Positions 1 through 64,000 of a DNA stretch of 64,000 nucleotides are shown here, piece by piece (positions within the stretch are counted from its first letter, which is position 1; each line of letters starts with the position of its first letter). Source of the DNA: Escherichia phage 232Ecol030PP; sequence record PP355090.1; one strand, given 5' to 3'. The notes beneath the pieces are model-generated. The model did not search any database, was not told the DNA's origin, and worked only from the letters and a program-made list of their open reading frames with translations. The translations under genes were made by a program, and so were the position numbers.

Positions 1-410
1 TAAATATTTTTGCCGTAATACTTATACCAGTGTGGCTTCATTAAAATTTTTTCATCGAGTCGTTGTTGACTCAACTTAATAGCTGATTTGCATGGATTAT
101 AATCATTTTTCCATTCTACTGGAATATCGCTGATGTCAGGAACTTCAGTATCTTTTATACTGAACCCGCGTTTTAAGCATTCCGTTATAATGTCCGATTG
201 ACGCTTTCGCAAAAATTCTAACTTATCGTAAAAGAAAGTAACATGACCAGAACCTAAAATAAATTTAGAAGATATTTTAAAATCTTTAACGCGCTTACCG
301 TTTGCCACATGCTTACGAACTATACCAAAAACACGCGGCAATTCACGGTATTCTGCGATTAAATGTTGATCAGCAAGTTCAGATACTAAAGTCAAATTAA
401 TACGAGTCAT
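1..410 (-). CDS. denV: Endonuclease V (pyrimidine dimer DNA glycosylase), 3'-truncated by window edge
   Basis: Minus-strand ATG at 410-408; own translation [29 protein letters not shown]...[10 protein letters not shown] matches T4 DenV as I recall it; stop codon lies beyond position 1, so absent from ORF track. Confidence 0.85.
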
Positions 411-469
411 TTTATCCCTCCAAGTAACTGTGAATATACTATCACAATTCTAGGAGAAAGTAAACAACT

Positions 470-1000
<531 letters not shown>

Positions 1001-1456
1001 TTAAAAGAGGCTGTTCATTATTCGGTAAAGTGAAGGACCCATCACATATTGCCACTGAGTACGAGGAATAAGAGCAAAAGCATCCATCTCTGGAATCATA
1101 ACGCCATCTTTATTTTCAAAATAAGACTCGCAATGGCAATTTCTAAACATCTCATGCTCTACTGGAATCGTATAATAAAATAACTGTAAGTCTTTATTAC
1201 TAGAATATTTAAATACACCTAGGTCTTCTAGAAGGTCTGGATTATAATTGCTAAAACCGGTCTCTTCTAAGCATTCTCTTTTTGCAGCTTCCAGTGCATT
1301 CAAATCAGAACTTTCTACGCGGCCCTTTGGAATATCCCAGCGATGTGCCATCATTCCAGGCTTACGAGAACCAGTAACCCGACCCATAAATAAATCTTTA
1401 TCTTCTGTCATAAAGATAATACCAGCTGATAGTGTTTTCATTTTAATTTCCTGCAT
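1001..1456 (-). CDS. nudE: Nudix hydrolase
   Basis: 151 aa; Nudix box GRVESSDLNALEAAKRECLEETGF; position downstream of e as in T4 e.1. Confidence 0.9.
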   Translation of the reverse strand: MQEIKMKTLSAGIIFMTEDKDLFMGRVTGSRKPGMMAHRWDIPKGRVESSDLNALEAAKRECLEETGFSNYNPDLLEDLGVFKYSSNKDLQLFYYTIPVEHEMFRNCHCESYFENKDGVMIPEMDAFALIPRTQWQYVMGPSLYRIMNSLF

Positions 1457-1926
1457 TCAGTGATAAAGTTATTTAAATTTTGAGTATATTTCTTTTCATC
1501 AAAAATCTTTTGTTGTCTGCGTAAACGCCATGGCATTTCAATGAACATACGCCATATTCCTGATAATACTGCTGCTGTAAAAATATTAACAAGTATAGTT
1601 AAAAGAACCCAATCTCCTATTCTGTCCATTGGATTTTTTATAAAAAAGTAAAATACGAACGATGATATAGGAAGACTAATGATATACCACAGAAGAACCT
1701 TCTTATCTGTGAACCAATCAGCATTCGTTAACTTAGCGCGACCGTTTTGAATACATACGAACTTATCATCTGTTACAGTAAATGGCTTAGCTGCTTGATA
1801 TCCCATTCTAAACTCCCTAATCAACAAATTTTTCATATCTTCGGAACAACCATTCCAGTCAACTCTATCAACTGAAATGCCATCGTCCCCATCATCTAAA
1901 TCATACCAGCGAGTTTTTAAAATCAT
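1438..1926 (-). CDS. Hypothetical membrane protein (e.2-like position)
   Basis: 162 aa ORF with hydrophobic segments (LLWYIISLPISSFVFYFF, LLTILVNIFTAAVLSGIW); co-oriented with flanking genes. Confidence 0.6.
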   Translation of the reverse strand: MILKTRWYDLDDGDDGISVDRVDWNGCSEDMKNLLIREFRMGYQAAKPFTVTDDKFVCIQNGRAKLTNADWFTDKKVLLWYIISLPISSFVFYFFIKNPMDRIGDWVLLTILVNIFTAAVLSGIWRMFIEMPWRLRRQQKIFDEKKYTQNLNNFITECRKLK

Positions 1927-2285
1927 TTAATTTTCCTACAATCACTCACAAACTCTTCCATTGATTCTTTTTCAATATAAGACATATAGCTATTATATTC
2001 CTTTAATTGTATTTTGTAATCCTTTTTTCTTTGCCAATTTATTTTAAAATTATCATAATGAAAATATAACATGGTACCAAAGAATGAAAATAATGAAATC
2101 GCTATAGTAAAACGAAGTTCACTCCAAACCTCTGTTATAATTACTGTGCCGTCGATATTTAAAATAAAACAGTCAATTAACAATCCAATAAGACTACCCG
2201 CAAGAGCTGTAAATACTGATACAGCAAGAATTAATAGTGCCTCTGGAAACGAATATTTGACTTTATTTAGTTTTGGCTTTTGCAT
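1923..2285 (-). CDS. Hypothetical small membrane protein
   Basis: 120 aa; hydrophobic stretch ALLILAVSVFTALAGSLIGLLIDCFIL; 4-nt overlap with upstream gene. Confidence 0.6.
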   Translation of the reverse strand: MQKPKLNKVKYSFPEALLILAVSVFTALAGSLIGLLIDCFILNIDGTVIITEVWSELRFTIAISLFSFFGTMLYFHYDNFKINWQRKKDYKIQLKEYNSYMSYIEKESMEEFVSDCRKIK

Positions 2286-2680
2286 CGTGATTCCTTAACA
2301 AATTTCATAATTTCATCAAATTCATACATATCTAGCTTAAGCTGGTGTTCCTTTTTAATCTTTTTACACTGAGCTTTCCAATCACGTACACGTTTACGAT
2401 AATGTCTTCCTTGATACCAGTATCCTACCCAATTTACGGGTACTAATAAAAGTGGAACTATTAATGGAAGAATTAGCATTAACACAAGTATTTCGCCAGA
2501 ATCAATATCAGTCATAACATCTAAAACACCTCCAATAATCAATAGAATTACAAATGATATGAGTATAACAGGACCTATTAACACATCAGTAGAAATTATC
2601 TGACGCTTTGGTTCATACTTCACAGGTTTACTTGGAAGGTATAGTGATGGTTTTGACATATTCTCTACATTCCTTAACAA
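2267..2680 (-). CDS. Hypothetical small membrane protein
   Basis: 137 aa; two hydrophobic helices (VLIGPVILISFVILLIIGGVL, LVLMLILPLIVPLLLVPV); start may be at an internal Met. Confidence 0.55.
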   Translation of the reverse strand: MLRNVENMSKPSLYLPSKPVKYEPKRQIISTDVLIGPVILISFVILLIIGGVLDVMTDIDSGEILVLMLILPLIVPLLLVPVNWVGYWYQGRHYRKRVRDWKAQCKKIKKEHQLKLDMYEFDEIMKFVKESRCKSQN

Positions 2681-3242
2681 ATTTTTCTAGTAATAAATCA
2701 CTTTCAAAATTGGGATTTTCTACAAATTTATCAAAAAGATCATCAACAATAGTTAAGATATTCTTTTTACTAAGAATACGTTTATTTTCATGCTTCGTTT
2801 CAGAATCAACTATAAGAGTAAAGAAATATTTCTTGCCCTGAAATTTTACAGTAGTATCAATATAAAATAAATTTGACTTTTGTAAATTACGTTTAAACCA
2901 TGCGTCACTTAAACTATAAACACCGAGATAATCAAAATCGTCGTTTAAATAACAAACCGTCCATTCAGGAGAAATGAAATCAGTAAATTCAACATCAAAA
3001 TCACACGTCAATGAATGAATTGATTCAATACTGTTAATGAGTATTCCAGGACGTATTAAAGACTTTTTACCTCTAGAAAATCTTCCGGAAAGGCTTTCAT
3101 CAGTTTCATATGAAGACCCCCAATAGTAATTACGTCCTTCTGCCATGCGTTTAAGAGCATTTAGTAATTGGTCTGGAACATCAACCTGTCTTTGGAACTC
3201 TTCAAACATTGAATTGAAATCACTTTGCATTTTCATTTTCAT
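2628..3242 (-). CDS. Hypothetical protein
   Basis: 204 aa ORF, co-oriented, tight spacing. Confidence 0.6.
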   Translation of the reverse strand: MKMKMQSDFNSMFEEFQRQVDVPDQLLNALKRMAEGRNYYWGSSYETDESLSGRFSRGKKSLIRPGILINSIESIHSLTCDFDVEFTDFISPEWTVCYLNDDFDYLGVYSLSDAWFKRNLQKSNLFYIDTTVKFQGKKYFFTLIVDSETKHENKRILSKKNILTIVDDLFDKFVENPNFESDLLLEKFVKECREYVKTITIPSK

Positions 3243-3283
3243 TCCTATTTACTCCAAGTATAAGGGGCCGAAACCCCTTATCA

Positions 3284-3877
3284 TTATTTCAGAGAATTAA
3301 TGTATTCCTGAACATCGGCAGAGGTAGTTTCAACCCCAGAAATATTACCGTTAAAGGTTTCAACTCGAGCAAGGGTATCTTCAATATCAACCTTAGTCAG
3401 TGCTGCAATTTCAACTACATCATCGGCAGTACTAATTCCAAGGGCATTTGCTGCACGAGTTTCACGGATATATTCCAATTTAACCGCAAGTTCTTGACGA
3501 GCATCATCTAACTCAACTACTTTCTTGGCGATTTCAATTCGCATTTCAGCATAACCGTCAGCCTTAGTAGTCAACTGCTCAGCTGTTCGACGATATAGTA
3601 AACCGAGTTTAGCATGCATTGTTACATCTTGGCCTTCGGAAAGAAGTTTACGAATTTCACGCTCTTTTGATTCGGCCTGTCGATTCTTTTCGATAACAAG
3701 TTCACGAATACGTTTTTCTTCGTTAATAGATTTAACAGAAGCAGTTTTTAGATCTTTAATTTTATCAAGTAGTTTTGCTGCTGCAGCAGTATACTGTTCT
3801 TCGACAGATAGATTTTTAGCCATAGCAGAACCAAGTTTAGTGCGAATAAACTCAACAATTTTCTTCAGTGTGTTCAT
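3284..3877 (-). CDS. Hypothetical coiled-coil protein
   Basis: 197 aa, heptad-like charged/Ala-rich sequence; no family confidently recognised. Confidence 0.6.
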
Positions 3878-4166
3878 AGTATTTCCTTAGGTTAATTGAG
3901 ATTTAAAATCCATGAGAGTATTATACTCCGGATAGTTTGTAAACTATTTCAACATCGCCTTTTGCTGCTTTATAACCTTCAGCCCAAGATACAACCGAGT
4001 TTTTATCCGAAGATTCAAATTCTGGCATTGGGCTTTCGCCAATGTTCACGCAGTATGTTTCTTCATTTTCGTCGAACCAAATAATTAAAGTAGTCATTTA
4101 TTTCTCCGTTTTCTGTATTTGTTTTGATAAGTCTATAATAACACCGTCCTTGGCGTTTGTACACAA

Positions 4167-4442
4167 TTATTTCATATTATTGAAATATTCTTCTGCGATT
4201 TCATCGTTATCATGGTAAACTTTAGAAGACAGTTTAACATAACCTTCAGCAGTGAACATGTTAATCACAACCTTTACAGTATACCACTGACCATCTTCAT
4301 TACCCATTACTGCATAGGTTTCAAACATCGGATGGTCAGGACCGATAACTTTAATATCATTCACTGTACGACCGAAATCTTCTGAAACACATTTCATAAA
4401 GAAGTTGAACAGTTCGCCGTAATTATCCATTTCATTCTCCAA
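4167..4442 (-). CDS. Hypothetical protein
   Basis: 91 aa ORF preceded by a GTTTAC -35-like box and TACTAT -10-like box. Confidence 0.6.
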   Translation of the reverse strand: MENEMDNYGELFNFFMKCVSEDFGRTVNDIKVIGPDHPMFETYAVMGNEDGQWYTVKVVINMFTAEGYVKLSSKVYHDNDEIAEEYFNNMK

Positions 4443-4472
4443 GTTGTTTTTGTATCAGTAGTTGATAGTTGT

Positions 4473-4502
4473 ATAGTACCATGGAAGAACAGGGATGTAA
4501 AC
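4473..4502 (-). promoter_or_regulatory. Early-type promoter-like element (GTTTAC -35, 18-nt spacer, TACTAT -10)
   Basis: minus strand reads AAAACTGTTTACATCCCTGTTCTTCCATGGTACTATAC; A-rich upstream tract. Confidence 0.4.
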
Positions 4503-4636
4503 AGTTTTGTGAAAAAATTTTTTAAAAAGTTTTAGGGAATTCTAGGGCAGGGAGGGGCAATTAAAAGATAGGATAATATATTATAAAGGGTAGAAACTAA
4601 ATGATGTCTAGAGAGGCCCGGAAAGGCCTAGATACC

Positions 4637-4666
4637 AAAAAGCCCCAACCTTTCGGTCGGGGCTAA
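4637..4666 (-). terminator. Rho-independent terminator hairpin (copy A of 30-nt repeat)
   Basis: minus strand GCCCCGACC-GAAA-GGTTGGGGC followed by TTTTT, directly after the stop of the 4671..5144 gene. Confidence 0.7.
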
Positions 4667-4670
4667 AATG

Positions 4671-5144
4671 TTATTTGATTTGTTTAGCAGACCAAATGCG
4701 GTCTTTAATAATTTTTTGGATGTCTTCAACATACTCAAGAGAGTGAACATGTGGGTTATCTTTGAAACTATAAGCACGGGCTAACTTTTGGCCTTCGGTT
4801 TTGATTACTAAAAGCTCTTTAAGGATAGCTTCATATTTGGAGATAATTCCTTTAACAATATTTTTCTCTTGTGTGACTTTAGGATCTGCTTTAGGAGCAG
4901 GTTTACCTGAAGCCTTTGCAAAAGCAGCTCCAGTAGCAACTAAACTTTTCCAAGCCATACTAACTGCGTTCCCTGTAAATCCTTCGGCTTTCATATCACG
5001 AGCAAATTGGAATCGTGATTCATCGGAAGCATCTTTATAGGAATATTTACCCGCGGCAATGGCAGCTTTTGCAACAGCTTGAATTTCGGTGCTAGATGCT
5101 TCATTTAACACCGCTTCATTTAAAAATTGAGCATATGATTTCAT
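4671..5144 (-). CDS. Hypothetical late protein with capsid-targeting-sequence-like N-terminus (candidate internal head protein)
   Basis: 157 aa; N-terminus MKSYAQFLNEA resembles the T4 internal-protein CTS (MKTYQEFIAE) including an L-x-E site; own TATAAATA box upstream. Confidence 0.55.
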   Translation of the reverse strand: MKSYAQFLNEAVLNEASSTEIQAVAKAAIAAGKYSYKDASDESRFQFARDMKAEGFTGNAVSMAWKSLVATGAAFAKASGKPAPKADPKVTQEKNIVKGIISKYEAILKELLVIKTEGQKLARAYSFKDNPHVHSLEYVEDIQKIIKDRIWSAKQIK

Positions 5145-5180
5145 CTTATTTCCTGTTTTAATTCGTGGTTTTAATATACT

Positions 5181-5188
5181 TATTTATA
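5181..5188 (-). promoter_or_regulatory. Late promoter box (TATAAATA on minus strand)
   Basis: plus tatttata at 5181-5188, about 37 nt upstream of the ATG at 5144. Confidence 0.55.
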
Positions 5189-5190
5189 CT

Positions 5191-5220
5191 AAAAAGCCCC
5201 AACCTTTCGGTCGGGGCTAA
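5191..5220 (-). terminator. Rho-independent terminator hairpin (copy B of 30-nt repeat), end of tRNA/RNA transcription unit
   Basis: identical 30-mer to 4637-4666; hairpin plus U-tract on minus strand. Confidence 0.7.
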
Positions 5221-5221
5221 G

Positions 5222-5534
5222 CCTTGCGGCAACCTTGTCGGGGTTCCACCTGCTAAGGCAAGTGTTTGTACGAAACGCCGGGATTCGAACCCGGTTATTA
5301 AGCAGTTGACGCTACTCAATATTTTTAAAAGGCCATATCTCGACCATATCCGAACGTTCCGTCAAAAACGCTACTCGGCTTACGGCAAAGATATTTCCTC
5401 GAATCGATAATTCGGTGCGCCGTTTCTGCTGTGATATAAGGGGGCATTAACAAAACATAAAGATTTATTAATGCCAGTCCTTAAACAGGGAACATCAGTC
5501 CGACGACTTGCCGGTAGCGACCCGGCTTCTTGTC
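5222..5534 (-). ncRNA. Putative small stable RNA region downstream of the tRNA array (T4 rnaC/rnaD-like position)
   Basis: ~310 nt without a convincing ORF between tRNA-Arg and the terminator; contains tRNA-like T-arm GGGTTCGAATCCCGG and a long hairpin GGCATTAA...TTAATGCC; exact ends unknown. Confidence 0.4.
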
Positions 5535-5610
5535 TGGTCGAGGCAGTAGGGATCGAACCTACGACCCAGGACTTAGAAGGTCCTTGCTCTTCCTTCTGAG
5601 CTATGCCTCG
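5535..5610 (-). tRNA. tRNA-Arg (anticodon UCU)
   Basis: manual cloverleaf: acceptor CGAGGCA/TGCCTCG, anticodon loop CTTCTAA, T-loop TTCGATC, CCA encoded. Confidence 0.85.
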
Positions 5611-5614
5611 GATT

Positions 5615-5689
5615 TGGCGGACGTGATAGGATTCGAACCTATAACCAATCGCTTAACAGGCGATCGCTCTGCCATTGAGCTACACATCC
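5615..5689 (-). tRNA. tRNA-Asn (anticodon GUU)
   Basis: manual cloverleaf: acceptor GGATGTG/CACGTCC, anticodon stem ATCGC/GCGAT, loop CTGTTAA, T-arm ATAGG-TTCGAAT-CCTAT, CCA encoded. Confidence 0.75.
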
Positions 5690-5693
5690 AAAT

Positions 5694-5780
5694 TGGTGGG
5701 GAGTGATGGAGTCGAACCACCCGAGTCGCAATGACAATGGATTTACAGTCCACACCGCTACCTCTACGGGATAACTCCCC
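5694..5780 (-). tRNA. tRNA-Tyr (anticodon GUA), long variable arm
   Basis: acceptor GGGGAGT/ACTCCCC, anticodon loop CTGTAAA, long variable arm TGTCATTGCGACTCGGG, T-loop TTCGACT; architecture like bacterial tRNA-Tyr. Confidence 0.7.
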
Positions 5781-5789
5781 AAATTAATT

Positions 5790-5864
5790 TGGTGGCCCTG
5801 GGTGGAATTGAACCACCATCTGGCGATTATGAGTCGCTTGCTTGAACCTTCCAGCTACAGGGCC
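5790..5864 (-). tRNA. tRNA with CAU anticodon (Ile by analogy with T4, or Met)
   Basis: acceptor GGCCCTG/CAGGGCC, anticodon loop CTCATAA, T-arm GGTGG-TTCAATT-CCACC. Confidence 0.75.
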
Positions 5865-5865
5865 T

Positions 5866-5941
5866 TGGTGCTGATTGACGGAATCGAACCGCCGACCTTC
5901 TCATTACAAGTGAGTTGCTCTACCTACTGAGCTAAATCAGC
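5866..5941 (-). tRNA. tRNA-Thr (anticodon UGU)
   Basis: acceptor GCTGATT/AATCAGC, anticodon loop CTTGTAA, T-loop TTCGATT. Confidence 0.85.
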
Positions 5942-5946
5942 AAAAC

Positions 5947-6036
5947 TGGCGGAGGCGATAGGATTTGAACCTATGAGTCGCCGGAGCGACTGCCGGTTTT
6001 CAAGACCGGTGCATTAAACCACTCTGCCACGCCTCC
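5947..6036 (-). tRNA. tRNA-Ser (anticodon UGA), long variable arm
   Basis: GGAGGCG...CTTGAAA...long variable arm...ATAGG-TTCAAAT-CCTAT-CGCCTCC-G-CCA. Confidence 0.85.
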
Positions 6037-6039
6037 AGT

Positions 6040-6112
6040 CTCCGTGGCAGGATTTGAACCTACGACATTCTGCTCCCAAAGCAGACGCTCTACCAAACTG
6101 AGCTACACGGAG
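6040..6112 (-). tRNA. tRNA-Pro (anticodon UGG), CCA not encoded
   Basis: acceptor CTCCGTG/CACGGAG, anticodon loop TTTGGGA, T-loop TTCAAAT; 3' end followed by CT then tRNA-Ser. Confidence 0.85.
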
Positions 6113-6122
6113 TAAATTAAAT

Positions 6123-6196
<74 letters not shown>

Positions 6197-6201
6197 AAAT
6201 T

Positions 6202-6288
6202 TGGTGCGAGAAGTGGGACTCGAACCCACAAGGAAATCATTCCGCAGCATTTTAAGTGCTGTGCCTTTACCAATTTGGCCATTCTCGC
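6202..6288 (-). tRNA. tRNA-Leu (anticodon UAA), long variable arm
   Basis: acceptor GCGAGAA/TTCTCGC, anticodon loop CTTAAAA, T-loop TTCGAGT. Confidence 0.85.
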
Positions 6289-6289
6289 G

Positions 6290-6362
6290 CTGGGAATAAA
6301 GGACTCGAACCTTTGCATCCTGGAATCAAAATCCAGTGCCTTACCAACTTGGCTAATTCCCA
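6290..6362 (-). tRNA. tRNA-Gln (anticodon UUG), CCA not encoded
   Basis: acceptor TGGGAAT/ATTCCCA, anticodon loop TTTTGAT, T-loop TTCGAGT. Confidence 0.85.
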
Positions 6363-6459
6363 ATTATTAACAAAGGCTCTTAAGCAAGAACCCTTGATGA
6401 TAGAGGGTATTAATCAGTGCGATATGAGTTAATAATAACAAATAATTCTTAAAGCATAT

Positions 6460-6747
6460 TTACCATTTATAATAATACATATTTACGATGCATTCAAGAC
6501 CCAAAGGATTCTTGAAAATATCATATTCAAGAGGACCTTTTTCTGTTTCAATAAAGAAATCAAAATTTACTGTATTAAATTTACGTTCTTCCTTCACTAA
6601 TTTAACTTGAGAAGATGAACGGTCAATGTAAACCTTTTCAACTTCAAAACATGTTAAAATGCCATAATCATCAATCAAAGCTTTAGCCGCGTCTTGATCA
6701 TATTTATATCCATTTTCAATGGATGATACTTTCGCATAAAGAATCAT
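6460..6747 (-). CDS. Hypothetical protein
   Basis: 95 aa ORF between tRNA cluster and internal-protein-like genes. Confidence 0.55.
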   Translation of the reverse strand: MILYAKVSSIENGYKYDQDAAKALIDDYGILTCFEVEKVYIDRSSSQVKLVKEERKFNTVNFDFFIETEKGPLEYDIFKNPLGLECIVNMYYYKW

Positions 6748-6749
6748 TA

Positions 6750-7148
6750 TCAGCCTTCATCAACAATAGTGTGAGTATTAGCATTTACGATTTGCCACCA
6801 ATCAAAGCGATTAGAATCCATCGGTTTGTTTTCATTTTCTTTGATAATGTCACGGAGTTCATCTTCAGAGAATGCTTTAGCAATTAAATCGGTATACCCA
6901 CCACGGGGATAATAATTATCACCTGCAAACAAAAGGAAATTTACCTTCCCGGAAGCAACATATGCTTCCTTAGGATACTTGTTTCCTGCGTGGTCAACCA
7001 CTTCAATATAACGGTAAGGAATATCGGTTCTTTCAACCCATTGCCATGCCGCCGCAGGGGAATCGAAAGCATCTACACCTAAACGATTATCTTCATCTTT
7101 AGACGGATTATTTTCGTAATCCGCATATACATAATATTCAACGTTCAT
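6750..7148 (-). CDS. Hypothetical protein
   Basis: 132 aa ORF; 3-nt gap to the downstream ORF. Confidence 0.6.
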   Translation of the reverse strand: MNVEYYVYADYENNPSKDEDNRLGVDAFDSPAAAWQWVERTDIPYRYIEVVDHAGNKYPKEAYVASGKVNFLLFAGDNYYPRGGYTDLIAKAFSEDELRDIIKENENKPMDSNRFDWWQIVNANTHTIVDEG

Positions 7149-7333
7149 TATTCACCTTTAGAAATTTTATCCATAACAATAGCAATTAAACCAATTAAAA
7201 ATGCTACTACAAGTGAAAACACATTTTCTGCTGTAGTCAATAATCCACATATAAATCCAACAAACATTGAAAAACTAAAAGCGGAAGCAGAAATTGCAAT
7301 AGCAACATTTCGAATTAATTCACAACGTTTCAT
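7148..7333 (-). CDS. Hypothetical small membrane protein
   Basis: 61 aa, two hydrophobic helices (VAIAISASAFSFSMFVGFICGLL, VVAFLIGLIAIVM); preceded by promoter-like repeat. Confidence 0.5.
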   Translation of the reverse strand: MKRCELIRNVAIAISASAFSFSMFVGFICGLLTTAENVFSLVVAFLIGLIAIVMDKISKGE

Positions 7334-7361
7334 TTTATTCTCCTCAGTAGTAGATAGGGTA

Positions 7362-7391
7362 ATAGTATCACTACCCTATCTAAAAGTAAAC
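7362..7391 (-). promoter_or_regulatory. Early-type promoter-like element embedded in 9-bp inverted repeat (repeat copy 1)
   Basis: minus strand GTTTAC-18nt-TACTAT; inverted repeat GATAGGGTA(7353-7361)/TACCCTATC(7372-7380) brackets the -10-like box. Confidence 0.45.
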
Positions 7392-7625
7392 TTATTTTTT
7401 ACGAAAAATTGATTTATTTTCTGCTGCCCATTTTTCAATAACTGCAGCAGGACCAGTAACAACAATTTTATCACCGTAATCTTCTGCGGCGAGTTGACCG
7501 AAATTATCTAATGCATCACGAAGAACTCCATGAGGCATTTCACCCATTTTATCTTTCTTGCCAGTGTAAATAAACTCAACTTTTACATCAGCAGTTTCAG
7601 CAATAAATTCTTGGTAAGTTTTCAT
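7392..7625 (-). CDS. Internal head protein-like (capsid-targeting sequence MKTYQEFIAE)
   Basis: ORF track gives 7392..7637 (MEIKMKTYQEFIAE...); second Met starts the canonical CTS with an I-A-E cleavage-type site and has a better-spaced RBS, so 7625 is taken as the start. Confidence 0.7.
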   Translation of the reverse strand: MKTYQEFIAETADVKVEFIYTGKKDKMGEMPHGVLRDALDNFGQLAAEDYGDKIVVTGPAAVIEKWAAENKSIFRKK

Positions 7626-7659
7626 TTTGATTTCCATTTGGTTTTGTTTTGATAGGGTA

Positions 7660-7689
7660 ATAGTATCACAACTAAAACCCTATGTAAAC
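7660..7689 (-). promoter_or_regulatory. Early-type promoter-like element (repeat copy 2)
   Basis: minus strand GTTTAC-18nt-TACTAT; conserved core GGGTAATAGTATCAC; inverted-repeat arms ATAGGGT/ACCCTAT. Confidence 0.45.
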
Positions 7690-7701
7690 AACTTTGTGAA
7701 A

Positions 7702-7959
7702 TTATTTTAAATCTTCTAATCGTTTCTTCATCTTAGAACCATTTTTAGCAATTTCTCCTGCATCGGAGCATAATGCTAAAAGTGCTTTAACTTTAGTTTG
7801 GTCTCCTTTAAAAGATGAAGGATCGACCGCAGCAGCAAGTTCTTTAATACGAGAGAAAAGACGCTCAGCTTCAGCTAAAGCCATTCCAAGCTTTACTTCC
7901 ATACCGTGGGAAGATTCAGTGATAGTAGTTTTTGTAGCAAACTCTTTGAAAGTTTTCAT
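7702..7959 (-). CDS. Internal head protein-like (CTS-like N-terminus MKTFKEFATK...ITE)
   Basis: 85 aa; N-terminus follows the M-K-T-(Y/F)-x-E-F pattern; I-T-E site at residues 13-15. Confidence 0.6.
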   Translation of the reverse strand: MKTFKEFATKTTITESSHGMEVKLGMALAEAERLFSRIKELAAAVDPSSFKGDQTKVKALLALCSDAGEIAKNGSKMKKRLEDLK

Positions 7960-7990
7960 TTTTATTTTCCTAATTAATTTTGATGAGGTA

Positions 7991-8020
7991 ATAGTATCAC
8001 TACCTCATCAGTATGTAAAC
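7991..8020 (-). promoter_or_regulatory. Early-type promoter-like element in 10-bp inverted repeat (repeat copy 3)
   Basis: minus strand GTTTAC-18nt-TACTAT; inverted repeat TGATGAGGTA(7981-7990)/TACCTCATCA(8001-8010). Confidence 0.45.
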
Positions 8021-8032
8021 AACTTTGTGAAA

Positions 8033-8717
<685 letters not shown>

Positions 8718-8718
<1 letters not shown>

Positions 8719-9443
8719 TATAGTACCTTTAGTGTATTTTTAATTTTAGAAAAAAGTTCTTCAAGAGAACCATCGTTTGTAATTACTAAATCGCCATCAC
8801 GAATTGGCAATCCAGCTTCTGTAATATGTGTATCATTGGATTTTTGACCAGGACGAACTACATGAATTACTGTAGCACCCATCGCCCTAGCCGCATCCAT
8901 TTCATGATCTTGACGGGTATCAGGAACGATATAATAATCATAACCTGAGTTAAATTTATCAAGATAATCTAAAGCAAATAATTTTACCCAGTACATGCGG
9001 TCGAAGTTATTAACAATCAAATCCGTACCTAGGGCTTGCATCAGACGACGGACTGACCATTGATCTTCAATATTATTTATAACGTCAATAATCTTGTTAA
9101 ATGCTACGGAATTAACTGATTCTTGTCCTTCGTCATCAAAAACAAACACACCTTTAATTGGGCTTTTACCATTAAGATAGCAAAATGCTTGTTCCATAAT
9201 CGTGATTACTTCTAATTTAGTTAGATTTAAATTAGTCTCACGATCATAGTCAATTCCTTCAAACTCTTTACGAGTTAAGCAAGGATAGTCGGTATTTGCT
9301 GCAAATACTCCCCATGCATAAGCCAATGCATCCTTAATAGGACCAGCAAGTTGGTATTTAACTGCAGAATAATTGCTCATGATAAAATCAGCAGTAGTAT
9401 CTTTTCCACTACGCTTTACACCGCTTAAAAAGATTAGTTTCAT
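8718..9443 (-). CDS. 1: Deoxynucleoside monophosphate kinase
   Basis: 241 aa; P-loop GVKRSGKDT; matches T4 gp1 length and order. Confidence 0.92.
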
Positions 9444-9492
9444 ATGTTTCTCCTCAAATTTAGTTAAGATTATAACACATGAAACTGAAGCA

Positions 9493-10023
9493 TTAAACTT
9501 CCGCTATAATTTTTCCATCTTTTTCTACTTGAAAATACGTATAAGGAATCGTTGCTGTACATACTAAAGCCGGGTCTGAATCTTCTGTGTAGCTAAATTC
9601 TACTTCAGATAGGTCAGAAACCCAAGGCTTATAAAAATTTATTGACATCACGATTTCAGTTTTGCTATTATCTAAAATGTAAAGCGTAATGTATTCAGGA
9701 CCTGTTTTTTGGGCAGTATTTTCACCTGTAAGATAGTTGCTAGTTCCTAGCATCCATTCATACATTCCTATCCATGACTTAAGTTCTTCATCAACTATAA
9801 ATCTCACGATGAGTGGATCGTACTCAAATGTAGCACCTGGACGTTGTGCTCGGCCCAGTCCAAACGGCCCAGTCACGGTATCAGTAACAGGTATTCTAAT
9901 TCCTGGAATAGGAACTGACTGAGCATTTAAAGTAAAAGCAGATGTAGTATTACTATGTGGTATTGATACTACAAAGTTAGTTGTATTTGCTTGGTTAAAA
10001 ATTTGTTGCAGTGCTTGCGACAT
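9493..10023 (-). CDS. 3: Tail completion / sheath stabiliser gp3
   Basis: ORF track 9493..10104; start placed at internal Met (MSQALQQIFNQ...) giving 176 aa, the T4 gp3 length. Confidence 0.8.
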   Translation of the reverse strand: MSQALQQIFNQANTTNFVVSIPHSNTTSAFTLNAQSVPIPGIRIPVTDTVTGPFGLGRAQRPGATFEYDPLIVRFIVDEELKSWIGMYEWMLGTSNYLTGENTAQKTGPEYITLYILDNSKTEIVMSINFYKPWVSDLSEVEFSYTEDSDPALVCTATIPYTYFQVEKDGKIIAEV

Positions 10024-10129
10024 ATATTCCTCATAATGCTTTATAACTGTTGGTGGTATAATGGGTCTAAGTCCCTTCCATTCAATTCCATTTAGAACAA
10101 ACAACAGAAAAGAATGGAAGATAATAGAA

Positions 10130-10954
10130 TTAGATATTTGACCAGACTTTGTTTGCAGAGAAACGTTTTCCTTTTGAAACGAACTGCTGAAGTGGCATTA
10201 ACACAACGTTCGCCCAGTCTTTCGGGGCGATTTCAACAAGGCTACCCATAATATTACCAGGTATATATGCCTTAATCATTTGGTCTGCACCCCTAAATCC
10301 TTTCACTTGACTCCAATCAATTTTTAATTTCGTTTTATTAGTAATAGTAGGTGTATTTGCATATTGCTTTAAAAGCTCTTCTAGAAACTGTTGACGAGCT
10401 TTAGGTGGAATATAGTGCAAGTTCAATCCGTACATTAAATTATGCTTACCTAAACCAAGGTAAATTATCAAAGGAAATTTATCCCAGTAAGGAAGAGTTT
10501 CCTTGTGTTTAGCATCATAAGCAAAAGCATATATTCGTCCCGGCTGCGGGCGAACAACTTTATGTCCTTTTACTTGCTTAATAGTTTCAGCAAACCACTT
10601 TCTGGTTTTATTATTAATTGCTGCGCCTTCATTACGAATTTTATCGCGCAATGTTTGTCTGAATGAATTTATCATAAGCAGTTGTCTTTCTTGCTTATTG
10701 AGTTTATTCATTGGTTTTGATTCAAGCTTTTGAATCTTTTCAGCCGTTTTAATTCCTGAAGCATATTTTGACATTGCTGAAGTAAACGTAGAGTATTTGA
10801 TTCCTCTTTCTTCAGCAAATTGCTTTCCTGTCATTCCTTTTGCTTTGGCCTTTTTATATTCAAGACCTATCTGAATCCATTTCTTTTCGTTTAATGATTG
10901 CTTAACCTTTGGAACTTGGGGAGTGCTTTCATTAATTATTTGAAAAATAGCCAT
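10130..10954 (-). CDS. 2: DNA end protector protein gp2
   Basis: 274 aa; conserved order 3-2-4. Confidence 0.88.
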
Positions 10955-11406
10955 TATGCCCCCTTAAAGCCAAGAGCTCGTAATCCATCTTCTGTCAGAA
11001 TTCTAAATTTTATTCCACGCTTTTCAGCTAAAGCTTGCGCTGCTTTCCATTTGTCGGTATTAACAGAATATGTATAAATTTCATTCATAAATCTTTTCTT
11101 CGCTGCGGTTGTTAGATGTGCTGGTTTAACTGGTGGTTGTGTTTCTTTTTTAGGTTTTATTTCAATAAAAAATTCTTGTCCAGAAGAATCTTTCATCCAA
11201 ATATCCATGAAGTATCTACGTTTTTTCCCTTCTGCATTACAAAAATAAGGAATTACTGCTGTTTCACTACCCCATGCAATAATTTCTGGATTTTTATCTA
11301 ACCATTCAAAAAAGAATTTTTCCCAATTTGATCTATACGTAATTTTTTTAGGGTCACCTCTATACTTTGATATATTTTTAGGAACCCATTTTCCAGAATA
11401 TGCCAT
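10954..11406 (-). CDS. 4: Head completion protein gp4
   Basis: 150 aa; stop/start abut gene 2. Confidence 0.88.
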
Positions 11407-11417
11407 TGGATTCTCCT

Positions 11418-11425
11418 TATAAATA
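11418..11425 (+). promoter_or_regulatory. Late promoter TATAAATA for gene 53
   Basis: exact TATAAATA 29 nt upstream of the gene 53 ATG. Confidence 0.6.
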
Positions 11426-11432
11426 GATAATA

Positions 11433-11440
11433 TATTTATA
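11433..11440 (-). promoter_or_regulatory. Late promoter TATAAATA (minus strand) for gene 4
   Basis: plus tatttata 27 nt upstream of the gene 4 ATG; divergent with the gene 53 promoter. Confidence 0.6.
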
Positions 11441-11453
11441 AACAGGAGGGCCC

Positions 11454-12044
11454 ATGCTCTTTACATTTTTTGATCCGATTGAATATGCGGCCAAAACGGT
11501 GAATAAAAACGCGCCGACTATTCCTATGACAGATATTTTTAGAAACTATAAAGACTATTTTAAACGCGCTCTTGCGGGATACCGCTTACGTACTTATTAT
11601 ATCAAAGGTTCACCACGCCCGGAAGAATTAGCAAATACTATATATGGAAATCCACAGTTGTATTGGGTTTTATTGATGTGTAATGATAATTATGACCCGT
11701 ATTATGGATGGATTACTTCACAAGAAGCAGCTTATCAAGCATCTATACAAAAATACAAAAATGTAGGTGGAGACCAAATAGTATATCATGTGAATGAGAA
11801 CGGTGAAAAATTTTATAATTTAATATCATACGATGATAATCCATATGTTTGGTATGATAAAGGTGATAAAGCTAGAAAATATCCTCAATATGAAGGAGCA
11901 CTTGCTGCTGTTAATACGTATGAAGATGCTGTTCTTGAAAATGAAAAACTTCGTCAAATAAAAATAATAGCAAAATCAGACATTAATTCATTTATGAACG
12001 ACCTTATACGTATAATGGAGAAATCTTATGGAAATGATAAGTAA
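11454..12044 (+). CDS. 53: Baseplate wedge protein gp53
   Basis: 196 aa; position and length as T4 gp53. Confidence 0.9.
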   Translation: MLFTFFDPIEYAAKTVNKNAPTIPMTDIFRNYKDYFKRALAGYRLRTYYIKGSPRPEELANTIYGNPQLYWVLLMCNDNYDPYYGWITSQEAAYQASIQKYKNVGGDQIVYHVNENGEKFYNLISYDDNPYVWYDKGDKARKYPQYEGALAAVNTYEDAVLENEKLRQIKIIAKSDINSFMNDLIRIMEKSYGNDK

Positions 12045-13755
12045 TAACCTTAATTGGTTTGTTGGTGTTGTTGAAGATAGAATGGACCCATTAAAATTAG
12101 GTCGTGTTCGTGTTCGTGTGGTTGGTCTGCATCCACCTCAAAGAGCACAAGGCGATGTAATGGGTATTCCAACTGAAAAATTACCATGGATGTCAGTTAT
12201 TCAACCTATAACTTCTGCAGCAATGTCTGGAATTGGAGGTTCTGTTACTGGACCGGTAGAAGGAACTAGAGTTTATGGTCATTTTTTAGACAAATGGAAA
12301 ACTAACGGAATTGTCCTTGGCACGTATGGTGGAATAGTTCGCGAAAAACCGAATAGACTTGAAGGATTTTCTGACCCAACTGGGCAATATCCTAGACGTT
12401 TAGGAAATGATACTAATGTATTAAACCAAGGCGGAGAAGTAGGATATGATTCGTCTTCTAACATTATCCAAGATAGTAACTTAGACACTGCAATAAATCC
12501 CGATGATAGACCACTATCAGAGATTCCAACCGATGATAATCCAAATATGTCAATGGCTGACATGCTTCGCCGTGATGAAGGATTAAGACTAAAAGTTTAT
12601 TGGGATACTGAAGGATATCCGACAATTGGTATTGGTCATCTTATCATGAAGCAGCCAGTTCGTGATATGGCTCAAATTAATAAAGTTTTATCAAAACAAG
12701 TTGGTCGTGAAATTACTGGAAACCCAGGTTCTATTACGATGGAAGAGGCGACGACTTTATTTGAACGTGATTTGGCTGATATGCAACGGGACATTAAATC
12801 ACATTCTAAAGTAGGACCAGTCTGGCAAGCTGTCAACCGTTCTCGTCAAATGGCGTTAGAAAATATGGCATTTCAAATGGGTGTTGGCGGTGTAGCTAAA
12901 TTTAACACAATGTTAACTGCTATGTTAGCCGGAGATTGGGAAAAAGCATATAAAGCCGGTCGTGATTCATTGTGGTATCAACAAACAAAAGGCCGTGCAT
13001 CCCGTGTTACCATGATTATTCTTACGGGGAATTTGGAATCATATGGTGTTGAAGTGAAAACCCCAGCTAGGTCTCTATCAGCAATGGCTGCTACTGTAGC
13101 TAAATCTTCTGACCCGGCTGACCCTCCTATTCCAAATGACTCGAGAATTTTATTCAAAGAACCAGTTTCTTCATATAAAGGTGAATATCCTTATGTGCAT
13201 ACAATGGAAACTGAAAGCGGACATATTCAGGAATTTGATGATACTCCTGGGCAAGAACGATACAGATTAGTTCATCCGACTGGAACTTATGAAGAAGTAT
13301 CACCGTCAGGAAGAAGAACAAGAAAAACTGTCGATAATTTGTATGATATAACCAACGCTGATGGTAATTTTTTGGTAGCCGGTGATAAAAAGACTAACGT
13401 CGGTGGATCAGAAATTTATTACAACATGGATAATCGTCTTCACCAAATAGATGGAAGCAATACAATATTTGTACGTGGCGATGAAACTAAGACAGTTGAA
13501 GGCAATGGAACTATCCTAGTTAAAGGTAATGTTACTATTGTAGTTGAAGGTAATGCTGACATTACAGTTAAAGGAGATGCTACCACTTTAGTTGAAGGAA
13601 ATCAAACTAACACAGTAAATGGAAATCTTTCTTGGAAAGTTGCTGGGACAGTTGATTGGGACGTTGGTGGTGATTGGACAGAAAAAATGGCATCTATGAG
13701 TTCTATTTCATCTGGTCAATACACAATTGATGGATCGAGGATTGACATTGGCTAA
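12028..13755 (+). CDS. 5: Baseplate hub / tail-associated lysozyme gp5
   Basis: 575 aa; lysozyme-like motif DMLRRDEGLRLKVYWDTEGYPTIGIGHL and C-terminal VxGxxxxxx beta-helix repeats. Confidence 0.95.
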   Translation: MEMISNNLNWFVGVVEDRMDPLKLGRVRVRVVGLHPPQRAQGDVMGIPTEKLPWMSVIQPITSAAMSGIGGSVTGPVEGTRVYGHFLDKWKTNGIVLGTYGGIVREKPNRLEGFSDPTGQYPRRLGNDTNVLNQGGEVGYDSSSNIIQDSNLDTAINPDDRPLSEIPTDDNPNMSMADMLRRDEGLRLKVYWDTEGYPTIGIGHLIMKQPVRDMAQINKVLSKQVGREITGNPGSITMEEATTLFERDLADMQRDIKSHSKVGPVWQAVNRSRQMALENMAFQMGVGGVAKFNTMLTAMLAGDWEKAYKAGRDSLWYQQTKGRASRVTMIILTGNLESYGVEVKTPARSLSAMAATVAKSSDPADPPIPNDSRILFKEPVSSYKGEYPYVHTMETESGHIQEFDDTPGQERYRLVHPTGTYEEVSPSGRRTRKTVDNLYDITNADGNFLVAGDKKTNVGGSEIYYNMDNRLHQIDGSNTIFVRGDETKTVEGNGTILVKGNVTIVVEGNADITVKGDATTLVEGNQTNTVNGNLSWKVAGTVDWDVGGDWTEKMASMSSISSGQYTIDGSRIDIG

Positions 13756-14284
13756 TATACTTCCAATGAGCGCTGATTTAGGAGAATCCATGGAAGGTTC
13801 TTCTATCGACGTCACCTTTACCGCTCAATTAGAAACAGGTGAAACGTTAGTATCTATAAATATAACTAGTTACGAAGAAACTCCTGGGGTTTTAGTAGAA
13901 GAAAATCGCTTATACGGAACATATGAATCTGTGTTTGGATTTGGAAATGACGCGTTGAAATATCGTTTAGGCGATGAATTTAAAACTGCTGCTTCATGGG
14001 AAGAACTTCCTACTGATTCTGATACTCAGTTGTATTTATGGAAAGCTCCTCAAAACCTCCAGAAGACATTCACTTACGAAGTAACATTAATATATGACTA
14101 CCAAGAACAAAGTGAATCTGGAGGTTCTGGCAGTAATTCTAGGTCATCTTCTGATACTACTGAACCGACAGATCCTCCTGCTCCAGTAAGAAAAACTCTC
14201 GTTAAAAATTATACTAAAACTATAGTTGGAAATTGGAGTCGTTGGGCTAATAAATTAAGAAGCTATGTGTATGAGAGGTCATAG
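13727..14284 (+). CDS. 5.1: gp5.1-like hypothetical protein
   Basis: 185 aa ORF between genes 5 and 5.4; true start may be downstream. Confidence 0.65.
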
Positions 14285-14578
14285 ATGTCAGGATTAAGTT
14301 ATGATAAATGTGTTACTGCTGGTCATGAAGCATGGCCTCCAACAGTTGTGAATGCTACACAAAGTAAAGTATTCACTGGAGGAATTGCTGTTCTCGTAGC
14401 AGGTGATCCAATTACAGAACATACAGAAATTAAAAAGCCATATGAAACACATGGCGGAGTGACACAACCCAGAACTTCTAAGGTATATGTCACTGGAAAG
14501 AAAGCTGTTCAAATGGCTGATCCAATATCATGCGGTGATACTGTGGCTCAGGCATCATCTAAAGTATTCATTAAATAG
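14285..14578 (+). CDS. 5.4: PAAR-repeat tail spike tip protein gp5.4
   Basis: 97 aa; small Gly/Val-rich protein with conserved Cys/His; position after gene 5. Confidence 0.85.
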
Positions 14579-14586
14579 GATTTAAA

Positions 14587-16569
14587 ATGGCAAATACCCC
14601 TGTAAATTATCAATTAACAAGAACAGCAAATGCTATTCCCGAGATATTCGTCGGGGGTACATTTGCTGAAATAAAACAAAACCTCATTGAATGGCTTAAT
14701 GGCCAAAATGAATTTTTGGATTATGATTTTGAAGGCTCAAGATTAAACGTTCTGTGTGACCTTTTAGCTTATAATACATTGTACATTCAACAGTTTGGTA
14801 ATGCTGCTGTGTATGAAAGCTTTATGCGTACTGCTAACTTACGAAGTTCAGTTGTTCAAGCTGCACAAGATAACGGATATTTACCTACTTCAAAATCCGC
14901 TGCGCAGACCGAAATTATGTTAACATGCACCGACGCATTGAATAGGAATTACATTACTATTCCTCGCGGAACTCGCTTTTTAGCATATGCAAAAGATACT
15001 TCTGTTAATCCATATAACTTCGTTTCTACCGAAGACGTTATTGCTATTCGTGATAAAAATAACCAATATTTTCCGCGTTTAAAATTGGCCCAGGGACGTA
15101 TAGTAAGAACTGAAATCATTTATGATAAATTAACACCTATTATCATTTATGATAAAAATATTGATAGAAACCAGGTTAAATTATACGTTGATGGAGCAGA
15201 ATGGATTAACTGGACAAGAAAGTCAATGGTTCATGCTGGTTCTACATCGACAATTTACTACATGCGTGAAACTATTGATGGAAATACTGAATTCTATTTT
15301 GGTGAAGGTGAAATTTCTGTTAATGCTTCTGAAGGAGCTTTGACCGCTAATTATATCGGAGGTCTTAAACCTACTCAGAACTCTACGATTGTTATTGAGT
15401 ACATCAGTACTAATGGTGCTGACGCGAACGGAGCAGTCGGATTTTCATACGCAGATACATTAACAAATATAACTGTCATCAATATTAATGAAAATCCAAA
15501 CGATGACCCAGATTTTGTTGGGGCAGATGGCGGCGGTGATCCAGAAGATATTGAGCGTATCCGCGAATTGGGTACTATTAAACGCGAAACCCAGCAACGC
15601 TGCGTAACTGCGACTGACTATGATACATTCGTTTCAGAGAGATTTGGTTCTATTATTCAAGCAGTTCAGACTTTCACTGATTCTACTAAACCTGGTTATG
15701 CATTTATTGCTGCTAAACCTAAATCAGGTCTGTATTTAACTACTGTACAGCGTGAAGATATTAAAAATTATCTCAAAGACTATAATTTAGCTCCTATTAC
15801 GCCATCAATTATTTCTCCTAATTATCTTTTTATTAAGACTAATTTAAAAGTCACATATGCTTTAAATAAGCTGCAAGAATCCGAACAGTGGCTCGAAGGT
15901 CAAATAATTGATAAAATTGATCGTTATTATACCGAAGACGTAGAAATTTTTAATTCATCTTTCGCTAAATCTAAGATGTTGACATATGTAGATGATGCAG
16001 ATCATTCTATCATTGGCTCATCAGCGACAATTCAAATTGTTCGTGAAGTACAAAACTTCTATAAAACGCCTGAAGCAGGTATTAAATACAATAATCAAAT
16101 AAAAGATCGTTCTATGGAATCTAATACGTTTTCATTTAATTCTGGACGAAAGGTTGTAAATCCTGATACTGGTTTAGAAGAAGATGTATTATATGACGTT
16201 CGCATAGTATCAACAGACCGAGATTCTAAAGGAATTGGTAAAGTTATTATTGGTCCATTTGCTTCTGGCGATGTTACAGAAAATGAAAACATTCAGCCAT
16301 ATACAGGCAACGATTTTAACAAATTAGCAAATTCTGATGGACGCGACAAATACTATGTTATCGGTGAAATAAATTATCCAGCTGATGTGATTTATTGGAA
16401 TATCGCTAAAATTAATTTAACATCTGAAAAATTTGAAGTTCAGACCATCGAATTATATTCTGACCCAACCGATGATGTTATCTTTACTCGCGACGGTTCA
16501 CTGATTGTATTTGAAAATGACTTACGTCCACAATACTTAACTATCGATTTGGAGCCTATATCACAATGA
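14587..16569 (+). CDS. 6: Baseplate wedge protein gp6
   Basis: 660 aa, T4 gp6 length and order. Confidence 0.93.
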   Translation: MANTPVNYQLTRTANAIPEIFVGGTFAEIKQNLIEWLNGQNEFLDYDFEGSRLNVLCDLLAYNTLYIQQFGNAAVYESFMRTANLRSSVVQAAQDNGYLPTSKSAAQTEIMLTCTDALNRNYITIPRGTRFLAYAKDTSVNPYNFVSTEDVIAIRDKNNQYFPRLKLAQGRIVRTEIIYDKLTPIIIYDKNIDRNQVKLYVDGAEWINWTRKSMVHAGSTSTIYYMRETIDGNTEFYFGEGEISVNASEGALTANYIGGLKPTQNSTIVIEYISTNGADANGAVGFSYADTLTNITVININENPNDDPDFVGADGGGDPEDIERIRELGTIKRETQQRCVTATDYDTFVSERFGSIIQAVQTFTDSTKPGYAFIAAKPKSGLYLTTVQREDIKNYLKDYNLAPITPSIISPNYLFIKTNLKVTYALNKLQESEQWLEGQIIDKIDRYYTEDVEIFNSSFAKSKMLTYVDDADHSIIGSSATIQIVREVQNFYKTPEAGIKYNNQIKDRSMESNTFSFNSGRKVVNPDTGLEEDVLYDVRIVSTDRDSKGIGKVIIGPFASGDVTENENIQPYTGNDFNKLANSDGRDKYYVIGEINYPADVIYWNIAKINLTSEKFEVQTIELYSDPTDDVIFTRDGSLIVFENDLRPQYLTIDLEPISQ

Positions 16570-19500
16570 CAGTAAAAGCACCTTCAGTCACTAGTCTCAG
16601 AATTTCCAAGTTATCCGCAAATCAGGTGCAAGTACGCTGGGATGACGTTGGTGCTAATTTCTACTATTTTGTAGAAATCGCTGAGACAAAAACGAACTCG
16701 GGGGAAAATCTCCCGAGTAATCAATACAGATGGATTAACTTAGGATATACTGCAAATAACAGCTTCTTTTTTGATGATGCTGACCCATTGACATCATACA
16801 TTATCAGAGTAGCTACAGCTGCGCAAGATTTTGAGCAGTCTGATTGGATTTATACCGAAGAGTTTGAAACTTTTGCTACAAATGCTTATACATTTCAAAA
16901 CATGATTGAAATGCAATTAGCCAATAAATTCATTCAGGAAAAATTTACTCTTAATAATTCTGATTATGTTAATTTTAACAATGACACTATAATGGCTGCA
17001 TTGATGAATGAATCATTTCAATTCAGCCCATCGTATGTTGATGTTTCATCAATAAGTAATTTTATTATTGGTGAAAATGAGTATCATGAAATACAAGGTT
17101 CTATTCAGCAAGTATGTAAGGATATTAACCGAGTTTATTTGATGGAATCAGAAGGAATTCTATATCTTTTTGAGCGCTATCAACCTGTAGTTAAAGTATC
17201 CAATGATAAAGGACAAACCTGGAAAGCCGTAAAGCTCTTCAATGACCGTGTAGGATATCCTTTATCTAAGACAGTATATTACCAATCTGCGAACACAACA
17301 TACGTTCTAGGATACGACAAGATTTTCTATGGCCGTAAATCGACTGACGTTAGATGGTCAGCAGATGATGTCAGATTCAGTTCGCAGGATATAACATTTG
17401 CTAAACTTGGCGACCAGTTACATTTAGGATTTGATGTAGAAATCTTTGGTACTTATGCGACTTTACCAGCGAATGTATATCGTATAGCTGAAGCCATTAC
17501 TTGTACGGATGATTATATCTATGTTGTTGCCAGAGATAAAGTTAGATATATAAAAACGAGCAATGCACCTATAGATTCTGATCCATTATCTCCAACATAT
17601 TCGGAAAGGCTATTTGAATCTGATACAATGACTATAACTGGAAATCCTAAAGCAGTATGCTATAAAATGGATTCTATTGGTGATAAAGTTTTTGCTCTTA
17701 TTATCGGTGAAGTTGAAACATTAAATGCTAATCCTAGAACGTCAAAAATAATTGATTCTACTGATAAAGGAATATATGTTTTAAATCATGACACAAAAAC
17801 GTGGAAAAGAGTTTTTGGCAACACTGAAGAAGAAAGAAGACGTATTCAACCTGGGTATGCGAATATGTCAACTGATGGTAAATTAGTTTCTCTATCTTCG
17901 AGTAATTTTAAATTTTTAAATGATAACGTTGTTAATGACCCTGAAACTGTAGCAAAATATCAGTTAATCGGTGCCGTTAAATATGAATTTCCTCGTGAAT
18001 GGTTAGCTGATAAGCATTATCATATGATGGCATTTATAGCAGATGAAAAGTCTGATTGGGAAACTTTTACGCCTCAGCCAATGAAATACTACGCAGAACC
18101 GTTCTTTAATTGGTCTAAAAAATCTAACACACGCTGTTGGATAAACAACTCTAATAGAACTGTAGTAGTTTATGCTGATTTAAAATACACTAAAGTTATA
18201 GAAAATATTCCGGAAACATCACCAGATAGATTAGTTCATGAATACTGGGATGATGGTGATTGTACGATAGTAATGCCAAATGTTAAATTCACGGGATTTA
18301 AAAAATATGCGTCTGGGATGCTTTTTTATAAATCTTCTGGTGAAATAATTTCTTATTATGATTTTAACTATCGTGTGAGAGATACAGTAGAAATTATTTG
18401 GAAGCCGACTGGAGTATTTTTAAAAGCATTTTTACAAAACCAAGAGCATGAGACTCCTTGGTCGCCAGAAGAAGAGCATGGATTAGCTGACCCTGATTTA
18501 AGACCATTAATTGGCACAATGATGCCTGATTCTTATTTGTTGCAGGATTCGAATTTTGAGGCATTTTGTGAAGCATATATTCAATATCTTTCTGACGGAT
18601 ACGGAACTCAGTATAATAATTTACGAAATTTAATTCGTAATCAGTATCCACGAGAAGAGCATGCGTGGGAATATTTGTGGTCAGAGATATATAAAAGAAA
18701 CATTTATTTAAATGCTGACAAACGTGATGCTGTTGCAAGATTTTTTGAATCACGTAGTTATGATTTTTATTCTACTAAAGGAATTGAAGCATCATACAAA
18801 TTTCTTTTTAAAGTTCTTTATAATGAAGAAGTTGAAATTGAAATTGAATCTGGAGCTGGTACTGAATATGATATAATCGTTCAATCTGATTCTTTGACTG
18901 AGGATTTAGTAGGACAAACGATTTATACAGCTACAGGAAGATGTAATGTTACTTATATAGAAAGAAGTTATTCTAATGGTAAATTGCAATGGACCGTGAC
19001 TATACATAATCTTTTGGGGCGTTTAATAGCAGGGCAAGAAGTTAAAGCAGAAAGACTTCCTAGTTTTGAAGGCGAAATTATTCGTGGGGTTAAAGGAAAG
19101 GATTTGCTTCAAAATAATATAGACTATATTAATAGAAGTCGATCATATTATGTAATGAAAATTAAATCCAATTTACCTTCTTCTCGTTGGAAATCTGACG
19201 TTATTCGTTTTGTTCATCCAGTAGGATTTGGATTTATAGCAATCACGCTTTTAACTATGTTTATTAATGTCGGTTTAACTCTTAAACACACAGAGACAAT
19301 AATTAATAAATATAAAAACTACAAATGGGATTCTGGATTGCCTACTGAATATGCTGATAGAGTAGCTAAATTAACTCCAACTGGTGAAATTGAACATGAT
19401 TCAGTAACAGGAGAAGCAATTTATGAACCTGGCCCAATGGCTGGTGTAAAATATCCTCTTCCTGATGACTATAATGCTGAAAATAATAATTCAATATTTC

Positions 19501-19664
19501 AAGGTCAATTGCCTTCTGAACGACGCAAGTTAATGAGTCCTCTATTTGACGCATCTGGAACAACATTTGCACAGTTTAGGGATTTAGTTAATAAACGTCT
19601 AAAAGATAATATAGGAAATCCAAGAGACCCTGAAAATCCAACACAGGTTAAAATAGATGAATGA
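16566..19664 (+). CDS. 7: Baseplate wedge protein gp7
   Basis: 1032 aa, T4 gp7 length and order. Confidence 0.93.
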   Translation: MTVKAPSVTSLRISKLSANQVQVRWDDVGANFYYFVEIAETKTNSGENLPSNQYRWINLGYTANNSFFFDDADPLTSYIIRVATAAQDFEQSDWIYTEEFETFATNAYTFQNMIEMQLANKFIQEKFTLNNSDYVNFNNDTIMAALMNESFQFSPSYVDVSSISNFIIGENEYHEIQGSIQQVCKDINRVYLMESEGILYLFERYQPVVKVSNDKGQTWKAVKLFNDRVGYPLSKTVYYQSANTTYVLGYDKIFYGRKSTDVRWSADDVRFSSQDITFAKLGDQLHLGFDVEIFGTYATLPANVYRIAEAITCTDDYIYVVARDKVRYIKTSNAPIDSDPLSPTYSERLFESDTMTITGNPKAVCYKMDSIGDKVFALIIGEVETLNANPRTSKIIDSTDKGIYVLNHDTKTWKRVFGNTEEERRRIQPGYANMSTDGKLVSLSSSNFKFLNDNVVNDPETVAKYQLIGAVKYEFPREWLADKHYHMMAFIADEKSDWETFTPQPMKYYAEPFFNWSKKSNTRCWINNSNRTVVVYADLKYTKVIENIPETSPDRLVHEYWDDGDCTIVMPNVKFTGFKKYASGMLFYKSSGEIISYYDFNYRVRDTVEIIWKPTGVFLKAFLQNQEHETPWSPEEEHGLADPDLRPLIGTMMPDSYLLQDSNFEAFCEAYIQYLSDGYGTQYNNLRNLIRNQYPREEHAWEYLWSEIYKRNIYLNADKRDAVARFFESRSYDFYSTKGIEASYKFLFKVLYNEEVEIEIESGAGTEYDIIVQSDSLTEDLVGQTIYTATGRCNVTYIERSYSNGKLQWTVTIHNLLGRLIAGQEVKAERLPSFEGEIIRGVKGKDLLQNNIDYINRSRSYYVMKIKSNLPSSRWKSDVIRFVHPVGFGFIAITLLTMFINVGLTLKHTETIINKYKNYKWDSGLPTEYADRVAKLTPTGEIEHDSVTGEAIYEPGPMAGVKYPLPDDYNAENNNSIFQGQLPSERRKLMSPLFDASGTTFAQFRDLVNKRLKDNIGNPRDPENPTQVKIDE

Positions 19665-20661
19665 TTCAAGTGTTATCTATCGTGCGATAGTTACTTCAAA
19701 ATTTAGAACAGAAAAAATGTTGAATTTTTATAATTCAATTGGGAGTGGTCCGGATAAAAACACTATCTTTATCACATTTGGAAGATCAGAACCGTGGTCA
19801 TCAAATGAAAATGAGGTGGGCTTTGCCCCACCTTATCCAACCGATTCTGTATTAGGCGTAACTGACATGTGGACGCATATGATGGGAACAGTAAAAGTTC
19901 TTCCATCAATGCTTGATGCTGTTATTCCTCGCAGAGATTGGGGAGATACTAGATATCCGGATCCATACACATTTAGAATTAACGATATTGTAGTGTGTAA
20001 CTCAGCTCCTTACAACGCTACTGAATCAGGCGCAGGCTGGTTAGTATATCGTTGTTTAGATGTTCCTGATACCGGAATGTGTTCAATAGCATCTTTAACT
20101 AATAAGGATGAATGCCTCAAATTAGGCGGAAAATGGACTCCTTCTGTTAGGTCAATGACTCCTCCTGAAGGTCGAGGAGATGCGGAAGGAACAATCGAAC
20201 CTGGAGACGGATATGTTTGGGAATATCTTTTTGAGATTCCGCCCGATGTATCTATAAATAGATGCACAAATGAATATATCGTAGTTCCTTGGCCTGAGGA
20301 ATTAAAAGAAGACCCAACTAGATGGGGGTATGAAGATAATCTCACTTGGCAGCAAGATGATTTTGGGTTAATTTATCGTGTTAAAGCTAATACAATTCGT
20401 TTTAAAGCATATTTAGATTCAGTTTATTTTCCTGAAGCTGCATTGCCGGGAAATAAAGGATTTAGACAAATATCAATAATCACGAATCCTCTTGAAGCTA
20501 AAGTTCATCCAAATGATCCAAACGTTAAAGCTGAAAAGGATTATTATGATCCAGAAGATTTAATGAGGCATTCGGGCGAAATGATTTATATGGAAAATAG
20601 GCCACCTATTATCATGGCAATGGATCAGACAGAAGAAATCAATATTCTGTTTACATTTTAA
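19657..20661 (+). CDS. 8: Baseplate wedge protein gp8
   Basis: 334 aa. Confidence 0.93.
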   Translation: MNDSSVIYRAIVTSKFRTEKMLNFYNSIGSGPDKNTIFITFGRSEPWSSNENEVGFAPPYPTDSVLGVTDMWTHMMGTVKVLPSMLDAVIPRRDWGDTRYPDPYTFRINDIVVCNSAPYNATESGAGWLVYRCLDVPDTGMCSIASLTNKDECLKLGGKWTPSVRSMTPPEGRGDAEGTIEPGDGYVWEYLFEIPPDVSINRCTNEYIVVPWPEELKEDPTRWGYEDNLTWQQDDFGLIYRVKANTIRFKAYLDSVYFPEAALPGNKGFRQISIITNPLEAKVHPNDPNVKAEKDYYDPEDLMRHSGEMIYMENRPPIIMAMDQTEEINILFTF

Positions 20662-20666
20662 ATTAA

Positions 20667-20690
20667 GGGAGCCCATGGGCTCCCTTTTTC
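20667..20690 (+). terminator. Terminator-like hairpin after gene 8 (copy 1; copy 2 at 20808-20831)
   Basis: GGGAGCCCATGGGCTCCC followed by TTTTTC. Confidence 0.6.
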
Positions 20691-20833
20691 TTTATAAATA
20701 CTATAAACTCATAAGGAAACCGCTATGTTCATTCAAGAACCAAAGAAATTGATTGATACAATGGATCAGACAGAAGAAATCAATATTCTGTTTACATTTT
20801 AAATTAAGGGAGCCCATGGGCTCCCTTTTTCTT

Positions 20834-20841
20834 TATAAATA
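20834..20841 (+). promoter_or_regulatory. Late promoter TATAAATA for gene 9 (duplicated copy also at 20693-20700)
   Basis: exact TATAAATA 25 nt upstream of the gene 9 ATG. Confidence 0.6.
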
Positions 20842-20865
20842 CTATAAACTCATAAGGAAACCGCT

Positions 20866-21732
20866 ATGTTCATTCAAGAACCAAAGAAATTGATTGATAC
20901 CGGCGAAATTGGTAACGCTTCTACTGGTGATATCTTATTCGACGGTGGTAATAAAATTAATAGTGATTTTAACGCAATTTATAATGCGTTTGGCGATCAG
21001 CGTAAAATGGCAGTAGCAAATGGCACTGGAGCAGATGGTCAAATTATCCATGCTACTGGATATTATCAAAAGCACTCTATCGCGGAGTACGCAACTCCAG
21101 TGAAAGTTGGCACTAGACATGATATTGATACCTCTACTGTAGGTGTTAAAGTTATTATTGAAAGAGGAGAACTTGGCGATTGTGTTGAATTCATTAACTC
21201 TAATGGATCAATATCAGTTACTAATCCTTTAACGATTCAGGCTATTGATTCAATTAAAGGCGTTTCAGGTAATTTAGTAGTAACTAGTCCATATAGTAAA
21301 GTTACTTTACGTTGTATTTCATCTGATAATTCTACGTCGGTTTGGAATTATTCTATTGAAAGTATGTTTGGTCAAAAGGAATCACCTGCTGAAGGTACAT
21401 GGAATATTTCTACATCTGGGTCAGTTGACATTCCATTGTTTCATCGTACTGAATATAACATGGCTAAATTGTTAGTTACATGCCAATCAGTAGATGGAAG
21501 AAAAATTAAAACGGCAGAAATAAATATTCTTGTAGATACTGTTAATTCAGCGGTCATTTCTTCTGAATATGCTGTCATGCGGGTTGGAAATGAAACAGAA
21601 GAAGACGAAATCGCTAATATTGCATTTAGTATTAAAGAAAATTATGTAACGGCAACTATAAGTTCTTCAACTGTCGGTATGAGAGCAGCAGTTAAAGTTA
21701 TCGCTACGCAGAAAATCGGGGTGGCTCAATAA
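20866..21732 (+). CDS. 9: Baseplate wedge / tail-fibre socket protein gp9
   Basis: 288 aa MFIQEPKKLIDTGEIGNASTGDILFDGG... Confidence 0.95.
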   Translation: MFIQEPKKLIDTGEIGNASTGDILFDGGNKINSDFNAIYNAFGDQRKMAVANGTGADGQIIHATGYYQKHSIAEYATPVKVGTRHDIDTSTVGVKVIIERGELGDCVEFINSNGSISVTNPLTIQAIDSIKGVSGNLVVTSPYSKVTLRCISSDNSTSVWNYSIESMFGQKESPAEGTWNISTSGSVDIPLFHRTEYNMAKLLVTCQSVDGRKIKTAEINILVDTVNSAVISSEYAVMRVGNETEEDEIANIAFSIKENYVTATISSSTVGMRAAVKVIATQKIGVAQ

Positions 21733-23537
21733 TGAAACAAAATATTAATATCGGTAATGTTGTTGATGATGGTACCGGTGACTACCTGCGTAAAGGTGGT
21801 ATAAAAATAAATGAAAACTTTGATGAACTTTATTATGAACTTGGCGATGGAGATGTTCCATATTCAGCCGGTGCCTGGAAAACTTATAATGCTTCATCCG
21901 GTCAAACATTAAAAGCTAAGTGGGGAAAATCATACGCTATTAATACCTCTTCTGGAAGAGTAACTTTACAACTTCCTAAAGGAACTGTTAATGATTATAA
22001 TAAAGTAATTAGAGCTAGGGATGTATTTGCAACATGGAACATTAATCCAGTTACTTTAGTAGCTGCTTCTGGGGATACAATTAAAGGGTCGTCATCGTCA
22101 GTTGAAATTAATATTCAATTTAGTGATTTAGAGCTCGTTTATTGTGCTCCAGGACGTTGGGAATATGTCAAAAACAAACAAATTGACAAAATTATTAGTT
22201 CAGATATTAGTAATGTAGCACGTAAAGAATTTTTAGTCGAAGTTCAAGGACAAACAGACTTTTTAGATGTTTTCCATGGAACTAGTTATAATGTCAATAA
22301 CATCAGAGTAAAACATCGTGGTAACGAATTGTATTACGGTGATGTATTTAGCGAAAACAGTGACTTTGGCTCTCCGGGCGAAAATGAAGGCGAATTAGTT
22401 CCTCTTGATGGATTTAATATTCGATTAAGACAGCCTTGTAATATTGGTGACACCGTTCAAATTGAAACATTTATGGATGGTGTATCACAATGGAGAAGTT
22501 CATATACAAGACGCCAAATAAAAGTATTAGATTCAAAATTAACGTCAAAAACTTCTTTAGAAGGAAGTATTTACGTTACTGATTTATCAACAATGAAATC
22601 AATTCCATTCTCTGCATTTGGATTAATTCCTGGAGAACCTATTAATCCTAATTCTCTTGAAGTTCGTTTTAATGGAATTTTACAACAACAAGCTGGAACA
22701 GCAGGATATCCTCTGTTTTTGTGTGAAGGTGCTAACTCAGATACGCAAGCAGGATGTATATCTCTTGGTGGTGAATGGAAAGAATCTAACACAGATTATT
22801 CTATAGAATATGAAGATGGAAAACCTGTCAGTCTTTTATTTGATAGAAAATTTGAATCAGGTGATATAATCGTTATAACATGGTTTAATAATGATTTAGG
22901 AACTCTTTTAGAAAAAGATGACATTATTGAATTAACTGATGACCGTTATGTTAGTAAAGGATCATCTACCGAAGTTACTGGGGATGTAGCCTTAACAGAT
23001 TTTGATAAAATCGGTTGGCCAAATGTTGAAAAAGTTGATTCTTATACTAGAACGTATAATTCAATATCATCTATTTTCGATAGCATTTATCCCGTAGGTT
23101 CAATTTATGAAAATGCTATAAACCCAAATAATCCGGTGACTTATATGGGGTTTGGTTCGTGGAAATTATTTGGTAAAGGACAAGTTTTAGTAGGATGGAA
23201 TGATGATGTTACGGATCCAAACTTTGCTTTAAACAATAATGATTTAGATTCTAGCGGAAATCCTTCACATACTGCCGGTGGAACAGTTGGAACAACATCG
23301 GTGACACTTGAGAACGCAAATCTTCCTGCGACTAAAACTGATGAAAAAGTTTTAATTGAAGATGAAAACGGATCAGTTATTATTGGAGGTTGTCAATATG
23401 ACCCAGACGAAACTGGTCCTATATATACAAAATATCGTGAAGACTACGCAACAACAAACTCTTCACATACTCCTCCTACTAATATTAGTAATATTCAACC
23501 GTCTATTACTGTATACCGTTGGATAAGGATTGCATAA
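21732..23537 (+). CDS. 10: Baseplate wedge / tail pin protein gp10
   Basis: 601 aa. Confidence 0.93.
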
Positions 23538-24196
23538 TGAGTTTACTTAATAATAAAGCGGGAGTTATTTCCCGCTTAGCAGATTTTCTTGGTTTTAGAA
23601 CTAAGAAAAATGATATTTCGGTTATGAATAATCAGCCAGTAGGCGCTGTAACAATTTCACAAATAGCAAAAGGTTTTTATGACCCGAATGTAGAATCTGC
23701 TATCAATGATGTTAGAAATATGGCAGAGCAACCGGTTGGAGCTGTATTAGTTAATATAAGCGGCGTATCTCCTACTGGCGTGCAACAAACCGACTATTGG
23801 TCATTTGAAGGAACTGTTACTGATACTTCAGTCAAATCAGGTGACCCAGTTATTGTTAACATGTTTGGTATTCCAGTTAAAGCTACTAATGGAATGACTT
23901 CAATTGAATTTACTAGTGCCGTTAGAATAGCTCTACAGGAAATGGTTGTAAAATTTATTGCAATTGATTCATTTGAAGACCATCCTACCATAGGAAATAA
24001 AATACAAGTTAAGTATTTAGATAACCAAGAACATATCTTAGAACAATACTCTGATAAAGGAATTACTTTCAAACAGGAAATAATTTCTCCTTCTAAACCT
24101 GGGTATGGAACTTGGCAATTATTAGGTGCGCAAACTGTTACGCTAGATAGTCACACACAACCTACAGTATTTTATTATTTTGAGAGAGTAGCATGA
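23537..24196 (+). CDS. 11: Baseplate wedge / tail pin protein gp11
   Basis: ORF track starts at 23519; start placed at [20 protein letters not shown] (219 aa) abutting the gene 10 stop. Confidence 0.9.
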
Positions 24197-25743
24197 GTAA
24201 CAATACATATCAGCACGTATCAAATGAATCAAAATATGTTAAATTCGATCCTACTGGATCGAATTTTCCTGGCACTGTTACGACAGTACAGTCTGCATTA
24301 TCAAAAATAAGTAATATCGGCGTAAATGGTATTCCTGATGCAACTATGGAAGTTAAAGGAATAGCAATGATTGCGTCAGAGCAAGAGGTTTTAGATGGAA
24401 CTAATAATTCTAAAATCGTTACACCAGCTACATTAGCAACAAGATTATTGTATCCAAATGCTACTGAAACTAAATATGGTTTAACGCGTTATTCAACAAA
24501 TGAAGAAACATTAAAAGGCTCAGATAATAATTCATCAATAACACCACAAAAACTGAAATACCACACTGACGATGTGTTCAAAAATAGATATTCGTCTGAG
24601 TCATCAAACGGGGTTATTAAAATATCATCTACACCTGCAGCTTTGGCTGGAGTTGATGATACTACTGCGATGACTCCGCTAAAAACCCAAAAACTTGCAA
24701 TAAAATTAATTTCGCAAATAGCTCCTTCAGAAGACACTGCAACAGAATCGGTGAGAGGAGTAGTTCAATTATCTACTGTTGCACAAATTCGTCAAGGAAC
24801 TCTCCGCGAAGGATATGCAATTTCCCCGTATACCTTTATGAATTCTGTTGCAACACATGAATATAAGGGTGTTATACGCCTAGGAACGCAGACTGAAATT
24901 AATAATAATTTGGGTGGTGTTGCAGTAACAGGTGAAACACTAAATGGTCGAGGAGCTACCGGTTCTATGCGTGGAGTAGTTAAATTAACGACGCAAGCCG
25001 GTATTGCCCCTGAAGGTGATAGCTCTGGAGCATTAGCATGGAACGCAGATGTAATTAATACTCGTGGTGGACAAACTATTAATGGTTCTTTAAATTTAGA
25101 CCATCTTACAGCAAATGGAATTTGGTCACGCGGTGGAATGTGGAAAAATGGCGATCAACCTGTTGCCACTGAAAGATATGCGTCCGAACGAGTTCCGGTT
25201 GGAACTATTATGATGTTTGCGGGTGATTCAGCACCTCCAGGTTGGATTATGTGTCATGGTGGAACCGTGTCAGGTGACCAATTTCCTGATTATAGAAACG
25301 TAGTTGGAACAAGATTTGGTGGCGATTGGAATAATCCTGGCGTTCCTGATATGCGGGGTCTTTTCGTCAGAGGAGCCGGCACAGGCGGTCATATTTTAAA
25401 TCAACGTGGACAAGATGGCTATGGAAAGGATAGACTGGGCGTAGGATGTGACGGAATGCATGTTGGTGGTGTTCAGGCACAACAAATGTCATACCATAAA
25501 CATGCTGGTGGTTGGGGTGAATATAACAGAAGTGAAGGCCCATTTGGCGCGTCAGTTTATCAAGGATATCTTGGAACTAGAAAATATTCCGACTGGGATA
25601 ATGCTTCATACTTCACTAATGATGGATTTGAATTAGGTGGACCGAGAGATGCTCATGGTACACTTAATCGTGAAGGATTAATTGGTTATGAAACTAGACC
25701 ATGGAATATATCATTAAACTATATTATTAAAGTTCATTACTAA
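24193..25743 (+). CDS. 12: Short tail fibre protein gp12
   Basis: 516 aa; position after gene 11. Confidence 0.9.
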
Positions 25744-25752
25744 GGATTACAA

Positions 25753-27210
25753 ATGATTGAATTAAAAGAGTTACCTTTTGTTGATAGCGTTCCTGACGAA
25801 GGTCAGGAACGTATTTCATGGATTAAAAATGGTGAAGAAATATTAGGAGCTAGTACTAAGTATGGAAATGATGGATCAATGAATAGACCAATTGTTTCCG
25901 TGTTTAAAAACGTCGAAGTTCTTGATGAAAATGTGGGAATTCTTAAAACTGCCATTGAAACATCACAGAAAGATATTAAAACAATTCAAGGAGTTTTAGA
26001 TGTATCAGGAGATATAGAAGCACTATCGCAGATCAGTGTTAATAAAAATGACATATCGAATTTAAAGACACTTACCAGTGAACACACTGATATATTAACT
26101 GGAACTAATAATACAGTTGACAAAATTATTGCTGATATAGGTCCATTTAATGATGAAGAAAACTCTGTTTATAGAACAATTAGAAATGATTTATTGTGGA
26201 TTAAACAGGAATTAGGACAATATTCTGGCCAAGACATTAACGGTCTTCCTGTTGTTGGTAATGCTAGCACAGGAATGAAACACAGAATAATAACAAATAG
26301 TACATTATTATCTTCACAGGGCATTCGTTTAAGCGAATTAGAAAATAAATTTACTGAATCTGACGTAGGATCATTAACTGTTGAAGTTGGTAAATTACGT
26401 GATGAACTTGGTAATAAACCAGTAGATTTTGGGCCAAATATTTATAATAGATTAAACACTATAGATGATAAACAAACTTTAATAAATTCTGATATAGCAG
26501 AAATTAAATCTTCTATTGGATACCCAGAAAATGTTTCTATAATAACAGAAATTAATAATAACAAAAGTAGCATTGAAGCTATTAATAATGAATTAAATCA
26601 GAGTGAAGGTGTTAAACAGCGCTTAACGGCTATTGAAACTTCTATAGGTTCAGATGATATTCCTTCTAGTATTAAAGGAAAAATTAAAAATCACACAACT
26701 TCTATTGAGTCTTTAAACGGAATTGTTGGTGAAAACACTTCGTCTGGTTTAAGAGCGAATGTTTCGTGGTTAAATCAAATTGTTGGAACTGACTCCAGCG
26801 GAGGACAACCGTCTCCTTCTGGATCTCTATTAAATAAAGTTTCAGTGCTTGAAGGAGAAGTTTCAGTTTTAAACAATAATGTTCAAAATATACAAGTTGA
26901 AATAGGAAATAATAGAACAGGAATTAAAGGTCAAGTTATTGAACTTACTTCACTTATAAATGGAAATAATCCTGACGGATCAACTGTTGAAGAACGAGGA
27001 TTAACTAATTCTGTAAAAACGAATGAAACCAACATTGCGGCAGTCACACATGAAGTAAATACAGCTAAAGACAATATATCCTCTTTACAGAGCAGCGTTC
27101 AAGCTCTACAAGAAGCAGGTTATATTCCTGAAGCTCCAAAAGATGGCCAAGCTTACGTTCGTAAAGACGGCGAATGGGTACTACTTTCTACCTTTTTATC
27201 ACCAGCATAA
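25753..27210 (+). CDS. wac: Fibritin (whisker protein)
   Basis: 485 aa, coiled-coil heptads and C-terminal [27 protein letters not shown] foldon. Confidence 0.95.
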
Positions 27211-27241
27211 CATGGGGCCGCAAGGCCCCAAAGGATTTTAA

Positions 27242-28943
<1,702 letters not shown>

Positions 28944-28984
28944 TAAATATTATAAACTAATTAAAGCCCAGATTAGGAGAAATC

Positions 28985-32122
<3,138 letters not shown>

Positions 32123-32153
32123 ATATATTAAAGCATATTAAAGAGGATTAAAA

Positions 32154-34133
32154 ATGACTTTATTATCTCCGGGCATTGAGCTCAAAGAAACTACGGTTCA
32201 AAGCACCGTGGTTAATAACTCTACTGGTACAGCAGCTTTGGCCGGTAAATTCCAGTGGGGTCCTGCTTTTCAGATTAAACAGGTTACAAACGAAGTAGAT
32301 TTAGTTAATACTTTTGGTCAACCTACAGCTGAAACTGCTGACTATTTTATGTCTGCAATGAATTTCTTACAATATGGAAATGATTTGCGAGTTGTGCGCG
32401 CTGTCGATAGAGATACCGCTAAAAACTCATCTCCGATTGCTGGTAATATTGAATACACAATTTCTACCCCAGGTAGTAACTACGCGGTTGGAGATAAAAT
32501 CACGGTCAAATATGTTTCAGAAGATGTTGAAACAGAAGGTAAAATTACCGAAGTAGATGCTGATGGAAAAATTAAGAAAATTAATATTCCTACTGCAAAA
32601 ATTATTGCTAAAGCTAAAGAAGTTGGCGAATACCCAACATTAGGTTCTAACTGGACTGCAGAAATTTCTTCATCTTCTTCCGGTTTAGCTGCAGTAATAA
32701 CTCTTGGAAAAATTATTACTGATTCTGGTATTTTATTAGCTGAAATTGAAAATGCTGAAGCTGCTATGACAGCGGTTGACTTTCAAGCAAATCTTGAAAA
32801 ATATGGAATTCCAGGAGTAGTAGCTCTCTATCCAGGCGAATTAGGCGATAAAATTGAAATTGAAATCGTATCTAAAGCTGACTATGCGAAAGGCGCTTCT
32901 GCATTACTGCCAATTTATCCAGGTGGTGGTACTCGTGCATCTACTGCCAAGGCAGTATTTGGATATGGGCCGCAGACTGACTCACAGTACGCTATTATAG
33001 TTCGTCGAAATGATGCTATTGTTCAAAGCGTTGTTCTTTCAACTAAGCGTGGTGAAAAAGATATTTACGATAGTAACATCTATATTGATGACTTTTTCGC
33101 AAAAGGTGGTTCAGAATATATTTTCGCAACTGCGCAAAACTGGCCAGAAGGCTTCTCTGGAATTTTAACTCTGTCTGGTGGATTATCATCAAATGCTGAA
33201 GTAACAGCAGGAGATTTGATGGAAGCTTGGGACTTCTTTGCTGACCGCGAATCTGTTGACGTTCAGTTGTTTATTGCGGGTTCTTGTGCCGGTGAATCTC
33301 TTGAAACAGCATCTACTGTCCAAAAACATGTTGTTTCAATTGGTGATGCTCGTCAAGATTGCTTAGTATTGTGCTCACCACCGCGCGAAACTGTAGTTGG
33401 AATTCCTGTAACTCGCGCTGTTGATAACTTAGTCAATTGGAGAACCGCAACAGGTTCATACACTGATAATAACTTTAATATCAGTTCAACCTATGCAGCA
33501 ATTGATGGTAACTACAAATATCAGTATGACAAATATAATGATGTCAATCGCTGGGTTCCATTAGCAGCTGATATTGCCGGTTTATGTGCAAGAACCGATA
33601 ACGTTTCTCAGACTTGGATGTCTCCAGCTGGTTATAATCGCGGCCAGATTCTTAACGTTATTAAACTTGCTATTGAAACTCGCCAAGCTCAGCGCGACCG
33701 TTTATATCAAGAAGCTATCAACCCAGTAACTGGTACAGGTGGTGATGGTTACGTATTATATGGTGATAAAACAGCTACTTCTGTTCCTTCTCCATTTGAT
33801 CGTATTAACGTTCGTCGTCTGTTTAATATGTTGAAAACGAATATCGGACGTAGTTCAAAATATCGTTTGTTCGAATTAAACAACGCGTTTACTCGTTCAT
33901 CATTCCGCACAGAAACTGCCCAATACTTACAGGGAATTAAAGCTCTCGGTGGAATTTATGAATATCGTGTAGTTTGCGATACAACAAATAACACTCCGTC
34001 AGTAATTGATAGAAATGAGTTTGTTGCAACATTCTACATTCAACCGGCGCGCAGTATAAATTATATTACTTTGAATTTCGTCGCAACTGCTACTGGTGCA
34101 GATTTCGATGAGTTAACTGGTCTTGCTGGTTAA
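32154..34133 (+). CDS. 18: Tail sheath protein gp18
   Basis: 659 aa. Confidence 0.96.
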   Translation: MTLLSPGIELKETTVQSTVVNNSTGTAALAGKFQWGPAFQIKQVTNEVDLVNTFGQPTAETADYFMSAMNFLQYGNDLRVVRAVDRDTAKNSSPIAGNIEYTISTPGSNYAVGDKITVKYVSEDVETEGKITEVDADGKIKKINIPTAKIIAKAKEVGEYPTLGSNWTAEISSSSSGLAAVITLGKIITDSGILLAEIENAEAAMTAVDFQANLEKYGIPGVVALYPGELGDKIEIEIVSKADYAKGASALLPIYPGGGTRASTAKAVFGYGPQTDSQYAIIVRRNDAIVQSVVLSTKRGEKDIYDSNIYIDDFFAKGGSEYIFATAQNWPEGFSGILTLSGGLSSNAEVTAGDLMEAWDFFADRESVDVQLFIAGSCAGESLETASTVQKHVVSIGDARQDCLVLCSPPRETVVGIPVTRAVDNLVNWRTATGSYTDNNFNISSTYAAIDGNYKYQYDKYNDVNRWVPLAADIAGLCARTDNVSQTWMSPAGYNRGQILNVIKLAIETRQAQRDRLYQEAINPVTGTGGDGYVLYGDKTATSVPSPFDRINVRRLFNMLKTNIGRSSKYRLFELNNAFTRSSFRTETAQYLQGIKALGGIYEYRVVCDTTNNTPSVIDRNEFVATFYIQPARSINYITLNFVATATGADFDELTGLAG

Positions 34134-34168
34134 TACGGTGCATTCTAAAGGCCTGTTTCGGCAGGCCA

Positions 34169-34235
34169 TATAAATACACTATATCCTTAATTCTTTAATT
34201 CTATATGCCCTAGGTTAAACATAGGGATATAAATA
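34169..34235 (+). promoter_or_regulatory. Two late promoter boxes TATAAATA upstream of gene 19
   Basis: TATAAATA at 34169-34176 (just after hairpin GGCCTG..CAGGCC) and at 34228-34235 (14 nt before the ATG). Confidence 0.55.
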
Positions 34236-34249
34236 CTACAGAGGCTAAT

Positions 34250-34741
34250 ATGTTTGTAGATGATGTAACACGAGCGTTTGAATCTGGTGATTTTGCTCGA
34301 CCTAACTTATTCCAAGTAGAAATTTCTTATCTTGGACAAAATTTTACATTCCAATGTAAAGCCACTGCTTTACCAGCTGGTATTGTAGAAAAAATTCCAG
34401 TCGGATTTATGAACCGTAAAATTAACGTAGCAGGCGATCGTACATTCGATGACTGGACTGTTACAGTAATGAACGATGAAGCTCATGATGCTCGCCAGAA
34501 GTTTGTTGATTGGCAAAGCATTGCTGCTGGTCAAGGAAACGAAATTACTGGTGGAAAACCTGCAGAGTATAAAAAGAGCGCTATTGTTCGTCAATATGCT
34601 CGTGATGCTAAAACAGTAACAAAAGAAATTGAAATTAAAGGTCTGTGGCCTACTAACGTGGGTGAACTTCAATTAGATTGGGATTCAAACAATGAAATCC
34701 AAACCTTTGAAGTAACTCTTGCTCTCGATTATTGGGAATAA
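34250..34741 (+). CDS. 19: Tail tube protein gp19
   Basis: 163 aa. Confidence 0.96.
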   Translation: MFVDDVTRAFESGDFARPNLFQVEISYLGQNFTFQCKATALPAGIVEKIPVGFMNRKINVAGDRTFDDWTVTVMNDEAHDARQKFVDWQSIAAGQGNEITGGKPAEYKKSAIVRQYARDAKTVTKEIEIKGLWPTNVGELQLDWDSNNEIQTFEVTLALDYWE

Positions 34742-34773
34742 AATGAATGGGGAGAAATCCCCATCCTGCTTAA

Positions 34774-36398
<1,625 letters not shown>

Positions 36399-36399
<1 letters not shown>

Positions 36400-36638
36400 T
36401 GGAAGGTTTAATTGAAGCTATTAAATCAAACGACCTCGTAGCCGCTCGTAAATTATTTGCTGAAGCCATGGCTGCAAGAACGACTGATTTAATTAAAGAA
36501 GAAAAAATCGCTATCGCTCGTAATTTCTTAATCGAAGGTGAAGAACCTGATGACGAGGATGATGACGAAGACGAAGATAGTGATGATAAAGACGACAAAA
36601 AAGACAAAGACTCTGACGAAGACGAGGATGATGAATAA
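36399..36638 (+). CDS. 67: Prohead core protein gp67
   Basis: 79 aa with acidic C-terminal tract. Confidence 0.9.
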
Positions 36639-37063
36639 TGCTTCTGATCCCTGAAACTCATGAATTAGTTCTCGAGAATGTCGAAGCACTTATTCCTGAA
36701 GCACAGGGTCGCTTTGACGAATTGTCTTCTGCTTTAAATAAAGACGATATAAATACAATTGTCGAGAATATGCTTGATGATGAAACTGATTTAGCGGTTG
36801 CATTAGCTTCTATTAATGAAAATATGCCGTTAAATGAATTTATCGTTAAACATGTTTCTGCCCGTGGTGAAATTACTCGCACTAAAGATCGCAAAACCCG
36901 CGAACGTAATGCATTTCAAACTACCGGGTTGTCTAAAGCAAAACGTAGACAAATTGCTCGTAAAGCTACCAAAACGAAGATTGCCAATCCAGCAGGTCAA
37001 TCTCGTGCTCAGCGTAAGCGTAAAAAAGCTCTTAAACGTCGTAAAGCATTAGGATTAAGCTAA
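36638..37063 (+). CDS. 68: Prohead core protein gp68
   Basis: 141 aa, basic C-terminus. Confidence 0.9.
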
Positions 37064-37701
37064 TGAATGAACCCCAATTACTAATTGAAACTTGGGGTCA
37101 ACCTGGCGAAATTATTGATGGCGTACCAATGCTTGAATCTCATGATGGAAAAGACTTAGGTTTAAAACCGGGTTTATACATCGAAGGAATATTCATGCAA
37201 GCGGAAGTTGTCAATAGAAATAAACGTCTTTATCCAAAACGTATATTAGAAAAAGCGGTAAAAGACTATATTAATGAGCAAGTTTTAACTAAACAAGCTC
37301 TCGGAGAATTAAATCATCCTCCACGCGCTAATGTTGACCCGATGCAAGCCGCTATCATTATAGAAGATATGTGGTGGAAAGGAAATGACGTATACGGACG
37401 AGCTCGTGTTATTGAAGGTGACCACGGTCCTGGAGATAAATTAGCAGCTAATATTCGTGCCGGATGGATTCCAGGAGTTTCTTCTCGTGGATTAGGTTCA
37501 TTGACTGACACAAATAAAGGTTATCGTATCGTAAACGAAGGATTCAAATTAACTGTAGGTGTTGATGCAGTATGGGGTCCAAGTGCTCCAGATGCATGGG
37601 TAACTCCTAAGGAAATTACAGAATCACAGACGGCGGAAGCCGATACAAGTGCCGATGACGCCTATATGGCTCTCGCAGAGGCCATGAAAAAAGCGTTATA
37701 A
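37063..37701 (+). CDS. 21: Prohead core protease gp21
   Basis: 212 aa. Confidence 0.95.
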   Translation: MNEPQLLIETWGQPGEIIDGVPMLESHDGKDLGLKPGLYIEGIFMQAEVVNRNKRLYPKRILEKAVKDYINEQVLTKQALGELNHPPRANVDPMQAAIIIEDMWWKGNDVYGRARVIEGDHGPGDKLAANIRAGWIPGVSSRGLGSLTDTNKGYRIVNEGFKLTVGVDAVWGPSAPDAWVTPKEITESQTAEADTSADDAYMALAEAMKKAL

Positions 37702-37731
37702 ATATTATTATCTAAACAACAGGACTACAAA

Positions 37732-38541
37732 ATGCTTAAAGAACAACTGATTGCCGAAGCGCAGAAAATTGATGCTTCCGTTGCTCTTGATAGTATTTTC
37801 GAATCAGTTAATATTTCTCCGGAAGCAAAAGAAACTTTCGGCACTGTATTCGAAGCTACCGTCAAGCAGCACGCCGTTAAATTAGCTGAATCTCATATCG
37901 CTAAAATTGCTGAAAAAGCAGAAGAAGAAGTAGAAAAAAATAAAGAAGAAGCAGAAGAAAAAGCTGAGAAGAAAATCGCTGAGCAAGCTTCTAAATTCCT
38001 TGACCATCTTGCAAAAGAATGGCTCACTGAAAATAAATTAGCAGTAGATAAAGGTATCAAAGCCGAACTGTTTGAATCCATGCTTGGTGGATTGAAAGAG
38101 CTCTTCGTTGAACACAACGTTGTTGTTCCAGAAGAATCAGTTGATGTTGTAGCTGAAATGGAAGAAGAACTGCAAGAACATAAAGAAGAATCAGCTCGTC
38201 TGTTCGAAGAACTCAATAAGCGTGACGCATATATCAATTATGTGCAGCGTGAAGTGGCATTGAGCGAAAGTACTAAAGATCTGACTGAGTCTCAAAAAGA
38301 AAAAGTCTCTGCTCTGGTCGAAGGTATGGATTATTCAGATGCATTCTCAAGTAAATTGAGTGCAATCGTAGAAATGGTGAAGAAATCTAATAAAGATGAA
38401 AGCACTATTACTGAGAGTATAAATACTCCTGATACTGAAGCAGCCGGACTGAATTTCGTCACTGAAGCTGTAGAAGATAAATCTGCACAAGGTGCAGAAG
38501 ATATTGTAAGTGTATATGCGAAAGTCGCATCTCGTTTCTAA
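37732..38541 (+). CDS. 22: Prohead core scaffold protein gp22
   Basis: 269 aa, highly charged coiled coil. Confidence 0.95.
   Translation: MLKEQLIAEAQKIDASVALDSIFESVNISPEAKETFGTVFEATVKQHAVKLAESHIAKIAEKAEEEVEKNKEEAEEKAEKKIAEQASKFLDHLAKEWLTENKLAVDKGIKAELFESMLGGLKELFVEHNVVVPEESVDVVAEMEEELQEHKEESARLFEELNKRDAYINYVQREVALSESTKDLTESQKEKVSALVEGMDYSDAFSSKLSAIVEMVKKSNKDESTITESINTPDTEAAGLNFVTEAVEDKSAQGAEDIVSVYAKVASRF
38418..38425 (+). promoter_or_regulatory. Candidate late promoter TATAAATA inside gene 22, upstream of gene 23
   Basis: exact TATAAATA about 135 nt upstream of the gene 23 ATG; no other exact box between genes 22 and 23. Confidence 0.35.
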
Positions 38542-38559
38542 TTTTAAAGGTTAACACAA

Positions 38560-40125
38560 ATGACTATCAAAACTAAAGCTGAACTTTTGAACAAATGGAA
38601 GCCATTACTGGAAGGTGAAGGTTTACCGGAAATTGCTAATAGCAAACAAGCGATTATCGCTAAAATCTTTGAAAACCAGGAAAAAGATTTCCAGACAGCT
38701 CCGGAATATAAAGACGAAAAAATTGCTCAGGCATTCGGTTCTTTCTTAACAGAAGCTGAAATCGGTGGTGACCACGGTTACAATGCTACCAACATCGCTG
38801 CAGGTCAGACTTCTGGAGCAGTAACTCAGATTGGCCCAGCTGTTATGGGTATGGTACGTCGTGCTATTCCTAACCTGATTGCTTTCGATATTTGTGGTGT
38901 TCAGCCAATGAACAGCCCGACTGGCCAGGTATTCGCACTGCGCGCAGTATATGGTAAAGACCCAATCGCTTCCGGTGCTAAAGAAGCATTCCACCCAATG
39001 TATGGTCCAGATGCAATGTTCTCTGGTCAGGGTGCTGCTAAGAAATTCGCTGCTTTGAAAGCAAGTGATACTCTTGAAGTCGGAACTATTTACACTCACT
39101 TCTTCCAGGAAACTGGTACAGTATATCTGCAAGCTACAGCAGCTAAACAAATTAATTCAGGCGCATCTGACGCAGACAAATTAGATGCTGAAATTAAGAA
39201 ACAAATGGAAGCTGGTGTACTGGTAGAAATCGCTGAAGGTATGGCTACTTCTATCGCTGAACTTCAAGAAGGTTTTAACGGTTCTACCGATAACCCGTGG
39301 AATGAAATGGGCTTCCGTATCGATAAACAAGTTATCGAAGCTAAATCTCGTCAGCTGAAAGCTGCTTACTCTATTGAATTAGCACAAGACCTCCGCGCTG
39401 TTCACGGTATGGATGCTGATGCTGAACTGTCTGGTATTCTGGCTACAGAAATTATGCTGGAAATCAACCGTGAAGTTGTTGATTGGATTAACTACTCCGC
39501 TCAGGTTGGTAAATCTGGTATGACCCTGACTCCGGGTTCTAAAGCTGGTGTATTTGACTTCCAGGACCCAATCGATATTCGTGGTGCTCGCTGGGCAGGT
39601 GAATCCTTTAAAGCTCTGTTGTTCCAGATTGACAAAGAAGCAGTTGAAATTGCTCGTCAGACTGGTCGCGGCGAAGGTAACTTCATTATCGCTTCCCGTA
39701 ACGTAGTTAACGTTCTGGCTTCAGTTGATACCGGCATTTCTTATGCTGCACAAGGTCTGGCTACTGGCTTTAACACTGATACTACCAAGTCAGTATTTGC
39801 TGGTGTTCTGGGTGGTAAATACCGTGTATATATCGACCAGTATGCTAAACAGGATTATTTCACCGTAGGTTATAAAGGTCCGAACGAAATGGATGCTGGT
39901 ATTTACTATGCTCCATATGTAGCTCTGACTCCGCTGCGTGGTTCTGATCCGAAGAACTTCCAACCGGTAATGGGATTCAAAACTCGTTACGGTATCGGTA
40001 TCAACCCATTTGCAGAATCCGCTGCTCAGGCTCCGGCTTCTCGCATCCAGAGCGGTATGCCTTCTATTCTGAATAGCCTTGGTAAAAACGCTTACTTTAG
40101 ACGTGTATATGTTAAAGGTATCTAA
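38560..40125 (+). CDS. 23: Major capsid protein gp23
   Basis: 521 aa. Confidence 0.97.
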   Translation: MTIKTKAELLNKWKPLLEGEGLPEIANSKQAIIAKIFENQEKDFQTAPEYKDEKIAQAFGSFLTEAEIGGDHGYNATNIAAGQTSGAVTQIGPAVMGMVRRAIPNLIAFDICGVQPMNSPTGQVFALRAVYGKDPIASGAKEAFHPMYGPDAMFSGQGAAKKFAALKASDTLEVGTIYTHFFQETGTVYLQATAAKQINSGASDADKLDAEIKKQMEAGVLVEIAEGMATSIAELQEGFNGSTDNPWNEMGFRIDKQVIEAKSRQLKAAYSIELAQDLRAVHGMDADAELSGILATEIMLEINREVVDWINYSAQVGKSGMTLTPGSKAGVFDFQDPIDIRGARWAGESFKALLFQIDKEAVEIARQTGRGEGNFIIASRNVVNVLASVDTGISYAAQGLATGFNTDTTKSVFAGVLGGKYRVYIDQYAKQDYFTVGYKGPNEMDAGIYYAPYVALTPLRGSDPKNFQPVMGFKTRYGIGINPFAESAAQAPASRIQSGMPSILNSLGKNAYFRRVYVKGI

Positions 40126-40139
40126 TCTTTGACGATTTA

Positions 40140-40168
40140 AGGGACCTTCGGGTCCCTTTAGTTGTTTT
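40140..40168 (+). terminator. Rho-independent terminator after gene 23
   Basis: GGGACC-TTCG-GGTCCC followed by TTTAGTTGTTTTT. Confidence 0.7.
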
Positions 40169-40172
40169 TATG

Positions 40173-40180
40173 GTATAAAT
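40173..40180 (+). promoter_or_regulatory. Late promoter TATAAATA for gene 24
   Basis: exact TATAAATA 29 nt upstream of the gene 24 ATG. Confidence 0.6.
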
Positions 40181-40208
40181 AAATCATATAAACCAAAAGG
40201 AAAGCGCA

Positions 40209-41492
40209 ATGGCTAAAATCAACGAACTTCTGCGCGAATCAACCACAACGAATAGCAACTCAATCGGTCGCCCAAATCTCGTTGCTTTGACTCGCGCTAC
40301 CACTAAATTAATATATTCTGACATTGTAGCAACGCAAAGAACTAATCAACCTGTTGCTGCTTTTTATGGTATCAAATACCTTAACCCGGATAACGAATTT
40401 ACATTTAAAACTGGTGCTACTTACGCTGGCGAAGCTGGGTATGTAGACCGAGAACAAATCACAGAATTAACAGAAGAGTCTAAATTAACTCTCAATAAAG
40501 GCGATTTATTCAAATATAATAATATCGTTTATAAAGTATTAGAAGATACACCATTTGCTGATATTGAAGAAAGCGATTTAGAATTAGCTCTTCAGATTGC
40601 AATCGTTCTTTTAAAGGTTCGTCTATTTTCTGATGCTGCAGTAACAAGCAAATTTGAAAACTCTGATAGCGAAATTGCGGATGCTAGATTCCAGATTAAT
40701 AAATGGCAAACCGCAGTTAAATCTCGTAAACTTAAAACTGGCATCACAGTTGAATTAGCACAAGATTTAGAAGCAAACGGATTCGATGCTCCTAATTTCT
40801 TGGAAGATTTGCTTGCAACTGAAATGGCGGATGAAATCAATAAAGATATTCTGCAGTCTTTGATTACAGTATCAAAACGCTATAAAGTTACAGGAATTAC
40901 TGATACTGGATTCATTGATTTGAGTTATGCATCTGCACCTGAAGCTGGTCGTTCATTATACCGAATGGTGTGTGAAATGGTTTCACATATCCAGAAAGAA
41001 TCAACTTATACAGCAACGTTCTGTGTTGCTTCAGCTCGTGCCGCTGCGATTCTTGCTGCATCAGGTTGGTTAAAACATAAACCAGAAGATGACAAATATC
41101 TTTCACAAAATGCCTACGGGTTCTTAGCTAATGGTTTACCGCTTTATTGCGATACCAACAGTCCATTAGATTATGTAATCGTTGGCGTAGTAGAAAATAT
41201 TGGTGAAAAAGAAATTGTTGGATCAATTTTCTATGCTCCGTATACAGAAGGTCTTGACTTAGATGACCCTGAACATGTAGGTGCATTTAAAGTTGTAGTT
41301 GATCCAGAAAGTTTGCAGCCATCTATCGGTTTATTAGTTAGATATGCTTTATCTGCAAATCCTTACACTGTAGCAAAAGATGAAAAAGAAGCAAGAGTAA
41401 TTGATGGTGGAGATATGGATAAAATGGCGGGTCGTTCAGATTTGTCTGTTTTATTAGGTGTTAAGCTACCAAAAATTATCATTGATGAATAA
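40209..41492 (+). CDS. 24: Capsid vertex protein gp24
   Basis: 427 aa, paralog of gp23. Confidence 0.95.
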   Translation: MAKINELLRESTTTNSNSIGRPNLVALTRATTKLIYSDIVATQRTNQPVAAFYGIKYLNPDNEFTFKTGATYAGEAGYVDREQITELTEESKLTLNKGDLFKYNNIVYKVLEDTPFADIEESDLELALQIAIVLLKVRLFSDAAVTSKFENSDSEIADARFQINKWQTAVKSRKLKTGITVELAQDLEANGFDAPNFLEDLLATEMADEINKDILQSLITVSKRYKVTGITDTGFIDLSYASAPEAGRSLYRMVCEMVSHIQKESTYTATFCVASARAAAILAASGWLKHKPEDDKYLSQNAYGFLANGLPLYCDTNSPLDYVIVGVVENIGEKEIVGSIFYAPYTEGLDLDDPEHVGAFKVVVDPESLQPSIGLLVRYALSANPYTVAKDEKEARVIDGGDMDKMAGRSDLSVLLGVKLPKIIIDE

Positions 41493-41498
41493 AACAAA

Positions 41499-41520
41499 GG
41501 GACCGAAAGGTCCCTTTTTA
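41499..41520. terminator. Bidirectional terminator between gene 24 (+) and rnlB (-)
   Basis: GGGACCGAAAGGTCCC flanked by T-tracts on both strands. Confidence 0.65.
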
Positions 41521-41521
41521 T

Positions 41522-42526
41522 TTAACTTACCAATTCAATCCAAGCCGGACGAAGTACATCTTGTACCATTTTAACTAATTCCTTCTTAATCAAAGAAGGA
41601 TTATCCGCTTGAGTTAGAGTAATACCTTCACGAGAAGTTTCTTCCAAAATATCTTGAACAGTTAGCCCCATCACCTTTCCAAAATCTTTTGGACCAATTT
41701 CACCAATTTTAGAAATAACGTTATTTACTCGGTTCAGTGTAACGTAACAAGCTAAAATTCCAACCAATTTGTTATCAGCTTCTGACAGTTCAACTTTAGC
41801 TTTAATAGGCTTATCAGACTTTTTCTTTTCACTAAATTTGGAATTCTTGCATTTGATGGCTACACGATTTCCATTATGAAGCCAAGAAGGATAACAAGGT
41901 TTCAATACATATCCTTCAGCGGTAAATACTTCGCCTTTGGCTTCAGCTTTCCAAACACATTTGTTAGCGTCAACTAATCCTGCATGGTCTACTGTAAAAT
42001 TATAATCTTGGACGACAGAATCTAAATCATTTGGCAATTTAATAAGCTCTTCAAATTTACCGCGACCTAAAAGTGGAGCCATTTTAAATTTAAATGTATT
42101 ACAAAATGATTCCATCATATAATCATCGACATAAGTCACATCACCACTTTCTGTAGTGACAATAATGTCAAATACATAAAAATCTTTATCGCCATAATCG
42201 ACATTCTTCTGAATGCCAGGTCCAGCGAATTCGCCAAAGACTTGATAAGATACAACCGCTGAGGTTTCCATAATATCTTGTACTGCTTTAATAGAATCTT
42301 CGTAATTCTTTAGAATAATTTCATACCCAAAGAAATCTTCAGCAGGAAGAATTGGTCCAGTACGTTTAGCGCAAGTTACTTTATCACGCTCAATAATCAA
42401 TGAGAAATTTGTGCCGTGAATCTTTTCACGAGCTACCCACTCCCCACCAGTCAATCCCAAGCTATAAAGTTTTTCAATAAATTTAGAGTTGTAATGATTT
42501 TCAAGACTGCTATACTTTTTAAACAT
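41522..42526 (-). CDS. rnlB: RNA ligase 2
   Basis: 334 aa; lysine-nucleotidyltransferase motif KIHGTN; T4 Rnl2 length. Confidence 0.92.
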
Positions 42527-42535
42527 AATTAATCC

Positions 42536-42814
42536 TCAAAATGTAATTTCTAACCAATCACCATCACGCTGATCACTATTGACTTTAAAGCTGAATCCTT
42601 CTTTTCTCAGCCAATCACCAATTTCTTCAGTAATCAATTTATCACGAGCAATACAATAATAACTAAAATGTGTTTTACCTTGTTCAGCTGCTTTATTAGC
42701 AAGTTCCGAAAAATCTTTAATAAAACACTCTAGCTTAAACTGTTTACTTTTAAGTGCTTTTTCGCGCAATTGATTAGCAAAAGATTCATTTTCATAAAGA
42801 TCATACTGTTCCAT
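42536..42814 (-). CDS. Hypothetical protein (24.2 position)
   Basis: 92 aa ORF. Confidence 0.7.
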   Translation of the reverse strand: MEQYDLYENESFANQLREKALKSKQFKLECFIKDFSELANKAAEQGKTHFSYYCIARDKLITEEIGDWLRKEGFSFKVNSDQRDGDWLEITF

Positions 42815-43016
42815 TTTTCACCTTTTTATTGATATGTCTTTTTCTATAGACGACTTTTTCTCGAGTTTCAAATTTATTTTTAGCAGTCATAGCTCGAGCC
42901 CATAATACAGCCACTTCTTTTGCCTGTAAGTTTAATTCACGAGCAATTTCAATGAATGACTTTCCAGACTCATGAAGAGTAAACACCACAACCTCAGTTC
43001 TCATAATCAATCTCAT
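42801..43016 (-). CDS. Hypothetical protein (24.3 position)
   Basis: 71 aa basic ORF. Confidence 0.65.
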   Translation of the reverse strand: MRLIMRTEVVVFTLHESGKSFIEIARELNLQAKEVAVLWARAMTAKNKFETREKVVYRKRHINKKVKNGTV

Positions 43017-43083
43017 GTTATCGAGTTGATGCCATTATATACATCATTTTCTGAGTATGTTTTGTGTGCTTTCAAAATGAAGA

Positions 43084-43099
43084 AAGGGGCCGAAGCCCC
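43084..43099 (-). terminator. Terminator hairpin after hoc
   Basis: minus strand AGGGGC-TTCG-GCCCCT followed by TTCTTCATTTTG. Confidence 0.6.
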
Positions 43100-43111
43100 T
43101 TATGATTATGA

Positions 43112-44530
43112 TTATGGATAGGTATAGATGATACCAGTTTCTAAAGCAGTTTTATGAATGATGTATCCATTACGCGATTCTTGAACATCAACTTCTGGAT
43201 AGTCTTTCATCATCTTCTGAAGAGTGTAACGATGTAGGTAATATTTACTATCTGGGTCGTCAGTTTTCCAATCTTTACCTTCTTCGGTCATTTTTTGGAT
43301 TTCATCCATAACCCACCAACCGCACCAGATATAAGCTGAAGTACGATGTGGAAGAGGATGAACATAAGGTAGTTCACCTTCTGGTTCTGGAGCAACTTTA
43401 TCAGTTACCTGAACTTGACCTTCTGCTGTAATAGTTTTGCTATCGTAATCAGTTGCAGTAACGACAGCAGTAACTTCAATAGTTTGACTTCCAACAGATG
43501 AGGTATCGACAGTATATACGTTAGTTGACCCTTCTACAGGAGAAGAATCTTTCTTCCATGAGTAAGTAATTTGTGCTTCTTCTGGAGCACCCGTAACATT
43601 AGCCGTAAATGTAGCCGAAGCATCTTGCTGAACATTAATAGAAGGAGGAGTCAATGTAACCTGTGGATTCATTGTCTTCTTATTAACTGTCAATGATACT
43701 TCATTAGAAGTAACTTCCTTTTCATTGTAATTTTCAGCAGTTACTTGGGCTACGCATTTAATTCTTTTTACTCCACTTGTAGTTGGAGTATAGCTAAATG
43801 TAGAGTTAGTTTCTCCACCAACTTGTGAATCATCTACATACCACTGATACGTAGCAGACGCTCCATCAGGTTGAGAAGCTAAGGCAGCAGTAAATTGAAC
43901 TGGGGTTCCGATTACTCCCGCTGGAGGACTATCAGGAGTTACTGCCAAAGTAGTTGTCTGCTCCTTTTTATTAACAGTCAGTGATACTTCATTCGAAGTA
44001 ACTTCCTTTGTATCATAATCTGTCGCGGTTACTTGAGCTACGCACTTAATTGTTTTAACTCCGCTTGCGTCAGGAGTGTAATTGAATGTAGTGCTAGTTG
44101 CTTCGCCCACAGGAGAACCGTCAACGTACCATTGATACGTAGCGTTTGCACCTGATGGCTGTGAAGCTAAGGCAGCGGTAAATTCAATTGGAGTTCCAAT
44201 CACTCCAGCATCAGGGCTACCAGGAGTTACTGCCAAAGTAGTTGTTTGTGTCTTATTTTGAACTGTGATAGTTGTACTAATTTCAGCTGTTTCAGGTTCA
44301 GATTCTGCAACTTGATTGGTTGCAACTACTTTAATAGTCTTTTGACCGGCAGGTCCTTTTAGTACATAACTAAAAGTTGCTGACGTTTCTTCCTGTGGAG
44401 CGTCGTCTACAGTCCAAGCATATGTAATAGGTCCATCTCCAGTTTGACCACTGGGTGCAGCAGTAAACTGCTGAGTCTGATCTATAACTCCAGTAGGTGT
44501 TTTAGGAGTTATATCAACTGTAAAAGCCAT
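43112..44530 (-). CDS. hoc: Highly immunogenic outer capsid protein Hoc, with an extra Ig-like domain
   Basis: 472 aa; four tandem Ig-like modules plus C-terminal domain; modules 2 and 3 are near-duplicates. Confidence 0.9.
   Translation of the reverse strand: MAFTVDITPKTPTGVIDQTQQFTAAPSGQTGDGPITYAWTVDDAPQEETSATFSYVLKGPAGQKTIKVVATNQVAESEPETAEISTTITVQNKTQTTTLAVTPGSPDAGVIGTPIEFTAALASQPSGANATYQWYVDGSPVGEATSTTFNYTPDASGVKTIKCVAQVTATDYDTKEVTSNEVSLTVNKKEQTTTLAVTPDSPPAGVIGTPVQFTAALASQPDGASATYQWYVDDSQVGGETNSTFSYTPTTSGVKRIKCVAQVTAENYNEKEVTSNEVSLTVNKKTMNPQVTLTPPSINVQQDASATFTANVTGAPEEAQITYSWKKDSSPVEGSTNVYTVDTSSVGSQTIEVTAVVTATDYDSKTITAEGQVQVTDKVAPEPEGELPYVHPLPHRTSAYIWCGWWVMDEIQKMTEEGKDWKTDDPDSKYYLHRYTLQKMMKDYPEVDVQESRNGYIIHKTALETGIIYTYP
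43661..44248. repeat. Intragenic tandem duplication (~294 bp x 2, roughly 80% identical) encoding two Ig-like domains of Hoc
   Basis: protein segments TTTLAVTPGSPDAGVIGTPIEF...SLTVNKKEQ and TTTLAVTPDSPPAGVIGTPVQF...SLTVNKKTM; matching DNA blocks visible by eye. Confidence 0.8.
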
Positions 44531-44539
44531 AAGTTATCC

Positions 44540-45220
44540 TTATTTTAATGTTACGAAAGAAGAATTACGTGTTTCACGAATTAGAACTGATCCGTCACGA
44601 TTAATGTAGTAAATTAAGCTAAATAAAGTTTGGTGTGCTGACGCATGTTCAAAACTAGTTGGGTGAGATTTCCAATCTGGGGTTTCAGCAATCCATTGAT
44701 AAATCCACCAAGGAACAGTGCAGAATCCTGGATTTTTTCCAATCAGCTGAAGATTCGGACTAAAGTTTTCCGGAAGAGTAAATACAGACGGCTTTTCAGA
44801 TTCAATAATCTCAGCTACAGCCTGTTCGAATTTTTCTTCAACAAAAGGAGTATCTTCAATTAAAACAGTGGTATTTTCAGGAATTTTATCCGTTTCTACT
44901 ACTTCAATTTTAATGTCAGATTTAACCGGAGAATCAATCAGAAGTGCTGCCTCTGGATTGACTTCTTCATCGTCATATTTTAATCCGTCTGCGGCATCAG
45001 CAGCATCAATTAAGTCTTTAATAGATAACCCATCAGTCTCTGGCATAGGTTCACTAGCGAGCTTCTGGAGAGCTTCTTCAATATCATTAACGATATTATC
45101 AAAAGATTTATTCTTTTTGACCTTTATACCAAACTGTTCAGCATATTCAGCTAATTTAGCTTTAGCTTCTTTATTATCATCAAGAGCCTTCAGCTCTGCA
45201 ATATAATCTTTATCTATCAT
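44540..45220 (-). CDS. inh: Inhibitor of prohead protease
   Basis: 226 aa; position between hoc and uvsW. Confidence 0.85.
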   Translation of the reverse strand: MIDKDYIAELKALDDNKEAKAKLAEYAEQFGIKVKKNKSFDNIVNDIEEALQKLASEPMPETDGLSIKDLIDAADAADGLKYDDEEVNPEAALLIDSPVKSDIKIEVVETDKIPENTTVLIEDTPFVEEKFEQAVAEIIESEKPSVFTLPENFSPNLQLIGKNPGFCTVPWWIYQWIAETPDWKSHPTSFEHASAHQTLFSLIYYINRDGSVLIRETRNSSFVTLK

Positions 45221-45233
45221 AATATTTCCTCAG

Positions 45234-45241
45234 TATAAATA
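45234..45241 (+). promoter_or_regulatory. Late promoter TATAAATA upstream of uvsW
   Basis: exact TATAAATA 30 nt upstream of the uvsW ATG. Confidence 0.5.
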
Positions 45242-45270
45242 TAGATATATTTATTACATGGTATTTAGAC

Positions 45271-46782
45271 ATGACTGACATTAAAGTACATTTTTATGAT
45301 TTTAGTCACGTGAGAATTGATTGCGAAGAAAGTACATTTCATGAACTCCGTGATTTCTTTAGCTTTGAAGCTGATGGGTATCGTTTTAATCCGAAGTACA
45401 AATATGGCCACTGGGATGGACGAATTCGTCTTTTAGATTATAATCGCCTTCTTCCATTCGGTTTAGTCGGGCAAATTAAAAAGTTCTGCGATAACTTTGG
45501 CTATAAAGCCTGGATTGACCCGCAAATTAACGAAAAAGAAGAATTATCAAGAAAAGATTTTGATGAATGGCTTTCTAAATTAGAAATCTATTCAGGAAAT
45601 AAAAGAATTGAACCGCACTGGTATCAAAAAGATGCAGTGTTCGAAGGATTAGTTAATCGTCGTAGAATTCTTAATCTTCCAACATCTGCAGGTAAATCTT
45701 TAATTCAAGCTTTGCTTGCGCGATATTATTTGGAAAATTATGAAGGTAAAATTCTTATCATTGTTCCAACAACTGCTTTAACAACTCAGATGGCTGATGA
45801 CTTCGTTGACTATCGTTTATTCAGTCATGCAATGATAAAGAAAATCGGTGGAGGAGCATCAAAAGATGATAAATATAAAAATGATGCACCAGTCGTTGTT
45901 GGTACATGGCAAACTGTAGTAAAACAACCGAAAGAATGGTTCTCACAGTTTGGAATGATGATGAATGATGAATGCCATCTTGCTACAGGAAAAAGTATTT
46001 CATCCATCATATCAGGTTTAAATAACTGCATGTTCAAATTCGGTTTGTCTGGTTCATTACGTGATGGCAAAGCTAATATCATGCAGTATGTTGGAATGTT
46101 CGGTGAAATATTTAAGCCAGTAACGACCTCTAAATTAATGGAAGATGGACAAGTAACTGAGTTAAAAATTAATAGTATTTTTCTTCGCTATCCCGATGAG
46201 TTCACTACTAAATTAAAGGGAAAAACTTACCAAGAAGAAATAAAAATTATTACTGGGCTTAGTAAAAGAAATAAATGGATCGCTAAATTAGCTATTAAGC
46301 TTGCACAAAAAGATGAAAACGCTTTTGTCATGTTTAAACACGTATCGCACGGTAAAGCTATTTTCGATTTAATTAAAAATGAATACGATAAAGTTTATTA
46401 CGTATCAGGGGAAGTTGATACCGAAACCCGCAATATAATGAAAACCTTAGCTGAAAACGGTAAAGGAATAATTATAGTAGCTAGTTATGGTGTATTTTCT
46501 ACTGGTATTTCAGTTAAAAATCTGCATCACGTTGTTTTAGCACACGGTGTTAAATCTAAAATTATTGTATTGCAAACAATAGGTCGCGTATTACGTAAAC
46601 ATGGTTCTAAAACAATCGCAACAGTCTGGGACCTCATAGATGACTGTGGTGTCAAGCCAAAATCTGCTAATACTAAAAAGAAATATGTTCACTTGAACTA
46701 TCTTTTAAAACACGGCATTGATCGTATTCAGCGCTACGCAGATGAAAAATTTAATTACGTAATGAAAACAGTTAATTTATAA
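45271..46782 (+). CDS. uvsW: UvsW helicase (SF2 ATP-dependent DNA/RNA helicase)
   Basis: 503 aa; Walker A PTSAGKS; DECH box MMNDECHL. Confidence 0.93.
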   Translation: MTDIKVHFYDFSHVRIDCEESTFHELRDFFSFEADGYRFNPKYKYGHWDGRIRLLDYNRLLPFGLVGQIKKFCDNFGYKAWIDPQINEKEELSRKDFDEWLSKLEIYSGNKRIEPHWYQKDAVFEGLVNRRRILNLPTSAGKSLIQALLARYYLENYEGKILIIVPTTALTTQMADDFVDYRLFSHAMIKKIGGGASKDDKYKNDAPVVVGTWQTVVKQPKEWFSQFGMMMNDECHLATGKSISSIISGLNNCMFKFGLSGSLRDGKANIMQYVGMFGEIFKPVTTSKLMEDGQVTELKINSIFLRYPDEFTTKLKGKTYQEEIKIITGLSKRNKWIAKLAIKLAQKDENAFVMFKHVSHGKAIFDLIKNEYDKVYYVSGEVDTETRNIMKTLAENGKGIIIVASYGVFSTGISVKNLHHVVLAHGVKSKIIVLQTIGRVLRKHGSKTIATVWDLIDDCGVKPKSANTKKKYVHLNYLLKHGIDRIQRYADEKFNYVMKTVNL

Positions 46783-46795
46783 GGGCTTCGGCCCT

Positions 46796-47038
46796 TTGGA
46801 GAAAAAGATGTTACTAGAATTTAAACAATTTCTTTATGAAGCTTCTATTGATGAATTTATGGGTAAAATTGCCTCTTGTCAAACATTAGAAGGTTTAGAA
46901 GAACTTGAAGCTTATTATAAGAAAAGAGTTAAAGAAACTGAATTAAAAGATACTGATGACATCTCAGTCAGAGATGCTTTGGCAGGAAAAAGAGCTGAAT
47001 TAGAAGATTCAGACGATGAAGTAGAAGAAAGCTTTTAA
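46796..47038 (+). CDS. uvsW.1: UvsW.1 small acidic protein
   Basis: 80 aa (possibly starts at MLLEF, 76 aa). Confidence 0.8.
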   Translation: MEKKMLLEFKQFLYEASIDEFMGKIASCQTLEGLEELEAYYKKRVKETELKDTDDISVRDALAGKRAELEDSDDEVEESF

Positions 47039-47093
47039 ATTAAAAAAGGCCCAACCAAAAAGGAAGGGCCAAAACTATAGACTAAAGGTCACA

Positions 47094-47261
47094 CTATAGC
47101 AAAAGTTGCGTTTCATTTAATTGTTCTTCCGAACTTTCTGAAACTGGTAGTTCTTTAATGTAATTATAGCAAGGCCCAGGATGTACAGGACCTTTGTCTG
47201 TTTCAACAACCAATGCAGAATCGATTGGAGTTTTACAGACAACACAAATCTTATCTGACAT
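47094..47261 (-). CDS. Small cysteine-containing protein (uvsY.-2 position); absent from ORF track because under 60 aa
   Basis: own translation MSDKICVVCKTPIDSALVVETDKGPVHPGPCYNYIKELPVSESSEEQLNETQLLL (55 aa). Confidence 0.5.
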   Translation of the reverse strand: MSDKICVVCKTPIDSALVVETDKGPVHPGPCYNYIKELPVSESSEEQLNETQLLL

Positions 47262-47289
47262 GATTGTCTCCTCTGAATTATATATCTAT

Positions 47290-47514
47290 TTATACAACTC
47301 TCATATGCATATCAATGCCCATATCTTTAGAATAAAAATATTCATCAAGATATCCGGCAAATTTTCCTTTAATATAAAGAACATCTTCACCGCACGGGTG
47401 GTCGGCCAGGATACGAATATCCTGACGCTTAAGATTATGCTTTTTCATTAAGAATTGAATTTCCGTTTCAAATTCTTCTTCATAATTAAAAGCATCATCA
47501 ATGCTATATCTCAT
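47290..47514 (-). CDS. Hypothetical protein (uvsY.-1 position)
   Basis: 74 aa ORF immediately downstream of uvsY. Confidence 0.7.
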   Translation of the reverse strand: MRYSIDDAFNYEEEFETEIQFLMKKHNLKRQDIRILADHPCGEDVLYIKGKFAGYLDEYFYSKDMGIDMHMRVV

Positions 47515-47927
47515 TATTTTCCAGCCTCAAATGCTCGCATGTCTTGAATATGCTTAATAGCAAATCCACGTGATTTAATAGCATCAAGAGCTCCGCTACA
47601 GAAATCTAATAAAATCCCCCAATACTGTAACGAGGTATCAACCTTTAAAACATCCTTATCAGCTGATAGAACTGTCTTCATTTCTGATTTCTCGTAACGA
47701 TCCATACTAAATTCATCACCATCTCCTCGTCCCGAGTAGTAGTCTAATTTAGCTTTAAGAGCAACTTTTTTCTGTGCATCAATTCTAAGCATTTCCTTTT
47801 TAATACTTGAATGCTTATTAAGCCATTTACTATATAACATCACATTATTAGCTGCTTCATACTGTAATTTAGTCGAATCTATAAATACATCTTTCTTCAA
47901 TTCTTCTTGAAGATCTTCTAATCTCAT
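47514..47927 (-). CDS. uvsY: Recombination mediator protein UvsY
   Basis: 137 aa. Confidence 0.92.
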   Translation of the reverse strand: MRLEDLQEELKKDVFIDSTKLQYEAANNVMLYSKWLNKHSSIKKEMLRIDAQKKVALKAKLDYYSGRGDGDEFSMDRYEKSEMKTVLSADKDVLKVDTSLQYWGILLDFCSGALDAIKSRGFAIKHIQDMRAFEAGK

Positions 47928-47993
47928 ATTGTTCTCTATTCAATTGTTATTGGATGGACTTAGATTCATTATACCACGTTTATACGTGAAGCA

Positions 47994-48392
47994 TTATACT
48001 CTATTACTGGAAGCCAGTTGTAGTTTTATTTGCTCAATATCATCAGGGTTATCGATGACTGAAAAGCGTATTTCTACTATCAAAGTATAATCATCATAAA
48101 CCGGTATTACATTAACTGCTAATTTATCAATACGTGGCTCATAGTTTCTTACTGCGCTTTCGATATTACGCTCAACCGTGTCAGCAGTAAGAGGAGTCAT
48201 ATTCTCAAAAAGTTGGTCAGATAAATCGCATCCAAATTCAGGGTCAAACGGTCTTGAACCTTTTCTTGTTGTAATAATTCCTAAAAGACTATTTTTAATT
48301 GACCTTAATCCAAGTGATCTTGAAACGTCTTTGTTCCAATCCATTTTCATCTCTGGGTCAATATCAGAATAAAGCTTATTAATATTTGCCAT
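47994..48392 (-). CDS. 25: Baseplate wedge protein gp25
   Basis: 132 aa. Confidence 0.93.
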   Translation of the reverse strand: MANINKLYSDIDPEMKMDWNKDVSRSLGLRSIKNSLLGIITTRKGSRPFDPEFGCDLSDQLFENMTPLTADTVERNIESAVRNYEPRIDKLAVNVIPVYDDYTLIVEIRFSVIDNPDDIEQIKLQLASSNRV

Positions 48393-49018
48393 TACAATAG
48401 CTCAAAGAATTCTTTGAGTCCTCTTATTACATGAGCGTGAGTTTTTCCACACTCTGGACATTTAATTGGAACAGCCAAATAAACAGTAGGCTTTAAAAGC
48501 ATATCTTTTATAGCTACAATATCTGACTCTGCGATGATAGAATATAAATCTTCCAGTTCTTTTTCATTTAAGTCTTCAACTGGAATGCTTTCACCGTTAG
48601 CATGAATCGTTTCTATACATGATACTATCATGTGGGCTATATTTTTATCATCAAAAATTTTAGGGTAATGGAATTTAATTTTAATGTCACCCAGTGTATA
48701 CCAGAGGTCTTCTGGTGCATCTATTTGTGTATGTAATAGATTTATATGGGTTGGTATTTCAGTTCCACAGGTGCACTTCCAGGAGTTTTCGTGATTAACT
48801 TCTCCAAGAGAATGCGCCCATAAATGAATCAGTAATAGTTCTGATTCTTGGCGGTTTAAATCTTTTGCATTTGTACAGTCTTTGATTAGCTTTTTAACAA
48901 TCTCTTCTACTGAACCATTCTTTTTAGCAGTAATAAGTTCTAGATATTCTTTAAGAGTAAATGCGCGACAGTTGATTATTTTAGAACCAACTCTCACATC
49001 AAATTTGTATTCATACAT
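48392..49018 (-). CDS. 26: Baseplate hub protein gp26
   Basis: 208 aa. Confidence 0.9.
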
Positions 49019-49039
49019 ATTTAGCTCCTTTATTTATCA

Positions 49040-49051
49040 TATTTATAAATA
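49040..49051. promoter_or_regulatory. Overlapping divergent late promoters (palindrome TATTTATAAATA) for genes 26 (-) and 51 (+)
   Basis: TATAAATA on plus at 49044-49051 and on minus at 49040-49047, 18-22 nt from each start codon. Confidence 0.6.
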
Positions 49052-49068
49052 GAATAAAAGGAGCATCT

Positions 49069-49821
49069 ATGGCAAACATTATTCGTTGTAAATTACCAGA
49101 TGGTGTTCATCGTTTTAAACCATTTACGGTAGAAGATTATCGAGATTTTTTGTTAGTTCGAAACGATATAGAACATCGGTCACCACAAGAACAAAAAGAA
49201 GTAATTGCTGATTTAATTGCTGATTATTTTGGAGACTATCCAAAGACTTGGCAACCATTTATATTTTTGCAGGTATTTGTAGGTTCAATAGGTAAAACTA
49301 AAGTACCGGTCACATTTGTATGTCCAAAATGTAAAAAAGAAAAGACAGTTCCATTTGAAATATATCAAAAAGAATTAAAGGAACCTGTTTTTGATGTAGC
49401 TAATGTTAAAATTAAATTAAAGTTTCCTTCTGAGTTTTATGAAAATAAAGCAAAGATGATTACTGAAAATATTCATTCTGTTCAAGTAGATGAAATATGG
49501 TATGATTGGAAGGAAATTAGCGAGTCCAGTCAAATAGAACTAGTTGACGCCATCGAGATAGAAACATTAGAAAAAATTCTCGATGCAATGAATCCTATTA
49601 ATTTAACATTGCACATGTCGTGTTGTGATAAGTACATTAAAAAATACACTGATATAGTAGATGTGTTTAAGCTATTAGTTAATCCAGATGAGATATTTAC
49701 TTTTTATCAAATTAATCACACGCTTGTAAAAAGTAATTATAGCTTAAATTCAATAATGAAAATGATTCCTGCCGAGCGCGGATTCGTATTAAAACTGATT
49801 GAGAAGGATAAACATCAATGA
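49069..49821 (+). CDS. 51: Baseplate hub assembly protein gp51
   Basis: 250 aa. Confidence 0.9.
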
Positions 49822-50990
49822 GTATGTTACAACGTCCTGGATATCCAAATCTCAGCGTTAAATTATTTGAGAGTTATGACGCTTGGAGTAATAATAGATT
49901 TGTTGAATTAGCTGCTACTATTACCACATTAACTATGCGTGACTCTCTTTATGGTCGAAATGAAGGAATGCTACAATTTTATGATTCTAAAAACATCCAT
50001 ACAAAAATGGATGGAAATGAAATAATTCAGATTTCTGTAGCTAATGCAAATGATATTAATAATGTTAAAACACGAATTTATGGATGTAAGCATTTTTCCG
50101 TGTCAGTAGATTCAAAAGGCGATAACATCATTGCTATTGAATTGGGAACTATTCATTCTATAGAAAATCTTAAATTTGGTAGACCATTTTTCCCTGATGC
50201 CGGTGAATCTATAAAAGAAATGCTTGGTGTCATTTATCAAGACCGTACATTATTAACTCCAGCAATAAATGCTATAAATGCTTATGTTCCTGATATTCCA
50301 TGGACTAGCACATTTGAAAACTATTTGTCATATGTCAGAGAAGTTGCTCTAGCTGTAGGAAGTGACAAATTTGTATTTGTATGGCAAGACATCATGGGAG
50401 TTAACATGATGGACTATGATATGATGATAAATCAAGAACCATATCCAATGATTGTAGGTGAGCCAACTTTAATAGGTCAATTCGTCCAAGAATTGAAATA
50501 TCCATTAGCATATGATTTTGTTTGGTTGACTAAATCAAACCCGCATAAACGTGATCCAATGAAAAATGCTACTATCTATGCTCATTCGTTTTTAGATTCT
50601 TCACTGCCAATGATTACTACAGGAAAGGGTGAAAACTCTATTGTAGTGTCAAGGTCAGGTGCTTATTCTGAAATGACTTATAGAAATGGCTATGAAGAAG
50701 CTATTCGTCTTCAAACTATGGCGCAATATGATGGCTATGCTAAATGTTCTACTGTCGGTAATTTTAACTTGACTCCTGGTGTTAAAATTATTTTTAATGA
50801 TAGTAAAAACCAATTTAAAACAGAATTTTACGTTGATGAAGTTATCCATGAATTATCAAATAATAATTCAGTAACTCATCTATATATGTTCACTAATGCA
50901 ACGAAACTGGAAACAATAGACCCAGTTAAGGTTAAAAATGAATTTAAATCTGATACTACCACTGAAGAAAGTAGTTCTTCCAATAAGTAA
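49818..50990 (+). CDS. 27: Baseplate hub protein gp27
   Basis: 390 aa. Confidence 0.93.
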
Positions 50991-51471
50991 TAAAGAAGTT
51001 TCTATTCCTAAGATGGGTCTTAAACATTATAACATTTTAAAAGATGTTAAAGGTCCTGATGAAAATTTAAAACTTCTTATTGATTCTATTTGTCCGAATT
51101 TATCACCGGCAGAAGTTGATTTCGTTTCCATTCATTTATTGGAATTTAATGGAAAGATTAAATCCCGTAAAGAAATAGATGGTTATACTTATGATATTAA
51201 TGACGTTTATGTATGTCAAAGATTGGAATTTCAATACCAAGGAAATACATTTTATTTTAGACCTCCTGGAAAATTTGAACAATTTTTAACTGTAAGCGAT
51301 ATGTTATCCAAATGCTTGCTTAAGGTCAATGATGAAGTTAAAGAAATTAATTTTCTTGAGATGCCAGCATTTGTTTTAAAATGGGCAAATGATATTTCTA
51401 CAACTTTAGCAATTCCTGGCCCTAATGGTCCAATAACCGGAATTGGCAATATTATTGGATTATTTGAATGA
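50938..51471 (+). CDS. 28: Baseplate hub distal protein gp28
   Basis: 177 aa; overlaps gene 27 3' end. Confidence 0.85.
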
Positions 51472-53240
51472 AAAAGCCACAAGAAATGCAAACGATGCGT
51501 AGAAAAGTTATTTCAGATAATAAACCAACACAGGAAGCGGCTAAATCCGCTTCTAATACTTTATCTGGTCTTAATGACATTTCTACAAAATTAGATGATG
51601 CTCAAGCTGCCTCTGAATTAATAGCTCAGACTGTTGAAGAAAAATCAAATGAAATAGTTGGAGCAATTGATAACGTTGAAAGCGCAGTAAGTGATACTAC
51701 TGCCGGTTCTGAGTTAATTGCCGAGACTGTTGAAATTGGCAATAATATCAATAAAGAAATAGGCGAATCACTCGGAAGCAAATTAGATAAATTAACGAGT
51801 TTATTAGAACAAAAAATTCAAACAGCTGGAATTCAACAGACTGGAACGAGTTTAGCAGTAGTAGAAAATGCTATTCCTGTTAAAGTCGTCGAGGATGATA
51901 CAGCTGAATCTGTGGGTCCTTTATTACCGGCTCCTGAAGCAGTTAATAATGATCCTGATGCTGATTTTTTCCCTACTCCTCAGCCAATTGAACCAAAACA
52001 AGAGTCTCCAGAAGAGAAGCAAAAAAGAGACGCATTTAACTTAAAATTATCTCAAGCTTTAGATAAATTAACAAAGACAGTTGATTTCGGATTTAAGAAA
52101 TCTATTTCAATTACTGATAAAATATCTAGCATGCTATTTAAGTATACCGTCAGTGCTGCTATTGAAGCTGCTAAAATGGTTGCATTGATAATGGCTGTTG
52201 TTATTGGAATAGACCTGCTGATGGTTCATTTTAAATACTGGTCAGATAAATTTTCAAAAGCCTGGGATTTATTTAGCACTGATTTTAAAACTTTCTCAAG
52301 CGAAACAGGAACTTGGGGCCCTTTATTACAAAGCATCTTTGAATCTATTGATGAAATTAAAAAGTTCTGGGAAGCTGGAGATTGGGGCGGATTAACAGTA
52401 GCTATTGTTGAAGGGCTTGGAAGTGTTCTTTATAATTTAGGAGAGCTTATTCAATTAGGTATGGCTAAATTATCTGCAGCAATTCTTCGAGTCATTCCTG
52501 GCATGAAGGATACTGCTGATGAAGTAGAAGGAAGAGCATTAGAAAATTTCCAAAATTCTACTGGAGCATCTCTTAATAAAGAAGACCAAGAAAAAGTAGC
52601 AAATTATCAAGATAAACGAATGAATGATGATCTTGGCCCAATAGCAAAAGGATTAGACAAAATTGCGAACTGGAAAACTCGTGCATCTAACTGGATTCGT
52701 GGTGTAGATAATAAAGAAGCATTGACTACTGACGAAGAACGTGCAGCAGAAGAAGAAAAATTAAAACAACTTTCACCGGAAGAAAGAAAAAATGCTTTAA
52801 TGAAAGCTAATGAAGCTCGTGCTGCGATGATTCGTTTTGAAAAATACGCTGATTCAGCTGATATGAGCAAAGACTCGACAGTTAAATCAATTGAAGCTGC
52901 TCATGAAGACCTTAAAAAACGAATGAATGATCCGGATTTAAATAATTCACCAGCAGTTAAAAAAGAACTTGCTTCTAGATTTGCTAAAATTGATGCCACT
53001 TATCAAGAGCTCAAGAAAAATCAACCTGAAGCAAAACCTGAAACTTCTGCTAAATCACCAGAAGCAAAACAGGTCCAGGTGATTGAAAAGAACAAAGCAC
53101 AACAAGCTCCTGTTCAACAAGCATCTCCTTCAATCAATAATACTAATAATGTTATTAAGAAAAATACTGTCGTTCATAATATGACACCTGTCACAAGCAC
53201 AACTGCTCCTGGTGTATTTGGTGCGACGGGAGTTAATTAA
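51468..53240 (+). CDS. 29: Tail length tape-measure protein gp29
   Basis: 590 aa. Confidence 0.93.
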   Translation: MKKPQEMQTMRRKVISDNKPTQEAAKSASNTLSGLNDISTKLDDAQAASELIAQTVEEKSNEIVGAIDNVESAVSDTTAGSELIAETVEIGNNINKEIGESLGSKLDKLTSLLEQKIQTAGIQQTGTSLAVVENAIPVKVVEDDTAESVGPLLPAPEAVNNDPDADFFPTPQPIEPKQESPEEKQKRDAFNLKLSQALDKLTKTVDFGFKKSISITDKISSMLFKYTVSAAIEAAKMVALIMAVVIGIDLLMVHFKYWSDKFSKAWDLFSTDFKTFSSETGTWGPLLQSIFESIDEIKKFWEAGDWGGLTVAIVEGLGSVLYNLGELIQLGMAKLSAAILRVIPGMKDTADEVEGRALENFQNSTGASLNKEDQEKVANYQDKRMNDDLGPIAKGLDKIANWKTRASNWIRGVDNKEALTTDEERAAEEEKLKQLSPEERKNALMKANEARAAMIRFEKYADSADMSKDSTVKSIEAAHEDLKKRMNDPDLNNSPAVKKELASRFAKIDATYQELKKNQPEAKPETSAKSPEAKQVQVIEKNKAQQAPVQQASPSINNTNNVIKKNTVVHNMTPVTSTTAPGVFGATGVN

Positions 53241-53248
53241 GGAATAAT

Positions 53249-54343
53249 ATGGCAATTGTTAAAGAAATAACTGCTGATTTAATTAAAAAGTCCGGTGAAA
53301 CAATTTCAGCCGGACAGAGTACTAAATCAGAAGTAGGAACTAAAACATACACAGCCCAGTTTCCAACTGGGCGTGCTAGTGGTAATGACACTACAGGGGA
53401 CTTCCAGGTAACAGATCTATATAAGAATGGATTATTATTTACTGCATACAATATGTCATCTAGGGATTCTGGAAGTCTTAGAACGATGAGATCTAACTAC
53501 TCTTCTTCATCTTCGAGTATTTTACGTACAGCCAGAAACACTATCAGTAATACAGTATCAAAACTATCAAATGGACTAATATCAGATAATAATTCAGGAA
53601 CAATAAGTAAAGTTCCTGTTGCAAATATTCTTTTACCTAGATCTAAATCTGACGTCGATACGTCATCACATAGATTTAATGATGTTCAAGATAGTCTTAT
53701 TACAAAAGGTGGAGGTACTGCTACTGGTGTGCTAAGCAATATGGCTTCAACCGCAGTATTTGGAGCGCTGGAAAGTATAACACAAGGTATAATGGCTGAT
53801 AATAATGAACAGATTTATACGACAGCCAGAAGCATGTACGGCGGTGCTGAAAATAGAACTAAAGTGTTCACTTGGGATTTGACTCCGCGCTCAACAGAAG
53901 ATTTAATGGCTATTATTAATATCTATCAGTATTTTAACTATTTTTCTTACGGTGAAACTGGTAAATCTCAATATGCTGCTGAAATAAAAGGATATTTAGA
54001 TGAGTGGTACCGTTCTACTTTTATTGAGCCGTTAACTCCAGAAGATGCAGTTAAAAATAAGACGTTATTTGAGAAAATGACATCGAGTTTAACTAACGTT
54101 CTTGTAGTTTCAAACCCGACAATTTGGATGGTGAAAAACTTTGGTGCAACATCTAAGTTTGATGGAAAAACGGAAATATTCGGTCCATGTCAAATCCAGA
54201 GTATCAGATTTGATAAAACACCTAATGGTAACTTTAACGGATTAGCTATTGCTCCAAACCTCCCTAGTACATTTACTCTCGAGATTACTATGAGAGAAAT
54301 TATCACGTTAAACCGTGCTTCTTTATATGCGGGGACTTTTTAA
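53249..54343 (+). CDS. 48: Baseplate tail-tube cap gp48
   Basis: 364 aa. Confidence 0.93.
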   Translation: MAIVKEITADLIKKSGETISAGQSTKSEVGTKTYTAQFPTGRASGNDTTGDFQVTDLYKNGLLFTAYNMSSRDSGSLRTMRSNYSSSSSSILRTARNTISNTVSKLSNGLISDNNSGTISKVPVANILLPRSKSDVDTSSHRFNDVQDSLITKGGGTATGVLSNMASTAVFGALESITQGIMADNNEQIYTTARSMYGGAENRTKVFTWDLTPRSTEDLMAIINIYQYFNYFSYGETGKSQYAAEIKGYLDEWYRSTFIEPLTPEDAVKNKTLFEKMTSSLTNVLVVSNPTIWMVKNFGATSKFDGKTEIFGPCQIQSIRFDKTPNGNFNGLAIAPNLPSTFTLEITMREIITLNRASLYAGTF

Positions 54344-55308
54344 TGTATTCTTTAGAGGAATTTAATAATCAAGCAATAAACGCAGATTTCCAACGTAATA
54401 ATATGTTTAGCTGCGTTTTTGCTACAACTCCATCAACTAAAAGCTCTTCGTTGATAAGTTCAATTAGCAACTTTTCTTATAATAACTTGGGCCTAAATTC
54501 AGATTGGTTAGGATTAACTCAAGGCGATATTAATCAGGGAATTACCACGCTAATTACTGCTGGCACACAAAAACTGATAAGAAAATCAGGGGTTAGTAAA
54601 TATCTTATTGGTGCCATGAGTCAACGTACAGTTCAAAGTTTATTGGGTTCATTTACAGTTGGTACATATTTAATTGACTTCTTTAATATGGCGTATAATT
54701 CATCTGGATTGATGATATACTCTGTAAAAATGCCAGAGAATAGATTATCCTATGAAACTGACTGGAACTATAATTCTCCTAATATTCGTATAACTGGGAG
54801 AGAATTAGACCCTTTGGTTATTTCATTCAGAATGGATTCAGAAGCTTGTAACTATCGTGCAATGCAAGACTGGGTTAACGCTGTTCAAGACCCAGTAACT
54901 GGATTGCGTGCTTTGCCGCAAGATGTCGAGGCAGATATTCAGGTTAATCTTCATTCTCGCAATGGATTACCACATACTGCGGTGATGTTCACTGGATGCA
55001 TTCCAGTGTCCGTAAGCGCTCCTGAGTTATCATATGATGGAGATAACCAAATAACTACATTTGATGTTACTTTTGCGTATAGAGTGATGCAGGCTGGAGC
55101 AGTTGATAGACAAGCTGCCATTGAATGGCTTGAATCTGCTACTATAAATGGTATTCAAAGCGTTCTCGGAAATAGTGGAGGTGTTACTGGACTATCTAAT
55201 TCGCTTTCACGACTCAGTAGATTAGGGGGAACTGCAGGAAGCATTTCAAATATTAATACTATGACAGGAATTGTCAATTCGCAGAGTAAAATATTAGGAG
55301 CAATATAA
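54343..55308 (+). CDS. 54: Baseplate tail-tube initiator gp54
   Basis: 321 aa. Confidence 0.93.
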   Translation: MYSLEEFNNQAINADFQRNNMFSCVFATTPSTKSSSLISSISNFSYNNLGLNSDWLGLTQGDINQGITTLITAGTQKLIRKSGVSKYLIGAMSQRTVQSLLGSFTVGTYLIDFFNMAYNSSGLMIYSVKMPENRLSYETDWNYNSPNIRITGRELDPLVISFRMDSEACNYRAMQDWVNAVQDPVTGLRALPQDVEADIQVNLHSRNGLPHTAVMFTGCIPVSVSAPELSYDGDNQITTFDVTFAYRVMQAGAVDRQAAIEWLESATINGIQSVLGNSGGVTGLSNSLSRLSRLGGTAGSISNINTMTGIVNSQSKILGAI

Positions 55309-55310
55309 CA

Positions 55311-55341
55311 ATGGGGACCTTTCGGTCCCCATATTTTTATT
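55311..55341 (+). terminator. Rho-independent terminator after gene 54
   Basis: TGGGGACC-TTTCG-GGTCCCCA followed by TATTTTTATTT. Confidence 0.7.
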
Positions 55342-55627
55342 TACGGAATGAAATGAAAGCAGAAACTGAAGCAACTAAACTGTCTTCAATATAAACTTCA
55401 ATTTTTACCGGAGCTTCTGACTCAAATTTACCTGTTACTACACCCTGAAAAATACTTTCAGTCTGTTCTGGCTTTGAAAAATTTTCAGAAGGAAAAATTC
55501 CGAACTTTTTATCTGTTCCAAAAATTTTGATAAATTCATCGTAAACTGCTTCATTAAAAGCATTATCAGCAGGAATAACGCCTTCAACTACAAGTTCTTG
55601 ACCTAAAAAGCGCAAAGAAGATTTCAT
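55337..55627 (-). CDS. Hypothetical protein downstream of the alt paralogs
   Basis: 96 aa ORF. Confidence 0.65.
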   Translation of the reverse strand: MKSSLRFLGQELVVEGVIPADNAFNEAVYDEFIKIFGTDKKFGIFPSENFSKPEQTESIFQGVVTGKFESEAPVKIEVYIEDSLVASVSAFISFRK

Positions 55628-55687
55628 TTTGTGTTCCTCATGTTATGTCAGTAAGACTACTATAACACAACACGAGGGACTTGTAAA

Positions 55688-57745
55688 CTACATCTTGAAC
55701 TTTTTAGACATTCCGTTGATGTTAACCAAAGAAGCTAAGATTTGAGAAACTTCGTTTTCCTCTTCTTTTGATTCTTCTACAAGGAATTGATTAAATCCAG
55801 CCATTGGACGAACTTCACCAGTTTCCATCAAATGATCGCCATCATATACTGATTCTTCTAATTGCTCAGAAGGAGGAACGATTGTACCTTCGATTAGATA
55901 CTTGTTATAAGCAGTTTCTTTCATAAAGTAAGTACTTACTTTATTAATCTTCAGTAAAATTCCACGCGGTAGAATAACTTCAGCTTCTGATGGAAATCCT
56001 GATAAATGACCCGGAACGATAACTTTGATTCGCTCAGCTCCTTTAATTACCATACCCACGCTAGTTTCAGCATCTTCATTAGCATATGTAGAATGACTAC
56101 CCATATGCATCAAATCTTCTGCATCAACGGAACCTTCTCCTTCACCAGAAAATACTGCACCGGAATCATCTAGAGCCATATAGTTTTTACCATGCTCGCC
56201 GAAGATATTTGGTTTAAGCGATGTAGATACGAAGTTCTTGAAATAGAACATTTTGTTTTCAATGTTATGACGCAAAGTTTTAAAGGTAACTTCTTGTCCG
56301 CGATAAAGCGTAGTTCCTGGAGGAAGAACTGAACCTTTAGCGAATGCAGAATCCAACGTCTCGATGTGCTTAATAGCTCGTTCCATATATTCTTCACGGG
56401 TAGAATCTGGTTTACCCAAAAGGAACGAGTTCATTTCAACATATGAATCTGCACAATAATCTTCAATTACATCAGATTCGGCCTGAGTCAGTCCTTTTGG
56501 AGTTACTTCAGTGCTTGCGTATTCATATGCCTTGGCAGCAGATTCATTAATCAATTTATAAATGCCATTCATGACAAATTGAATAATAGCTGTCTTTTCA
56601 TCTGGCGTAGCTTTAGAACCTTTAACTAAATCATTAATAATTTTCTTAATAACATCAAAGCTATTAGAAATATTAATGTCAGCAAGATCGCTTAAAATTT
56701 TATCAGTTTTATAATCAAAGAATTCTTTATTCTTTAAATATTCTTGAGAACCTTGATATGTTATATCGCTCTGCAACTTGATAGATGGATCACGTAAACG
56801 TGCATGGGCCAATGCAATATGATTTCGGAAGCTTTCTAGTTCATAATCGTTAGATTTAAAACGAGAAGCACTTCTCATACCACCGATAGCTCCTTTGCTG
56901 AAGTTTGAACCAATCTGGATAACGCCAGAGTTCATCGGACCTTCTGCTTTATATACCGGAACTTTAGATTCAAACTCTTGATATTTCTTAGCAGCGAAGC
57001 TATCACCCTGAAGCGAAGCATCAACAGTAGAATATTGAGCTTGTGCTGCTAATCGACGACTAATTTTAGTTTTCTGAATAACAGCTTGGTCCGTGCGCTT
57101 ATCATTTTCTAAAGCAATAGAAGCAGCAACAGCAACAGCTTTAGGAACAGCATTTCCTGTTTTAACGTCTACATAAACATCACCGACCTTTGATTCAACT
57201 TTTGTGAATAACTCAGTTGAAATAGGAGGTACACCTGGAATGTCTTCTAAATTGGCATTTTTACGGTAAACCATAATATATGCATACTTTTTATCATAGT
57301 CCCAGATTTCCTTTAAAAGAACATATCGACCTGCTCCTTTAGTACGTACTAAACGGTCAGCAATAACTTGCATTTGACGAGCAGCGCCATTTGTTTTACT
57401 TTTTAGTACGCGGAATAAGCATGCATCAATTTTATACTGTTTCATTGTTTGAAGAGCAGTATCAAAAACAGCGTTAATGACGCCAATTGGATTTCCACCC
57501 AAGTTTCTAAGTTTAACCAGTGATAATTTCTCGTTGACACCTATCATTACGATATGCATCATTTTATCGCCCGGCTTAATGTTTTTATTCGTATCACCAC
57601 CAGAGGTGTATGTACAAAATCTAAATCCAGGAAGCACGCTTTCTTCGCCGGCTTGAATAGCAAAAATTTGTGGTATTTTATGCTTAGGATTTAAGTTAAC
57701 AACCGGCGCCGAAGCGCCGTCAAATAATTCTGTAATAAGTTCCAT
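55688..57745 (-). CDS. Alt-like ADP-ribosyltransferase paralog
   Basis: 685 aa; N-terminus MELITELFD...NLNPK.KIPQIF; C-terminal R-S-E triad elements LYRGQ, FVSTSL, AEVILPRG. Confidence 0.8.
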   Translation of the reverse strand: MELITELFDGASAPVVNLNPKHKIPQIFAIQAGEESVLPGFRFCTYTSGGDTNKNIKPGDKMMHIVMIGVNEKLSLVKLRNLGGNPIGVINAVFDTALQTMKQYKIDACLFRVLKSKTNGAARQMQVIADRLVRTKGAGRYVLLKEIWDYDKKYAYIMVYRKNANLEDIPGVPPISTELFTKVESKVGDVYVDVKTGNAVPKAVAVAASIALENDKRTDQAVIQKTKISRRLAAQAQYSTVDASLQGDSFAAKKYQEFESKVPVYKAEGPMNSGVIQIGSNFSKGAIGGMRSASRFKSNDYELESFRNHIALAHARLRDPSIKLQSDITYQGSQEYLKNKEFFDYKTDKILSDLADINISNSFDVIKKIINDLVKGSKATPDEKTAIIQFVMNGIYKLINESAAKAYEYASTEVTPKGLTQAESDVIEDYCADSYVEMNSFLLGKPDSTREEYMERAIKHIETLDSAFAKGSVLPPGTTLYRGQEVTFKTLRHNIENKMFYFKNFVSTSLKPNIFGEHGKNYMALDDSGAVFSGEGEGSVDAEDLMHMGSHSTYANEDAETSVGMVIKGAERIKVIVPGHLSGFPSEAEVILPRGILLKINKVSTYFMKETAYNKYLIEGTIVPPSEQLEESVYDGDHLMETGEVRPMAGFNQFLVEESKEEENEVSQILASLVNINGMSKKFKM

Positions 57746-57748
57746 GAT

Positions 57749-59797
57749 TTATCCTTGAACGAACTTGTAAGGCATGTTTGCAATATCTATACAAGACGCA
57801 ATAATTCCAAGAGATGATTCTACTTTCTGTTTAACATTTGATGAAACAAATGATGCAAAATCAACTCTGTCTTCTATATCACCTGTCATTGTAACTACTT
57901 CGCCGGTTTCCATTAGACGGTCACCGTCATAAATTACCGATTCGGTGAGTTCTTCTGTGGTCATAACTTCAGCTTGAATAAGCTTGTTGTTAGTTTTAAC
58001 TGTTCCATCATTGTAAGATGCATCAGTTATTTTATTAACTTTGACCATTAATCCACGTGGCAAAATAACTTCCATTTCATTTGAAGGCGCTAAACTTCCA
58101 CCGGGTAAAACAACATTGACTTTATCAGCCCCAGTAATAACCCATCCAATTCCGACTAAATTATCGCTAGAATTAACAAGCCCTTCATCATTTTTATCGA
58201 TAGAAATGTTTAGACGCTTTTCATCTGGTAAAACACCAACAGCTGAATCAGTCATCCAAGTACCAAAAATGTTTGGATATAATGATGTTGACACAAAATT
58301 TCTAAAATAAAAAACTCGATTTTTTACCAGTGCTTCATATATTGAAGGTAACATTCGTTGTGAACGATACAAAGTAATACCTTTTGGTAATCGTTCACCA
58401 TTTTTAAAGGCAGAATCTAAATTATCAATAGCTTTTTCTATATCAGATGCTGTCAAAATACTTGTACGCTCATCTGGATTATATAATCCCAAAAGAGCGT
58501 TATTTATGTCTACATATCCTGAACTTACGTATTCACGAATTCCGCGTTTTTGTGCCGGTGTGTATTTAGATGAATCTTTATTTTCGACTATAGGATGTAG
58601 TGACCATCCAGCGGTAAGAGCATATCCACGCAATTCTCTTCGAATAATCTTTGTTTTTATTGCATTCCAAGAATTTTGTACTAACTCATTCGCAGCATCT
58701 TGATTTAAATGCGAATGCTTGTTAATGTTTCTTTCTAACCAAGCACCTTTATATTTTTCTAAAGTATCATCAACTATAGAAGCAATAGTTTCTAAAGTTT
58801 TTATTGAAGTAATAGATTCTTTTCGTAATCTTTCTAAAGCTTTATTTTTTATTTCTGCATTAACATCAGATTCTTTATCTTCAGGAATTATAGAAGCTTC
58901 TCTGAATGCCATTCCAGCTGTAACACTATTAAGAGCATTCTCTAATGCAAATCCTGAAGTAGAAATAACAGTTAATTCGTTAGCATCGGAAATTAAAGGC
59001 GCATCAGCGGGTTTATTTAATTCTGCTGCTGAAGCCTCAAATTTTTGAAACATCGGTGTTTCAAATCTAGAAGATTCCAATGATTGACTTTGCGCAATTG
59101 CTCTACGGGAAATTTTAACTTTAACGATTACAGCTTGGTCAGAACGTTTATCATTTTCTTGCGCAATAGATGCTGCAATTGCCTCATTTTTAGTTACTTG
59201 AGCTCCAGTATCTTTATTGATATAAACATCACCGACCTTCGATTCAACTTTAGTAAAGAGCTCAGTACTAATTTCCGGAACTCCCGGAATGTCTTCTAGT
59301 GATACATTTTTGCGATGTATAAGAATATATGCATACTTTTTATCGTAATCCCAGAGTTCCTTAAGAAGGACGTATCTGCCACCTGAACGACTACGGATAA
59401 GTCTATCAGCAATAACTTGAATTTGTCGAGCTTGACCAGCGGTTTTAGACTTAAGAATACGAAGCATACAGGCATCAATTTTATACTGACGCATTGTTTG
59501 CATCGCAACAGTAAAAACTGAATTGATATAATTAATTGGGCTTGGACCAAGACCTTTTAATTTAGCAATTGAACCTTTAGCAGTTAATGTAAAAGGAACA
59601 ATATGCATCATTTTATCGCCCATCTTTAAATCGCGATTAGTATCACCTCCAGATGTATAGGTACATAAACGAAAGCCTGGTTGTTCAATTGCATCATCAA
59701 CATGAACTGAAAAAATTTGCGGTATTTTCTTCTTTGGATTTAAGTTTGTAATCGGAAGAGTAGTATCTTCGTCAAATAATTCTGTAATAAGTTCCAT
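57749..59797 (-). CDS. alt: ADP-ribosyltransferase Alt (packaged, injected)
   Basis: ORF track 57749..59800 (MMELITELFDEDTTL...); start placed at the second Met to match the MELITELFD N-terminus; ART motifs LYRSQ, FVSTSL, MEVILPRG. Confidence 0.85.
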   Translation of the reverse strand: MELITELFDEDTTLPITNLNPKKKIPQIFSVHVDDAIEQPGFRLCTYTSGGDTNRDLKMGDKMMHIVPFTLTAKGSIAKLKGLGPSPINYINSVFTVAMQTMRQYKIDACMLRILKSKTAGQARQIQVIADRLIRSRSGGRYVLLKELWDYDKKYAYILIHRKNVSLEDIPGVPEISTELFTKVESKVGDVYINKDTGAQVTKNEAIAASIAQENDKRSDQAVIVKVKISRRAIAQSQSLESSRFETPMFQKFEASAAELNKPADAPLISDANELTVISTSGFALENALNSVTAGMAFREASIIPEDKESDVNAEIKNKALERLRKESITSIKTLETIASIVDDTLEKYKGAWLERNINKHSHLNQDAANELVQNSWNAIKTKIIRRELRGYALTAGWSLHPIVENKDSSKYTPAQKRGIREYVSSGYVDINNALLGLYNPDERTSILTASDIEKAIDNLDSAFKNGERLPKGITLYRSQRMLPSIYEALVKNRVFYFRNFVSTSLYPNIFGTWMTDSAVGVLPDEKRLNISIDKNDEGLVNSSDNLVGIGWVITGADKVNVVLPGGSLAPSNEMEVILPRGLMVKVNKITDASYNDGTVKTNNKLIQAEVMTTEELTESVIYDGDRLMETGEVVTMTGDIEDRVDFASFVSSNVKQKVESSLGIIASCIDIANMPYKFVQG

Positions 59798-59820
59798 CAT
59801 AGCCTCTCTAGTGTTTATTC

Positions 59821-59828
59821 TATTTATA
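59821..59828 (-). promoter_or_regulatory. Late promoter TATAAATA (minus strand) for alt
   Basis: plus tatttata 24 nt upstream of the alt ATG. Confidence 0.55.
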
Positions 59829-59833
59829 AAATT

Positions 59834-59851
59834 AAAGGCCCGAAGGCCTTT
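59834..59851 (-). terminator. Terminator hairpin between the small ORF and alt
   Basis: palindrome AAAGGCCCGAAGGCCTTT with flanking T-rich sequence. Confidence 0.55.
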
Positions 59852-60038
59852 AGTAATCTAGTGGTAAGAGAGTACGGTATATTTCAAACTTTGGACCTTT
59901 TTCATAGGCATCAAATGTTTCTGTGAATTTATTATAAGCGTATGCATCTACAAATTCGAGAATGACTTGTGATACAGAAGTAGAAACATCTCCACCTTCT
60001 TTTTGAGCAATGACAATTGTTTCTAAGTAAGCTTTCAT
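59850..60038 (-). CDS. Hypothetical small protein
   Basis: 62 aa ORF overlapping the gene 30 stop by 4 nt. Confidence 0.55.
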   Translation of the reverse strand: MKAYLETIVIAQKEGGDVSTSVSQVILEFVDAYAYNKFTETFDAYEKGPKFEIYRTLLPLDY

Positions 60039-61498
60039 AAACCAGTTACCTCATGAAAATCACCAAATACATCCTCGAATGTATTAGCTTTAGTTTTATC
60101 TTCACGCAAACGAATCGCAATCGGAAGAAATAATTTAACGTAATCAGTGCGGCCATCAGATTTTAACCAACCGTTGCATTCGCACTCTAGAATTTTTCCA
60201 ATATAATAATTTTGGTTTTCCATAATGCGAGTACGGTCAAGTTCATGCGATTTTACACCGGCTTTATCTTTTAAGCCTGAACCAGCATTTACTTTAATTT
60301 TTCCACACTCTGACTCAAGAATAAATCCACCTGCTTTAGTAGGGTCTTTACGGTGAGGATAAATTCCTACAATTTTTAAATCAACATCAATTACTTCTTT
60401 AAATTTATAGAGATTTTTTGAACGAGCATTTTCCCATAATCCATCGATATTTTTGAGAATAATACCTTCAAGACCTTGGTCAATATACTTTTTATAAATT
60501 ACCTTGGCTTCGTCTAGGTTATTTACTACCTGGTTTTCAATTAAAATTACTTTATCATAGCCTGATGTCATTTGTTCTAGTTTAGAAAAACGTACATCAT
60601 ATTTCAAACGAAATGCAGGAAGACCGTATATTTCTACCAACGGGACATAATCCCAGACCTGAAACTTCATGCATTGAGCTTCTTTTTCAGAAATGGTTCC
60701 CTTTAAAGATTTATTGGCGATGCCATTAGATGCAGTACGTGATTCAGCTACTTCGGCGAATTCTTTAGCTTTACTAATTTCAGGATAAGCATCAAAAAGA
60801 AAATCTAGGCCTTCTGGCTCCTTTTCAACTTGCTCATGGTATACCAATTCGCCATCAATTAACACGCCTTCTGGATGAATCTGGCGGGCTTCAGCGGTCA
60901 TTTTGATTAATTCTTCCTTAAGAAGATCTAATCCTAGATATTCATTACCAGCTCGTGATAAAAGACGAACGTCATCTAATTCATCACCTCTGACTTCGGC
61001 AAAGCACCGAGCTCCATCAGCTTTTAACTGGGCAAAGGCTGGAAATTTGATATTCTTATTAATGCCTTTTTCATCATAAGAACTTGCGAGCATTTGAGGT
61101 TGTTCAGGAATTAAACCTGGCCAAACTTTGTTTGCAATAGATACTGAAGCACCACATTCAAGGTCTCGCATCATCACTCGACGCAAAACTTCAACATCAT
61201 CTTTTTTACCATCAGTGATATATCCAGTTAATTCCTCAATTGCAGCATTTCCAGTCAATTTCCGAGTAGCTAACGTGAATTCAATGAAGTCAAGCATATC
61301 GGTAATAGTCAGCATTCCAAAACTCTGGGTAGCAATACCCGGTTTAGGCCATTTCTTGATATAATACTGTAACCCACGAGAATAAGTCAGACGATATACT
61401 CGTTTAAGCAATTCATTATCTTTATTCTTTTCAAGAATTGCTTGCTTCTGCTTAGTTGAACCAATAGATGCTATTTCGTTCAGAATTTTAAGAATCAT
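60035..61498 (-). CDS. 30: ATP-dependent DNA ligase
   Basis: 487 aa; adenylation motif KADGAR; T4 ligase length. Confidence 0.96.
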   Translation of the reverse strand: MILKILNEIASIGSTKQKQAILEKNKDNELLKRVYRLTYSRGLQYYIKKWPKPGIATQSFGMLTITDMLDFIEFTLATRKLTGNAAIEELTGYITDGKKDDVEVLRRVMMRDLECGASVSIANKVWPGLIPEQPQMLASSYDEKGINKNIKFPAFAQLKADGARCFAEVRGDELDDVRLLSRAGNEYLGLDLLKEELIKMTAEARQIHPEGVLIDGELVYHEQVEKEPEGLDFLFDAYPEISKAKEFAEVAESRTASNGIANKSLKGTISEKEAQCMKFQVWDYVPLVEIYGLPAFRLKYDVRFSKLEQMTSGYDKVILIENQVVNNLDEAKVIYKKYIDQGLEGIILKNIDGLWENARSKNLYKFKEVIDVDLKIVGIYPHRKDPTKAGGFILESECGKIKVNAGSGLKDKAGVKSHELDRTRIMENQNYYIGKILECECNGWLKSDGRTDYVKLFLPIAIRLREDKTKANTFEDVFGDFHEVTGL

Positions 61499-61764
61499 TG
61501 TTCATCCTTTAGAGTTTGGTTTACAGCTCTATTATAAATCAATTCATCATTAAGCTCAGTCAAAGACCTGTGGTACGTGGTTCTAACTTTATTTCCTTGC
61601 ATCCAGTGCTTGACGTAAATGAAACCTTGCTCTACACATTTTTTAAAAATTCGTTCGTCTTTTTGAGCTCGGAATTCTGGATTGCATCTAAAAAATTGAT
61701 TTACGTGACCGTAATCACGTGTAGTATTACCTTCATTTTCATAAATAGTGTGAACAACAAACAT
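61495..61764 (-). CDS. Hypothetical protein
   Basis: 89 aa ORF, 4-nt overlap with gene 30. Confidence 0.65.
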   Translation of the reverse strand: MFVVHTIYENEGNTTRDYGHVNQFFRCNPEFRAQKDERIFKKCVEQGFIYVKHWMQGNKVRTTYHRSLTELNDELIYNRAVNQTLKDEQ

Positions 61765-61976
61765 TAGAATGCTCCTTGGAAAATATTATCACCACTAGTA
61801 AATCTATTAAAATATCCTGCATCACCAGGCTTAGTATAACTCCACGTATGGAATGGATTCATATGATACGGGTGTGTATAATATGGATTATATGGATGTG
61901 TATAATATGGATTATACGGATTAAATCCAGGAGTTCTCCAGGTAGTGTTCCAACGAAAAGAATCGTTTTTAACCAT
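61764..61976 (-). CDS. Hypothetical Tyr/Pro-rich small protein with internal 8-aa tandem repeat
   Basis: 70 aa; YNPYYTHP repeated twice, encoded by a 24-bp tandem repeat. Confidence 0.55.
   Translation of the reverse strand: MVKNDSFRWNTTWRTPGFNPYNPYYTHPYNPYYTHPYHMNPFHTWSYTKPGDAGYFNRFTSGDNIFQGAF
61871..61918. repeat. 24-bp tandem repeat x2 (22/24 identical) inside the small ORF
   Basis: ggtgtgtataatatggattatatg / gatgtgtataatatggattatacg. Confidence 0.8.
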
Positions 61977-61993
61977 CTTCTCAATTACATCTT

Positions 61994-62626
61994 TTATAGC
62001 TTTTTCACTATCAAAACTTTCTTTATTTTCCTTCGGTGAAAAAGCTTATTTTCTACATCATTCCATGTATAAACTCGCTGCGCAGTTTTTGGAATATTGT
62101 CACGCTCTCCTCGAGCCATCCAATAAACAGGAACATTTAATATTTCACTCGCATGATCGCAGTGGTGGGCGAGATCGTCAATATAACAAATTACATTATA
62201 TTTCTCTTTTGCCTTTTTGAATAACTCTTCTTTTGAAGAATCATGACCACACATCATTACTTCTGAGAAGGCACCAGGAAAAAGAGCATTCAAATTAAAT
62301 TGACGATTCAGCAGAGCGTCAATAGAATCACCCAATGCTGTAACAGCTACAAAATTATAATCTTCTTTTAGTTTGTTAATTACGCACAGGGCATCTTTAT
62401 ATGGAGACAGGTAACGAATAAAATCTGATCGATTGTATTTTTCAATTAGCTTGACACCAAGTTCTTCATCACAATTAAAGAGTTTACCCGGAGAAATAAA
62501 TTTCTCATCTTGGATCATTTTTAAAATATGTTCTAACGGAAGATTATATTTCTGAGCAAAATAAGGAAGACCTGATTGCCAGCTTAAACATACTCCATCA
62601 ATATCAGTTAAAATAGTAGGCTTCAT
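61994..62626 (-). CDS. HAD-superfamily hydrolase-like protein
   Basis: 210 aa; N-terminal LTDIDGV (DxDG motif I) and later CYIDDL aspartates. Confidence 0.6.
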   Translation of the reverse strand: MKPTILTDIDGVCLSWQSGLPYFAQKYNLPLEHILKMIQDEKFISPGKLFNCDEELGVKLIEKYNRSDFIRYLSPYKDALCVINKLKEDYNFVAVTALGDSIDALLNRQFNLNALFPGAFSEVMMCGHDSSKEELFKKAKEKYNVICYIDDLAHHCDHASEILNVPVYWMARGERDNIPKTAQRVYTWNDVENKLFHRRKIKKVLIVKKL

Positions 62627-63087
62627 AGAGAGTCTCTTAATAGGTTTAACACATCAATAAATTCAGCTTCGGTTAGTATTGTATCATCTTTTGTTAGACC
62701 ACTAGCCATGCTGTGCTTCAAAACTTTTCCTTTCGAGGCTTGTAATGCATCGCGAAAGCCCCTGTTTTGGAACGCTGCTTCAAAATATGCATTTGTGTAT
62801 AATTCTTTCCACGCTGGAGAGTATCTTGAAAACGGAACTCCAAGCCAGAAGAGGGTCCCACGGTCCTGAGCTCTAGCATAAGACCTTCCAGCTTGTTGGG
62901 CGGCAAGCCCGGATAACCCAAATATACGACGTTGCTGTTCAATATTTTTCACCTTACACCCTTGGAGGAATCCTTCGAGACCTCCAAATTGGATACCATC
63001 CATAACAAAAGGCCATTGGGCGAAATTACTTAATGCGCATGATGGCCATCTAAAATTGCTTCTAATCTCTAACTCAGACATTTTCAA
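62623..63087 (-). CDS. NADAR (YbiA/DUF1768)-like protein
   Basis: 154 aa; motif block SNFAQWPFVMDGIQFGGLEGFLQGCK resembles the YbiA core DFSNFAAWPIKVDGKTWPTSEHYFQAQK. Confidence 0.6.
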   Translation of the reverse strand: MKMSELEIRSNFRWPSCALSNFAQWPFVMDGIQFGGLEGFLQGCKVKNIEQQRRIFGLSGLAAQQAGRSYARAQDRGTLFWLGVPFSRYSPAWKELYTNAYFEAAFQNRGFRDALQASKGKVLKHSMASGLTKDDTILTEAEFIDVLNLLRDSL

Positions 63088-63280
63088 TACTTATAATTTC
63101 AACATCAGCCCAATGACCATAGCAAGGAAGACGAAATTCAACTGGCCAGTTAGGGTCCTTTTTTAATATAATAGACTTAACTTGTGGTTCTTCGTGTTCA
63201 TCAGTATATGGATTTTTATCTGTTACTTTATATGTGACCTTAATGTACTGAATTCCAAAAATCTTATTAATTATATTCAT
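63074..63280 (-). CDS. Hypothetical protein
   Basis: 68 aa ORF, overlapping upstream and downstream ORFs. Confidence 0.55.
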   Translation of the reverse strand: MNIINKIFGIQYIKVTYKVTDKNPYTDEHEEPQVKSIILKKDPNWPVEFRLPCYGHWADVEIISIENV

Positions 63281-63474
63281 ACTAATTCCTTTAATCCGTA
63301 GATAGGAGATAATTCATCACCCATACGAAGGTCTTCATTTCCATCTACCCAGGAAACAATATAAGCCTCTTTTATTTGAATACCACTCCATTTAAATGGA
63401 GGTAGAACCTTAGAAATTAATCCAGGTATACCAACTCCCTTTAATTCAACAGTTTGACCTAAAAAGAATTTCAT
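63277..63474 (-). CDS. Hypothetical protein
   Basis: 65 aa ORF. Confidence 0.55.
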   Translation of the reverse strand: MKFFLGQTVELKGVGIPGLISKVLPPFKWSGIQIKEAYIVSWVDGNEDLRMGDELSPIYGLKELV

Positions 63475-63761
63475 TAAAACCTCATCTGAAAACCGTGCGA
63501 TTTAACATTACCGCCATTAATATCAGAACTATTAATTTCACGTGCAATTGAGGGATCAATGTCAATTTCGCGATTGAGTTTAGTGATAGCTAAAGTATCG
63601 CGCCCATTTACAGTACGGAACTCTAAAGGGCAGACTACATTAACGTAGTTTTTAATCGATTCACTGGTAGGTTGCAAATGTGCAGGAAGGTCTTTAGGCG
63701 CCTTTGAGAAAACTACTTCGCAGAAGTTTTTACGGGTATCAAAATAAGTAGTCATAAACAT
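63474..63761 (-). CDS. Hypothetical protein
   Basis: ORF track 63474..63812; start moved to internal MFMTTYF because the upstream extension reads through hairpin GGGGCTTTGGCCCC and an RBS-like GAGGAAAA precedes the internal ATG. Confidence 0.5.
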   Translation of the reverse strand: MFMTTYFDTRKNFCEVVFSKAPKDLPAHLQPTSESIKNYVNVVCPLEFRTVNGRDTLAITKLNREIDIDPSIAREINSSDINGGNVKSHGFQMRF

Positions 63762-63801
63762 AACATTTTCCTCAGTAAGGGGCCAAAGCCCCTCATTTAT
63801 T

Positions 63802-63996
63802 TTAAATATCAAATTCGTTAAGAACTACATCAAAGATTGCTTCAAGATGCTCAGGTTTAGCTCTGTTACTCAGAATATGACGAATCCAAGTTTTAACCAA
63901 AAGCTTGCGATTAACGCCATTCCAGCAAGGATGAGTCCCTAAATCGCGTTCACGGAAATCATCATCCAGAGCGATTTTAAAGTTGGAACCTTCCAT
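63802..63996 (-). CDS. Hypothetical protein (near window edge)
   Basis: 64 aa ORF; start codon 4 nt from the window end. Confidence 0.45.
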   Translation of the reverse strand: MEGSNFKIALDDDFRERDLGTHPCWNGVNRKLLVKTWIRHILSNRAKPEHLEAIFDVVLNEFDI

Positions 63997-64000
63997 CGTG

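Follow-up and report, generated by a model that had tools for sequence, protein, structure and literature searches.

A late-promoter gene of probable internal-protein type, bracketed by terminator repeats, at a polymorphic site between rnaC and e.8 of T4-like phages

Introduction

In T-even phages, the ip genes, which encode internal head proteins (Ip), have been described as two loci (PMC2839356, PMC12373910). Ip1, Ip2 and Ip3 are specific inhibitors, each acting on a different GmrSD type IV restriction enzyme, while no target is yet known for Ip4-10 (PMC12373910), and an Ip of the ipI locus of phage Bas37 shows a defect in fitness solely when the host has kept the type IV restriction systems of K-12 (bioRxiv 2025.11.20.689424). 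Each variable open reading frame of the T-even IP loci is flanked by motifs proposed as crossover points for ip shuffling, according to the account of Repoila et al. (1994) given in PMC2839356. A second group of cassettes, the promoter-early stem-loop (PeSL) elements, has been described in the comparisons RB49/phi1, PST/T4 and nt-1/KVP40; here the proposed mechanism is excision or insertion via the flanking motifs, the module remaining transcriptionally insulated (Arbiol 2010; Comeau 2014).

The locus described here is found in a 64,000-nucleotide stretch of Escherichia phage 232Ecol030PP (PP355090.1; hereafter the window), assigned to Tequatrovirus. An original prediction, made from the sequence, had proposed that a 157-residue gene with its own late promoter, termed gene A below, lies between two identical terminator hairpins and could be gained or lost by recombination between them. 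The cassette is of the polymorphic internal-protein type bounded by regulatory repeats, a kind already described in T-even and T4-type phages, with the IP-locus cassettes (Repoila 1994, as related in PMC2839356) and the PeSL elements as earlier examples. The best explanation overall, to which a probability of about 0.7 is given, is that of a late unit with an internal-protein-type product that is lost and exchanged through its flanking terminator repeats.

Organisation of the cassette

Gene A lies between rnaC and e.8, and the tRNA cluster separates it from ipI (Table 1). The rnaD-rnaC-terminator region is 96% identical to T4 (window positions 5185-5540), and the flank that holds e.8 (4167-4501) is 90-100% identical to RB27 and B1.1. 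The two identical 30-mers of the original prediction were recovered exactly where it had placed them: AAAAAGCCCCAACCTTTCGGTCGGGGCTAA occurs twice in the 64-kb window, with no further copy there at up to three mismatches and no match in 100 shuffled sequences, and the repeat in fact extends beyond the 30-mer, through one A/G mismatch and an added GTAT, to approximately 35 nt. On the minus strand each copy folds into a 10-bp stem with seven GC pairs and a GAAA loop, followed by UUUUU, at -20 to -21 kcal/mol (z -4.2 to -5.0), and an independent scan found both to be terminator-like on the minus strand only, in agreement with the fold. Each copy is thus predicted to be a strong intrinsic (Rho-independent) terminator.

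In this T4-like phage, the upstream copy serves to terminate the tRNA-rnaD-rnaC operon; the same hairpin, at the same position, is the sole one in T2, T4 and T6, and it pre-existed as the operon terminator rather than being imported by gene A. The terminator of gene A is a copy of this operon terminator, which directly precedes the unit. The downstream copy is followed by GGTATCTAGG, and an identical flank follows the single hairpin of T2 and T6, the corresponding sequence in T4 being GGTATCTAAG.

The late box that had been attributed to the gene is present as an exact TATAAATA, which marks a predicted T4 late promoter (-10 position); boxes of this sequence number 26 in the window versus approximately 10 expected. 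The first hairpin is followed by this box in all A-bearing Tequatrovirus genomes examined (the window, Kha5h, DalCa, G4500, RB27, B1.1, fD1, and the IMG/VR loci L008, L009 and L012), the exception being the Mosigvirus PhAPEC2, which carries TTTTGGCATA in place of TATAAATA. A scan of the interval between hairpin and gene A gave no match to a sigma-70-like promoter. With a Shine-Dalgarno sequence, the 157-residue open reading frame and an intrinsic terminator following the box, the unit reads as a self-contained late transcription unit.

Table 1. Features of the cassette and its surroundings in the window
Feature	Position	Strand	Remarks
gene e.8	4167-4430	minus	ATG 4430, stop 4167; conserved right-hand flank
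early-type promoter-like site	4473-4501	minus	right-hand flank, beside e.8 (span 4167-4501)
downstream 30-mer	4637-4666	minus	stem 4641-4664; predicted terminator of gene A, right boundary of cassette
gene A	4671-5144	minus	157 aa; starts MKSYAQFLNEA
gene A leader	5115-5144	minus	residues 1-10, MKSYAQFLNE; A next
Shine-Dalgarno AGGAAA	5149-5154	minus	separated from ATG by TAAG (4 nt); read directly from sequence
predicted late-promoter box	5181-5188	minus	TATAAATA; 2 nt past upstream hairpin, 36 nt ahead of ATG
upstream 30-mer	5191-5220	minus	stem 5195-5218; predicted tRNA-rnaD-rnaC terminator, left boundary of cassette; -20.3 kcal/mol, z -4.2
rnaC	~5269-5407	minus	small stable RNA, 3' end of tRNA operon; coordinates approximate, transferred by alignment
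rnaD	~5414-5533	minus	small stable RNA, 3' end of tRNA operon; coordinates approximate, transferred by alignment
ten tRNA genes	5535-6362		beside rnaD-rnaC
ipI-locus gene	7392-7625		GTGATACTATTACCCTATC on both sides, as for IP-locus repeats
gp21 prohead protease	37063-37701	plus	Pfam Peptidase_S77, E=1.5e-111; expected leader-cleaving enzyme
gp22 scaffold	37732-38541		after gp21; Pfam T4_CASP, 5e-90
gp23	38560-40125		after gp22; Pfam Gp23, 3e-121

Gene A is a conserved gene under purifying selection. That it might be a chance reading frame opposite a real gene was rejected on three grounds, namely a dN/dS of approximately 0.1, retention across three genera, and detection of the product by mass spectrometry. 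Gene A is found in 511 phage records, and an unrelated gene that can occupy the same site, termed gene B, in 165; the family of A is phrog_2280, to which no function is assigned in that collection, and the database names of both A and B all read 'hypothetical protein'.

States of the site among relatives

The comparison with T2, T4 and T6 that had been suggested as a check gave a clear outcome: all three carry exactly one hairpin and no gene A between the same outer flanks. The same empty state is found in ELT1, Sf24, PST and 236Ecol005, and the spacing between rnaC and e.8 is 228-240 nt in these seven genomes versus 793 nt in the window. Gene A stands alone in the window; RB14, EP01 and FL44 carry only gene B, which has a leader of its own; and DalCa, G4500, PhAPEC2 and two IMG/VR contigs carry A and B together. 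Of 36 full-coverage genomes sampled systematically, 7 had an empty site, 20 held A (in one case as a divergent allele, A'), 4 held B and 5 held both. Truncated or frameshifted copies also exist.

The number of canonical hairpins equals one plus the presence of A in 21/21 tabulated loci, and the outer flanks are identical between A-bearing sites with two hairpins and A-less sites with one. The states of the site are intermingled on the tree of the flanks. The unit thus varies among relatives as one block, which may be there, be missing or be replaced by another; this bears out the proposal of a gain/loss cassette, and the unit is exchanged as well as lost. Since T2, T4 and T6 have one terminator and lack the gene, the cassette can be regarded as a swappable module of a known kind, at a place that has gone unrecognised as an internal-protein locus.

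Mosaicism and exchange of the cassette

Identity between the window and RB27 is 93-100% up to the upstream hairpin, falls to 50-80% over A, and resumes at 90-100% from the 3' end of A and the downstream hairpin; DalCa and PhAPEC2 give the same mosaic picture. The breaks in identity fall at the hairpins, the left one looking sharper than it otherwise would because of the strong constraint on rnaC. Cassette and flanks differ 5- to 10-fold in synonymous divergence: between the window and RB27, dS reaches 1.14 in A and 0.21 in e.8, and between DalCa and PhAPEC2 it reaches 1.83 in A, 0.18 in B and 0.59 in e.8, while dN/dS is 0.05-0.11 for A and 0.02-0.11 over all values. Faster evolution of A was rejected as the source of the mosaic, since it is at synonymous sites that A diverges in excess (dS 1.14 vs 0.21).

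Two further traces involve the hairpins themselves. The single hairpin of 236Ecol005 carries a CCAGCC variant and AGTAT, two marks that elsewhere are confined to upstream copies, yet it runs into CTAGG, the downstream flank, so that its junction is chimeric; this footprint could alternatively reflect a point mutation together with an allelic hairpin variant. In PhAPEC2, the private variant CCTTCC common to both copies suggests conversion of one copy by the other.

In the preferred mechanism, a homologous crossover within the 30-35-bp repeat would delete A and leave the single-hairpin site of T2, T4 and T6, and crossovers in the same repeat would also swap alleles and neighbouring cassettes such as gene B. 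By analogy with the PeSL cassettes, this would be a Campbell-type mode of excision and integration. An insertion would account for the junctions equally well. Transposition with target-site duplication was rejected as the origin of the repeat, the cassette containing neither transposase nor homing gene and the 30 bp being an existing functional terminator. A length of 30-35 bp is reportedly short for efficient homologous recombination in T4 (Singer et al. 1982), and once a variant had arisen, ordinary recombination in the flanks may have carried most of the polymorphism from phage to phage.

An alternative that is judged unlikely is that one efficient terminator has simply been used twice, to end the tRNA operon and to end gene A, its copies having no part in recombination, and that the polymorphism arises and spreads by ordinary exchange in the long conserved flanks, co-infecting phages recombining in rnaC on one side and in the spacer and e.8 on the other. 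The flanks, 90-100% identical over hundreds of base pairs, would indeed be a far better substrate than 30 bp; the two copies are often unequal within a relative (in the stem in Kha5h and RB27, in the loop in fD1 and B1.1); gene B is equally polymorphic despite a terminator whose stem differs from that of the 30-mer; and two unrelated contigs of viral origin, L010 and L011, have the same 22-nt hairpin in the role of terminator. However, the junction is nucleotide-exact in seven genomes, so that the event behind the first empty site, at the least, must have begun and ended within the repeat, and identity breaks at the hairpins, not at arbitrary points along the flanks. The chimeric junction of 236Ecol005 and the CCTTCC shared by the PhAPEC2 copies likewise speak for exchange between repeats.

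An influence of homing has also been considered. SegB drives preferential inheritance of the tRNA region, according to Brok-Volchanskaya (2008) as cited in PMC4122927, and the A-less allele could spread mainly by hitch-hiking with this endonuclease: SegB would cut the tRNA region in phages that lack segB, and when the break is mended from a donor that has segB but not A, the nearby e.8-rnaC interval would be converted along with it, the hairpins being incidental. In a small sample, all five genomes with a segB-type gene beside tRNA-Arg lack A (T4, T6 and PST being empty, EP01 and FL44 having B only), and the window and the other A-bearing genomes lack segB. The association nevertheless comprises five genomes, empty sites also occur where segB is absent (T2, ELT1, Sf24, 236Ecol005), and hitch-hiking would account for the spread of the exact single-hairpin junction but not for its origin; as the main cause it is considered very improbable, and repeat-mediated loss and exchange is retained as the preferred reading.

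The leader of gene A and its possible route into the virion

The N-terminus of protein A had been described as resembling a capsid-targeting sequence (CTS), and this holds in detail. The leader MKSYAQFLNE shares M1, K2, Y4, F7 and E10 with the T4 sequence MKTYQEFIAE, and that of B is MKTYAEFLTE. In the published rules, residues at positions 4 and 7 serve targeting, whereas positions 8 and 10, followed by a small residue, serve processing (PMC9026906). A retains Y4 and F7, has Leu at position 8 (Ile in IPIII) and E10 followed by Ala, and the targeting and processing residues are retained in A, A' and B across genera. A loose CTS pattern run over the six frames of the 64-kb window matched only A and the ipI-locus Ip gene. 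Similarity of A, B and Ip1-5 among one another is confined to residues 1-11; homology of A to Ip4, which also has 157 residues, was rejected, as their similarity stops at the leader.

Protein A is basic (pI 9.5, 21 Lys) and all-helical, and the leader is disordered in an AlphaFold2 (AF2) model built on an alignment of eight rows. Neither Pfam nor PADLOC gave a match for A, a sequence-profile search of the PDB returned only a spurious designer-PPR match with no passing stretch, and a Foldseek search of the PDB with the AF2 model gave a best E of 1.1; none of these searches hints at a function.

Taken with the predicted late expression, the leader suggests that the product of A is probably an internal-protein-type head protein, packed in the head and injected with the DNA. 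The ten-residue leader would direct A to the scaffold core of the prohead; gp21 would then cut after Glu10, at a putative LNE/A site (residues 8-11), and possibly also after Glu15 in a second copy of the same motif (residues 13-16); and the mature basic protein would be packaged and subsequently injected along with the DNA. Virion proteomics, proposed as a further check, gives indirect evidence of packaging. The near-identical ortholog Gp140 of phage fD1 was called particle-associated by LC-MS/MS of purified virions, where the product of the neighbouring e.8 was not flagged, but the dataset is permissive (113-137 of 277 gene products called, DenV, NudE and lysozyme among them) and contains no N-terminal peptide that shows cleavage of the leader.

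It is also conceivable, if rather improbable, that A acts in the cytoplasm like other late proteins, or associates with the virion outside the CTS route, its resemblance to a CTS having no role in head targeting and stemming from constraints on translation initiation or the 5' sequence, or from recombination in which only the 5' end was inherited. The leader does differ from MKTYQEFIAE at five of ten positions (3, 5, 6, 8 and 9), A lies outside both known Ip loci (PMC2839356, PMC12373910), the uninformative database names of A and B are compatible with such a view, the expert annotators of RB14 named Ip4, ipI and Ip5 yet left B hypothetical, and clearly non-structural proteins are also found in the fD1 proteome. 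Against this, the leader residues kept in A, A' and B across genera are those of experimental importance, the leader is the sole similarity between the otherwise unrelated A and B, and in the window the only other match of the loose pattern is a bona fide Ip gene. Predicted late expression fits the needs of prohead assembly, and the lysine-rich composition, with a leader that is disordered in the model, is consistent with an internal protein.

Possible function and significance

If A is injected as an internal protein, it may, speculatively and by analogy with Ip1, Ip2 and Ip3, block a specific host defence, most likely a type IV restriction enzyme. A broader reading, offered tentatively and with less than even confidence, is that the e.8-rnaC interval constitutes a third, unrecognised Ip locus of T-even phages, at which A, A' (an old allele) and B, expressed late and injected, would inhibit host defences, with the terminator repeat as the crossover point. 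The targets would then most plausibly be further GmrSD variants or other type IV restriction enzymes, and counter-defence modules would be lost, regained and swapped between genera. Such a locus would have been overlooked because the gene has been deleted from T2, T4 and T6 alike, leaving one hairpin.

A and B are widespread, unannotated and leader-bearing candidates outside the loci that are usually searched, and provide concrete genes to try against restriction systems for which there is no known phage inhibitor. In the annotation of therapy phages, the phrog_2280 and RB14ncORF136c families could become 'putative internal head proteins'. The locus is, in addition, a clean natural example of the loss and exchange of a repeat-bounded module, and the occurrence of empty, single, alternative and double states, together with one crossover footprint, makes it convenient for measuring repeat-driven turnover of accessory genes in virulent phages.

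Comparison with known systems

The Ip proteins (IpI, IpII, IpIII and Ip4-Ip10) and A have in common a leader of approximately ten residues, MK[ST][YF]x[EQ]F..E, followed by a small residue. In the Ip family, the mature parts are mutually unrelated, as are those of A and B, and sequence similarity between A and the named Ips compared (Ip1-5) ends with the leader. Ips are small, mostly basic, non-essential and variably present between close relatives, as A is absent from T2, T4 and T6, and their genes are likewise single-gene units with regulatory repeats in between. Ip genes, however, lie at the ipI or the ipII/ipIII locus and have an early-type promoter and AT-rich stem elements, whereas gene A lies between e.8 and rnaC, at neither Ip locus, with a canonical late promoter box and a GC-rich terminator; the place at one of two loci describes the Ip family without bearing on its mechanism. 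The repeats differ accordingly, those of the IP loci, in the account of them available through PMC2839356, comprising early promoters and weak AT-rich stem-loops, in contrast to the strong GC-rich intrinsic terminator predicted here beside a late promoter. Record X75802, considered as a possible IP-locus sequence, is the T4 ndd region and has no bearing on the comparison. The cassette is set apart by its placement outside the two recognised Ip loci, the combination of late promoter and GC-rich terminator, and an annotation that has been hypothetical throughout.

PeSL cassettes, in which composite terminator/promoter motifs surround an accessory reading frame and the relative without it has one motif, resemble the locus in that two hairpins are found with A and one without it, at the same place. 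The PeSL promoter is of the sigma-70-like early type, whereas the stem-loop here adjoins the late box TATAAATA and does not make up the PeSL composite motif; and PeSL motifs, which measure approximately 100 bp, recur at many dispersed places, in contrast to 30-35 bp and two copies in 64 kb. The morons of lambdoid phages, finally, also add one extra gene with its own promoter and terminator between two backbone genes, but they have no homologous repeats at their borders and are considered to have been inserted by illegitimate recombination (PMC2839356), whereas the cassette of A is bounded by repeats; and morons are typically expressed from the prophage, while gene A belongs to a virulent phage and is predicted to be expressed late in the lytic cycle.

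Anatomy of the element

Two copies of one terminator enclose gene A, a 157-aa, leader-bearing open reading frame, as an insulated late transcription unit; related phages have, lack or have exchanged this unit en bloc, with the hairpins as its edges. The 30-mer AAAAAGCCCCAACCTTTCGGTCGGGGCTAA occurs in two exact copies, one at each side of the frame, as the original prediction stated; with up to three mismatches allowed, no further copy is found in the 64-kb window (0 matches in 100 shuffles). The frame itself exists as proposed, with the amendment that it lies on the minus strand, so that all elements are to be read there. In this reading each 30-mer is TTAGCCCCGACCGAAAGGTTGGGGCTTTTT, whose RNA folds into a 10-bp stem (seven GC pairs) capped by a GAAA tetraloop and followed by U5, with a free energy of -20 to -21 kcal/mol (z -4.2 to -5.0 versus shuffles), and an independent consensus terminator scanner finds both copies terminator-like on the minus strand only. 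The late box attributed to the gene is likewise in place.

Features of the gene A region; rows from the tRNA genes to e.8 follow minus-strand order
Feature	Position	Strand	Remark
tRNA genes (n = 10)	6362 to 5535	-	first in order
rnaD + rnaC		-	after tRNAs; 96% identical to T4
Hairpin copy 2	5191-5220	-	exact 30-mer
Late-promoter box TATAAATA	5181-5188	-	2 nt 3' of copy 2
Ribosome-binding site AGGAAA		-	ends 4 nt 5' of ATG at 5144
Gene A	4671-5144	-	157 aa
Hairpin copy 1	4637-4666	-	exact 30-mer
Spacer (~200 nt), then e.8		-	3' of copy 1; early-type promoter
58-aa ORF MTTLIIWFDENEE...	3921-4097	-	e.6/e.8 interval
Single tRNA	5790-5864	-	ARAGORN: tRNA-Met (CAT)
Duplicated leader residues	5100-5144	-	A residues 7-16
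Second leader-bearing gene	7392-7625	-	77 aa, ipI locus

It follows from this gene order that the upstream hairpin terminates the tRNA operon; the downstream copy terminates gene A. The window belongs to Tequatrovirus, with relatives at 99% identity and 729 matching phage records. The tRNA listed singly is probably tRNA-Ile, judging from the homologous T4-type gene, recorded in RB14 as tRNA-Ile with a CAU anticodon. The 58-aa ORF resembles RB14ncORF134c and RB69ORF145c, and at its position T4, T6 and RB27 carry e.7 (110-111 aa), to which it is unrelated: a further polymorphism of alternative cassettes, adjoining the gene A site.

States of the e.8-rnaC site in relatives

T4 carries one 30-mer copy and no gene at the site, and the left flank of its single hairpin is that of window copy 1 (..AGATACC), the right being that of copy 2 (the rnaC trailer). 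T2 and T6 show the same arrangement, so that in the comparison proposed with the original prediction the ORF is absent, and the hairpin single, in all three phages. The site may also hold gene B (187 aa; RB14ncORF136c), an unrelated leader-bearing gene located 3' of the hairpin; it has a near-consensus late box of its own and a terminator of different stem (CCCTATC/GATAGGG) that has GGGCTTTTTGGTATCTAGG in common with the canonical copy. When site lengths were measured with a query built from the T4 empty site, its span was 426 bp (empty), ~985 (A), ~1105 (B) or ~1660 bp (A+B), and 36 full-coverage rows, sampled systematically, comprised 7 empty, 20 A, 4 B and 5 A+B sites, one of the A rows (B1.1) carrying a divergent allele, A'. 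Every terminator in the rnaC-to-e.8 interval was tabulated for 21 fetched loci, in all of which the canonical hairpin count equals one plus the presence of A. A occurs in 511 phage records and B in 165, and no genome has either of them at more than one place. The A+B arrangement also occurs in Mosigvirus PhAPEC2, and Klebsiella Jiaodavirus KpV477 has the hairpin, TATAAATA and an A-like gene downstream of its tRNAs.

Some genomes have frameshifted or truncated copies: gene B is broken into 54 + 133 aa in G4500 (locus L005, 831-1393) and likewise falls into two parts in OE5505; fPS-65, PYps55T and 235Ecol030PP have A in two parts, and shortened cluster members measure 93-111 aa, which fits dispensable genes that sometimes decay. 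Public records also contain errors: rnaC is labelled 'tRNA-Lys(ttt)' in G4500 (L005, 2118-2211), and gene A is unannotated in Kha5h (L001, between 2531 and 3289) though there at 97.5% identity.

Probable recombination footprints and proposed mechanism

In pairwise profiles of the window against RB27 or B1.1, identity is 93-100% through rnaC, falls directly past hairpin 2 to 50-80% over A, and is again 90-100% in the stretch that begins with the 3' end of A and hairpin 1 and takes in the non-coding spacer and e.8. Between DalCa and PhAPEC2 the level is 95-100% as far as hairpin 1 and 45-88% over A; hairpin 2 and B are again at 93-100%. Faster protein evolution of A was considered as the cause of this mosaic and is ruled out because the excess divergence is synonymous: dS is 1.14 for A and 0.21 for e.8 between the window and RB27, and 1.83 (A), 0.18 (B) and 0.59 (e.8) between DalCa and PhAPEC2. 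Given these differences, and a dN/dS of 0.02-0.11 for all genes and pairs compared, each cassette has a separate history under purifying selection. Site states are intermingled on a neighbour-joining tree of the e.8 flank (464 nt, no support values), a pattern that is only suggestive.

The hairpins themselves carry apparent traces of exchange. In 236Ecol005, whose site is empty, the single hairpin is a CCAGCC variant followed by AGTAT and fused to CTAGG, the flank of the terminal copy; CCAGCC is otherwise seen in upstream copies alone (RB27, B1.1, IMG/VR locus L012), as is AGTAT (the window, Kha5h, L009, L012). A chimeric junction of this form is what crossing over at the repeat's 3' edge should give, although a point mutation could also account for it. 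Both PhAPEC2 hairpins (L013, 1425-1455 and 1972-2003) carry the private variant CCTTCC (GCCCCTTCC), which puts two mismatches in the stem, and its presence in both copies suggests copy-to-copy conversion; TATAAATA is absent directly after the first of them, and promoter placement may differ in Mosigvirus. The two copies differ in Kha5h, RB27, fD1 and B1.1, among many genomes, so the perfect match between copies in the window is not a general rule. The exact 22-nt hairpin GCCCCGACCGAAAGGTTGGGGC plus T-run also follows unrelated genes in two IMG/VR viral contigs, one of them 251 kb (L010, 8608-8629; L011, 5209-5230), either as a convergent 'ideal' GAAA-tetraloop terminator or as a more widely shared element.

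Crossovers within the 30-35-bp repeat would delete gene A, and the same reaction run backwards could insert it, flanking-motif excision/insertion being the model put forward for promoter-early stem-loop (PeSL) cassettes (PMC2839356); each site state could then spread by ordinary recombination in the long flanks. Gain or loss of the cassette by repeat recombination, as originally envisaged, is supported by its presence, absence or exchange as a block, by the hairpin boundaries and by the 236Ecol005 junction. Since A+B is common to two genera, the single-hairpin form of T2, T4 and T6 is most simply a derived deletion. The homing-endonuclease gene segB is absent from the tRNA cluster of the window (5535-6362, ten tRNAs); in the small sample compared, the five genomes with a segB-type gene beside tRNA-Arg (T4, T6, PST, EP01, FL44) are all without A. 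Co-conversion driven by SegB may carry the A-less allele along.

The product of gene A

Protein A belongs to phrog_2280 (unknown function), is 'hypothetical' in every database, has homologs in T-even-type phages only, and yields no relatives in Pfam, PADLOC or PDB. In the AF2 model (mean pLDDT 76) the leader is disordered and residues 18-75, the conserved part, form a helical N-domain, which a Lys/Pro linker joins to a helical hairpin; a PDB fold search gave no match (best E 1.1). The mature protein is basic (pI 9.5, 21 Lys), as is B.

The leader MKSYAQFLNE agrees with MKTYQEFIAE, the capsid-targeting sequence (CTS) of IPIII/IPII, at M1, K2, Y4, F7 and E10, with Ala next; at position 8 A has L, against I in IPIII. 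According to the passage of PMC9026906 citing Mullaney and Black 1996, CTS residues 4 and 7 matter for targeting, and 8 and 10 for processing; the N-terminus described beforehand as CTS-like does keep key positions 4, 7 and 10. Likeness between A and B, and of both to Ip1-5, is confined to the 11 leader residues, and a loose CTS pattern in six frames of the window matches only A and the ipI-locus gene. A residues 7-16 form a 5-residue duplication (FLNEA-VLNEA) giving two potential gp21 sites; in alignment, A' and the Mosigvirus alleles are without this insertion. The gp21 protease, gp22 scaffold and gp23 are all encoded in the window. A near-identical ortholog at the same position, g140 of Yersinia phage fD1, has a product that LC-MS/MS of purified virions found particle-associated, and neighbouring e.8 not, in a permissive set comprising about half of the gene products.

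We infer, with good support, that A is an internal head (Ip-type) protein, whose leader would target it to the scaffold core; gp21 would trim it, and it would be packaged and injected. By analogy one may speculate that A, once injected, acts as an inhibitor of a host defence: the targets of Ip1, Ip2 and Ip3 are three different GmrSD enzymes, one inhibited by each (PMC12373910), and for an ipI-locus Ip of Bas37 a fitness defect is seen only where the host keeps the K-12 type IV restriction systems (bioRxiv 2025.11.20.689424). A and B are two widespread candidate injected counter-defence proteins to test, and the e.8-rnaC site offers a tidy natural system for repeat-bounded gene turnover.

Comparison with known systems

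More than 30 IP variants were reportedly described by Comeau et al. in 2007. Polymorphic single-gene Ip cassettes with flanking conserved regulatory motifs date from 1994 (Repoila et al., as summarised in PMC2839356), and PeSLs, composite terminator/promoter motifs mediating modular shuffling, from 2010 and 2014 (Arbiol 2010, Comeau 2014; PMC2839356); a repeat-bounded polymorphic cassette is therefore of an already known kind. The second leader-bearing gene of the window (MKTYQEFIAE..., phrog_8111, 'internal virion protein') occupies the classical ipI locus, and the direct repeat GTGATACTATTACCCTATC on both its sides (flanks 7330-7700), an early-promoter -10 region plus stem, agrees with the Repoila-type IP-locus element, unlike the hairpin around gene A. 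Published accounts place ip genes in two loci, ipI and ipII/ipIII (PMC2839356, PMC12373910); the gene A site is neither of these and lies on the opposite side of the tRNA cluster from ipI, and A and B lack Ip annotation even in a genome where experts named Ip4, ipI and Ip5. Whereas canonical ip genes have an early promoter and an AT-rich stem, the gene A element combines a late promoter with a GC-rich intrinsic terminator.

Follow-up and report, generated by a model that had tools for sequence, protein, structure and literature searches.

The ipI locus of a T4-like Escherichia phage is a T6-type ip5/ip6 allele encoding two candidate injected anti-defence proteins

The window analysed here is a stretch of 64,000 nucleotides from Escherichia phage 232Ecol030PP (PP355090.1). 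The source phage is T4-like and belongs to the genus Tequatrovirus; the nearest records to the first 25 kb of the window are several Escherichia phage genomes, with 99.1% identity. There are 10 tRNA genes at 5535-6362, and an Rfam search of 4000-8600 returned nothing beyond these ten. The gap between tRNA-Gln (6289-6362) and gene 57B (8033-8491) is filled by five ORFs, all on the minus strand, in agreement with the original prediction of five small genes between the tRNA array and 57B. The genes of this region are as follows.

6460-6747, minus strand: trna.2 homologue, 95 aa
6750-7148, minus strand: trna.3 homologue, 132 aa
7148-7333, minus strand: trna.4 homologue, 61 aa, hydrophobic, putative membrane protein
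7392-7625, minus strand: ip6, Ip6 precursor, 77 aa
7702-7959, minus strand: ip5, Ip5 precursor, 85 aa
8033-8491, minus strand: 57B, anti-CBASS nuclease Acb1 (Pfam PF23474 Acb1, E = 2.7e-60)

The 57B protein has 100% identity with T4 57B, and the gene forms the conserved upstream border of a variable slot. At the other end of the region, the 61-aa protein has 100% identity with the product of T4 trna.4 (PHROG 1692), which is annotated in T6 as a putative membrane protein; the 132-aa protein has 64% identity with the product of trna.3 (E = 4e-54; PHROG 1411) and the 95-aa protein 94% with that of trna.2 (PHROG 2023). Their order beside tRNA-Gln, trna.4-trna.3-trna.2, is that of T4. It had been stated that these three proteins have no recognisable family; since all three are homologous to T4 genes, their family is recognised, and they are conserved rather than hypervariable. 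By homology, trna.4, trna.3 and trna.2 are conserved early genes outside the variable cassette, so that of the hypervariable locus initially drawn at 6460-8030 only 7334-8032 can be retained as variable. This part corresponds to the position of ipI in T4, where the order is 57B, ipI, trna.4, trna.3, trna.2, tRNA-Gln, as the original prediction had stated. Scanned against Pfam and NCBIfam, none of the five proteins had a match above threshold; a DUF5092 match of the trna.2 product (E = 0.004) lay under the cut-off and was dismissed. A pulldown of the DRT1 defence protein enriched T4 Trna.2 (PMC13275509).

The two genes in the variable part can be named. With 100% identity to its namesakes in RB15, T6 and PST, the 85-aa protein is Ip5, and the 77-aa protein has 98.7% identity with T6 Ip6 and 94.8% with PST IpVI; the BLASTP comparison with T-even Ips that had been proposed as a check is therefore positive for both. 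The Ip5 family, PHROG 3499, is named 'internal head protein', Ip6 matches PHROG 8111, 'internal virion protein' (E = 1e-52), and the public annotation of both genes is ip5/ip6 or 'internal head/virion protein'. The ip6 ORF has an alternative ATG upstream, at 7637, which would give 81 aa; homologues begin at MKTYQEF. Ip5 is found at 80% identity or more in 268 phage records and Ip6 in 245 records, 230 of these with at least 60% identity. In a collection of 5.8 billion proteins, only close phage relatives were found (5 for Ip5 and 11 for Ip6), and the alignments available for structure models of the two proteins are consequently shallow.

The allele as a whole is widespread. The region 6300-8100 is 100% identical to phages vB_EcoM_G9062, PYps35T, a15 and ECML-123-2, and 204 records each cover at least 80% of this 1.8 kb. 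T6 has the same gene order, 57B-ip5-ip6-trna.4-trna.3-trna.2, with identical flanking cassettes; the sole difference at the locus is one residue of Ip6, whereas the surrounding genome is that of a different Tequatrovirus isolate. Judged from these alignments, the locus is a T6-type allele of the ipI locus of T-even phages, composed of two self-contained cassettes, ip5 and ip6. A 157-aa leader-bearing ORF at 4671-5144, considered as Ip4 because of its equal length, is unrelated to Ip4 and was rejected.

Both proteins begin with a leader of the type that T4 internal proteins carry. The Ip6 leader, MKTYQEFIAE, is identical at 10 of 10 positions to the starts of T4 IPII and IPIII, and the Ip5 leader, MKTFKEFATKTTITE, parallels the T4 IPI leader, MKTFKEFTSTTTPVSTITE, so that the two N-termini had been correctly read as T4 capsid targeting sequences ending in (I/L)-x-E. 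The ends of the capsid targeting sequences are ITE in Ip5 (residue 15) and IAE in Ip6 (residue 10). When all six frames of the 64-kb window were scanned for the pattern MK[TS][YF]...[LIV]xE at the head of ORFs of at least 40 codons, three matches were obtained, all on the coding strand and all adjoining the tRNA array, which argues that the leaders of Ip5 and Ip6 are not due to chance. The leader is conserved in Ip6 homologues down to 78% identity. Foreign proteins can be packaged by means of the IP leader alone (PMC3012670).

The protease that would process these leaders, gp21, is encoded in the window among the head genes.

36399-36638: gp67
37063-37701, plus strand: gene 21, prohead core serine protease (Pfam PF03420 Peptidase_S77, E = 1.5e-111)
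37732-38541: gp22 scaffold
38560-40125: gp23

By analogy with T4, gp21 would cut the leaders of Ip5 and Ip6 after (L/I)xE. The predicted cut after E15 of Ip5 leaves a mature protein of 70 aa (7.5 kDa, pI 9.2), and that after E10 of Ip6 one of 67 aa (7.4 kDa, pI 6.5); mature Ip6 is thus near neutral, whereas the T4 IPs are basic. An Ip5 paralogue of phage slur03, only 48% identical, has an LNE site at residues 13-15, the same position, which supports the predicted cleavage of Ip5 after E15. Concerning packaging, the IpI-type protein g146, the single Ip in the slot of phage fD1, was virion-associated by LC-MS/MS (PMC8309999); the permissive list of 113 proteins in that virion proteome contains thymidine kinase and DenV among others, so it argues only weakly for packaging.

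The content of the slot between 57B and trna.4 was compared between phages.

T4, phiD1: IpI
RB51: Ip5 alone
RB18: Ip6 alone
T2: Ip5 + Ip7
RB15: Ip5-Ip9-Ip7-Ip8
T6, PST, window: Ip5 + Ip6

Both ip genes of the window thus lie inside a polymorphic IP locus that holds none to four Ip genes in different phages, and the expectation that related phages have different small proteins here is borne out. With the two conserved flanks joined as query, the distance between them was shortest, in a sample of 60 of the 754 matching records, in slur04, where the slot is apparently empty and measures about 70 nt, and reached about 910 nt at most. Relatives of Ip5 are also present at the other IP locus, e-denV, which is empty in the window phage.

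Each gene of the variable part, and trna.4 below it, is preceded by a copy of a promoter/inverted-repeat cassette.

7960-8032, minus strand: cassette upstream of ip5; TTTACA-N17-TACTAT with TG extension at 8019-7991; 13-bp stem at 7978-8012
7626-7701, minus strand: cassette upstream of ip6; TTTACA-N17-TACTAT with TG extension at 7688-7660; imperfect stem
7334-7391, minus strand: cassette upstream of trna.4; 14-bp stem at 7349-7385; downstream border of the variable slot

The three copies form the repeat D1 (7349-7419, 7647-7717 and 7978-8048), and in all of them the -10 hexamer is overlapped by the inverted repeat. In front of trna.4 the promoter is a weaker version, unreported by the promoter scan. 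In fold computations, the stems upstream of ip5 (-17.4 kcal/mol, z -5.9) and trna.4 (-18.5 kcal/mol, z -5.4) are perfect, and that upstream of ip6 is imperfect (-11.4 kcal/mol).

Alignment with T4 places these cassettes at the points where the alignability of the two phages ends. The ip5 cassette agrees in every base with the sequence in front of T4 ipI. Of the T4 trna.4 cassette, the 5' part is matched by the copy that precedes ip6 and the 3' part by the copy that precedes trna.4 in the window; this T4 cassette therefore appears split around ip6, the pattern expected from recombination within the repeats. These alignments suggest that the inverted-repeat promoter cassettes are likely a recombination substrate, and that the content of the slot is exchanged by recombination inside conserved cassettes of roughly 60-75 bp. 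Flanks of about 70 bp, in which an inverted repeat overlaps an early promoter, were reportedly described by Repoila et al. 1994 as a defining trait of the locus.

The cassettes fit the model of the PeSL cassettes of T4-like phages (Arbiol 2010; Comeau 2014, PMC4122927), which also consist of repeated early promoters (TTTACW-N17-TAYWAT) with a stem-loop and, like those of the window, mark the borders at which related phages differ in gene content. They differ in the stem-loop, which in PeSL is a separate upstream terminator, whereas the inverted repeat of the window overlaps the -10 hexamer. Comeau, Arbiol and Krisch themselves remarked that the IP locus had given 'similar observations' 20 years before (PMC4122927).

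The promoter scan places each ip gene behind its own sigma-70-type early promoter. The late-promoter consensus TATAAATA was not found directly upstream of ip5 or ip6; the nearest upstream late promoter is the T4 consensus TATAAATA at 9074-9081 on the minus strand, within gene 1. In T4, too, gene 1 contains TATAAATA at the corresponding position, and the motif is missing immediately before ipI. As the two genes have no late promoter of their own, their late expression would depend on read-through from 9074-9081 via 57A-57B-ip5-ip6. Such read-through is plausible, and no terminator-like site was found in 6300-8600.

What is known of function comes from the T4 proteins. Ip1, Ip2 and Ip3 of T4 are injected, and each has its own GmrSD type IV restriction enzyme that it blocks, without cross-protection (PMC12373910), which agrees with the statement in the original prediction that the ipI product is injected and blocks a host restriction system. 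Many further Ips are known from their leader sequence only (PMC12373910). T4 IPI (IPI*), which is injected and inhibits the type IV GmrSD enzyme of E. coli CT596, is encoded in the same slot, behind the identical upstream cassette, and shares the long leader type (MKTFKEF...ITE) with Ip5. IPII and IPIII are also injected, inhibit GmrSD-ECOR21 and GmrSD-ECOR17, and share the 10-residue leader with Ip6, but they are encoded at the e-denV locus.

The likeness ends with the leader. In BLASTP comparisons of Ip5 and Ip6 with the T4 IPs, the leaders alone align, and the mature parts have no detectable similarity to IPI, the target of which is known, or to IPII and IPIII. A PDB sequence search with Ip5 and Ip6 returned nothing meaningful. 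Structure prediction, which had been proposed as a further check, did yield models, although without an informative match: from its shallow alignment, Ip5 is modelled as a helical hairpin (pLDDT 72) for which no structural match was significant, and Ip6, also from a shallow alignment, as a small alpha/beta protein with a ferredoxin-like fold (AF2, pLDDT 81) with generic matches only. The predicted folds are uninformative on function.

We consider it probable that the locus is best explained, as a whole, as a T6-type ip5/ip6 allele whose products are packaged, injected and block a nuclease, and whose genes are shuffled as cassettes. By identity with known Ips and by analogy with T4, we infer that Ip5 and Ip6 are almost certainly packaged in the head and injected with the DNA. 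As for T4 IPI, IPII and IPIII, the leader would direct each precursor to the prohead's scaffolding core, where gp21 would remove it to leave proteins of about 7.5 kDa; the mature proteins would remain in the head with the DNA and be injected together with it. Co-injection would allow Ip5 and Ip6 to act ahead of any phage gene expression. By the same analogy, they most likely act by binding one particular nuclease of the host, an enzyme directed against DNA with glucosylated hydroxymethylcytosine, and blocking it. Both are thus candidate injected anti-defence proteins, as originally suggested, a view with which their Ip annotation, PHROGs 3499 and 8111 and the precedent of the T4 Ips (PMC12373910) agree.

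A 2025 study of ip4-10 against a GmrSD panel found no reproducible inhibition of any GmrSD tested (PMC12373910), and T2 (Ip5 + Ip7) and T6 (Ip5 + Ip6) are both restricted by GmrSD-ECOR21 and GmrSD-ECOR17 (PMC12373910). Since T6 carries Ip5 and Ip6 and is restricted nevertheless, the two proteins do not neutralise these two enzymes at their natural dose, and together the results leave a GmrSD target for Ip5 and Ip6 unproven and perhaps wrong. The proteins may instead be packaged and injected but target a defence that does not belong to the GmrSD family, for example another sensor or nuclease of modified DNA, a Brig-type DNA glycosylase or an unrelated early-acting system. The lack of similarity between mature Ip5 and Ip6 and Ip1-3 points the same way, as does the neighbouring 57B, an anti-CBASS enzyme, which indicates that the region is not devoted to one type of defence. 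We rate this reading as possible but rather doubtful, because all three Ips with known targets act on GmrSD enzymes, and because GmrSD is very diverse, with 20 common enterobacterial clusters of which some only were active in the assay (PMC12373910); a GmrSD variant outside the panel is the simplest guess.

A mainly structural role, in which Ip5 and Ip6 would be small components of the prohead core that fill the head or condense DNA and have no specific target in the host, would be in line with the about 1000 internal protein molecules that T4 heads hold embedded in DNA (PMC3012670), with the basic pI of mature Ip5 and with the failure of the published GmrSD panel to yield a target. It is nevertheless unlikely: mature Ip6 lacks a basic pI, each of the three T4 Ips turned out to be a specific inhibitor, and among otherwise near-identical phages the slot holds none to four unrelated genes and looks empty in slur04, a variability that fits accessory genes and not a structural need. 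Still less credible, and in our view very improbable, is that Ip5 and Ip6 are ordinary early cytoplasmic proteins that stay out of the head and carry their leader-like N-termini as relics of cassette shuffling. The early-type promoter of each gene and the absence of a late-promoter consensus of its own would suit such proteins, but T4 ipI likewise has no TATAAATA directly upstream, stands behind the identical cassette and encodes an established packaged and injected protein (PMC12373910). Furthermore, the leader is intact in all homologues of Ip5 and Ip6 while the mature regions drift, and even the 48%-identical Ip5 paralogue retains the position of the cleavage site.

The ip5 and ip6 genes, their leaders, the variable slot and the idea of shuffling are already known, all having been described previously. 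The paper for the ip genes, deposited in GenBank under these names decades ago, is reportedly Repoila et al. 1994. The model phage T6 and about 200 sequenced phages have the ip5/ip6 locus in essentially the same form, and a 2025 study had already raised, and in part tested, the question of the targets of Ip5 and Ip6 (PMC12373910); on these targets the window adds nothing new. The locus illustrates clearly the exchange, among T4-like phages, of cassettes encoding pre-packaged anti-defence proteins. As the same proteins are found in T6 and in hundreds of isolates, knowing their targets would help to explain host range. If the target does lie outside the GmrSD family, for example a glycosylase, a different sensor for modified phage DNA or a system already triggered within the first minute of infection, the IP slot of T-even phages would be a general platform for the delivery of pre-made anti-defence proteins and not an anti-GmrSD toolkit.

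The 157-aa ORF at positions 4671-5144 may be an unnamed internal protein (Ip) and, as such, would constitute a third IP locus, in addition to the variable Ip slot between 57B and trna.4 and the interval between e and denV known from T4. The features of this locus are as follows.

4671-5144, minus strand: 157-aa ORF with a capsid-targeting-like leader, N-terminus MKSYAQFLNEAVLNEA, with two LNE|A sites
5181-5188: T4 late-promoter consensus TATAAATA, 36 nt upstream of the ORF
4632-4666 and 5186-5220: terminator hairpins flanking the ORF, 97% identical to each other (-20.3 kcal/mol)

The corresponding position in T4 is that of rnaC/rnaD and, because the hairpin pair lies on both sides of the ORF, the locus looks like a cassette inserted there. 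Homologues are present in 511 phage records; in a sample of 30 of these, all were annotated as 'hypothetical' or not at all. The closely related RB51ORF140 (98% identity) carries the gene name RB32ORF132c in its annotation. A more distant homologue, from a Klebsiella Jiaodavirus (51% identity), has the N-terminus MKFKEFLAE|A and also adjoins tRNA genes. The homologue g140 of phage fD1 was found in virions, but the virion protein list is permissive. Ip4, considered as a possible identity of the ORF, was ruled out, the two sequences being unrelated. Ip4 itself is encoded downstream of denV in some relatives, at a position that corresponds to sequence beyond the window.

The left end of the window (1-964) contains two genes.

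left end of the window, running past its edge: denV
470-964: lysozyme gene e

Since denV directly follows e, the window has no gene in the e-denV interval, where T4 carries ipIII and ipII; this interval is likewise empty in the relatives vB_EcoM_G9062 (G9062) and phiD1.

The tRNA genes form an array.

5535-6362, minus strand: ten tRNA genes

The T4 array consists of eight tRNA genes with segB inserted among them, whereas the array of the window lacks this homing endonuclease gene; its extra tRNAs are Asn, Tyr and one with a CAU anticodon. The latter, called as Met(CAU), may be of the Ile(CAU) type, as noted for its counterpart in the RB51 annotation. The 'tRNA-OTHER' of the G9062 RefSeq record (locus L002 1968-2063) corresponds to window 5221-5534, especially about 5267-5362; neither ARAGORN nor Rfam gave a call in 5221-5534, and the corresponding place in T4 is taken by rnaC and rnaD, two small stable RNAs.

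The ORF at 6460-6747 (minus strand) is 94% identical to T4 Trna.2. Only two T4 proteins, Trna.2 and Inh, were enriched in a pulldown with the defence reverse transcriptase DRT1 (PMC13275509). The recovery of Trna.2 may offer a clue to what trna.2 does. Inh inhibits the gp21 protease.

The variable Ip slot is bordered by 57B.

8033-8491, minus strand: 57B, matching Pfam Acb1 (E = 2.7e-60)

Its product is 100% identical to that of T4. Many records annotate 57B as 'RNA ligase'; the Pfam match is instead to Acb1, an anti-CBASS nuclease, and the Ip slot therefore lies directly downstream of another counter-defence gene.

Follow-up and report, generated by a model that had tools for sequence, protein, structure and literature searches.

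Early-promoter-like repeats with a covarying inverted repeat around the -10 region at the internal protein locus of a T4-like Escherichia phage

Three consecutive minus-strand genes of Escherichia phage 232Ecol030PP (PP355090.1) are each preceded by a copy of a promoter-like repeat whose -10 region lies inside an inverted repeat (positions 7351-8020 of the window, by which we mean the whole 64-kb stretch of DNA analysed). What are these elements, and what might the inverted repeat do? A reading of the letters alone (the sequence-only reading) had proposed selection for a hairpin or a dimeric protein-binding site overlapping the promoter. The window belongs to a Tequatrovirus (T4-like phage), and its positions 6400-9500 are 100% identical to Tequatrovirus genomes. 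The gene order is 57B-[C]-ip5-[B]-ip6-[A]-trna.4, with C, B, and A standing for the repeat copies. The ip5 product matches phrog_3499 ('internal head protein', E 1.2e-49), carries the capsid-targeting leader (MKTFKEF...) and is annotated as ip5 in phage JK08. That of ip6 matches phrog_8111 (E 1.5e-52) from residue 5 on; its likely start is 7625 (MKTYQEFIAE...), and the JK08 annotation places ip6 at 7392-7625 in JK08 coordinates. The trna.4-like gene is 100% identical to T4 trna.4 (tblastn). Internal proteins (IPs) are injected anti-restriction factors, and the GmrSD type IV restriction enzyme that is blocked differs between IPI, IPII, and IPIII. Rfam covariance models run over 6300-9600 (E <= 1) matched a tRNA only, and nothing at the repeats.

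A search for the core GTGATACTATTACC, as the sequence-only reading had proposed, returned exactly three matches in the 64 kb, all on the minus strand (7987-8000, 7656-7669, and 7358-7371, upstream of ip5, ip6, and the trna.4-like gene, respectively). When up to two mismatches are allowed there are five matches against 0.39 expected, a number that none of 100 shuffles reached. The copies sit between the upstream stop codon and the downstream SD/ATG. They had been described as about 45 nt long and are in fact longer, forming a 71-nt direct-repeat family (D1; unit C is 86% and unit A 61% identical to the reference unit B in the 71-nt register) that is followed by a second repeat over the SD and 5' coding ends (D2). 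The D2 block of ip5 recurs for ip6 at 7590-7633 (77%), so that the recombination homology reaches past the promoter (Table 1).

Table 1. Features of the internal protein locus and of two comparison sites (window coordinates)
Feature	Position	Strand	Remarks
57B	8033..8491	-	100% identical to T4 57B; phrog_755; conserved, bounds the polymorphic IP locus upstream
ip5, internal head protein cassette	7702..7959	-	85 aa; downstream of copy C
ip6, internal virion protein cassette	7392..7637	-	Downstream of copy B
trna.4-like small membrane-protein gene	7148..7333	-	61 aa; downstream of copy A; phrog_1692
Repeat unit C, 71 nt	7978..8048	-	57B stop codon to ip5; family D1; A/T-rich upstream flank, predicted early promoter, hairpin, leader
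Repeat unit B, 71 nt	7647..7717	-	ip5 stop codon to ip6; D1 reference copy
Repeat unit A, 71-nt register	7349..7419	-	ip6 stop codon to trna.4-like gene; family D1
Copy C -35, GTTTAC	8015..8020	-	TTTACA at 8014-8019 in the sigma-70 register
Copy C extended -10, GTGATACTAT	7991..8000	-	TG 7998-7999, TACTAT 7991-7996; equals the hairpin loop
Copy C 5' arm, TGATGAGGTA	8001..8010	-	Promoter spacer, about -26 to -17; inverted repeat I18
Copy C 3' arm, TACCTCATCA	7981..7990	-	About -6 to +4; inverted repeat I18
Copy B predicted promoter	7660..7689	-	GTTTAC 7684-7689, GTGATACTAT 7660-7669
Copy B dyad, other register	7644..7691	-	Inverted repeat I3; encloses -10, arms also cover -35
Copy A predicted promoter	7362..7391	-	GTTTAC 7386-7391, GTGATACTAT 7362-7371
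Copy A hairpin	7351..7382	-	Arms TAGATAGGGTA 7372-7382 / TACCCTATCTA 7351-7361; inverted repeat I15
ip5 SD and 5' coding (capsid-targeting leader) homology block	7924..7967	-	Direct-repeat family D2
Comparator early-promoter-like site, GTTTAC-N18-TACTAT	4473..4502	-	No dyad; best inverted-repeat arm 3 nt
Early-promoter-like site between gene e and denV	436..465	-	Spacer pairs with denV SD and AUG

The promoter-like character of the copies was borne out, as was the distance of 18 nt from GTTTAC to TACTAT in all three. In the sigma-70 register every copy reads TTTAC(A/T)-17-TGnTACTAT, which is the form of the T4 early promoter, whose consensus comprises an UP region, GTTTAC at -36 to -31, TGn, and the -10 hexamer (Liebig & Ruger 1989; Hinton 2010 review). 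The A-rich UP-like region at -44 to -40 is ACAAA in copies C and B and AAAAA in copy A. A promoter scan listed two of the copies, B and C, both as TTTACA-17-TACTAT with a TG ahead of the -10 hexamer; copy A (-35 TTTACT) is absent from that list, and its GTGATACTAT and the spacing of this element from GTTTAC are as in B and C. We conclude that the three copies are very probably T4-type early promoters, or PeSL-like elements of the IP locus, which by consensus and literature would be active in 232Ecol030PP. From the -10 spacing, transcription from copy C is predicted to start at the A at 7984, inside the 3' arm. The T4 records NC_000866 and AF158101 carry no promoter annotation, and a literature search for T4 TSS or Term-seq maps and for reports of dyads at the early promoters of T4 returned nothing usable.

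Copy C has the same sequence as the T4 element in front of ipI (P-ipI), and the T4 trna.4 element is a chimera of the left part of copy B and the right part of copy A, giving the T4 order 57B-[C]-ipI-[B/A]-trna.4. Comparison with five relatives (T4, L032, L031, L043, and L046) shows differences of entire IP cassettes, whose joints fall within the repeat elements: L032 has the order 57B-[B]-ip6-[A]-trna.4, L031 has a different IP gene at the locus, and L046 carries B-left/C-right and A-left/C-right chimeras. The e-denV junction of 232Ecol030PP is without the ipIII and ipII cassettes. At the IP locus, the three tandem copies are clustered in a hyperplastic region, where they flank ip5, ip6, and trna.4. 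The arrangement of promoter and stem-loop as a cassette at the T-even IP locus is thus real and already known, since Repoila 1994 (EMBO J 13:4181, as related by Arbiol 2010), Arbiol 2010 and Comeau 2014 describe such cassettes. The first, in that account, reported PeSL-like elements at T-even IP loci consisting of T4 early promoters and weaker AT-rich stem-loops, and the latter two described the promoter/stem-loop cassettes (PeSLs) of RB49/phi1, PST/T4, and nt-1/KVP40. The identity with P-ipI, the membership of a described class and the role of the repeats as joints of cassette exchange were absent from the sequence-only reading.

The inverted repeat itself is perfect in two copies: the arms of copy C (10 bp) and copy A (11 bp) are 100% complementary around a 10-nt loop, and both are among only six distinct perfect hairpin repeats in the 64 kb (arm >=10 nt, loop <=20 nt). 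The arms GATAGGGTA/TACCCTATC named by the sequence-only reading are exact in copy A, and copy B fits only in part and in a different register (inner arms ATAGGGT/ACCCTAT at 7677-7683 and 7652-7658 with an 18-nt loop; outer 21-nt arms 81% complementary). The compensatory change that had been pointed out holds for all three arm differences between copies A and C, each of which is compensated on the opposite arm (G:C to A:T, A:T to G:C, and A:T to T:A). Folding, which had been suggested as a check, gave stable sense RNA hairpins for C, B, and A of -17.4, -18.1, and -19.8 kcal/mol (z -3.7, -4.0, and -3.9), against -13.7, -17.9, and -14.9 kcal/mol for the antisense strand, a gap that comes partly from G·U pairs made by the conserved TGn/-10 letters. 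As DNA, either strand folds with -8 to -10 kcal/mol (z about -3 to -4.5). The dyad is not a general property of early-promoter-like sites, as it is found in three of the seven in the window and is missing from the other four, among them the site at 4473-4502, correctly described before as a fourth element without the palindrome. In T4 (1-77.5 kb), six of 24 such sites have a helix score >=7 (ipI, trna.4, ipII, regB, mobD.2, and dmd) and 18 have no dyad.

The comparison was extended to about 180 related promoters on T4-like contigs, in which at least 12 distinct arm sequences are still complementary as pairs, with loops of 10 to 21 nt. Arms of at least 7 occur in 15 elements against 2.95 +/- 1.46 after partner-swapping, and in 12 against 1.8 +/- 1.3 in an independent promoter set with other -10 cores. 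The covariation score is 0.240 compared with 0.178 +/- 0.014 in shuffles (equalled by none of 500) and 0.136-0.171 in slid controls. Being well above the swap, shuffle, and slide controls, the covariation of the arms is real, and it supports the proposed selection for a hairpin more strongly than the letters of the window alone could. Natural chimeras with broken dyads (L046 and L078) show at the same time that the hairpin is not essential. A metagenome scan yielded few further T4-like promoters, most matches being chance matches in unrelated contigs. A dyad specific to IP genes was considered and rejected: other T4-like phages have dyad promoters in front of small, unrelated early genes, and T4 has them in front of regB, dmd, and mobD.2.

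Mismatches in the strong helices number six G·T, no A·C, and one G·A, and naturally occurring versions of copies C and A that differ by one base (in L031 and L043) yield G·T. The cases are few and some are related, and in a looser census (fixed 9-11-nt windows, <=2 mismatches) the bias is gone, with seven G·T against five A·C, so the strand bias toward the sense-strand RNA is suggestive only. Together with the freely varying arms, this G·T bias speaks more for a hairpin in the sense-strand RNA than for a protein operator. Among the dyad promoters, 28 of 29 have a co-oriented upstream ORF ending adjacent, and the distance from its stop codon to the -35 has a median of 2 nt compared with 9 nt (p = 0.0005, a value that ignores kinship and includes some chance promoter matches). 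It is apparently this tiny intergenic space that squeezes the hairpin onto the promoter.

Taken together, we find it rather probable that the elements combine PeSL-like early promoters, a homology linker and an intercistronic hairpin at the RNA level. Host sigma-70 RNA polymerase would read the three promoters immediately after infection. The repeat of ~70 bp, with the SD and the leader coding sequence, would serve as a homology linker that parts the IP cassettes from 57B to trna.4, and recombination inside it would add, delete or swap cassettes that each keep their own promoter and ribosome site. The 5' arm falls in the promoter spacer and the 3' arm spans the predicted transcription start, so the promoter's own transcript would be without the hairpin, and upstream read-through RNA would form a hairpin of 13-14 bp capped by a tetraloop (AUAC). 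We tentatively place the role of the hairpin at this RNA level, as an intercistronic element that may protect the 3' end of the upstream message or set a processing boundary for it, or may attenuate weakly or insulate, and that would be neither a canonical terminator nor an operator nor a switch masking the ribosome-binding site (RBS). That the repeats give every ip gene its own strong immediate-early promoter, and that through their homology T-even phages can exchange ip cassettes and thereby shift host range, has already been proposed in the literature. The in silico additions made here (covariation, mismatches that are G·T and not A·C, no U-tract, and unchanged accessibility of ip5 and ip6) narrow the options for the hairpin to the RNA level, and its function is easily testable in T4, which has the identical sequence upstream of ipI.

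It is unlikely that the hairpins are true terminators isolating the cassettes, as in the PeSL model. Their sense RNA folds are stable (-17 to -20 kcal/mol), and in RB49 the PeSL211/210 stem-loop placed between a promoter and lacZ reduced expression to a degree similar to the rrnB T1 terminator (Arbiol 2010). However, a terminator scan called none of the three hairpins, whose 3' tails are A-rich (AAAATTAATT, CTACTGAGG, and CAAAACAAAA), and no T-run or U-tract follows any of them or of their relatives with 10-nt loops, so they are not canonical terminators; the T-even IP stem-loops are moreover the weaker, AT-rich ones according to Arbiol 2010. The nearest upstream minus-strand late-promoter motif (TATAAATA) lies at 9074-9081, from which late synthesis of the packaged IPs would presumably need read-through of the elements.

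We likewise give little credence to promoter-wrapped dyads as a general device, so far unformalised, that separates own from read-through RNA at every cassette boundary. Own RNA would then be structure-free, and the hairpin of the read-through RNA would mask the ribosome site at promoters of the denV and regB type and would mark a processing or stability boundary at ip5, ip6, and trna.4. The site upstream of denV folds as RNA with -24.1 kcal/mol (z -4.5), and the predicted unpaired probability of the denV translation-initiation region is 0.19 in the read-through RNA compared with 0.53 in the promoter's own transcript. The same masking geometry was seen in silico at P-denV and P-regB of T4. If such a device existed, the hairpins of the IP cassettes would act as specific regulators, open to selection, of how anti-restriction proteins are expressed early versus late or from own versus read-through RNA, and would be more than terminators or passive recombination homology.

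Two further explanations appear quite improbable. In the first, the dyad acts on the DNA, as a hairpin, a cruciform or the target of a structure-specific nuclease such as endonuclease VII that starts cassette exchange, or as a tuner of promoter opening. Crossover joints do lie inside the elements, both DNA strands fold, and PeSL mini-circles were reported for RB49/phi1 (Arbiol 2010). Yet plain homology of 14-70 nt suffices for the joints, cruciform extrusion is costly with a 10-nt loop, and infecting T4 DNA is linear; the variable register relative to the -10 speaks against a precise role in promoter opening, and a duplex-level structure would not favour G·T over A·C, whereas the strong helices have six against none. 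The second takes the perfect palindromes for a functionless by-product of mutation, made when template switching corrects quasi-palindromes or when the repeats undergo gene conversion with one another. Correction of quasi-palindromes is a classic route of mutation in T4, perfect arms (10/10, 11/11, and 13/13) in fast-evolving AT-rich spacers would suit it, and broken chimeras persist. Against a by-product stand the recurrence of dyads at non-homologous promoters with unrelated arms and in several registers across diverse T4-like phages, and the excess over the controls and the G·T-only mismatches, which would be unexpected if the dyads were neutral.

Masking of the RBS in the manner of T4 e and I-TevI, so that only the promoter's own transcript is translated, is a very improbable role for these hairpins, even though the geometry is the same and masking is predicted at the denV and regB promoters. 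The 3' arms end about 10-20 nt upstream of the SD, and the predicted unpaired probability of the translation-initiation region (read-through versus own transcript) is 0.79/0.81 for ip5 and 0.54/0.55 for ip6, by which masking was rejected for these two genes, and mildly lower in the read-through RNA for trna.4 (0.63 versus 0.77). That a dimeric DNA-binding protein uses the inverted repeat as its operator, to repress or activate the early promoter, is scarcely credible and close to refuted: the dyad symmetry is centred on the -10, and how T4 early promoters are shut off is said to be understood only in part, but the arm sequences are unrelated, with no conserved half-site and variable spacing, strong-helix mismatches are G·T, and most early-promoter-like sites of the window and of T4 have no dyad.

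The elements resemble several known systems. Compared with T4 early promoters, they have all consensus blocks at the right spacing, and the dyad falls outside the promoter definition and accompanies a minority of sites. They share with the leaders of T4 e and I-TevI (and soc and 49) a promoter inside an RNA structure and an own transcript without the 5' arm; those leaders have a late promoter and a 3' arm that is the RBS, unlike the early promoter and the 3' arm short of the SD found here. The denV site (436-465) fits the e/I-TevI logic. With rho-independent terminators they have in common a stable intergenic hairpin on the sense strand and differ in the missing U-tract.

The likeness to PeSLs is closer. 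Here too an AT-rich region, -35, -10, stem-loop, and SD form one intergenic cassette, and the cassettes cluster in hyperplastic regions beside indels and replacements. PeSL stems accept G-T pairs, and the stem-loop lies mostly between -35 and -10 or overlaps the -10 (Arbiol 2010). Unlike the RB49 PeSLs, the copies follow the GTTTAC consensus and not TTGACA and have AT-rich stems in place of polyG/polyC; unlike the PST PeSLs as drawn, with stem-loops just upstream of the promoter, the stem-loops enclose the -10; and there is no U-tract, which makes terminator activity doubtful. Arbiol 2010 regards the T-even IP elements as analogues, not homologues, of the RB49 PeSLs. It is with these T-even IP-locus repeats that the copies agree best: they occupy the same locus (57B to trna.4, with ipI, ip5, ip6, and others), include the same T4 P-ipI sequence and, as in the published account insofar as Arbiol 2010 relates it, flank IP genes that share a capsid-targeting leader and are proposed to drive IP shuffling. 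Measured against that account there is no substantive difference, and 232Ecol030PP appears as a further T-even genome, in the ip5/ip6 configuration.

On sequence evidence, the window belongs to a T4-like phage (Tequatrovirus). A sequence search with positions 6400-9500 matched 902 phage records, including Yersinia phage PYps35T and Escherichia phage a15 at 100% identity. The elements are located in the internal protein (IP, injected anti-restriction factor) locus, with the minus-strand order 57B, ip5, ip6, a trna.4-like gene and the tRNA cluster. There are exactly three instances of the core GTGATACTATTACC in the 64 kb, one upstream of each small gene (copy C of ip5, copy B of ip6, copy A of the trna.4-like gene), which bears out what a sequence-only reading had observed. 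Every copy contains GTTTAC-N18-TACTAT (sigma-70 register TTTACA-17-TACTAT, with the hexamer preceded by TG). The inverted-repeat arms described earlier are perfect in copies A and C, while copy B forms its dyad in a different register. Perfect hairpin repeats whose arms reach at least 10 nt number only six in the 64 kb, copies A and C being two of them; the arms of these copies differ at three positions, every one compensated, which agrees with the compensatory change noted earlier. The earlier length of ~45 nt was too short: the repeat extends over ~71 nt, and homology runs on into the Shine-Dalgarno (SD) and capsid-targeting-leader codons (repeat family D2). We agree that a fourth GTTTAC-N18-TACTAT site has no dyad.

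Features of the window
Feature	Position	Strand	Description
57B	8033-8491	-	
ip5	7702-7959	-	
ip6	7392-7625/7637	-	
trna.4-like gene	7148-7333	-	
Copy A dyad	7351-7382	-	11-bp perfect arms, 10-nt loop GTGATACTAT
Copy B dyad			7-bp arms, 18-nt loop, within 21-nt arms 81% complementary; -35 also covered
Copy C dyad	7981-8010	-	10-bp perfect arms, 10-nt loop GTGATACTAT
Fourth site	4473-4502		
Nearest upstream late-promoter motif	9074-9081		
SD region of trna.4-like gene	7334-7344	-	GGAGAATAAAA
tRNA cluster	5535-6362	-	10 tRNAs: Arg, Asn, Tyr, Met, Thr, Ser, Pro, Gly, Leu, Gln
denV region	400-520	-	denV directly after gene e
Promoter-like site before denV	436-465	-	-35/spacer CUUUCUCC...
Further hairpin	24241-24266		AAATTCGATCC-tact-GGATCGAATTT
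Further hairpin	25788-25811		CGTTCCTGAC-gaag-GTCAGGAACG

Upstream of the trna.4-like gene, the SD region fits the published consensus of strong RegB endoribonuclease sites (GGAGRAYARAA); GGAG is absent from the ip5 and ip6 leaders. At the tRNA locus T4 encodes 8 tRNAs and the homing endonuclease gene segB, whereas the window has Asn, Tyr and Met tRNAs and no segB. The two further perfect short-loop hairpins are candidate terminators or regulatory hairpins of the late-gene region.

Early-promoter-like elements were gathered from T4-like contigs, in which the same core is flanked by many arm pairs, such as GTTGATAGGGT/ACCCTATCAAC, TGGTAGAAGAC/GTCTTCTACCA, TGGTAGGAGC/GCTCCTACCA, GTGTAGGAGC/GCTCCTACAC, CCGGAAGT/ACTTCCGG and AGTTGACAAGATT/AATCTTGTCAACT. 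Relatives keep the arms as pairs, the outcome on which the claim had been staked beforehand: arms of at least 7 are present in 15 of the 91 distinct elements, against 2.95 ± 1.46 (maximum 7) with swapped 3' halves and 1.23 ± 1.11 with shuffled spacers. In an independent set, made up of 102 promoters whose -10 cores differ from this one, there were 12 versus 1.8 ± 1.3. Among 86 non-redundant promoters, for which the dyad was not a selection criterion, covariation in the loop-10 register (10 nt between the arms) was 0.240, compared with 0.178 ± 0.014 in shuffles (0 of 500 reached 0.240) and 0.136-0.171 in slid registers; doubly changed cells numbered 168 versus 117.7 ± 10.3. With covariation above swap, shuffle and slide controls, the hairpin reading proved right. 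In T4 (1-77.5 kb), the helix score around the -10 is at least 7 at 6/24 early-promoter-like sites (ipI, trna.4, ipII, regB, mobD.2 and dmd). The dyad is therefore a recurrent covarying trait in a minority of T4-type early promoters; restriction to IP genes is ruled out, since promoters of other genes also carry dyads. The T4 mobD.2 (57990-57941) and dmd (20612-20563) sites have loop-10 dyads around the -10, with 13-bp perfect arms (AGTTGACAAGATT/AATCTTGTCAACT) and 9-bp arms (GACAAGACT/AGTCTTGTC), respectively, and a relative's locus (L110) has a mobD.2-type arm in which an A-to-G change gives a G·T pair.

A co-oriented ORF ends just upstream of 28 of the 29 dyad promoters, and the median distance from stop to -35 is 2 nt with a dyad versus 9 nt without (p = 0.0005), in keeping with an intercistronic hairpin that overlies the promoter where room is limited. 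At the usual 7-nt spacing, transcription would start within the 3' arm, and the hairpin would thus be confined to RNA reading through from upstream. Judging by where the closest late-promoter motif lies upstream, read-through is probably needed for late synthesis of the IPs. Our best guess, held tentatively, is that the hairpin would serve read-through transcripts as a boundary or stability element at the RNA level. That the hairpins are true terminators is doubtful: they lack a 3' T-run and a terminator scan calls none, so they are not canonical ones.

Among the mismatches in the strong helices there are 6 G·T, 1 G·A and no A·C (internal loop of copy B excluded), and the single-base changes that occur naturally in copies C and A of relatives (loci L031 and L043) yield G·T both times. 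This pattern suggests a single-stranded structure of the sense strand, most simply RNA, graded as suggestive because the bias fades under a looser helix definition (7 G·T versus 5 A·C). Folding of the sense RNA gives -17.4, -18.1 and -19.8 kcal/mol for the three copies (z between about -3.7 and -4.0), and folding of the antisense gives -13.7, -17.9 and -14.9 kcal/mol, a gap owed in part to G·U pairs from the conserved TGn and -10 letters. No Rfam family matches the elements. A structure acting in DNA, for recombination or for the promoter, seems improbable, and a neutral mutational by-product equally so. Masking of ribosome binding sites is very improbable, as those of ip5 and ip6 are not masked (unpaired probability 0.79/0.81 and 0.54/0.55) and that of trna.4 is mildly affected (0.63/0.77). 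The dimeric protein-binding site also proposed earlier can be dismissed as a sequence-specific operator on account of the diverse arms and variable register.

In the denV region, T4 carries ipIII and ipII cassettes between gene e and denV. The promoter-like site there resembles T4 P-ipIII on its left side and is joined to the denV SD; its -35/spacer pairs with the denV SD and AUG in read-through RNA (-24.1 kcal/mol, z -4.5), with an unpaired probability of 0.19, versus 0.53 in the promoter's own transcript. The logic is that of the T4 e and I-TevI hairpins, but the promoter enclosed here is early. In T4 (NC_000866, loci L237/L002, 65.3-65.8 kb and 62.7-62.8 kb), the downstream gene's SD is likewise complementary to the spacer in P-denV (TCTCCTGTAG/CTACAGGAGA, -18.0 kcal/mol) and P-regB (TCCTCTTGACT/AGTTAAGAGGA, -18.2 kcal/mol), and CCTC- or TCCT-like spacers directly follow GTTTAC in several other T4-like early promoters.

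The loci of relatives differ by entire cassettes, with joints within the elements: 57B-[C]-ip5-[B]-ip6-[A]-trna.4 in the window, 57B-[C]-ipI-[B/A]-trna.4 in T4, 57B-[B]-ip6-[A]-trna.4 in locus L032, and a different IP of 102 aa in L031. Locus L046 contains B-left/C-right and A-left/C-right chimeras with broken dyads; there (3440-3934) and in L078, a copy-B or copy-A left arm sits on a copy-C right arm and the downstream IP genes are intact. As read from sequence, these chimeras show crossovers within the 14-nt core; they also show that a broken hairpin is tolerated and that the hairpin is dispensable, in the short term at least. The cassette comparisons support the published linker model.

The sequence upstream of T4 ipI is the same as copy C, and the element upstream of T4 trna.4 matches copy B in its left part and copy A in its right. 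The elements are promoter-like, as proposed, with blocks that match the published T4 early promoters (A-rich -40 to -44, GTTTAC at -36 to -31, TGn and -10). A 1994 abstract from Repoila reportedly describes a ~70-bp flanking sequence with a T4 early promoter and an overlapping inverted repeat. Promoter-early stem-loops (PeSLs) were defined in RB49/phi1, with the stem-loop mostly between -35 and -10 or overlapping the -10 (Arbiol et al. 2010); that paper credits Repoila et al. 1994 with PeSL-like elements at both T-even IP loci, in which weaker, AT-rich stem-loops accompany T4 early promoters. The PST/T4 pair was added to the phages with PeSLs by Comeau et al. 2014 (motif TTTACW-N17-TAYWAT), who connected them with IP differences; PST is a T-even phage of Yersinia, as are the best matches to the window. 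The finding is real, but what it describes are P-ipI-type elements of T4 itself. Publications of 1994 and 2010 had already covered this class, and we therefore score the finding as already known.

Follow-up and report, generated by a model that had tools for sequence, protein, structure and literature searches.

The genomes of T4-type phages are circularly permuted, and for this reason they assemble as circles. Among known systems, the closest to the repeat described below is the k-mer overlap at the ends of pseudo-circular contigs from de Bruijn assemblers, for which the largest k-mer (maxK) is 141 in MEGAHIT and 127 in SPAdes; a k-list ending in 141 is the MEGAHIT default. For both MEGAHIT and metaSPAdes, the overlap between contig ends equals maxK, and 'self_circular' contigs were recognised by it in a study that used the MEGAHIT k-list 21,29,39,59,79,99,119,141 (PMC10914622). 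In phage isolates, an overlap of 127 bp, corresponding to the SPAdes k-mer, was found at the ends of pseudo-circular contigs and required manual removal (PMC12007190; PMC7372960). According to the Phage Annotation Guide, an appearance of circularity is among the common artefacts of assembly, and the guide advises that genomes be re-ordered so as to be collinear with their relatives (PMC8785237).

Two further systems are relevant here. One is a paralogous cassette of Tequatrovirus genomes, as found in phage LH2. It consists of about 50 nt, with a hairpin GGGAGCC…GGCTCCC, a T-run and TATAAATACTAT, and is 90% identical to the intergenic module between genes 8 and 9. In LH2 it lies on the minus strand (OQ378934.1, 77979-78028; 27979-28028 in L015), between genes annotated as 'tail connector protein' and 'hypothetical protein', which by their position are genes 35 and 36. 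This suggests that some Tequatrovirus genomes have paralogous copies of the terminator-late promoter module at dispersed sites. The other system is the tandem duplication, well known from T4 genetics. Classical T4 tandem duplications (in the rII region, or as amplification of the gene 17-18 region) are kilobases long, selected by phenotype and unstable, and their ends usually lie in short homologies; the end points of T4 rearrangements are typically found in short direct repeats.

The repeated unit and its contents

The stretch of DNA analysed here (the window, 64,000 nucleotides from Escherichia phage 232Ecol030PP) belongs to a Tequatrovirus, i.e. a T4-like phage, with phage ECML-123-2 as the best match (99.1% identity over 24 kb). 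Its gene order is that of T4, running 53, 5, 6, 7, 8, 9, 10, 11, 12 and wac onward. Our analysis revealed a perfect tandem repeat at the junction of genes 8 and 9, the features of which are as follows.

19657-20661, plus strand: gene 8, baseplate wedge subunit, 334 aa, intact (Pfam Phage-Gp8, E 5.5e-197); ends inside copy 1
20618-20758, plus strand: copy 1 of the 141-nt unit (gene 8 tail, terminator, late-promoter motif, ribosome-binding site, first 12 codons of gene 9)
20665-20686, plus strand: terminator-like hairpin 1 with the T-run behind it; the annotation of phage JB75 gives a rho-independent terminator at this site
20693-20700, plus strand: TATAAATA late-promoter motif, copy 1
20725-20802, plus strand: 25-aa chimeric open reading frame MFIQEPKKLIDTMDQTEEINILFTF (gp9 residues 1-12 followed by gp8 residues 322-334)
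20742-20775, plus strand: novel junction made by the repeat, …TTGATTGATA / CAATGGATCAG…, with no match in four collections
20759-20899, plus strand: copy 2 of the 141-nt unit, 100% identical to copy 1
20806-20827, plus strand: terminator-like hairpin 2, a copy of hairpin 1
20834-20841, plus strand: TATAAATA motif, copy 2, at its normal place before gene 9
20866-21732, plus strand: gene 9, baseplate wedge tail-fibre connector, 288 aa, intact (T4_gp9_10_N and _C); starts inside copy 2

The two 141-nt segments were identical and arranged head-to-tail, as seen both by direct reading and by a repeat search (100% identity, spacing 141). Tandem Repeats Finder returned 20618-20900 with a period of 141, 2.0 copies, 100% matches, no indels and a score of 566, and a script check again found the two copies identical, with ATTATCATGG before the first unit and CCGGCGAAATT after the second. 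The copy number is thus exactly two, and the copies abut, the spacing of 141 being equal to the length. A perfect adjacent repeat of this size is excluded as a chance event (about 4^-141). The base at 20900 (C) is the same as the first base of the unit, so that the match extends over 283 nt (2 x 141 + 1) and the repeat may validly be taken to start at either 20618 or 20619. The perfect 141-bp tandem duplication reported in a preliminary description of this DNA is therefore present, and the coordinates given there, 20619-20900, denote the same repeat shifted by one base. The novel junction, which can also be written as …AAATTGATTGATA / CAATGGATCAGACAG…, is the sole sequence of the repeat region that is absent from relatives.

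Each unit contains the last 13 codons of gene 8 with the stop codon, a hairpin with a T-run, TATAAATA, an AAGGA ribosome-binding site (RBS) and the first 12 codons of gene 9. The hairpin, AAGGGAGCC-CATG-GGCTCCCTT, has nine pairs (six of them G-C) and a loop of 4 nt, and is followed by the T-run; its folding energy is -16.2 kcal/mol (z = -2.9). TATAAATA is the consensus of T4 late promoters. The window has 26 occurrences of it, where 10 would be expected, and many of these sites lie shortly upstream of late genes. The products of genes 8 and 9, with 334 and 288 aa, match the T4 proteins in length.

The 25-aa chimeric frame lies between genes 8 and 9 and retains a start codon and an RBS. The two genes share one reading frame, and the unit is a whole number of codons long (141 = 47 x 3); the start of gene 9 in copy 1 is therefore fused in frame to the end of gene 8 in copy 2, which creates this mini-ORF. 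The elements consequently follow each other in the order T1-P1-RBS1-miniORF-T2-P2-RBS2-gene 9, where T1 and T2 are the two hairpins and P1 and P2 the two TATAAATA motifs. The anatomy put forward in the preliminary description, namely 13 codons of gene 8, hairpin, late promoter, RBS and 12 codons of gene 9, was right in full. Our data also bear out its chimeric mini-ORF at 20725-20802 and its two tandem promoter/terminator units ahead of gene 9, with hairpins from 20665 and 20806 and TATAAATA motifs from 20693 and 20834.

Comparison with related genomes

In order to place the repeat among its relatives, as the preliminary description had proposed, a 901-nt query covering it was compared with phage genomes. 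Matches were found in 607 phage records, and all 60 of the 60 listed spanned 760 nt in two pieces, a span which corresponds to one copy of the unit. Phage JB75 was 100% identical save for the extra copy. The identical gp9 protein is encoded widely in public contigs (163 blocks), and a single unit was present in 10 of 10 public contigs with this protein. A search for the exact gp7 protein gave no match on record. Hence one copy was found in every relative inspected.

When the 141-nt unit alone served as the query, it matched 520 places in 500 phage records. In phage LH2, the second place turned out to be the 50-nt, 90%-identical terminator/late-promoter cassette of the tail-fibre gene cluster described above, and a second full copy of the unit in this phage was accordingly rejected. 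This inspection covered LH2 as one of 20 such records, the other 19 also being without the junction, and a cassette of the LH2 type probably explains the second places in these 20 of the 500 records. The LH2 cassette is unlike the repeat studied here: it is old, diverged and dispersed, and comprises the regulatory module alone, whereas the present repeat is a perfect tandem with coding sequence at its ends.

We then searched for the junction itself. A 34-nt junction query had no match among 50,697 phage records, and an exact search with the 34 nt gave no match in IMG/VR. Exact searches with 20 nt of the junction in GTDB genomes and with 26 nt in JGI metagenome contigs likewise found none. As judged from these comparisons, the duplication is private to the analysed sequence. 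The absence of the junction elsewhere amounts to uniqueness, and does not by itself separate an artefact from a private mutation.

Origin of the repeat

We consider it highly probable that the repeat is an assembly scar and did not arise by duplication in the phage; a circular MEGAHIT contig (largest k-mer 141) would have kept the overlap between its ends untrimmed. Because the DNA of T4-like phages is circularly permuted and has redundant termini, short-read de Bruijn assemblers turn it into a pseudo-circular contig, whose first and last k bases are the same sequence, with k being the largest k-mer. If such a contig were closed into a circle, or re-started at the customary T4 position, and the overlap copy were left in, the contig ends would meet. 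A contig of the form X…X rotated without trimming would place X beside X, and would thereby give a perfect two-copy repeat of 141 bases at an arbitrary site, in this case where gene 8 meets gene 9. On this reading, the phage genome itself would be 141 bases shorter and would carry one terminator-promoter module, as its relatives do.

All of the sequence-level marks of a k-mer end overlap were found here, namely 100% identity, two abutting copies, a genome of the circular type and absence from relatives, and the position of the repeat is equally arbitrary. Unlike in a typical k-mer overlap, the copies are adjacent and internal and do not stand at the ends of the record, so that closing or rotation without trimming is needed in addition. 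The start of the window is consistent with a rotated record: its first base aligns to 62.6-63.7 kb of records starting at the T4 convention (rIIA-first), which fits bases 64001-128000 of a re-oriented record and thus probably reflects a rotation step. Both the use of MEGAHIT, or of another assembler at k = 141, and the untrimmed rotation of the contig are points that we infer, and the evidence for k = 141 is circumstantial. Our literature search turned up no source that gives a 141-bp overlap for circular MEGAHIT contigs in so many words, and the value of 141 bp is obtained by combining the maxK rule with the k-list.

The preliminary description had left three origins unranked, illegitimate recombination, a population variant and an assembly artefact. 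Of these, the artefact is favoured because the extra length is 141, which is the default largest k of MEGAHIT, because the copies are perfect and exactly two in number with an end-point homology of one base, and because none of the collections searched contains the junction. The terminal redundancy of T4 was also considered as a source of the repeat, and was rejected; it is known to be kilobases long and to have no fixed position.

The length also bears on a different kind of joining error, in which overlapping contigs or gap-closing products were pasted end to end without merging, by manual or reference-guided assembly, and the overlap happened to be 141 nt. Such an error could likewise occur at any site, and would leave two perfect tandem copies with a junction absent elsewhere. 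It needs a coincidence to arrive at 141, however, whereas this is the very value predicted by a k-mer overlap, and we regard it as extremely unlikely.

A real duplication of 141 bases would look identical in the consensus. We therefore weighed the possibility that a very recent tandem duplication, produced by illegitimate recombination or by replication template switching between genes 8 and 9, is genuine and fixed in the stock. The duplication is present in the sequence as given and its copies are head-to-tail. Genes 8 and 9 are both intact and the chimeric frame has a start codon and an RBS, so that the phage would be viable; viability does not discriminate, though, because a tandem duplication with its ends in two genes leaves both of them intact. 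Headful packaging, as established for T4, would accommodate 141 extra bases. In these respects, namely the head-to-tail direct repeat, the T4-type genome and a packaging mode able to hold it, the repeat resembles the classical T4 duplications. It differs from them in its small size of 141 nt, in its end points, which match over one nucleotide, and in having no evident selective value.

The end points deserve particular attention. Homology between them amounts to 1 nt (C), with ATTATCATGG followed by C at the outer end and TTGATTGATA followed by C at the junction, and a match of one base is at the level given by chance. A genuine event would typically, albeit not obligatorily, show several nucleotides of homology. 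Moreover, its length would have to equal an assembler constant exactly by coincidence, and its junction was unmatched in about 500 related records and in three other collections. The very active homologous recombination of T4 would tend to collapse a tandem repeat of 141 bp. No selective advantage is evident either, since T2 stands between P1 and gene 9 and insulates the gene. On this evidence, a genuine duplication fixed in the stock appears unlikely.

A related possibility is that the duplication is a real sub-clonal variant, carried by a minority of the genomes in the lysate, the longer path having been kept by the assembler or a curator. Phage lysates are populations, and a consensus sequence is compatible with this. 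The objections to a fixed duplication apply here as well, and de Bruijn assemblers normally take the majority path or break at the loop, and do not write out two copies. We consider this explanation to be very unlikely.

Hence, the most probable interpretation is that the repeat is an artefact and not a real feature of the phage genome. Its importance would then be curatorial only: the deposited genome would be 141 bases too long and would contain a spurious second terminator/promoter together with a spurious mini-ORF. For genome scans, we advise an automatic screen for perfect two-copy tandem repeats whose length is that of an assembler k (55, 77, 99, 127, 141).

Gene 9 expression and other features of the window

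If the repeat were real, the mini-ORF would be translated from P1 transcripts, most of which would end at T2 before gene 9, and read-through from gene 6-8 transcripts would meet two terminators. For gene 9 itself, P2 and RBS2 would act as they do in the wild type, their arrangement being exactly that of relatives. Gene 9 expression would thus be little changed, because the extra promoter P1 lies upstream of T2. The effect on gene 9 expression suggested in the preliminary description is therefore weakly founded even for a real repeat, since P1 transcripts would meet T2 first and P2/RBS2 stand as in relatives. Selection for higher gene 9 expression was rejected as an explanation on the same ground, i.e. 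the location of P1 upstream of T2.

A real repeat would be a modest example of the duplication of a regulatory cassette in T4-like phages. It is unlikely that the repeat captures a tandem duplication that took place very recently, and independently of homology, in a natural T4-like phage. In that case, a complete terminator-late promoter-RBS module would have been copied, along with a translatable 25-aa gp9N-gp8C micro-ORF, and could provide raw material for new regulatory modules, comparable to the diverged cassette between the LH2 tail-fibre genes 35 and 36.

Several other features were observed in the window. At 49040-49051 and 11418-11440, between divergent late genes, TATAAATA motifs of the two strands overlap or adjoin each other and resemble late promoters placed back to back. 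On the minus strand at 5535-6362, ten tRNA genes are clustered (Arg, Asn, Tyr, Met/CAU, Thr, Ser, Pro, Gly, Leu, Gln); T4 itself has eight tRNA genes, two fewer than the ten found here.

Internal repeats were also seen in coding regions. Tandem repeats of 24 nt and 48 nt are present at 13494-13626 on the plus strand, within the 575-aa gene 5 ORF (12028-13755), and are consistent with the octapeptide repeats of the C-terminal beta-helix of gp5. At the position of T4 hoc, an ORF of 472 aa (43112-44530, minus strand) with matches to PKD/Ig-like domains holds a tandem repeat of 288 nt (96 aa) with 78% identity at 43676-44245. The protein at the hoc position in phage LH2 has 376 aa as against 472 aa here, and the outer capsid decoration protein encoded by this ORF probably has one extra Ig-like domain. 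Finally, a 24-nt tandem repeat on the minus strand at 61866-61921 (2.3 copies, 90%) apparently lies within a minus-strand coding stretch and encodes …NPYNPYYTHPYNPYYTHPYH…. On one side of it is an ORF of 487 aa (60035-61498), by its position probably gene 30 for DNA ligase, and on the other the large ORF that follows (61994-62626).

Follow-up and report, generated by a model that had tools for sequence, protein, structure and literature searches.

Hoc of phage T4 (highly immunogenic outer capsid protein; 376 aa in both PDB 5vf3_Z and X14869; see also PDB 8t1x and the model in PMC10385173) is a 180-Å fiber whose C-terminal, capsid-binding domain anchors it at the center of gp23* hexamers (PMC10385173). 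An acidic pI of about 4-5 is a Hoc trait, and among 650 Hoc homologs the strings of Ig-like domains vary in number, reaching up to 10 in phage Muldoon (PMC10385173); a Hoc without domain 3 has been described as well (PMC11853027). The more distant Hoc proteins in the literature follow the same principle, that of a conserved capsid anchor joined to a variable number of Ig-like domains. Our literature search for an explicit account of a Tequatrovirus Hoc with four Ig domains, a repeat of 288 bp or a duplication of domain 2 returned general statements and the Klebsiella PMBT63 case, and no more than that. PMC10580926 and PMC13600099 are silent on the number of Hoc domains, and we found no description of a domain-2 module polymorphism of one to four copies within Tequatrovirus, nor of a tandem module with variable copy number within a genus. 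A variable Ig-domain number in Hoc is already published, and the polymorphism within Tequatrovirus amounts to a small gap in the published descriptions rather than to a new type of system.

Here we consider the hoc locus of Escherichia phage 232Ecol030PP (sequence record PP355090.1) in a stretch of 64,000 nt, hereafter the window, whose relevant features are collected in Table 1. A phmmer search against PDB sequences matched the 472-aa ORF at 43112-44530 (minus strand) to T4 Hoc 5vf3_Z with an E-value of 1e-223, the alignment falling in two stretches: residues 1-124 of the query pair with T4 1-124, and residues 191-472 with T4 95-376. The gene is therefore hoc, and its product exceeds T4 Hoc by exactly 96 residues; the original prediction, made from the letters alone, had given 472 aa here against about 376 aa in T4, and both lengths are confirmed (5vf3_Z, X14869). 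What this protein has in addition to T4 Hoc is a domain-2-type module (aa 95-190) between T4 domains 1 and 2. The hoc of record OZ035729.1 is 99.9% identical to that of the window, and annotation as Hoc is found in many relatives. Like T4 Hoc, the protein is acidic, with a computed pI of 4.44 for the whole chain, 4.38 for module copy 1 and 4.61 for copy 2. We take 43112-44530 to be an ordinary, intact gene for the Hoc head-decoration fiber, belonging to a widespread two-module allele class of Tequatrovirus, with a probability of about 0.88.

Gene position is also shared with T4 hoc. The order inh-hoc-24.3-24.2 is that of the annotated PP01, phiD1 and RB32 loci, and both order and spacing match the annotated loci of these three phages and of T4, with hoc lying between inh and 24.3/24.2, near uvsW. 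On the 3′ side of hoc, window ORFs encode homologs of T4 24.3, 24.2 and RNA ligase 2. On the 5′ side, an ORF of 226 aa equivalent to inh stands immediately upstream of hoc in T4 X14869, and beyond inh the window carries a 503-aa ORF of UvsW size on the opposite strand. We consider hoc to be probably co-transcribed with inh, since the inh stop lies 9 nt ahead of the hoc ATG and no exact late-promoter motif precedes hoc: exact TATAAATA is absent between inh and hoc and directly upstream of either gene on their strand, and upstream of inh only one-mismatch versions occur. At the position equivalent to that of the terminator-like hairpin of Table 1, T4 X14869 and D5505 have an annotated putative terminator.

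Across the whole window we counted 26 occurrences of the T4 late-promoter core TATAAATA where 10 are expected (sd 3.4), an excess that fits a region of late structural genes. An Rfam scan of the window returned no RNA elements other than tRNAs, which form a cluster of 10 genes on the minus strand at 5535-6362 (Arg, Asn, Tyr, Met/Ile(CAT), Thr, Ser, Pro, Gly, Leu and Gln); the tRNA-Tyr gene is barely above the Rfam threshold (30.2 bits vs 29). T4 has eight tRNA genes, and Asn and Tyr would be extra in the window.

Table 1. Features of the hoc locus, with positions in the window
Feature	Position	Strand	Remarks
hoc CDS	43112..44530	minus	472 codons plus stop (stop 43112-43114); intact ORF
Ig-like domain 1, aa 1-94	44249..44530	minus	aligns with T4 Hoc 1-94; AlphaFold2 beta-sandwich aa 4-91, block pLDDT 81-93
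Domain-2-type module copy 1, aa 95-190, type A, extra relative to T4	43961..44248	minus	tandem repeat
Domain-2-type module copy 2, aa 191-286, counterpart of T4 Hoc domain 2	43673..43960	minus	aligns with T4 Hoc 95-190
Last Ig-like domain, aa 287-376, counterpart of T4 Hoc domain 3	43403..43672	minus	aligns with T4 Hoc 191-280
C-terminal capsid-binding domain, aa 377-472	43115..43402	minus	aligns with T4 Hoc 281-376
inh (226 aa), upstream neighbor	44540..45220	minus	from the ORF list; same arrangement annotated inh in PP01, RB32 and others
Terminator-like hairpin AAGGGGCTTCGGCCCCTT with T-rich tail	43074..43101	minus	11 nt past the hoc stop; consensus scan

The domain layout is seen consistently by several approaches. 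Pfam scores PKD at 44.9 bits against a cut-off of 23.5, with the best stretch (aa 195-267) inside module copy 2; Ig_3 and Ig_2 also pass their cut-offs, and the last Ig domain is covered by Ig_3 and I-set at aa 289-373. A module HMM detects four Ig segments, and an AlphaFold2 model built on 33 homologs (mean pLDDT 84) presents four beta-sandwiches at about aa 4-91, 99-187, 194-283 and 290-376, most 10-residue blocks having pLDDT near or over 90, followed by a helix-rich C-terminal domain predicted with low confidence (pLDDT 40-67). The best Foldseek matches of this model in the PDB are four-Ig fragments of Dscam1, Sidekick-2 and ICAM-5. The idea that an intragenic tandem repeat adds a fourth Ig-like domain is thus borne out, with a repeat of 288 nt in frame and agreement of module HMM, AlphaFold2 and Foldseek.

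The capsid-binding domain differs from T4 281-376 in a single residue (T397 here, S301 in T4), and nearly all of its columns are invariant across the 33 homologs. From this near-identity of the anchor we infer that Hoc would sit here as in T4, one monomer per gp23* hexamer center and dispensable for infection (PMC10385173), and the fiber would be a T4-type fiber longer by one Ig domain. Residue differences between the two modules fall mostly in predicted loops, with 15 of the 21 outside predicted strands (Fisher p 0.014). The SLT motif is present in both copies, at 183-185 and 279-281; in domain 2 of PNJ-9 Hoc, SLT (S183, L184, T185) is a reported MUC2 contact (PMC11853027).

At the nucleotide level, Tandem Repeats Finder reports a period of 288 nt with 2.0 copies and 78% matches (score 707) at 43676-44245, and a repeat finder places two copies of 288 nt at 43676-43963 and 43964-44251 with 76% identity; in codon register the units are the two in-frame modules of Table 1. 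Copy 1 and copy 2 share 220/288 nt (76%) and 75/96 residues (78%). The tandem repeat is real and far beyond chance, because shuffled copies have a mean identity of 26% (sd 2.5%) and reach 36% at most in 10,000 shuffles. That the two modules are about 96 aa long and related in their DNA therefore holds as originally proposed, whereas their supposed near-identity at the protein level does not survive the 78% found.

Nei-Gojobori estimates between the copies (dN 0.15, dS 0.97, dN/dS about 0.15) place synonymous sites close to saturation and point to purifying selection on both copies. For comparison, the non-repeat part of hoc (domain 1, last Ig domain and anchor) has a dS of 0.22-0.30 against T4, PP01, Pu-Krd-SF4, UGKSEcP1 and slur03. 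Judged by synonymous sites, the copies are several times more diverged than the hoc alleles of different Tequatrovirus species and the duplication is old, because dS is 0.97 between copies and 0.22-0.30 outside the repeat; dS is an imperfect clock given gene conversion between modules, and the bias would be towards a younger age, not an older one.

The architecture itself is common. Searching 5.8 billion protein clusters, we found that the best 120 Hoc homolog clusters fall into discrete classes by length, with 376 aa in 76 clusters, 472 aa in 29 and 568 aa in 7, besides near variants; by the module HMM these three length classes have three, four and five Ig segments, with one, two and three high-scoring domain-2-type modules, respectively. 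In a phage genome collection, hoc matches were found in 678 records, the best of them Tequatrovirus LF73P1 (99.9%). Two evenly spaced samples down this ranking gave a hoc of about 1419 nt in 20/50 and 16-17/44 full-length records, the rest having about 1131 nt, so that about 37/94 evenly sampled full-length records, or about 39%, carry two modules; the percentage is estimated from database records, in two samples that partly overlap, and is not a frequency in natural populations. Single-module phages include T4, T2, T6, RB14, RB18, RB32 and RB59.

Hoc proteins of the same 472-aa length and four-Ig architecture as that of the window are found in LF73P1, the Yersinia phages PYps14T/15T, vB_EcoM_G4498, PP01, AR1, ime09, phiD1 and HP3, and the two-module phages further include PST and pSs-1. 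Nucleotide identity to the window hoc within this class goes from 99.9% (LF73P1) down to about 89% (AR1), and its members differ from the window only by point differences and by other mosaics of module segments, copy 2 of HP3 being of type C. The 568-aa Hoc of UGKSEcP1, YUEEL01 and EC101 and the 664-aa Hoc of slur03/08/14 have the same module family, flanking domains and 96-aa period, but one or two further modules, giving five or six Ig-like domains. About 15 records have a three-module hoc at full length and at least 87% identity, and a further group stands at about 83% identity, slur03 with its four modules among them. The slur03 protein (NC_042129.1, 10-2004 of the retrieved locus; 664 aa, four domain-2-type modules, six Ig-like domains) is the longest Tequatrovirus Hoc in this analysis and serves as our reference for module types A-D-B-C. 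Evidently, the window hoc is a common allele, sequenced many times and already annotated as Hoc, and we infer that its two-module state was inherited, not created, by this phage.

In several records the two-module hoc is split into two annotated CDSs, namely in MZ501066.1 (FriedrichMiescher), MK327940.1 (G29), PP418986.1 (UPWr_E2), MZ291552.2 (UFV09), MZ234018.1 and OR887633.1. Some of these split genes span 1418 or 1420 nt. The hoc frame is shifted in these records, which could reflect sequencing errors or genuine pseudogenes, hoc being dispensable.

Relationships among modules were examined by average-linkage clustering of 170 modules across phages. First modules gather in one cluster in 30/31 of the two-module genes and in 9/9 of the three-module genes, while the second modules of two-module genes lie in other clusters in 28/31 cases and single-module genes occur in every group. 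Nucleotide identity of window copy 1 is 98% with the lone D5505 module, 91% with the first copy in phiD1, UGKSEcP1, YUEEL01 and slur03, and 77% with the T4 module; that of window copy 2 is 95% with copy 2 of PP01, 92% with module 2 of slur03 and 91% with the T4 module. Among the 40 multi-copy representatives, none has modules more than 85% identical within one protein, and recent duplication is for this reason absent throughout the sample.

Modules are also mosaic. Site-by-site mismatch profiles against the four slur03 modules reveal patchworks in T4, C2-3, teqhad, RB32 and copy 2 of HP3; the single module of C2-3, for example, is of type A at roughly nt 30-85, of type B at nt 100-210 and of type D at its 3′ end. 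We do not claim a strict module order, as classing by the nearest slur03 type gave out-of-order architectures (e.g., 'B-D' in 9 proteins); either the order is not strictly conserved or mosaicism blurs it. The junction 'NKKE|QTTT' was likewise dropped as a marker of single origin, most two-module genes having 'NKKT|QTTT'.

The comparison with D5505 is particularly instructive. Its domain 1 is 99.3% identical to that of the window and the 846 nt past its module are 100% identical, while in the module itself the first 268 nt are those of window copy 1, apart from one private SNP, and the sequence from nt 273 onwards is that of copy 2. The D5505 hoc is, in other words, the window hoc minus one in-register unit of 288 nt, with the crossover at module nt 269-272, within the repeat where its 3′ end is conserved. 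This is most simply read as a contraction, in one step, in the D5505 lineage; an insertion here from a two-module donor is less simple, and it too presupposes an existing two-module gene. Downstream of hoc, the D5505 flank has 31% identity to the window in an ungapped comparison, and an indel after the hoc stop is suspected because the D5505 terminator sits further from the stop. The metagenomic protein P0106 in turn matches, at 99.2% identity, the window protein without its copy 1. Whole-unit alleles with one, two, three and four modules, a crossover within the repeat (D5505) and mosaic units are all found, as in a tandem module array of variable copy number that homologous recombination maintains.

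Could domain 2 have been duplicated in place recently, in the lineage of this phage, as the original prediction held? The repeat is adjacent, unit-length and exactly in frame, and T4 lacks the second module, all of which such an event would produce. Yet 24% of nucleotides differ between the copies, whose synonymous sites are anything but near-identical at a dS of 0.97; the allele is not confined to the closest relatives, being present in about 39% of related records, including phages with a hoc flank dS of ~0.27; and copy 1 and copy 2 are each closer to modules of other phages than to each other, first modules clustering across phages. We regard a recent origin as very unlikely on these grounds. 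The same prediction had named a four-domain Hoc with divergent modules, if universal among related phages, as what would count against it: such a Hoc is present in many relatives and, although it is not universal, this counts in substance against the prediction. A segment falsely duplicated by an assembly or sequencing artifact deserves even less credence. Repeats are a classic source of misassembly and several database records have hoc split into two CDSs, but 68/288 differing positions cannot come from collapse or expansion by an assembler, the reading frame is intact, and a hoc of 1419 nt is present in many independently sequenced genomes.

Somewhat less remote, though still improbable, is a scenario in which the modules are allelic variants of a single-module hoc, diverged beforehand and then joined, possibly recently, by unequal recombination in co-infection. 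Single-module genes of nearly pure copy-1 type (D5505) and of pure copy-2 type (P0106) do exist, modules are clearly shuffled between genomes, and T4 recombination at high multiplicity is documented (PMC9271167). Out-of-register pairing of single-module genes would, however, have only weak microhomology available at the boundary between domains 1 and 2, and the D5505 module has the 3′ end of copy 2 followed by identical downstream sequence, as contraction of a two-module gene would leave. First-position modules, moreover, group together in 39/40 multi-copy genes. Even if such a joining took place, this phage inherited the resulting allele, which is widespread by now.

Returning to the old duplication, we conclude that domain 2 was duplicated in frame long ago, yielding paralogous 96-aa modules that diverged to a dS of about 1 under purifying selection. 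Homologous recombination in register, between modules of one genome or of genomes in co-infection, could then change both copy number and content, leaving behind mosaic modules and clean insertions or deletions of 288 nt. The extra domain would lengthen the fiber by about one Ig domain, which we estimate at ~4 nm over the roughly 18 nm of the T4 fiber, and would offer a second domain-2-type surface with different loops that may tune adhesion to glycans or cell surfaces. More broadly, and at slightly less than even odds, we speculate that the Tequatrovirus domain-2 module is a recombination-driven cassette array in which co-infecting phages shuffle, lose and regain ancient paralogs of the module, present in one to four copies, tuning fiber length and loop repertoire and perhaps adherence to glycans or mucus.

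Exchange may extend beyond the modules. In RB69 (AY303349.1), HEMP5, DalCa, UGJNEcP1 and CAU_ECP01, only the last ~275 nt of hoc (43112-43387) match the window, at 92-98.6%, and megablast returned no match to the Ig-coding part of the gene in these five phages. Since RB69 and the others match over the capsid-binding domain alone, this suggests that phage genera exchange the anchor domain independently of the Ig string. Two records named as T4 derivatives differ as well, LR597660.1 (T4_ev151) having a three-module hoc of 568 aa and LR597657.1 (T4_ev240) a single-module one of ~1131 nt; a hoc swapped by recombination between phages would be consistent with this difference.

For annotation, it follows that a 472-aa Hoc is not to be flagged as unusual and that the 376 aa of T4 are not the genus norm. 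As an unremarkable representative of a common class of Hoc alleles, the window hoc has little significance for this window in particular. Natural alleles with one to four modules on near-identical backgrounds, as in D5505 and this phage, are ready-made pairs for testing the effects of fiber length and module content on adherence to mucus or cell surfaces.

Follow-up and report, generated by a model that had tools for sequence, protein, structure and literature searches.

The window analysed here, a stretch of 64,000 nucleotides from Escherichia phage 232Ecol030PP (PP355090.1), comes from a Tequatrovirus (T4-like phage) and carries the alt locus in a two-gene form. This raises the question of what a second Alt-type ADP-ribosyltransferase (ART) does: whether it is an intact enzyme, whether T4 has an equivalent, and whether it would widen the range of host proteins modified by the phage.

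Layout and expression signals of the alt locus

The initial annotation had reported two adjacent, co-oriented Alt-family genes, and both open reading frames were found where it had placed them, on the minus strand. The upstream gene, alt1 (57749..59797), is the ortholog of T4 alt and encodes 682 aa from the ATG equivalent to that of T4; an in-frame ATG at 59800 (57749..59800) would add one Met, giving 683 aa. The downstream gene, alt2 (55688..57745), encodes an intact, full-length Alt paralog of 685 aa. The neighbours, named after the T4 annotation, are on the same strand: an alt.1 homolog upstream (59850..60038, 62 aa; Phage_blade, PF24647, 1.9e-29) and an alt.-3 homolog downstream (55337..55627, 96 aa; DUF5498, PF17602, 5.4e-64). 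The gene order (ligase, alt.1, alt1, alt2, alt.-3, gene 54) differs from that of T4 only by the intact alt2, and both genes occupy the position of the Tevenvirinae Alt locus, from gene 30/alt.1 to alt.-3/gene 54.

A T4 late-promoter box, TATAAATA, lies ~20 nt upstream of the alt1 start (59821..59828, minus strand); this box had 26 matches within the window, compared with 10 expected. Terminator-like hairpins were recognized between the alt.1 homolog and the late promoter (59833..59852, minus strand) and, in bidirectional form, between alt.-3 and gene 54 (55311..55332). At the alt1-alt2 junction (57746..57762, minus strand), the alt1 TAA is followed by 3 nt and the alt2 ATG, with an AAGGA 7 nt upstream of this ATG, and scanning the junction revealed neither a terminator nor a promoter between the two genes. 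Because of the 3-nt gap and the missing terminator, we infer that alt2 is co-transcribed with alt1. The late promoter sought for T4-type packaged internal proteins is thus present at alt1, and alt2 would use it through co-transcription.

Two diverged copies of a four-part Alt protein

The ADPrib_exo_Tox profile (PF03496, gathering threshold 23.4 bits) recognized both proteins, alt1 with 122.6 bits (1.7e-35) and alt2 with 72.0 bits (5.5e-20). Both also matched the Tevenvirinae Alt family, phrog_802, over their full length, including the N-terminal domain (alt1 residues 1-681, E 5e-262; alt2 residues 1-685, E 6e-256). The families of T4 alt.-1 and alt.-2, phrog_23015 and phrog_15247, matched alt2 more strongly than alt1. 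For PF26846 (Tevenvirinae_ADPRT), precomputed matches exist for P0001, the cluster representative with 99% identity, and for every full-length homolog listed. NCBIfam had no family for alt1 or alt2. In the PDB sequence search, Alt2 had no match at E<0.01 and Alt1 had only marginal ones, to CdtA; no solved Alt structure exists.

The assignment of alt1 as an Alt-type enzyme was borne out by comparison with T4 Alt (NP_049811), to which 667 of its 682 residues are identical (97.8%). The two proteins have the same length, the same place between alt.1 and gene 54 and the same late-promoter context. Alt2 has the architecture and catalytic residues of T4 Alt, as well as its MELITE propeptide at the N terminus and its LMETGE motif at the C terminus, but is only 42% identical to it overall and 14% in the central helical region; from S-T-S to E-x-E, the loops of the two proteins show essentially no sequence relationship.

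Pairwise alignment, proposed as a check in the initial annotation, established the paralogy of alt1 and alt2 far beyond chance (BLASTP, 297/717 identities, 41%, E 1e-158). Both have a four-part layout, in which an N-terminal alpha/beta domain is followed by a helical middle, then by an R-S-E ADP-ribosyltransferase domain and finally by a C-terminal tail. In alt2 these parts, all on the minus strand, correspond to residues 1-238 (57032..57745), beginning with the prohead-protease motif MELITE|LFD; residues 239-412 (56510..57031), all-helical; residues 413-625 (55871..56509), the catalytic domain; and residues 626-685 plus stop (55688..55870), including the motif YDGDHLME|TGE. The N-terminal domain is presumed to be a capsid-core targeting module, and the tail is a candidate C-terminal propeptide. 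Identity between alt1 and alt2 was 68% for residues 1-238, 14% for 239-412, 33% for 413-625 and 42% for the C-terminal tail. The N-terminal ~240 aa had been called near-identical; they are strongly conserved, and the quoted motifs MELITELFD, KIDAC and GRYVLLKE.WDYDKKYAYI occur in both proteins, but 68% over 238 aa is well short of that description. The divergence noted for the central regions was confirmed. Synonymous sites of the N-terminal domains were saturated (dS about 1.3), so that the 68% identity reflects constraint, and recent gene conversion is excluded as its cause. For the central region dN/dS was above 1, a value derived from an unreliable alignment and saturated sites. Together, alt2 is an old, intact paralog.

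Both proteins carry the ART motifs R, S-T-S and E-x-E in the expected order, as R478, S503-T-S505 and E574-M-E576 in alt1 and R482, S507-T-S509 and E587-A-E589 in alt2. Catalytic-residue loss in one copy had been named as the finding that would speak against two enzymes; on the alignment, neither copy had lost any. The arginine, both serines and both glutamates were invariant in an alignment of 30 Alt sequences, the central threonine (T508) was present in at least 90%, and the whole set was kept across 12 curated Alt homologs. The E-x-E aligned with GEYEV of CdtA, and in T4 Alt, for which NAD-dependent transfer of ADP-ribose to protein arginine is known, the E577A exchange is catalytically dead (PMC11404850). 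The AF2 model of alt2 (pLDDT 75, helices at 250-414) predicted an ART fold: Foldseek retrieved Vis, Certhrax, CDTa, C3, Vip2 and iota toxin (E 8e-8 to 1e-4), with a target TM of 0.6-0.67 to Vis, C3, CDTa and Vip2. The fold comparison for the N-terminal domain found no recognisable relative.

Distribution, decay and exchange of alt2

The initial annotation had left open whether T4 has an equivalent paralog. At the alt2 position T4 has only the remnants alt.-1 and alt.-2 (NP_049810, NP_049809), with 94% DNA identity to about the first 340 nt of alt2, and the sequence comparison identifies these as the wreck of a full-length alt2. The gene was broken by the loss of 1 nt in an A-run, which shifted the frame, and by a 1699-bp deletion bounded by 9-bp direct repeats, CTAAAAAGT. 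In the window, the upstream copy of the repeat is at 57398..57406 (minus strand, alt2 codon about 114) and the downstream copy at 55699..55707 (minus strand, codon about 680), marking the two deletion ends. The T4 GenBank note instead describes alt.-1/alt.-2 as a duplication of "the first part of gene alt".

The T4-type deletion junction was found in 91 of 499 records (T4 and 90 others), and the alt2-specific part, at ≥95% identity, in 401 phage records. The two-gene arrangement is the majority state in Tequatrovirus, and it is already known and annotated: RB51 has two "alt" genes, BASEL phages have an "ADP-ribosyltransferase Alt2", and Alt duplications were noted by Nolan et al. 2006 (PMC1524935). 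RB51ORF198, SH7 gp188, bas35_0031 and bas44_0032 are the same gene as alt2 of the window (97-99% protein identity, same two-gene arrangement), all annotated by similarity only (SH7: "No experimental evidence"). As the normal state of the genus, in part explicitly labelled Alt2, the two-gene locus itself carries little weight; what matters is that the degenerate form is the one in the reference phage, T4, and that a well-conserved second enzyme has been passed over in most studies of injected ADP-ribosyltransferases.

Among alt2 orthologs, dN/dS was 0.03-0.06 at dS 0.18-0.25 over the whole length, with the strongest constraint in the N-terminal domain (0.01-0.025) and 0.025-0.04 in the ART domain. 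Strong purifying selection acts on the gene from end to end. It is not essential, as T4 and the 90 other records have no intact copy, and its loss from T4-type phages marks alt2 as dispensable under laboratory conditions. Loss in these phages, yet retention in most natural isolates, fits a host-strain-dependent effector for host takeover or anti-defence.

Across phages, the N-terminal domain and C-terminal tail were conserved while the central and ART cassette was swapped. Two alt1 cassette alleles are only 34% and 65% identical, between flanks matching at 95-97% in DNA. The cultured phage ECML-134 and several assemblies carry a single hybrid gene with an alt1 N-terminal domain and an alt2 body, which in ECML-134 is the only alt gene, and the hybrids had five different crossover points. 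Crossovers in Logan and ENA contigs fell at the longest identical runs (12-21 nt), and hybrids from these contigs may be assembly artefacts; against this, the single hybrid gene is confirmed in the genome of the cultured ECML-134, and SCS4 and PST match the ECML-134-type hybrid locus in one uninterrupted piece. Dhakavirus has a tandem alt array at the same locus (KIT01_203-205; JS10 Alt), with three copies compared with two in the window. KIT01_c groups with alt2 (46% identity in the middle, 59% in the ART domain, 66% in the tail), and KIT01_a with alt1 in the ART domain (56%). The N-terminal domains group by genus and not by position (66-87% identity within KIT01, 42-46% to Tequatrovirus).

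Proposed packaging and targets, and comparison with known systems

The reading we favour, and consider probable, is that both proteins are co-transcribed, packaged, trimmed and injected, and act on different host targets. A joint transcript of alt1 and alt2 would start at the late promoter in front of alt1. Translation of alt2, which begins 3 nt past the alt1 stop, would rely on a Shine-Dalgarno sequence of its own. Alt1 and Alt2 would then enter the prohead core through their common N-terminal domain, a packaging role suggested by analogy and by the conservation of this domain. There the prohead protease gp21 would trim both at the conserved MELITE|LFD and LME|TGE sites, and the products would be ejected with the DNA. 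T4 Alt itself is present in the core at about 40 copies, and both its ends are cleaved at L/I-x-E sites (PMC9026906). Such sites are present in both proteins of the window and their glutamates were invariant across homologs, the motif being short, necessary but not sufficient for cleavage. In the tail, E641, G643 and E644 were invariant in the 30-sequence alignment and L639 was present in at least 90%; LMETGE was kept in 12/12 Alt proteins of a smaller comparison. Residues 629-663 had a pLDDT below 50 in the AF2 model, and the protease motifs of alt2 sit in low-confidence, probably disordered termini.

Once injected, Alt1 and Alt2 would each act as an arginine-directed mono-ADP-ribosyltransferase (E-x-E type) with its own set of host proteins, selected through the diverged helical region and the active-site loops. 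Alt1 likely modifies RNA polymerase alpha, judging from its 97.8% identity to T4 Alt. That reasoning does not carry over to Alt2, for which "RNA polymerase ADP-ribosyltransferase" is a database name only; no Alt2 substrates were found reported. The high divergence of the central region and of the ART loops makes the expanded or altered target range suggested in the initial annotation plausible.

In the literature we found neither virion proteomics covering Alt2 nor a functional study of the second paralog, nor direct evidence for synthesis, packaging, processing or enzymatic activity of Alt2, and the main text of the BASEL paper does not mention it. Alt2 could accordingly be an active enzyme that stays unpackaged, working only inside the producing cell or as a late intracellular enzyme; T4 ModA and ModB are precedents for phage ARTs that need not be packaged (PMC5512222). 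We regard this as unlikely: the whole 238-aa N-terminal domain is kept under the strongest constraint in the protein, both protease motifs are retained, and alt2 lies directly behind a late promoter. The hybrids join an alt1 N-terminal domain to an alt2 body at five different crossover points and persist in a cultured phage that has no other alt gene, and ModA and ModB have no such domain.

Slightly less likely still is a redundant duplicate heading for loss, without a distinct function, a fate to which the frameshifted, deleted remnant in T4 and 90 other records and the non-essentiality of T4 alt itself (PMC9026906) would point. The low dN/dS along the whole length at dS about 0.2 and the intact copies in 401 records argue otherwise, as do the age of the paralogs with their saturated synonymous sites, the alt2-type ART domain with a positional ortholog in Dhakavirus KIT01 (59% identity), and phages that retain the alt2 body only. 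Alt has also been described as a prohead core component besides being an enzyme (PMC11404850; PMC9026906), but a mainly structural or ejection role for Alt2, with ART activity irrelevant, is very improbable given the invariant catalytic residues and the constraint on the ART domain.

Beyond the packaging and injection of both enzymes, we tentatively propose, with somewhat less than even confidence, that the alt locus is a polymorphic, capsid-delivered effector system. The N-terminal domain (238 aa) and the C-terminal tail would form a conserved chassis for packaging, processing and ejection, while the central helical and ART cassette would be swapped by recombination and amplified in tandem, giving one, two or three copies and the hybrids, each cassette tuned to different host targets or defences. 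On this view Alt2 would not be a second modifier of RNA polymerase but an effector in its own right, serving anti-defence or takeover. T4 Alt, but not Bas37 Alt, restored evasion of Mokosh type I (2025 preprint, bioRxiv 10.1101/2025.11.20.689424); since a variant Alt was no substitute, strain-specific anti-defence functions may reasonably be sought in the cassette diversity of this locus, Alt2 included.

Among known systems, the C3, Vis, CDTa, Vip2 and iota toxins (PF03496) have the fold and the R, S-T-S, E-x-E active site of Alt, at ~15-20% sequence identity, but are secreted toxins, whereas Alt is a virion protein. ModA and ModB of T4 belong, like Alt, to the R-S-E clade of phage ADP-ribosyltransferases used for host takeover; they are single-domain enzymes of about 200 aa, made after infection, absent from the capsid cargo and devoid of the Alt N-terminal domain. 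The T4 internal proteins IPI-III combine a conserved targeting and processing element, cut by gp21 at L/I-x-E, with variable cargo delivered with the DNA, as is proposed here for Alt. Their targeting sequence is a peptide of 10-19 residues, whereas the conserved part of Alt, with its putative targeting role, is a folded domain of 238 aa together with the C-terminal tail.

Two ADP-ribosyltransferase genes at the alt locus

The minus strand had four ORFs in the stretch bounded by the DNA ligase gene (60035..61498) and gene 54, the tail-tube gene (54343..55308): a homolog of T4 alt.1 (59850..60038, 62 aa, Pfam Phage_blade), the T4 alt ortholog alt1 (57749..59800, or 59797 from the T4-equivalent ATG; 683 or 682 aa), its paralog alt2 (55688..57745, 685 aa) and a homolog of T4 alt.-3 (55337..55627, 96 aa, DUF5498). 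The initial annotation had described a tandem, co-oriented Alt-type pair, with correct coordinates and motifs; the pair is confirmed here and its initial interpretation supported. A full-length BLASTP comparison of the two long ORFs gave 41% identity (E 1e-158). alt1 had two in-frame ATG codons (ATGATG at 59797..59802, minus strand). The second is the start in the T4 annotation (682 aa) and has the better spaced GAGG box; the first also fits the E577A numbering and the 7-residue N-terminal propeptide given for Alt by a review.

The alt1 protein was identical to T4 Alt at 667/682 residues. Both Alt1 and Alt2 matched Pfam PF03496 well over threshold and, along their whole length, the PHROG family “Alt-like RNA polymerase ADP-ribosyltransferase”. 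The ADP-ribosyltransferase (ART) motifs earlier proposed for both paralogs were found as R478, S503-T-S505 and E574-x-E576 in alt1, and as R482, S507-T-S509 and E587-x-E589 in alt2, with no loss of catalytic residues on alignment. Across a 30-sequence alignment of Alt homologs, the catalytic Arg, both Ser and both Glu were invariant, and the central Thr was present in at least 90%. In R-S-E transferases, the E-x-E motif predicts arginine specificity. The “E577A” mutant of T4 Alt has no catalytic activity (PMC11404850); counting from the upstream Met, we infer that E577 is the second Glu of the E-x-E triplet.

The AlphaFold2 model of alt2 (pLDDT 75, pTM 0.66) had an alpha/beta N-domain (about 11–240), an all-helical middle (250–415) and an ART domain (420–625). 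With the latter, Foldseek matched Vis, Certhrax, CDTa, C3, Vip2 and iota toxin (E 8e-8 to 1e-4).

Elsewhere in the window, T4 gene 30.2 (product of 278 aa) had a homolog that was split into two ORFs (61764..62626, minus strand). One (61994..62626, minus strand, 210 aa) was 93% identical overall to T4 gp30.2 (195/209), diverging after about residue 196. The other (61764..61976, minus strand, 70 aa) corresponded to the gp30.2 C-terminus, with an extra NPYYTHPY direct repeat. The split is a frameshift, meaning either a pseudogene or a sequencing error.

Divergence, selection and expression

Identity between alt1 and alt2 was 68% in the N-domain (1–238, alt2 numbering), 14% in the central helical region (239–412), 33% in the ART domain (413–625) and 42% in the C-terminal 60 residues. 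The stretch from S-T-S to E-x-E was ~20% identical and differed in length. The divergent centre noticed initially was thus borne out, while “near-identical” overstated the likeness of the N-termini. Synonymous sites were saturated in all regions, including the N-domain (dS ~1.3), which rules out recent gene conversion as the source of the N-domain likeness. The duplication is old, and selection keeps the N-domains similar. Among four alt2 orthologs (window, FL34, SH7, RB51), dS was 0.18–0.25 and the overall dN/dS 0.03–0.06, with 0.01–0.025 in the N-domain and 0.025–0.04 in the ART domain. Judged by these orthologs, alt2 is a protein-coding gene under strong purifying selection.

A T4 late-promoter box (TATAAATA, 59821-59828) was located ~20 nt ahead of alt1, directly past a terminator-like hairpin. 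Only 3 nt separated the alt1 stop from the alt2 start, which had AAGGA 7 nt upstream, and no convincing terminator was found at the alt1-alt2 junction. The next strong hairpin downstream was a bidirectional one past alt.-3 (55311..55332). It had a perfect 9-bp GC-rich stem with T-runs on both strands and was placed where alt.-3 and gene 54 converge, being a candidate bidirectional terminator; its T4 counterpart has the loop and stem in inverted orientation compared with the window. Directly past the alt2 stop and upstream of the alt.-3 homolog there was an early-type T4 promoter-like site (55659..55687, minus strand; GTTTACA, 17 nt, TATAGT, with TG). alt.-3 may thus be transcribed early from a site of its own, separately from the alt genes.

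T4 Alt belongs to the prohead core, at ~40 copies, and is cut by the gp21 protease at L/I-x-E sites at both termini, with loss of a 7-residue N-terminal propeptide (PMC9026906). Alt1 and Alt2 both started with MELITE|LFD and both had YDGD.LME|TGE. The latter site was kept in 12 of 12 compared Alt proteins, and in the alt2 model it sits in a low-confidence tail. Alt2 would be packaged, processed and injected as Alt is; proteomic confirmation of its packaging was not found in literature searches.

Allele exchange and hybrid genes

Two alt1 alleles were recognized in Tequatrovirus, T4-type (682 aa) and RB51-type (697 aa; 1184..3277 in both RB51, L004, and FL34, L002). Their DNA identity was 97% in the N-domain and 95% in the C-tail, 54% in the middle (34% for protein) and 68% in the ART domain (65% for protein). 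This pattern is a replacement of the cassette of central and ART regions between conserved flanks. Dhakavirus KIT01 (L005, 93..6356) had three tandem alt genes, encoding 695, 681 and 707 aa. Their ART domains paired by position with those of Tequatrovirus (KIT01_c with alt2, 59%; KIT01_a with alt1, 56%); the N-domains grouped by genus, with 66–87% within KIT01 vs. 42–46% to Tequatrovirus.

Single-crossover hybrids, joining an alt1 N-terminus to an alt2 body, were seen with five alternative switch points (residues ~54–80, 102–110, 147–158, 174–192 and 218–224), each coinciding with one of the longest stretches of identical nucleotides common to both paralogs. In the cultured phage ECML-134 (L008, NC_025449, 1602..3662) and the assembly contig L007 (5001..7055), the locus had no alt gene other than the hybrid; in the contig L006 (5001..7061), the sequence ended just past the gene. 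All three were clean single crossovers at differing points. The hybrids fit a recombination between the tandem paralogs, deleting ~2 kb. The records of phages PST and SCS4 each gave a single, unbroken match to the L007 hybrid locus. Since natural hybrids exist and are the sole alt gene in L007 and ECML-134, the N-domains are functionally interchangeable, and some phages have an Alt2-type catalytic body alone.

Function and comparison with T4 and other phages

Among the host proteins that T4 Alt ADP-ribosylates is RNA polymerase alpha (PMC5512222), and Alt1 almost certainly acts in the same way. Further reported effects of T4 Alt are interference with MazEF and a contribution to Mokosh type I evasion (bioRxiv 10.1101/2025.11.20.689424). 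In the same preprint, T4 Alt complemented and the Bas37 Alt variant did not, a result which means that variants of the Alt sequence are not equivalent to one another. Given the E-x-E motif, the 14% central identity and the ~20% identical S-T-S/E-x-E region of another length, the most economical reading is that Alt2 has a target set different from that of Alt1.

At the alt2 position, T4 has no intact paralog and its annotated ORFs are alt.-1 (61 aa) and alt.-2 (67 aa). Aligned to the window, T4 DNA had a 1-nt deletion in an A-run and a 1699-bp deletion, both ends of which are copies of the 9-bp direct repeat CTAAAAAGT (57398-57406 and 55699-55707 in the window). The T4 GenBank note gives a partial duplication; given these two lesions relative to the intact gene, the remnant is instead a deleted full-length paralog. 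The T4-type deletion junction was present in 91/499 records.

The two-gene region was at least 80% covered in 287 of 532 matching phage records, and alt2-specific residues 241–685 were found at ≥95% identity in 401 phage records. Some Tequatrovirus records (e.g., PP925844 Elenatom, MZ234031, MK327929) had three matching places or “Alt-like” annotations at or near the locus; these could be a third alt copy or a split gene. The interest left is in the Alt2 substrates and the cassette-like mode in which the alt locus evolves. The two-gene locus itself is already known, since annotations give two alt genes for both RB51 and SH7, a gene is labelled “ADP-ribosyltransferase Alt2” in the BASEL phages Bas35 and Bas44, and alt duplications in T4-like phages were noted by Nolan et al. 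2006 (PMC1524935); it is the ordinary annotated state in Tequatrovirus, and T4, with its degenerate locus, is the exception.
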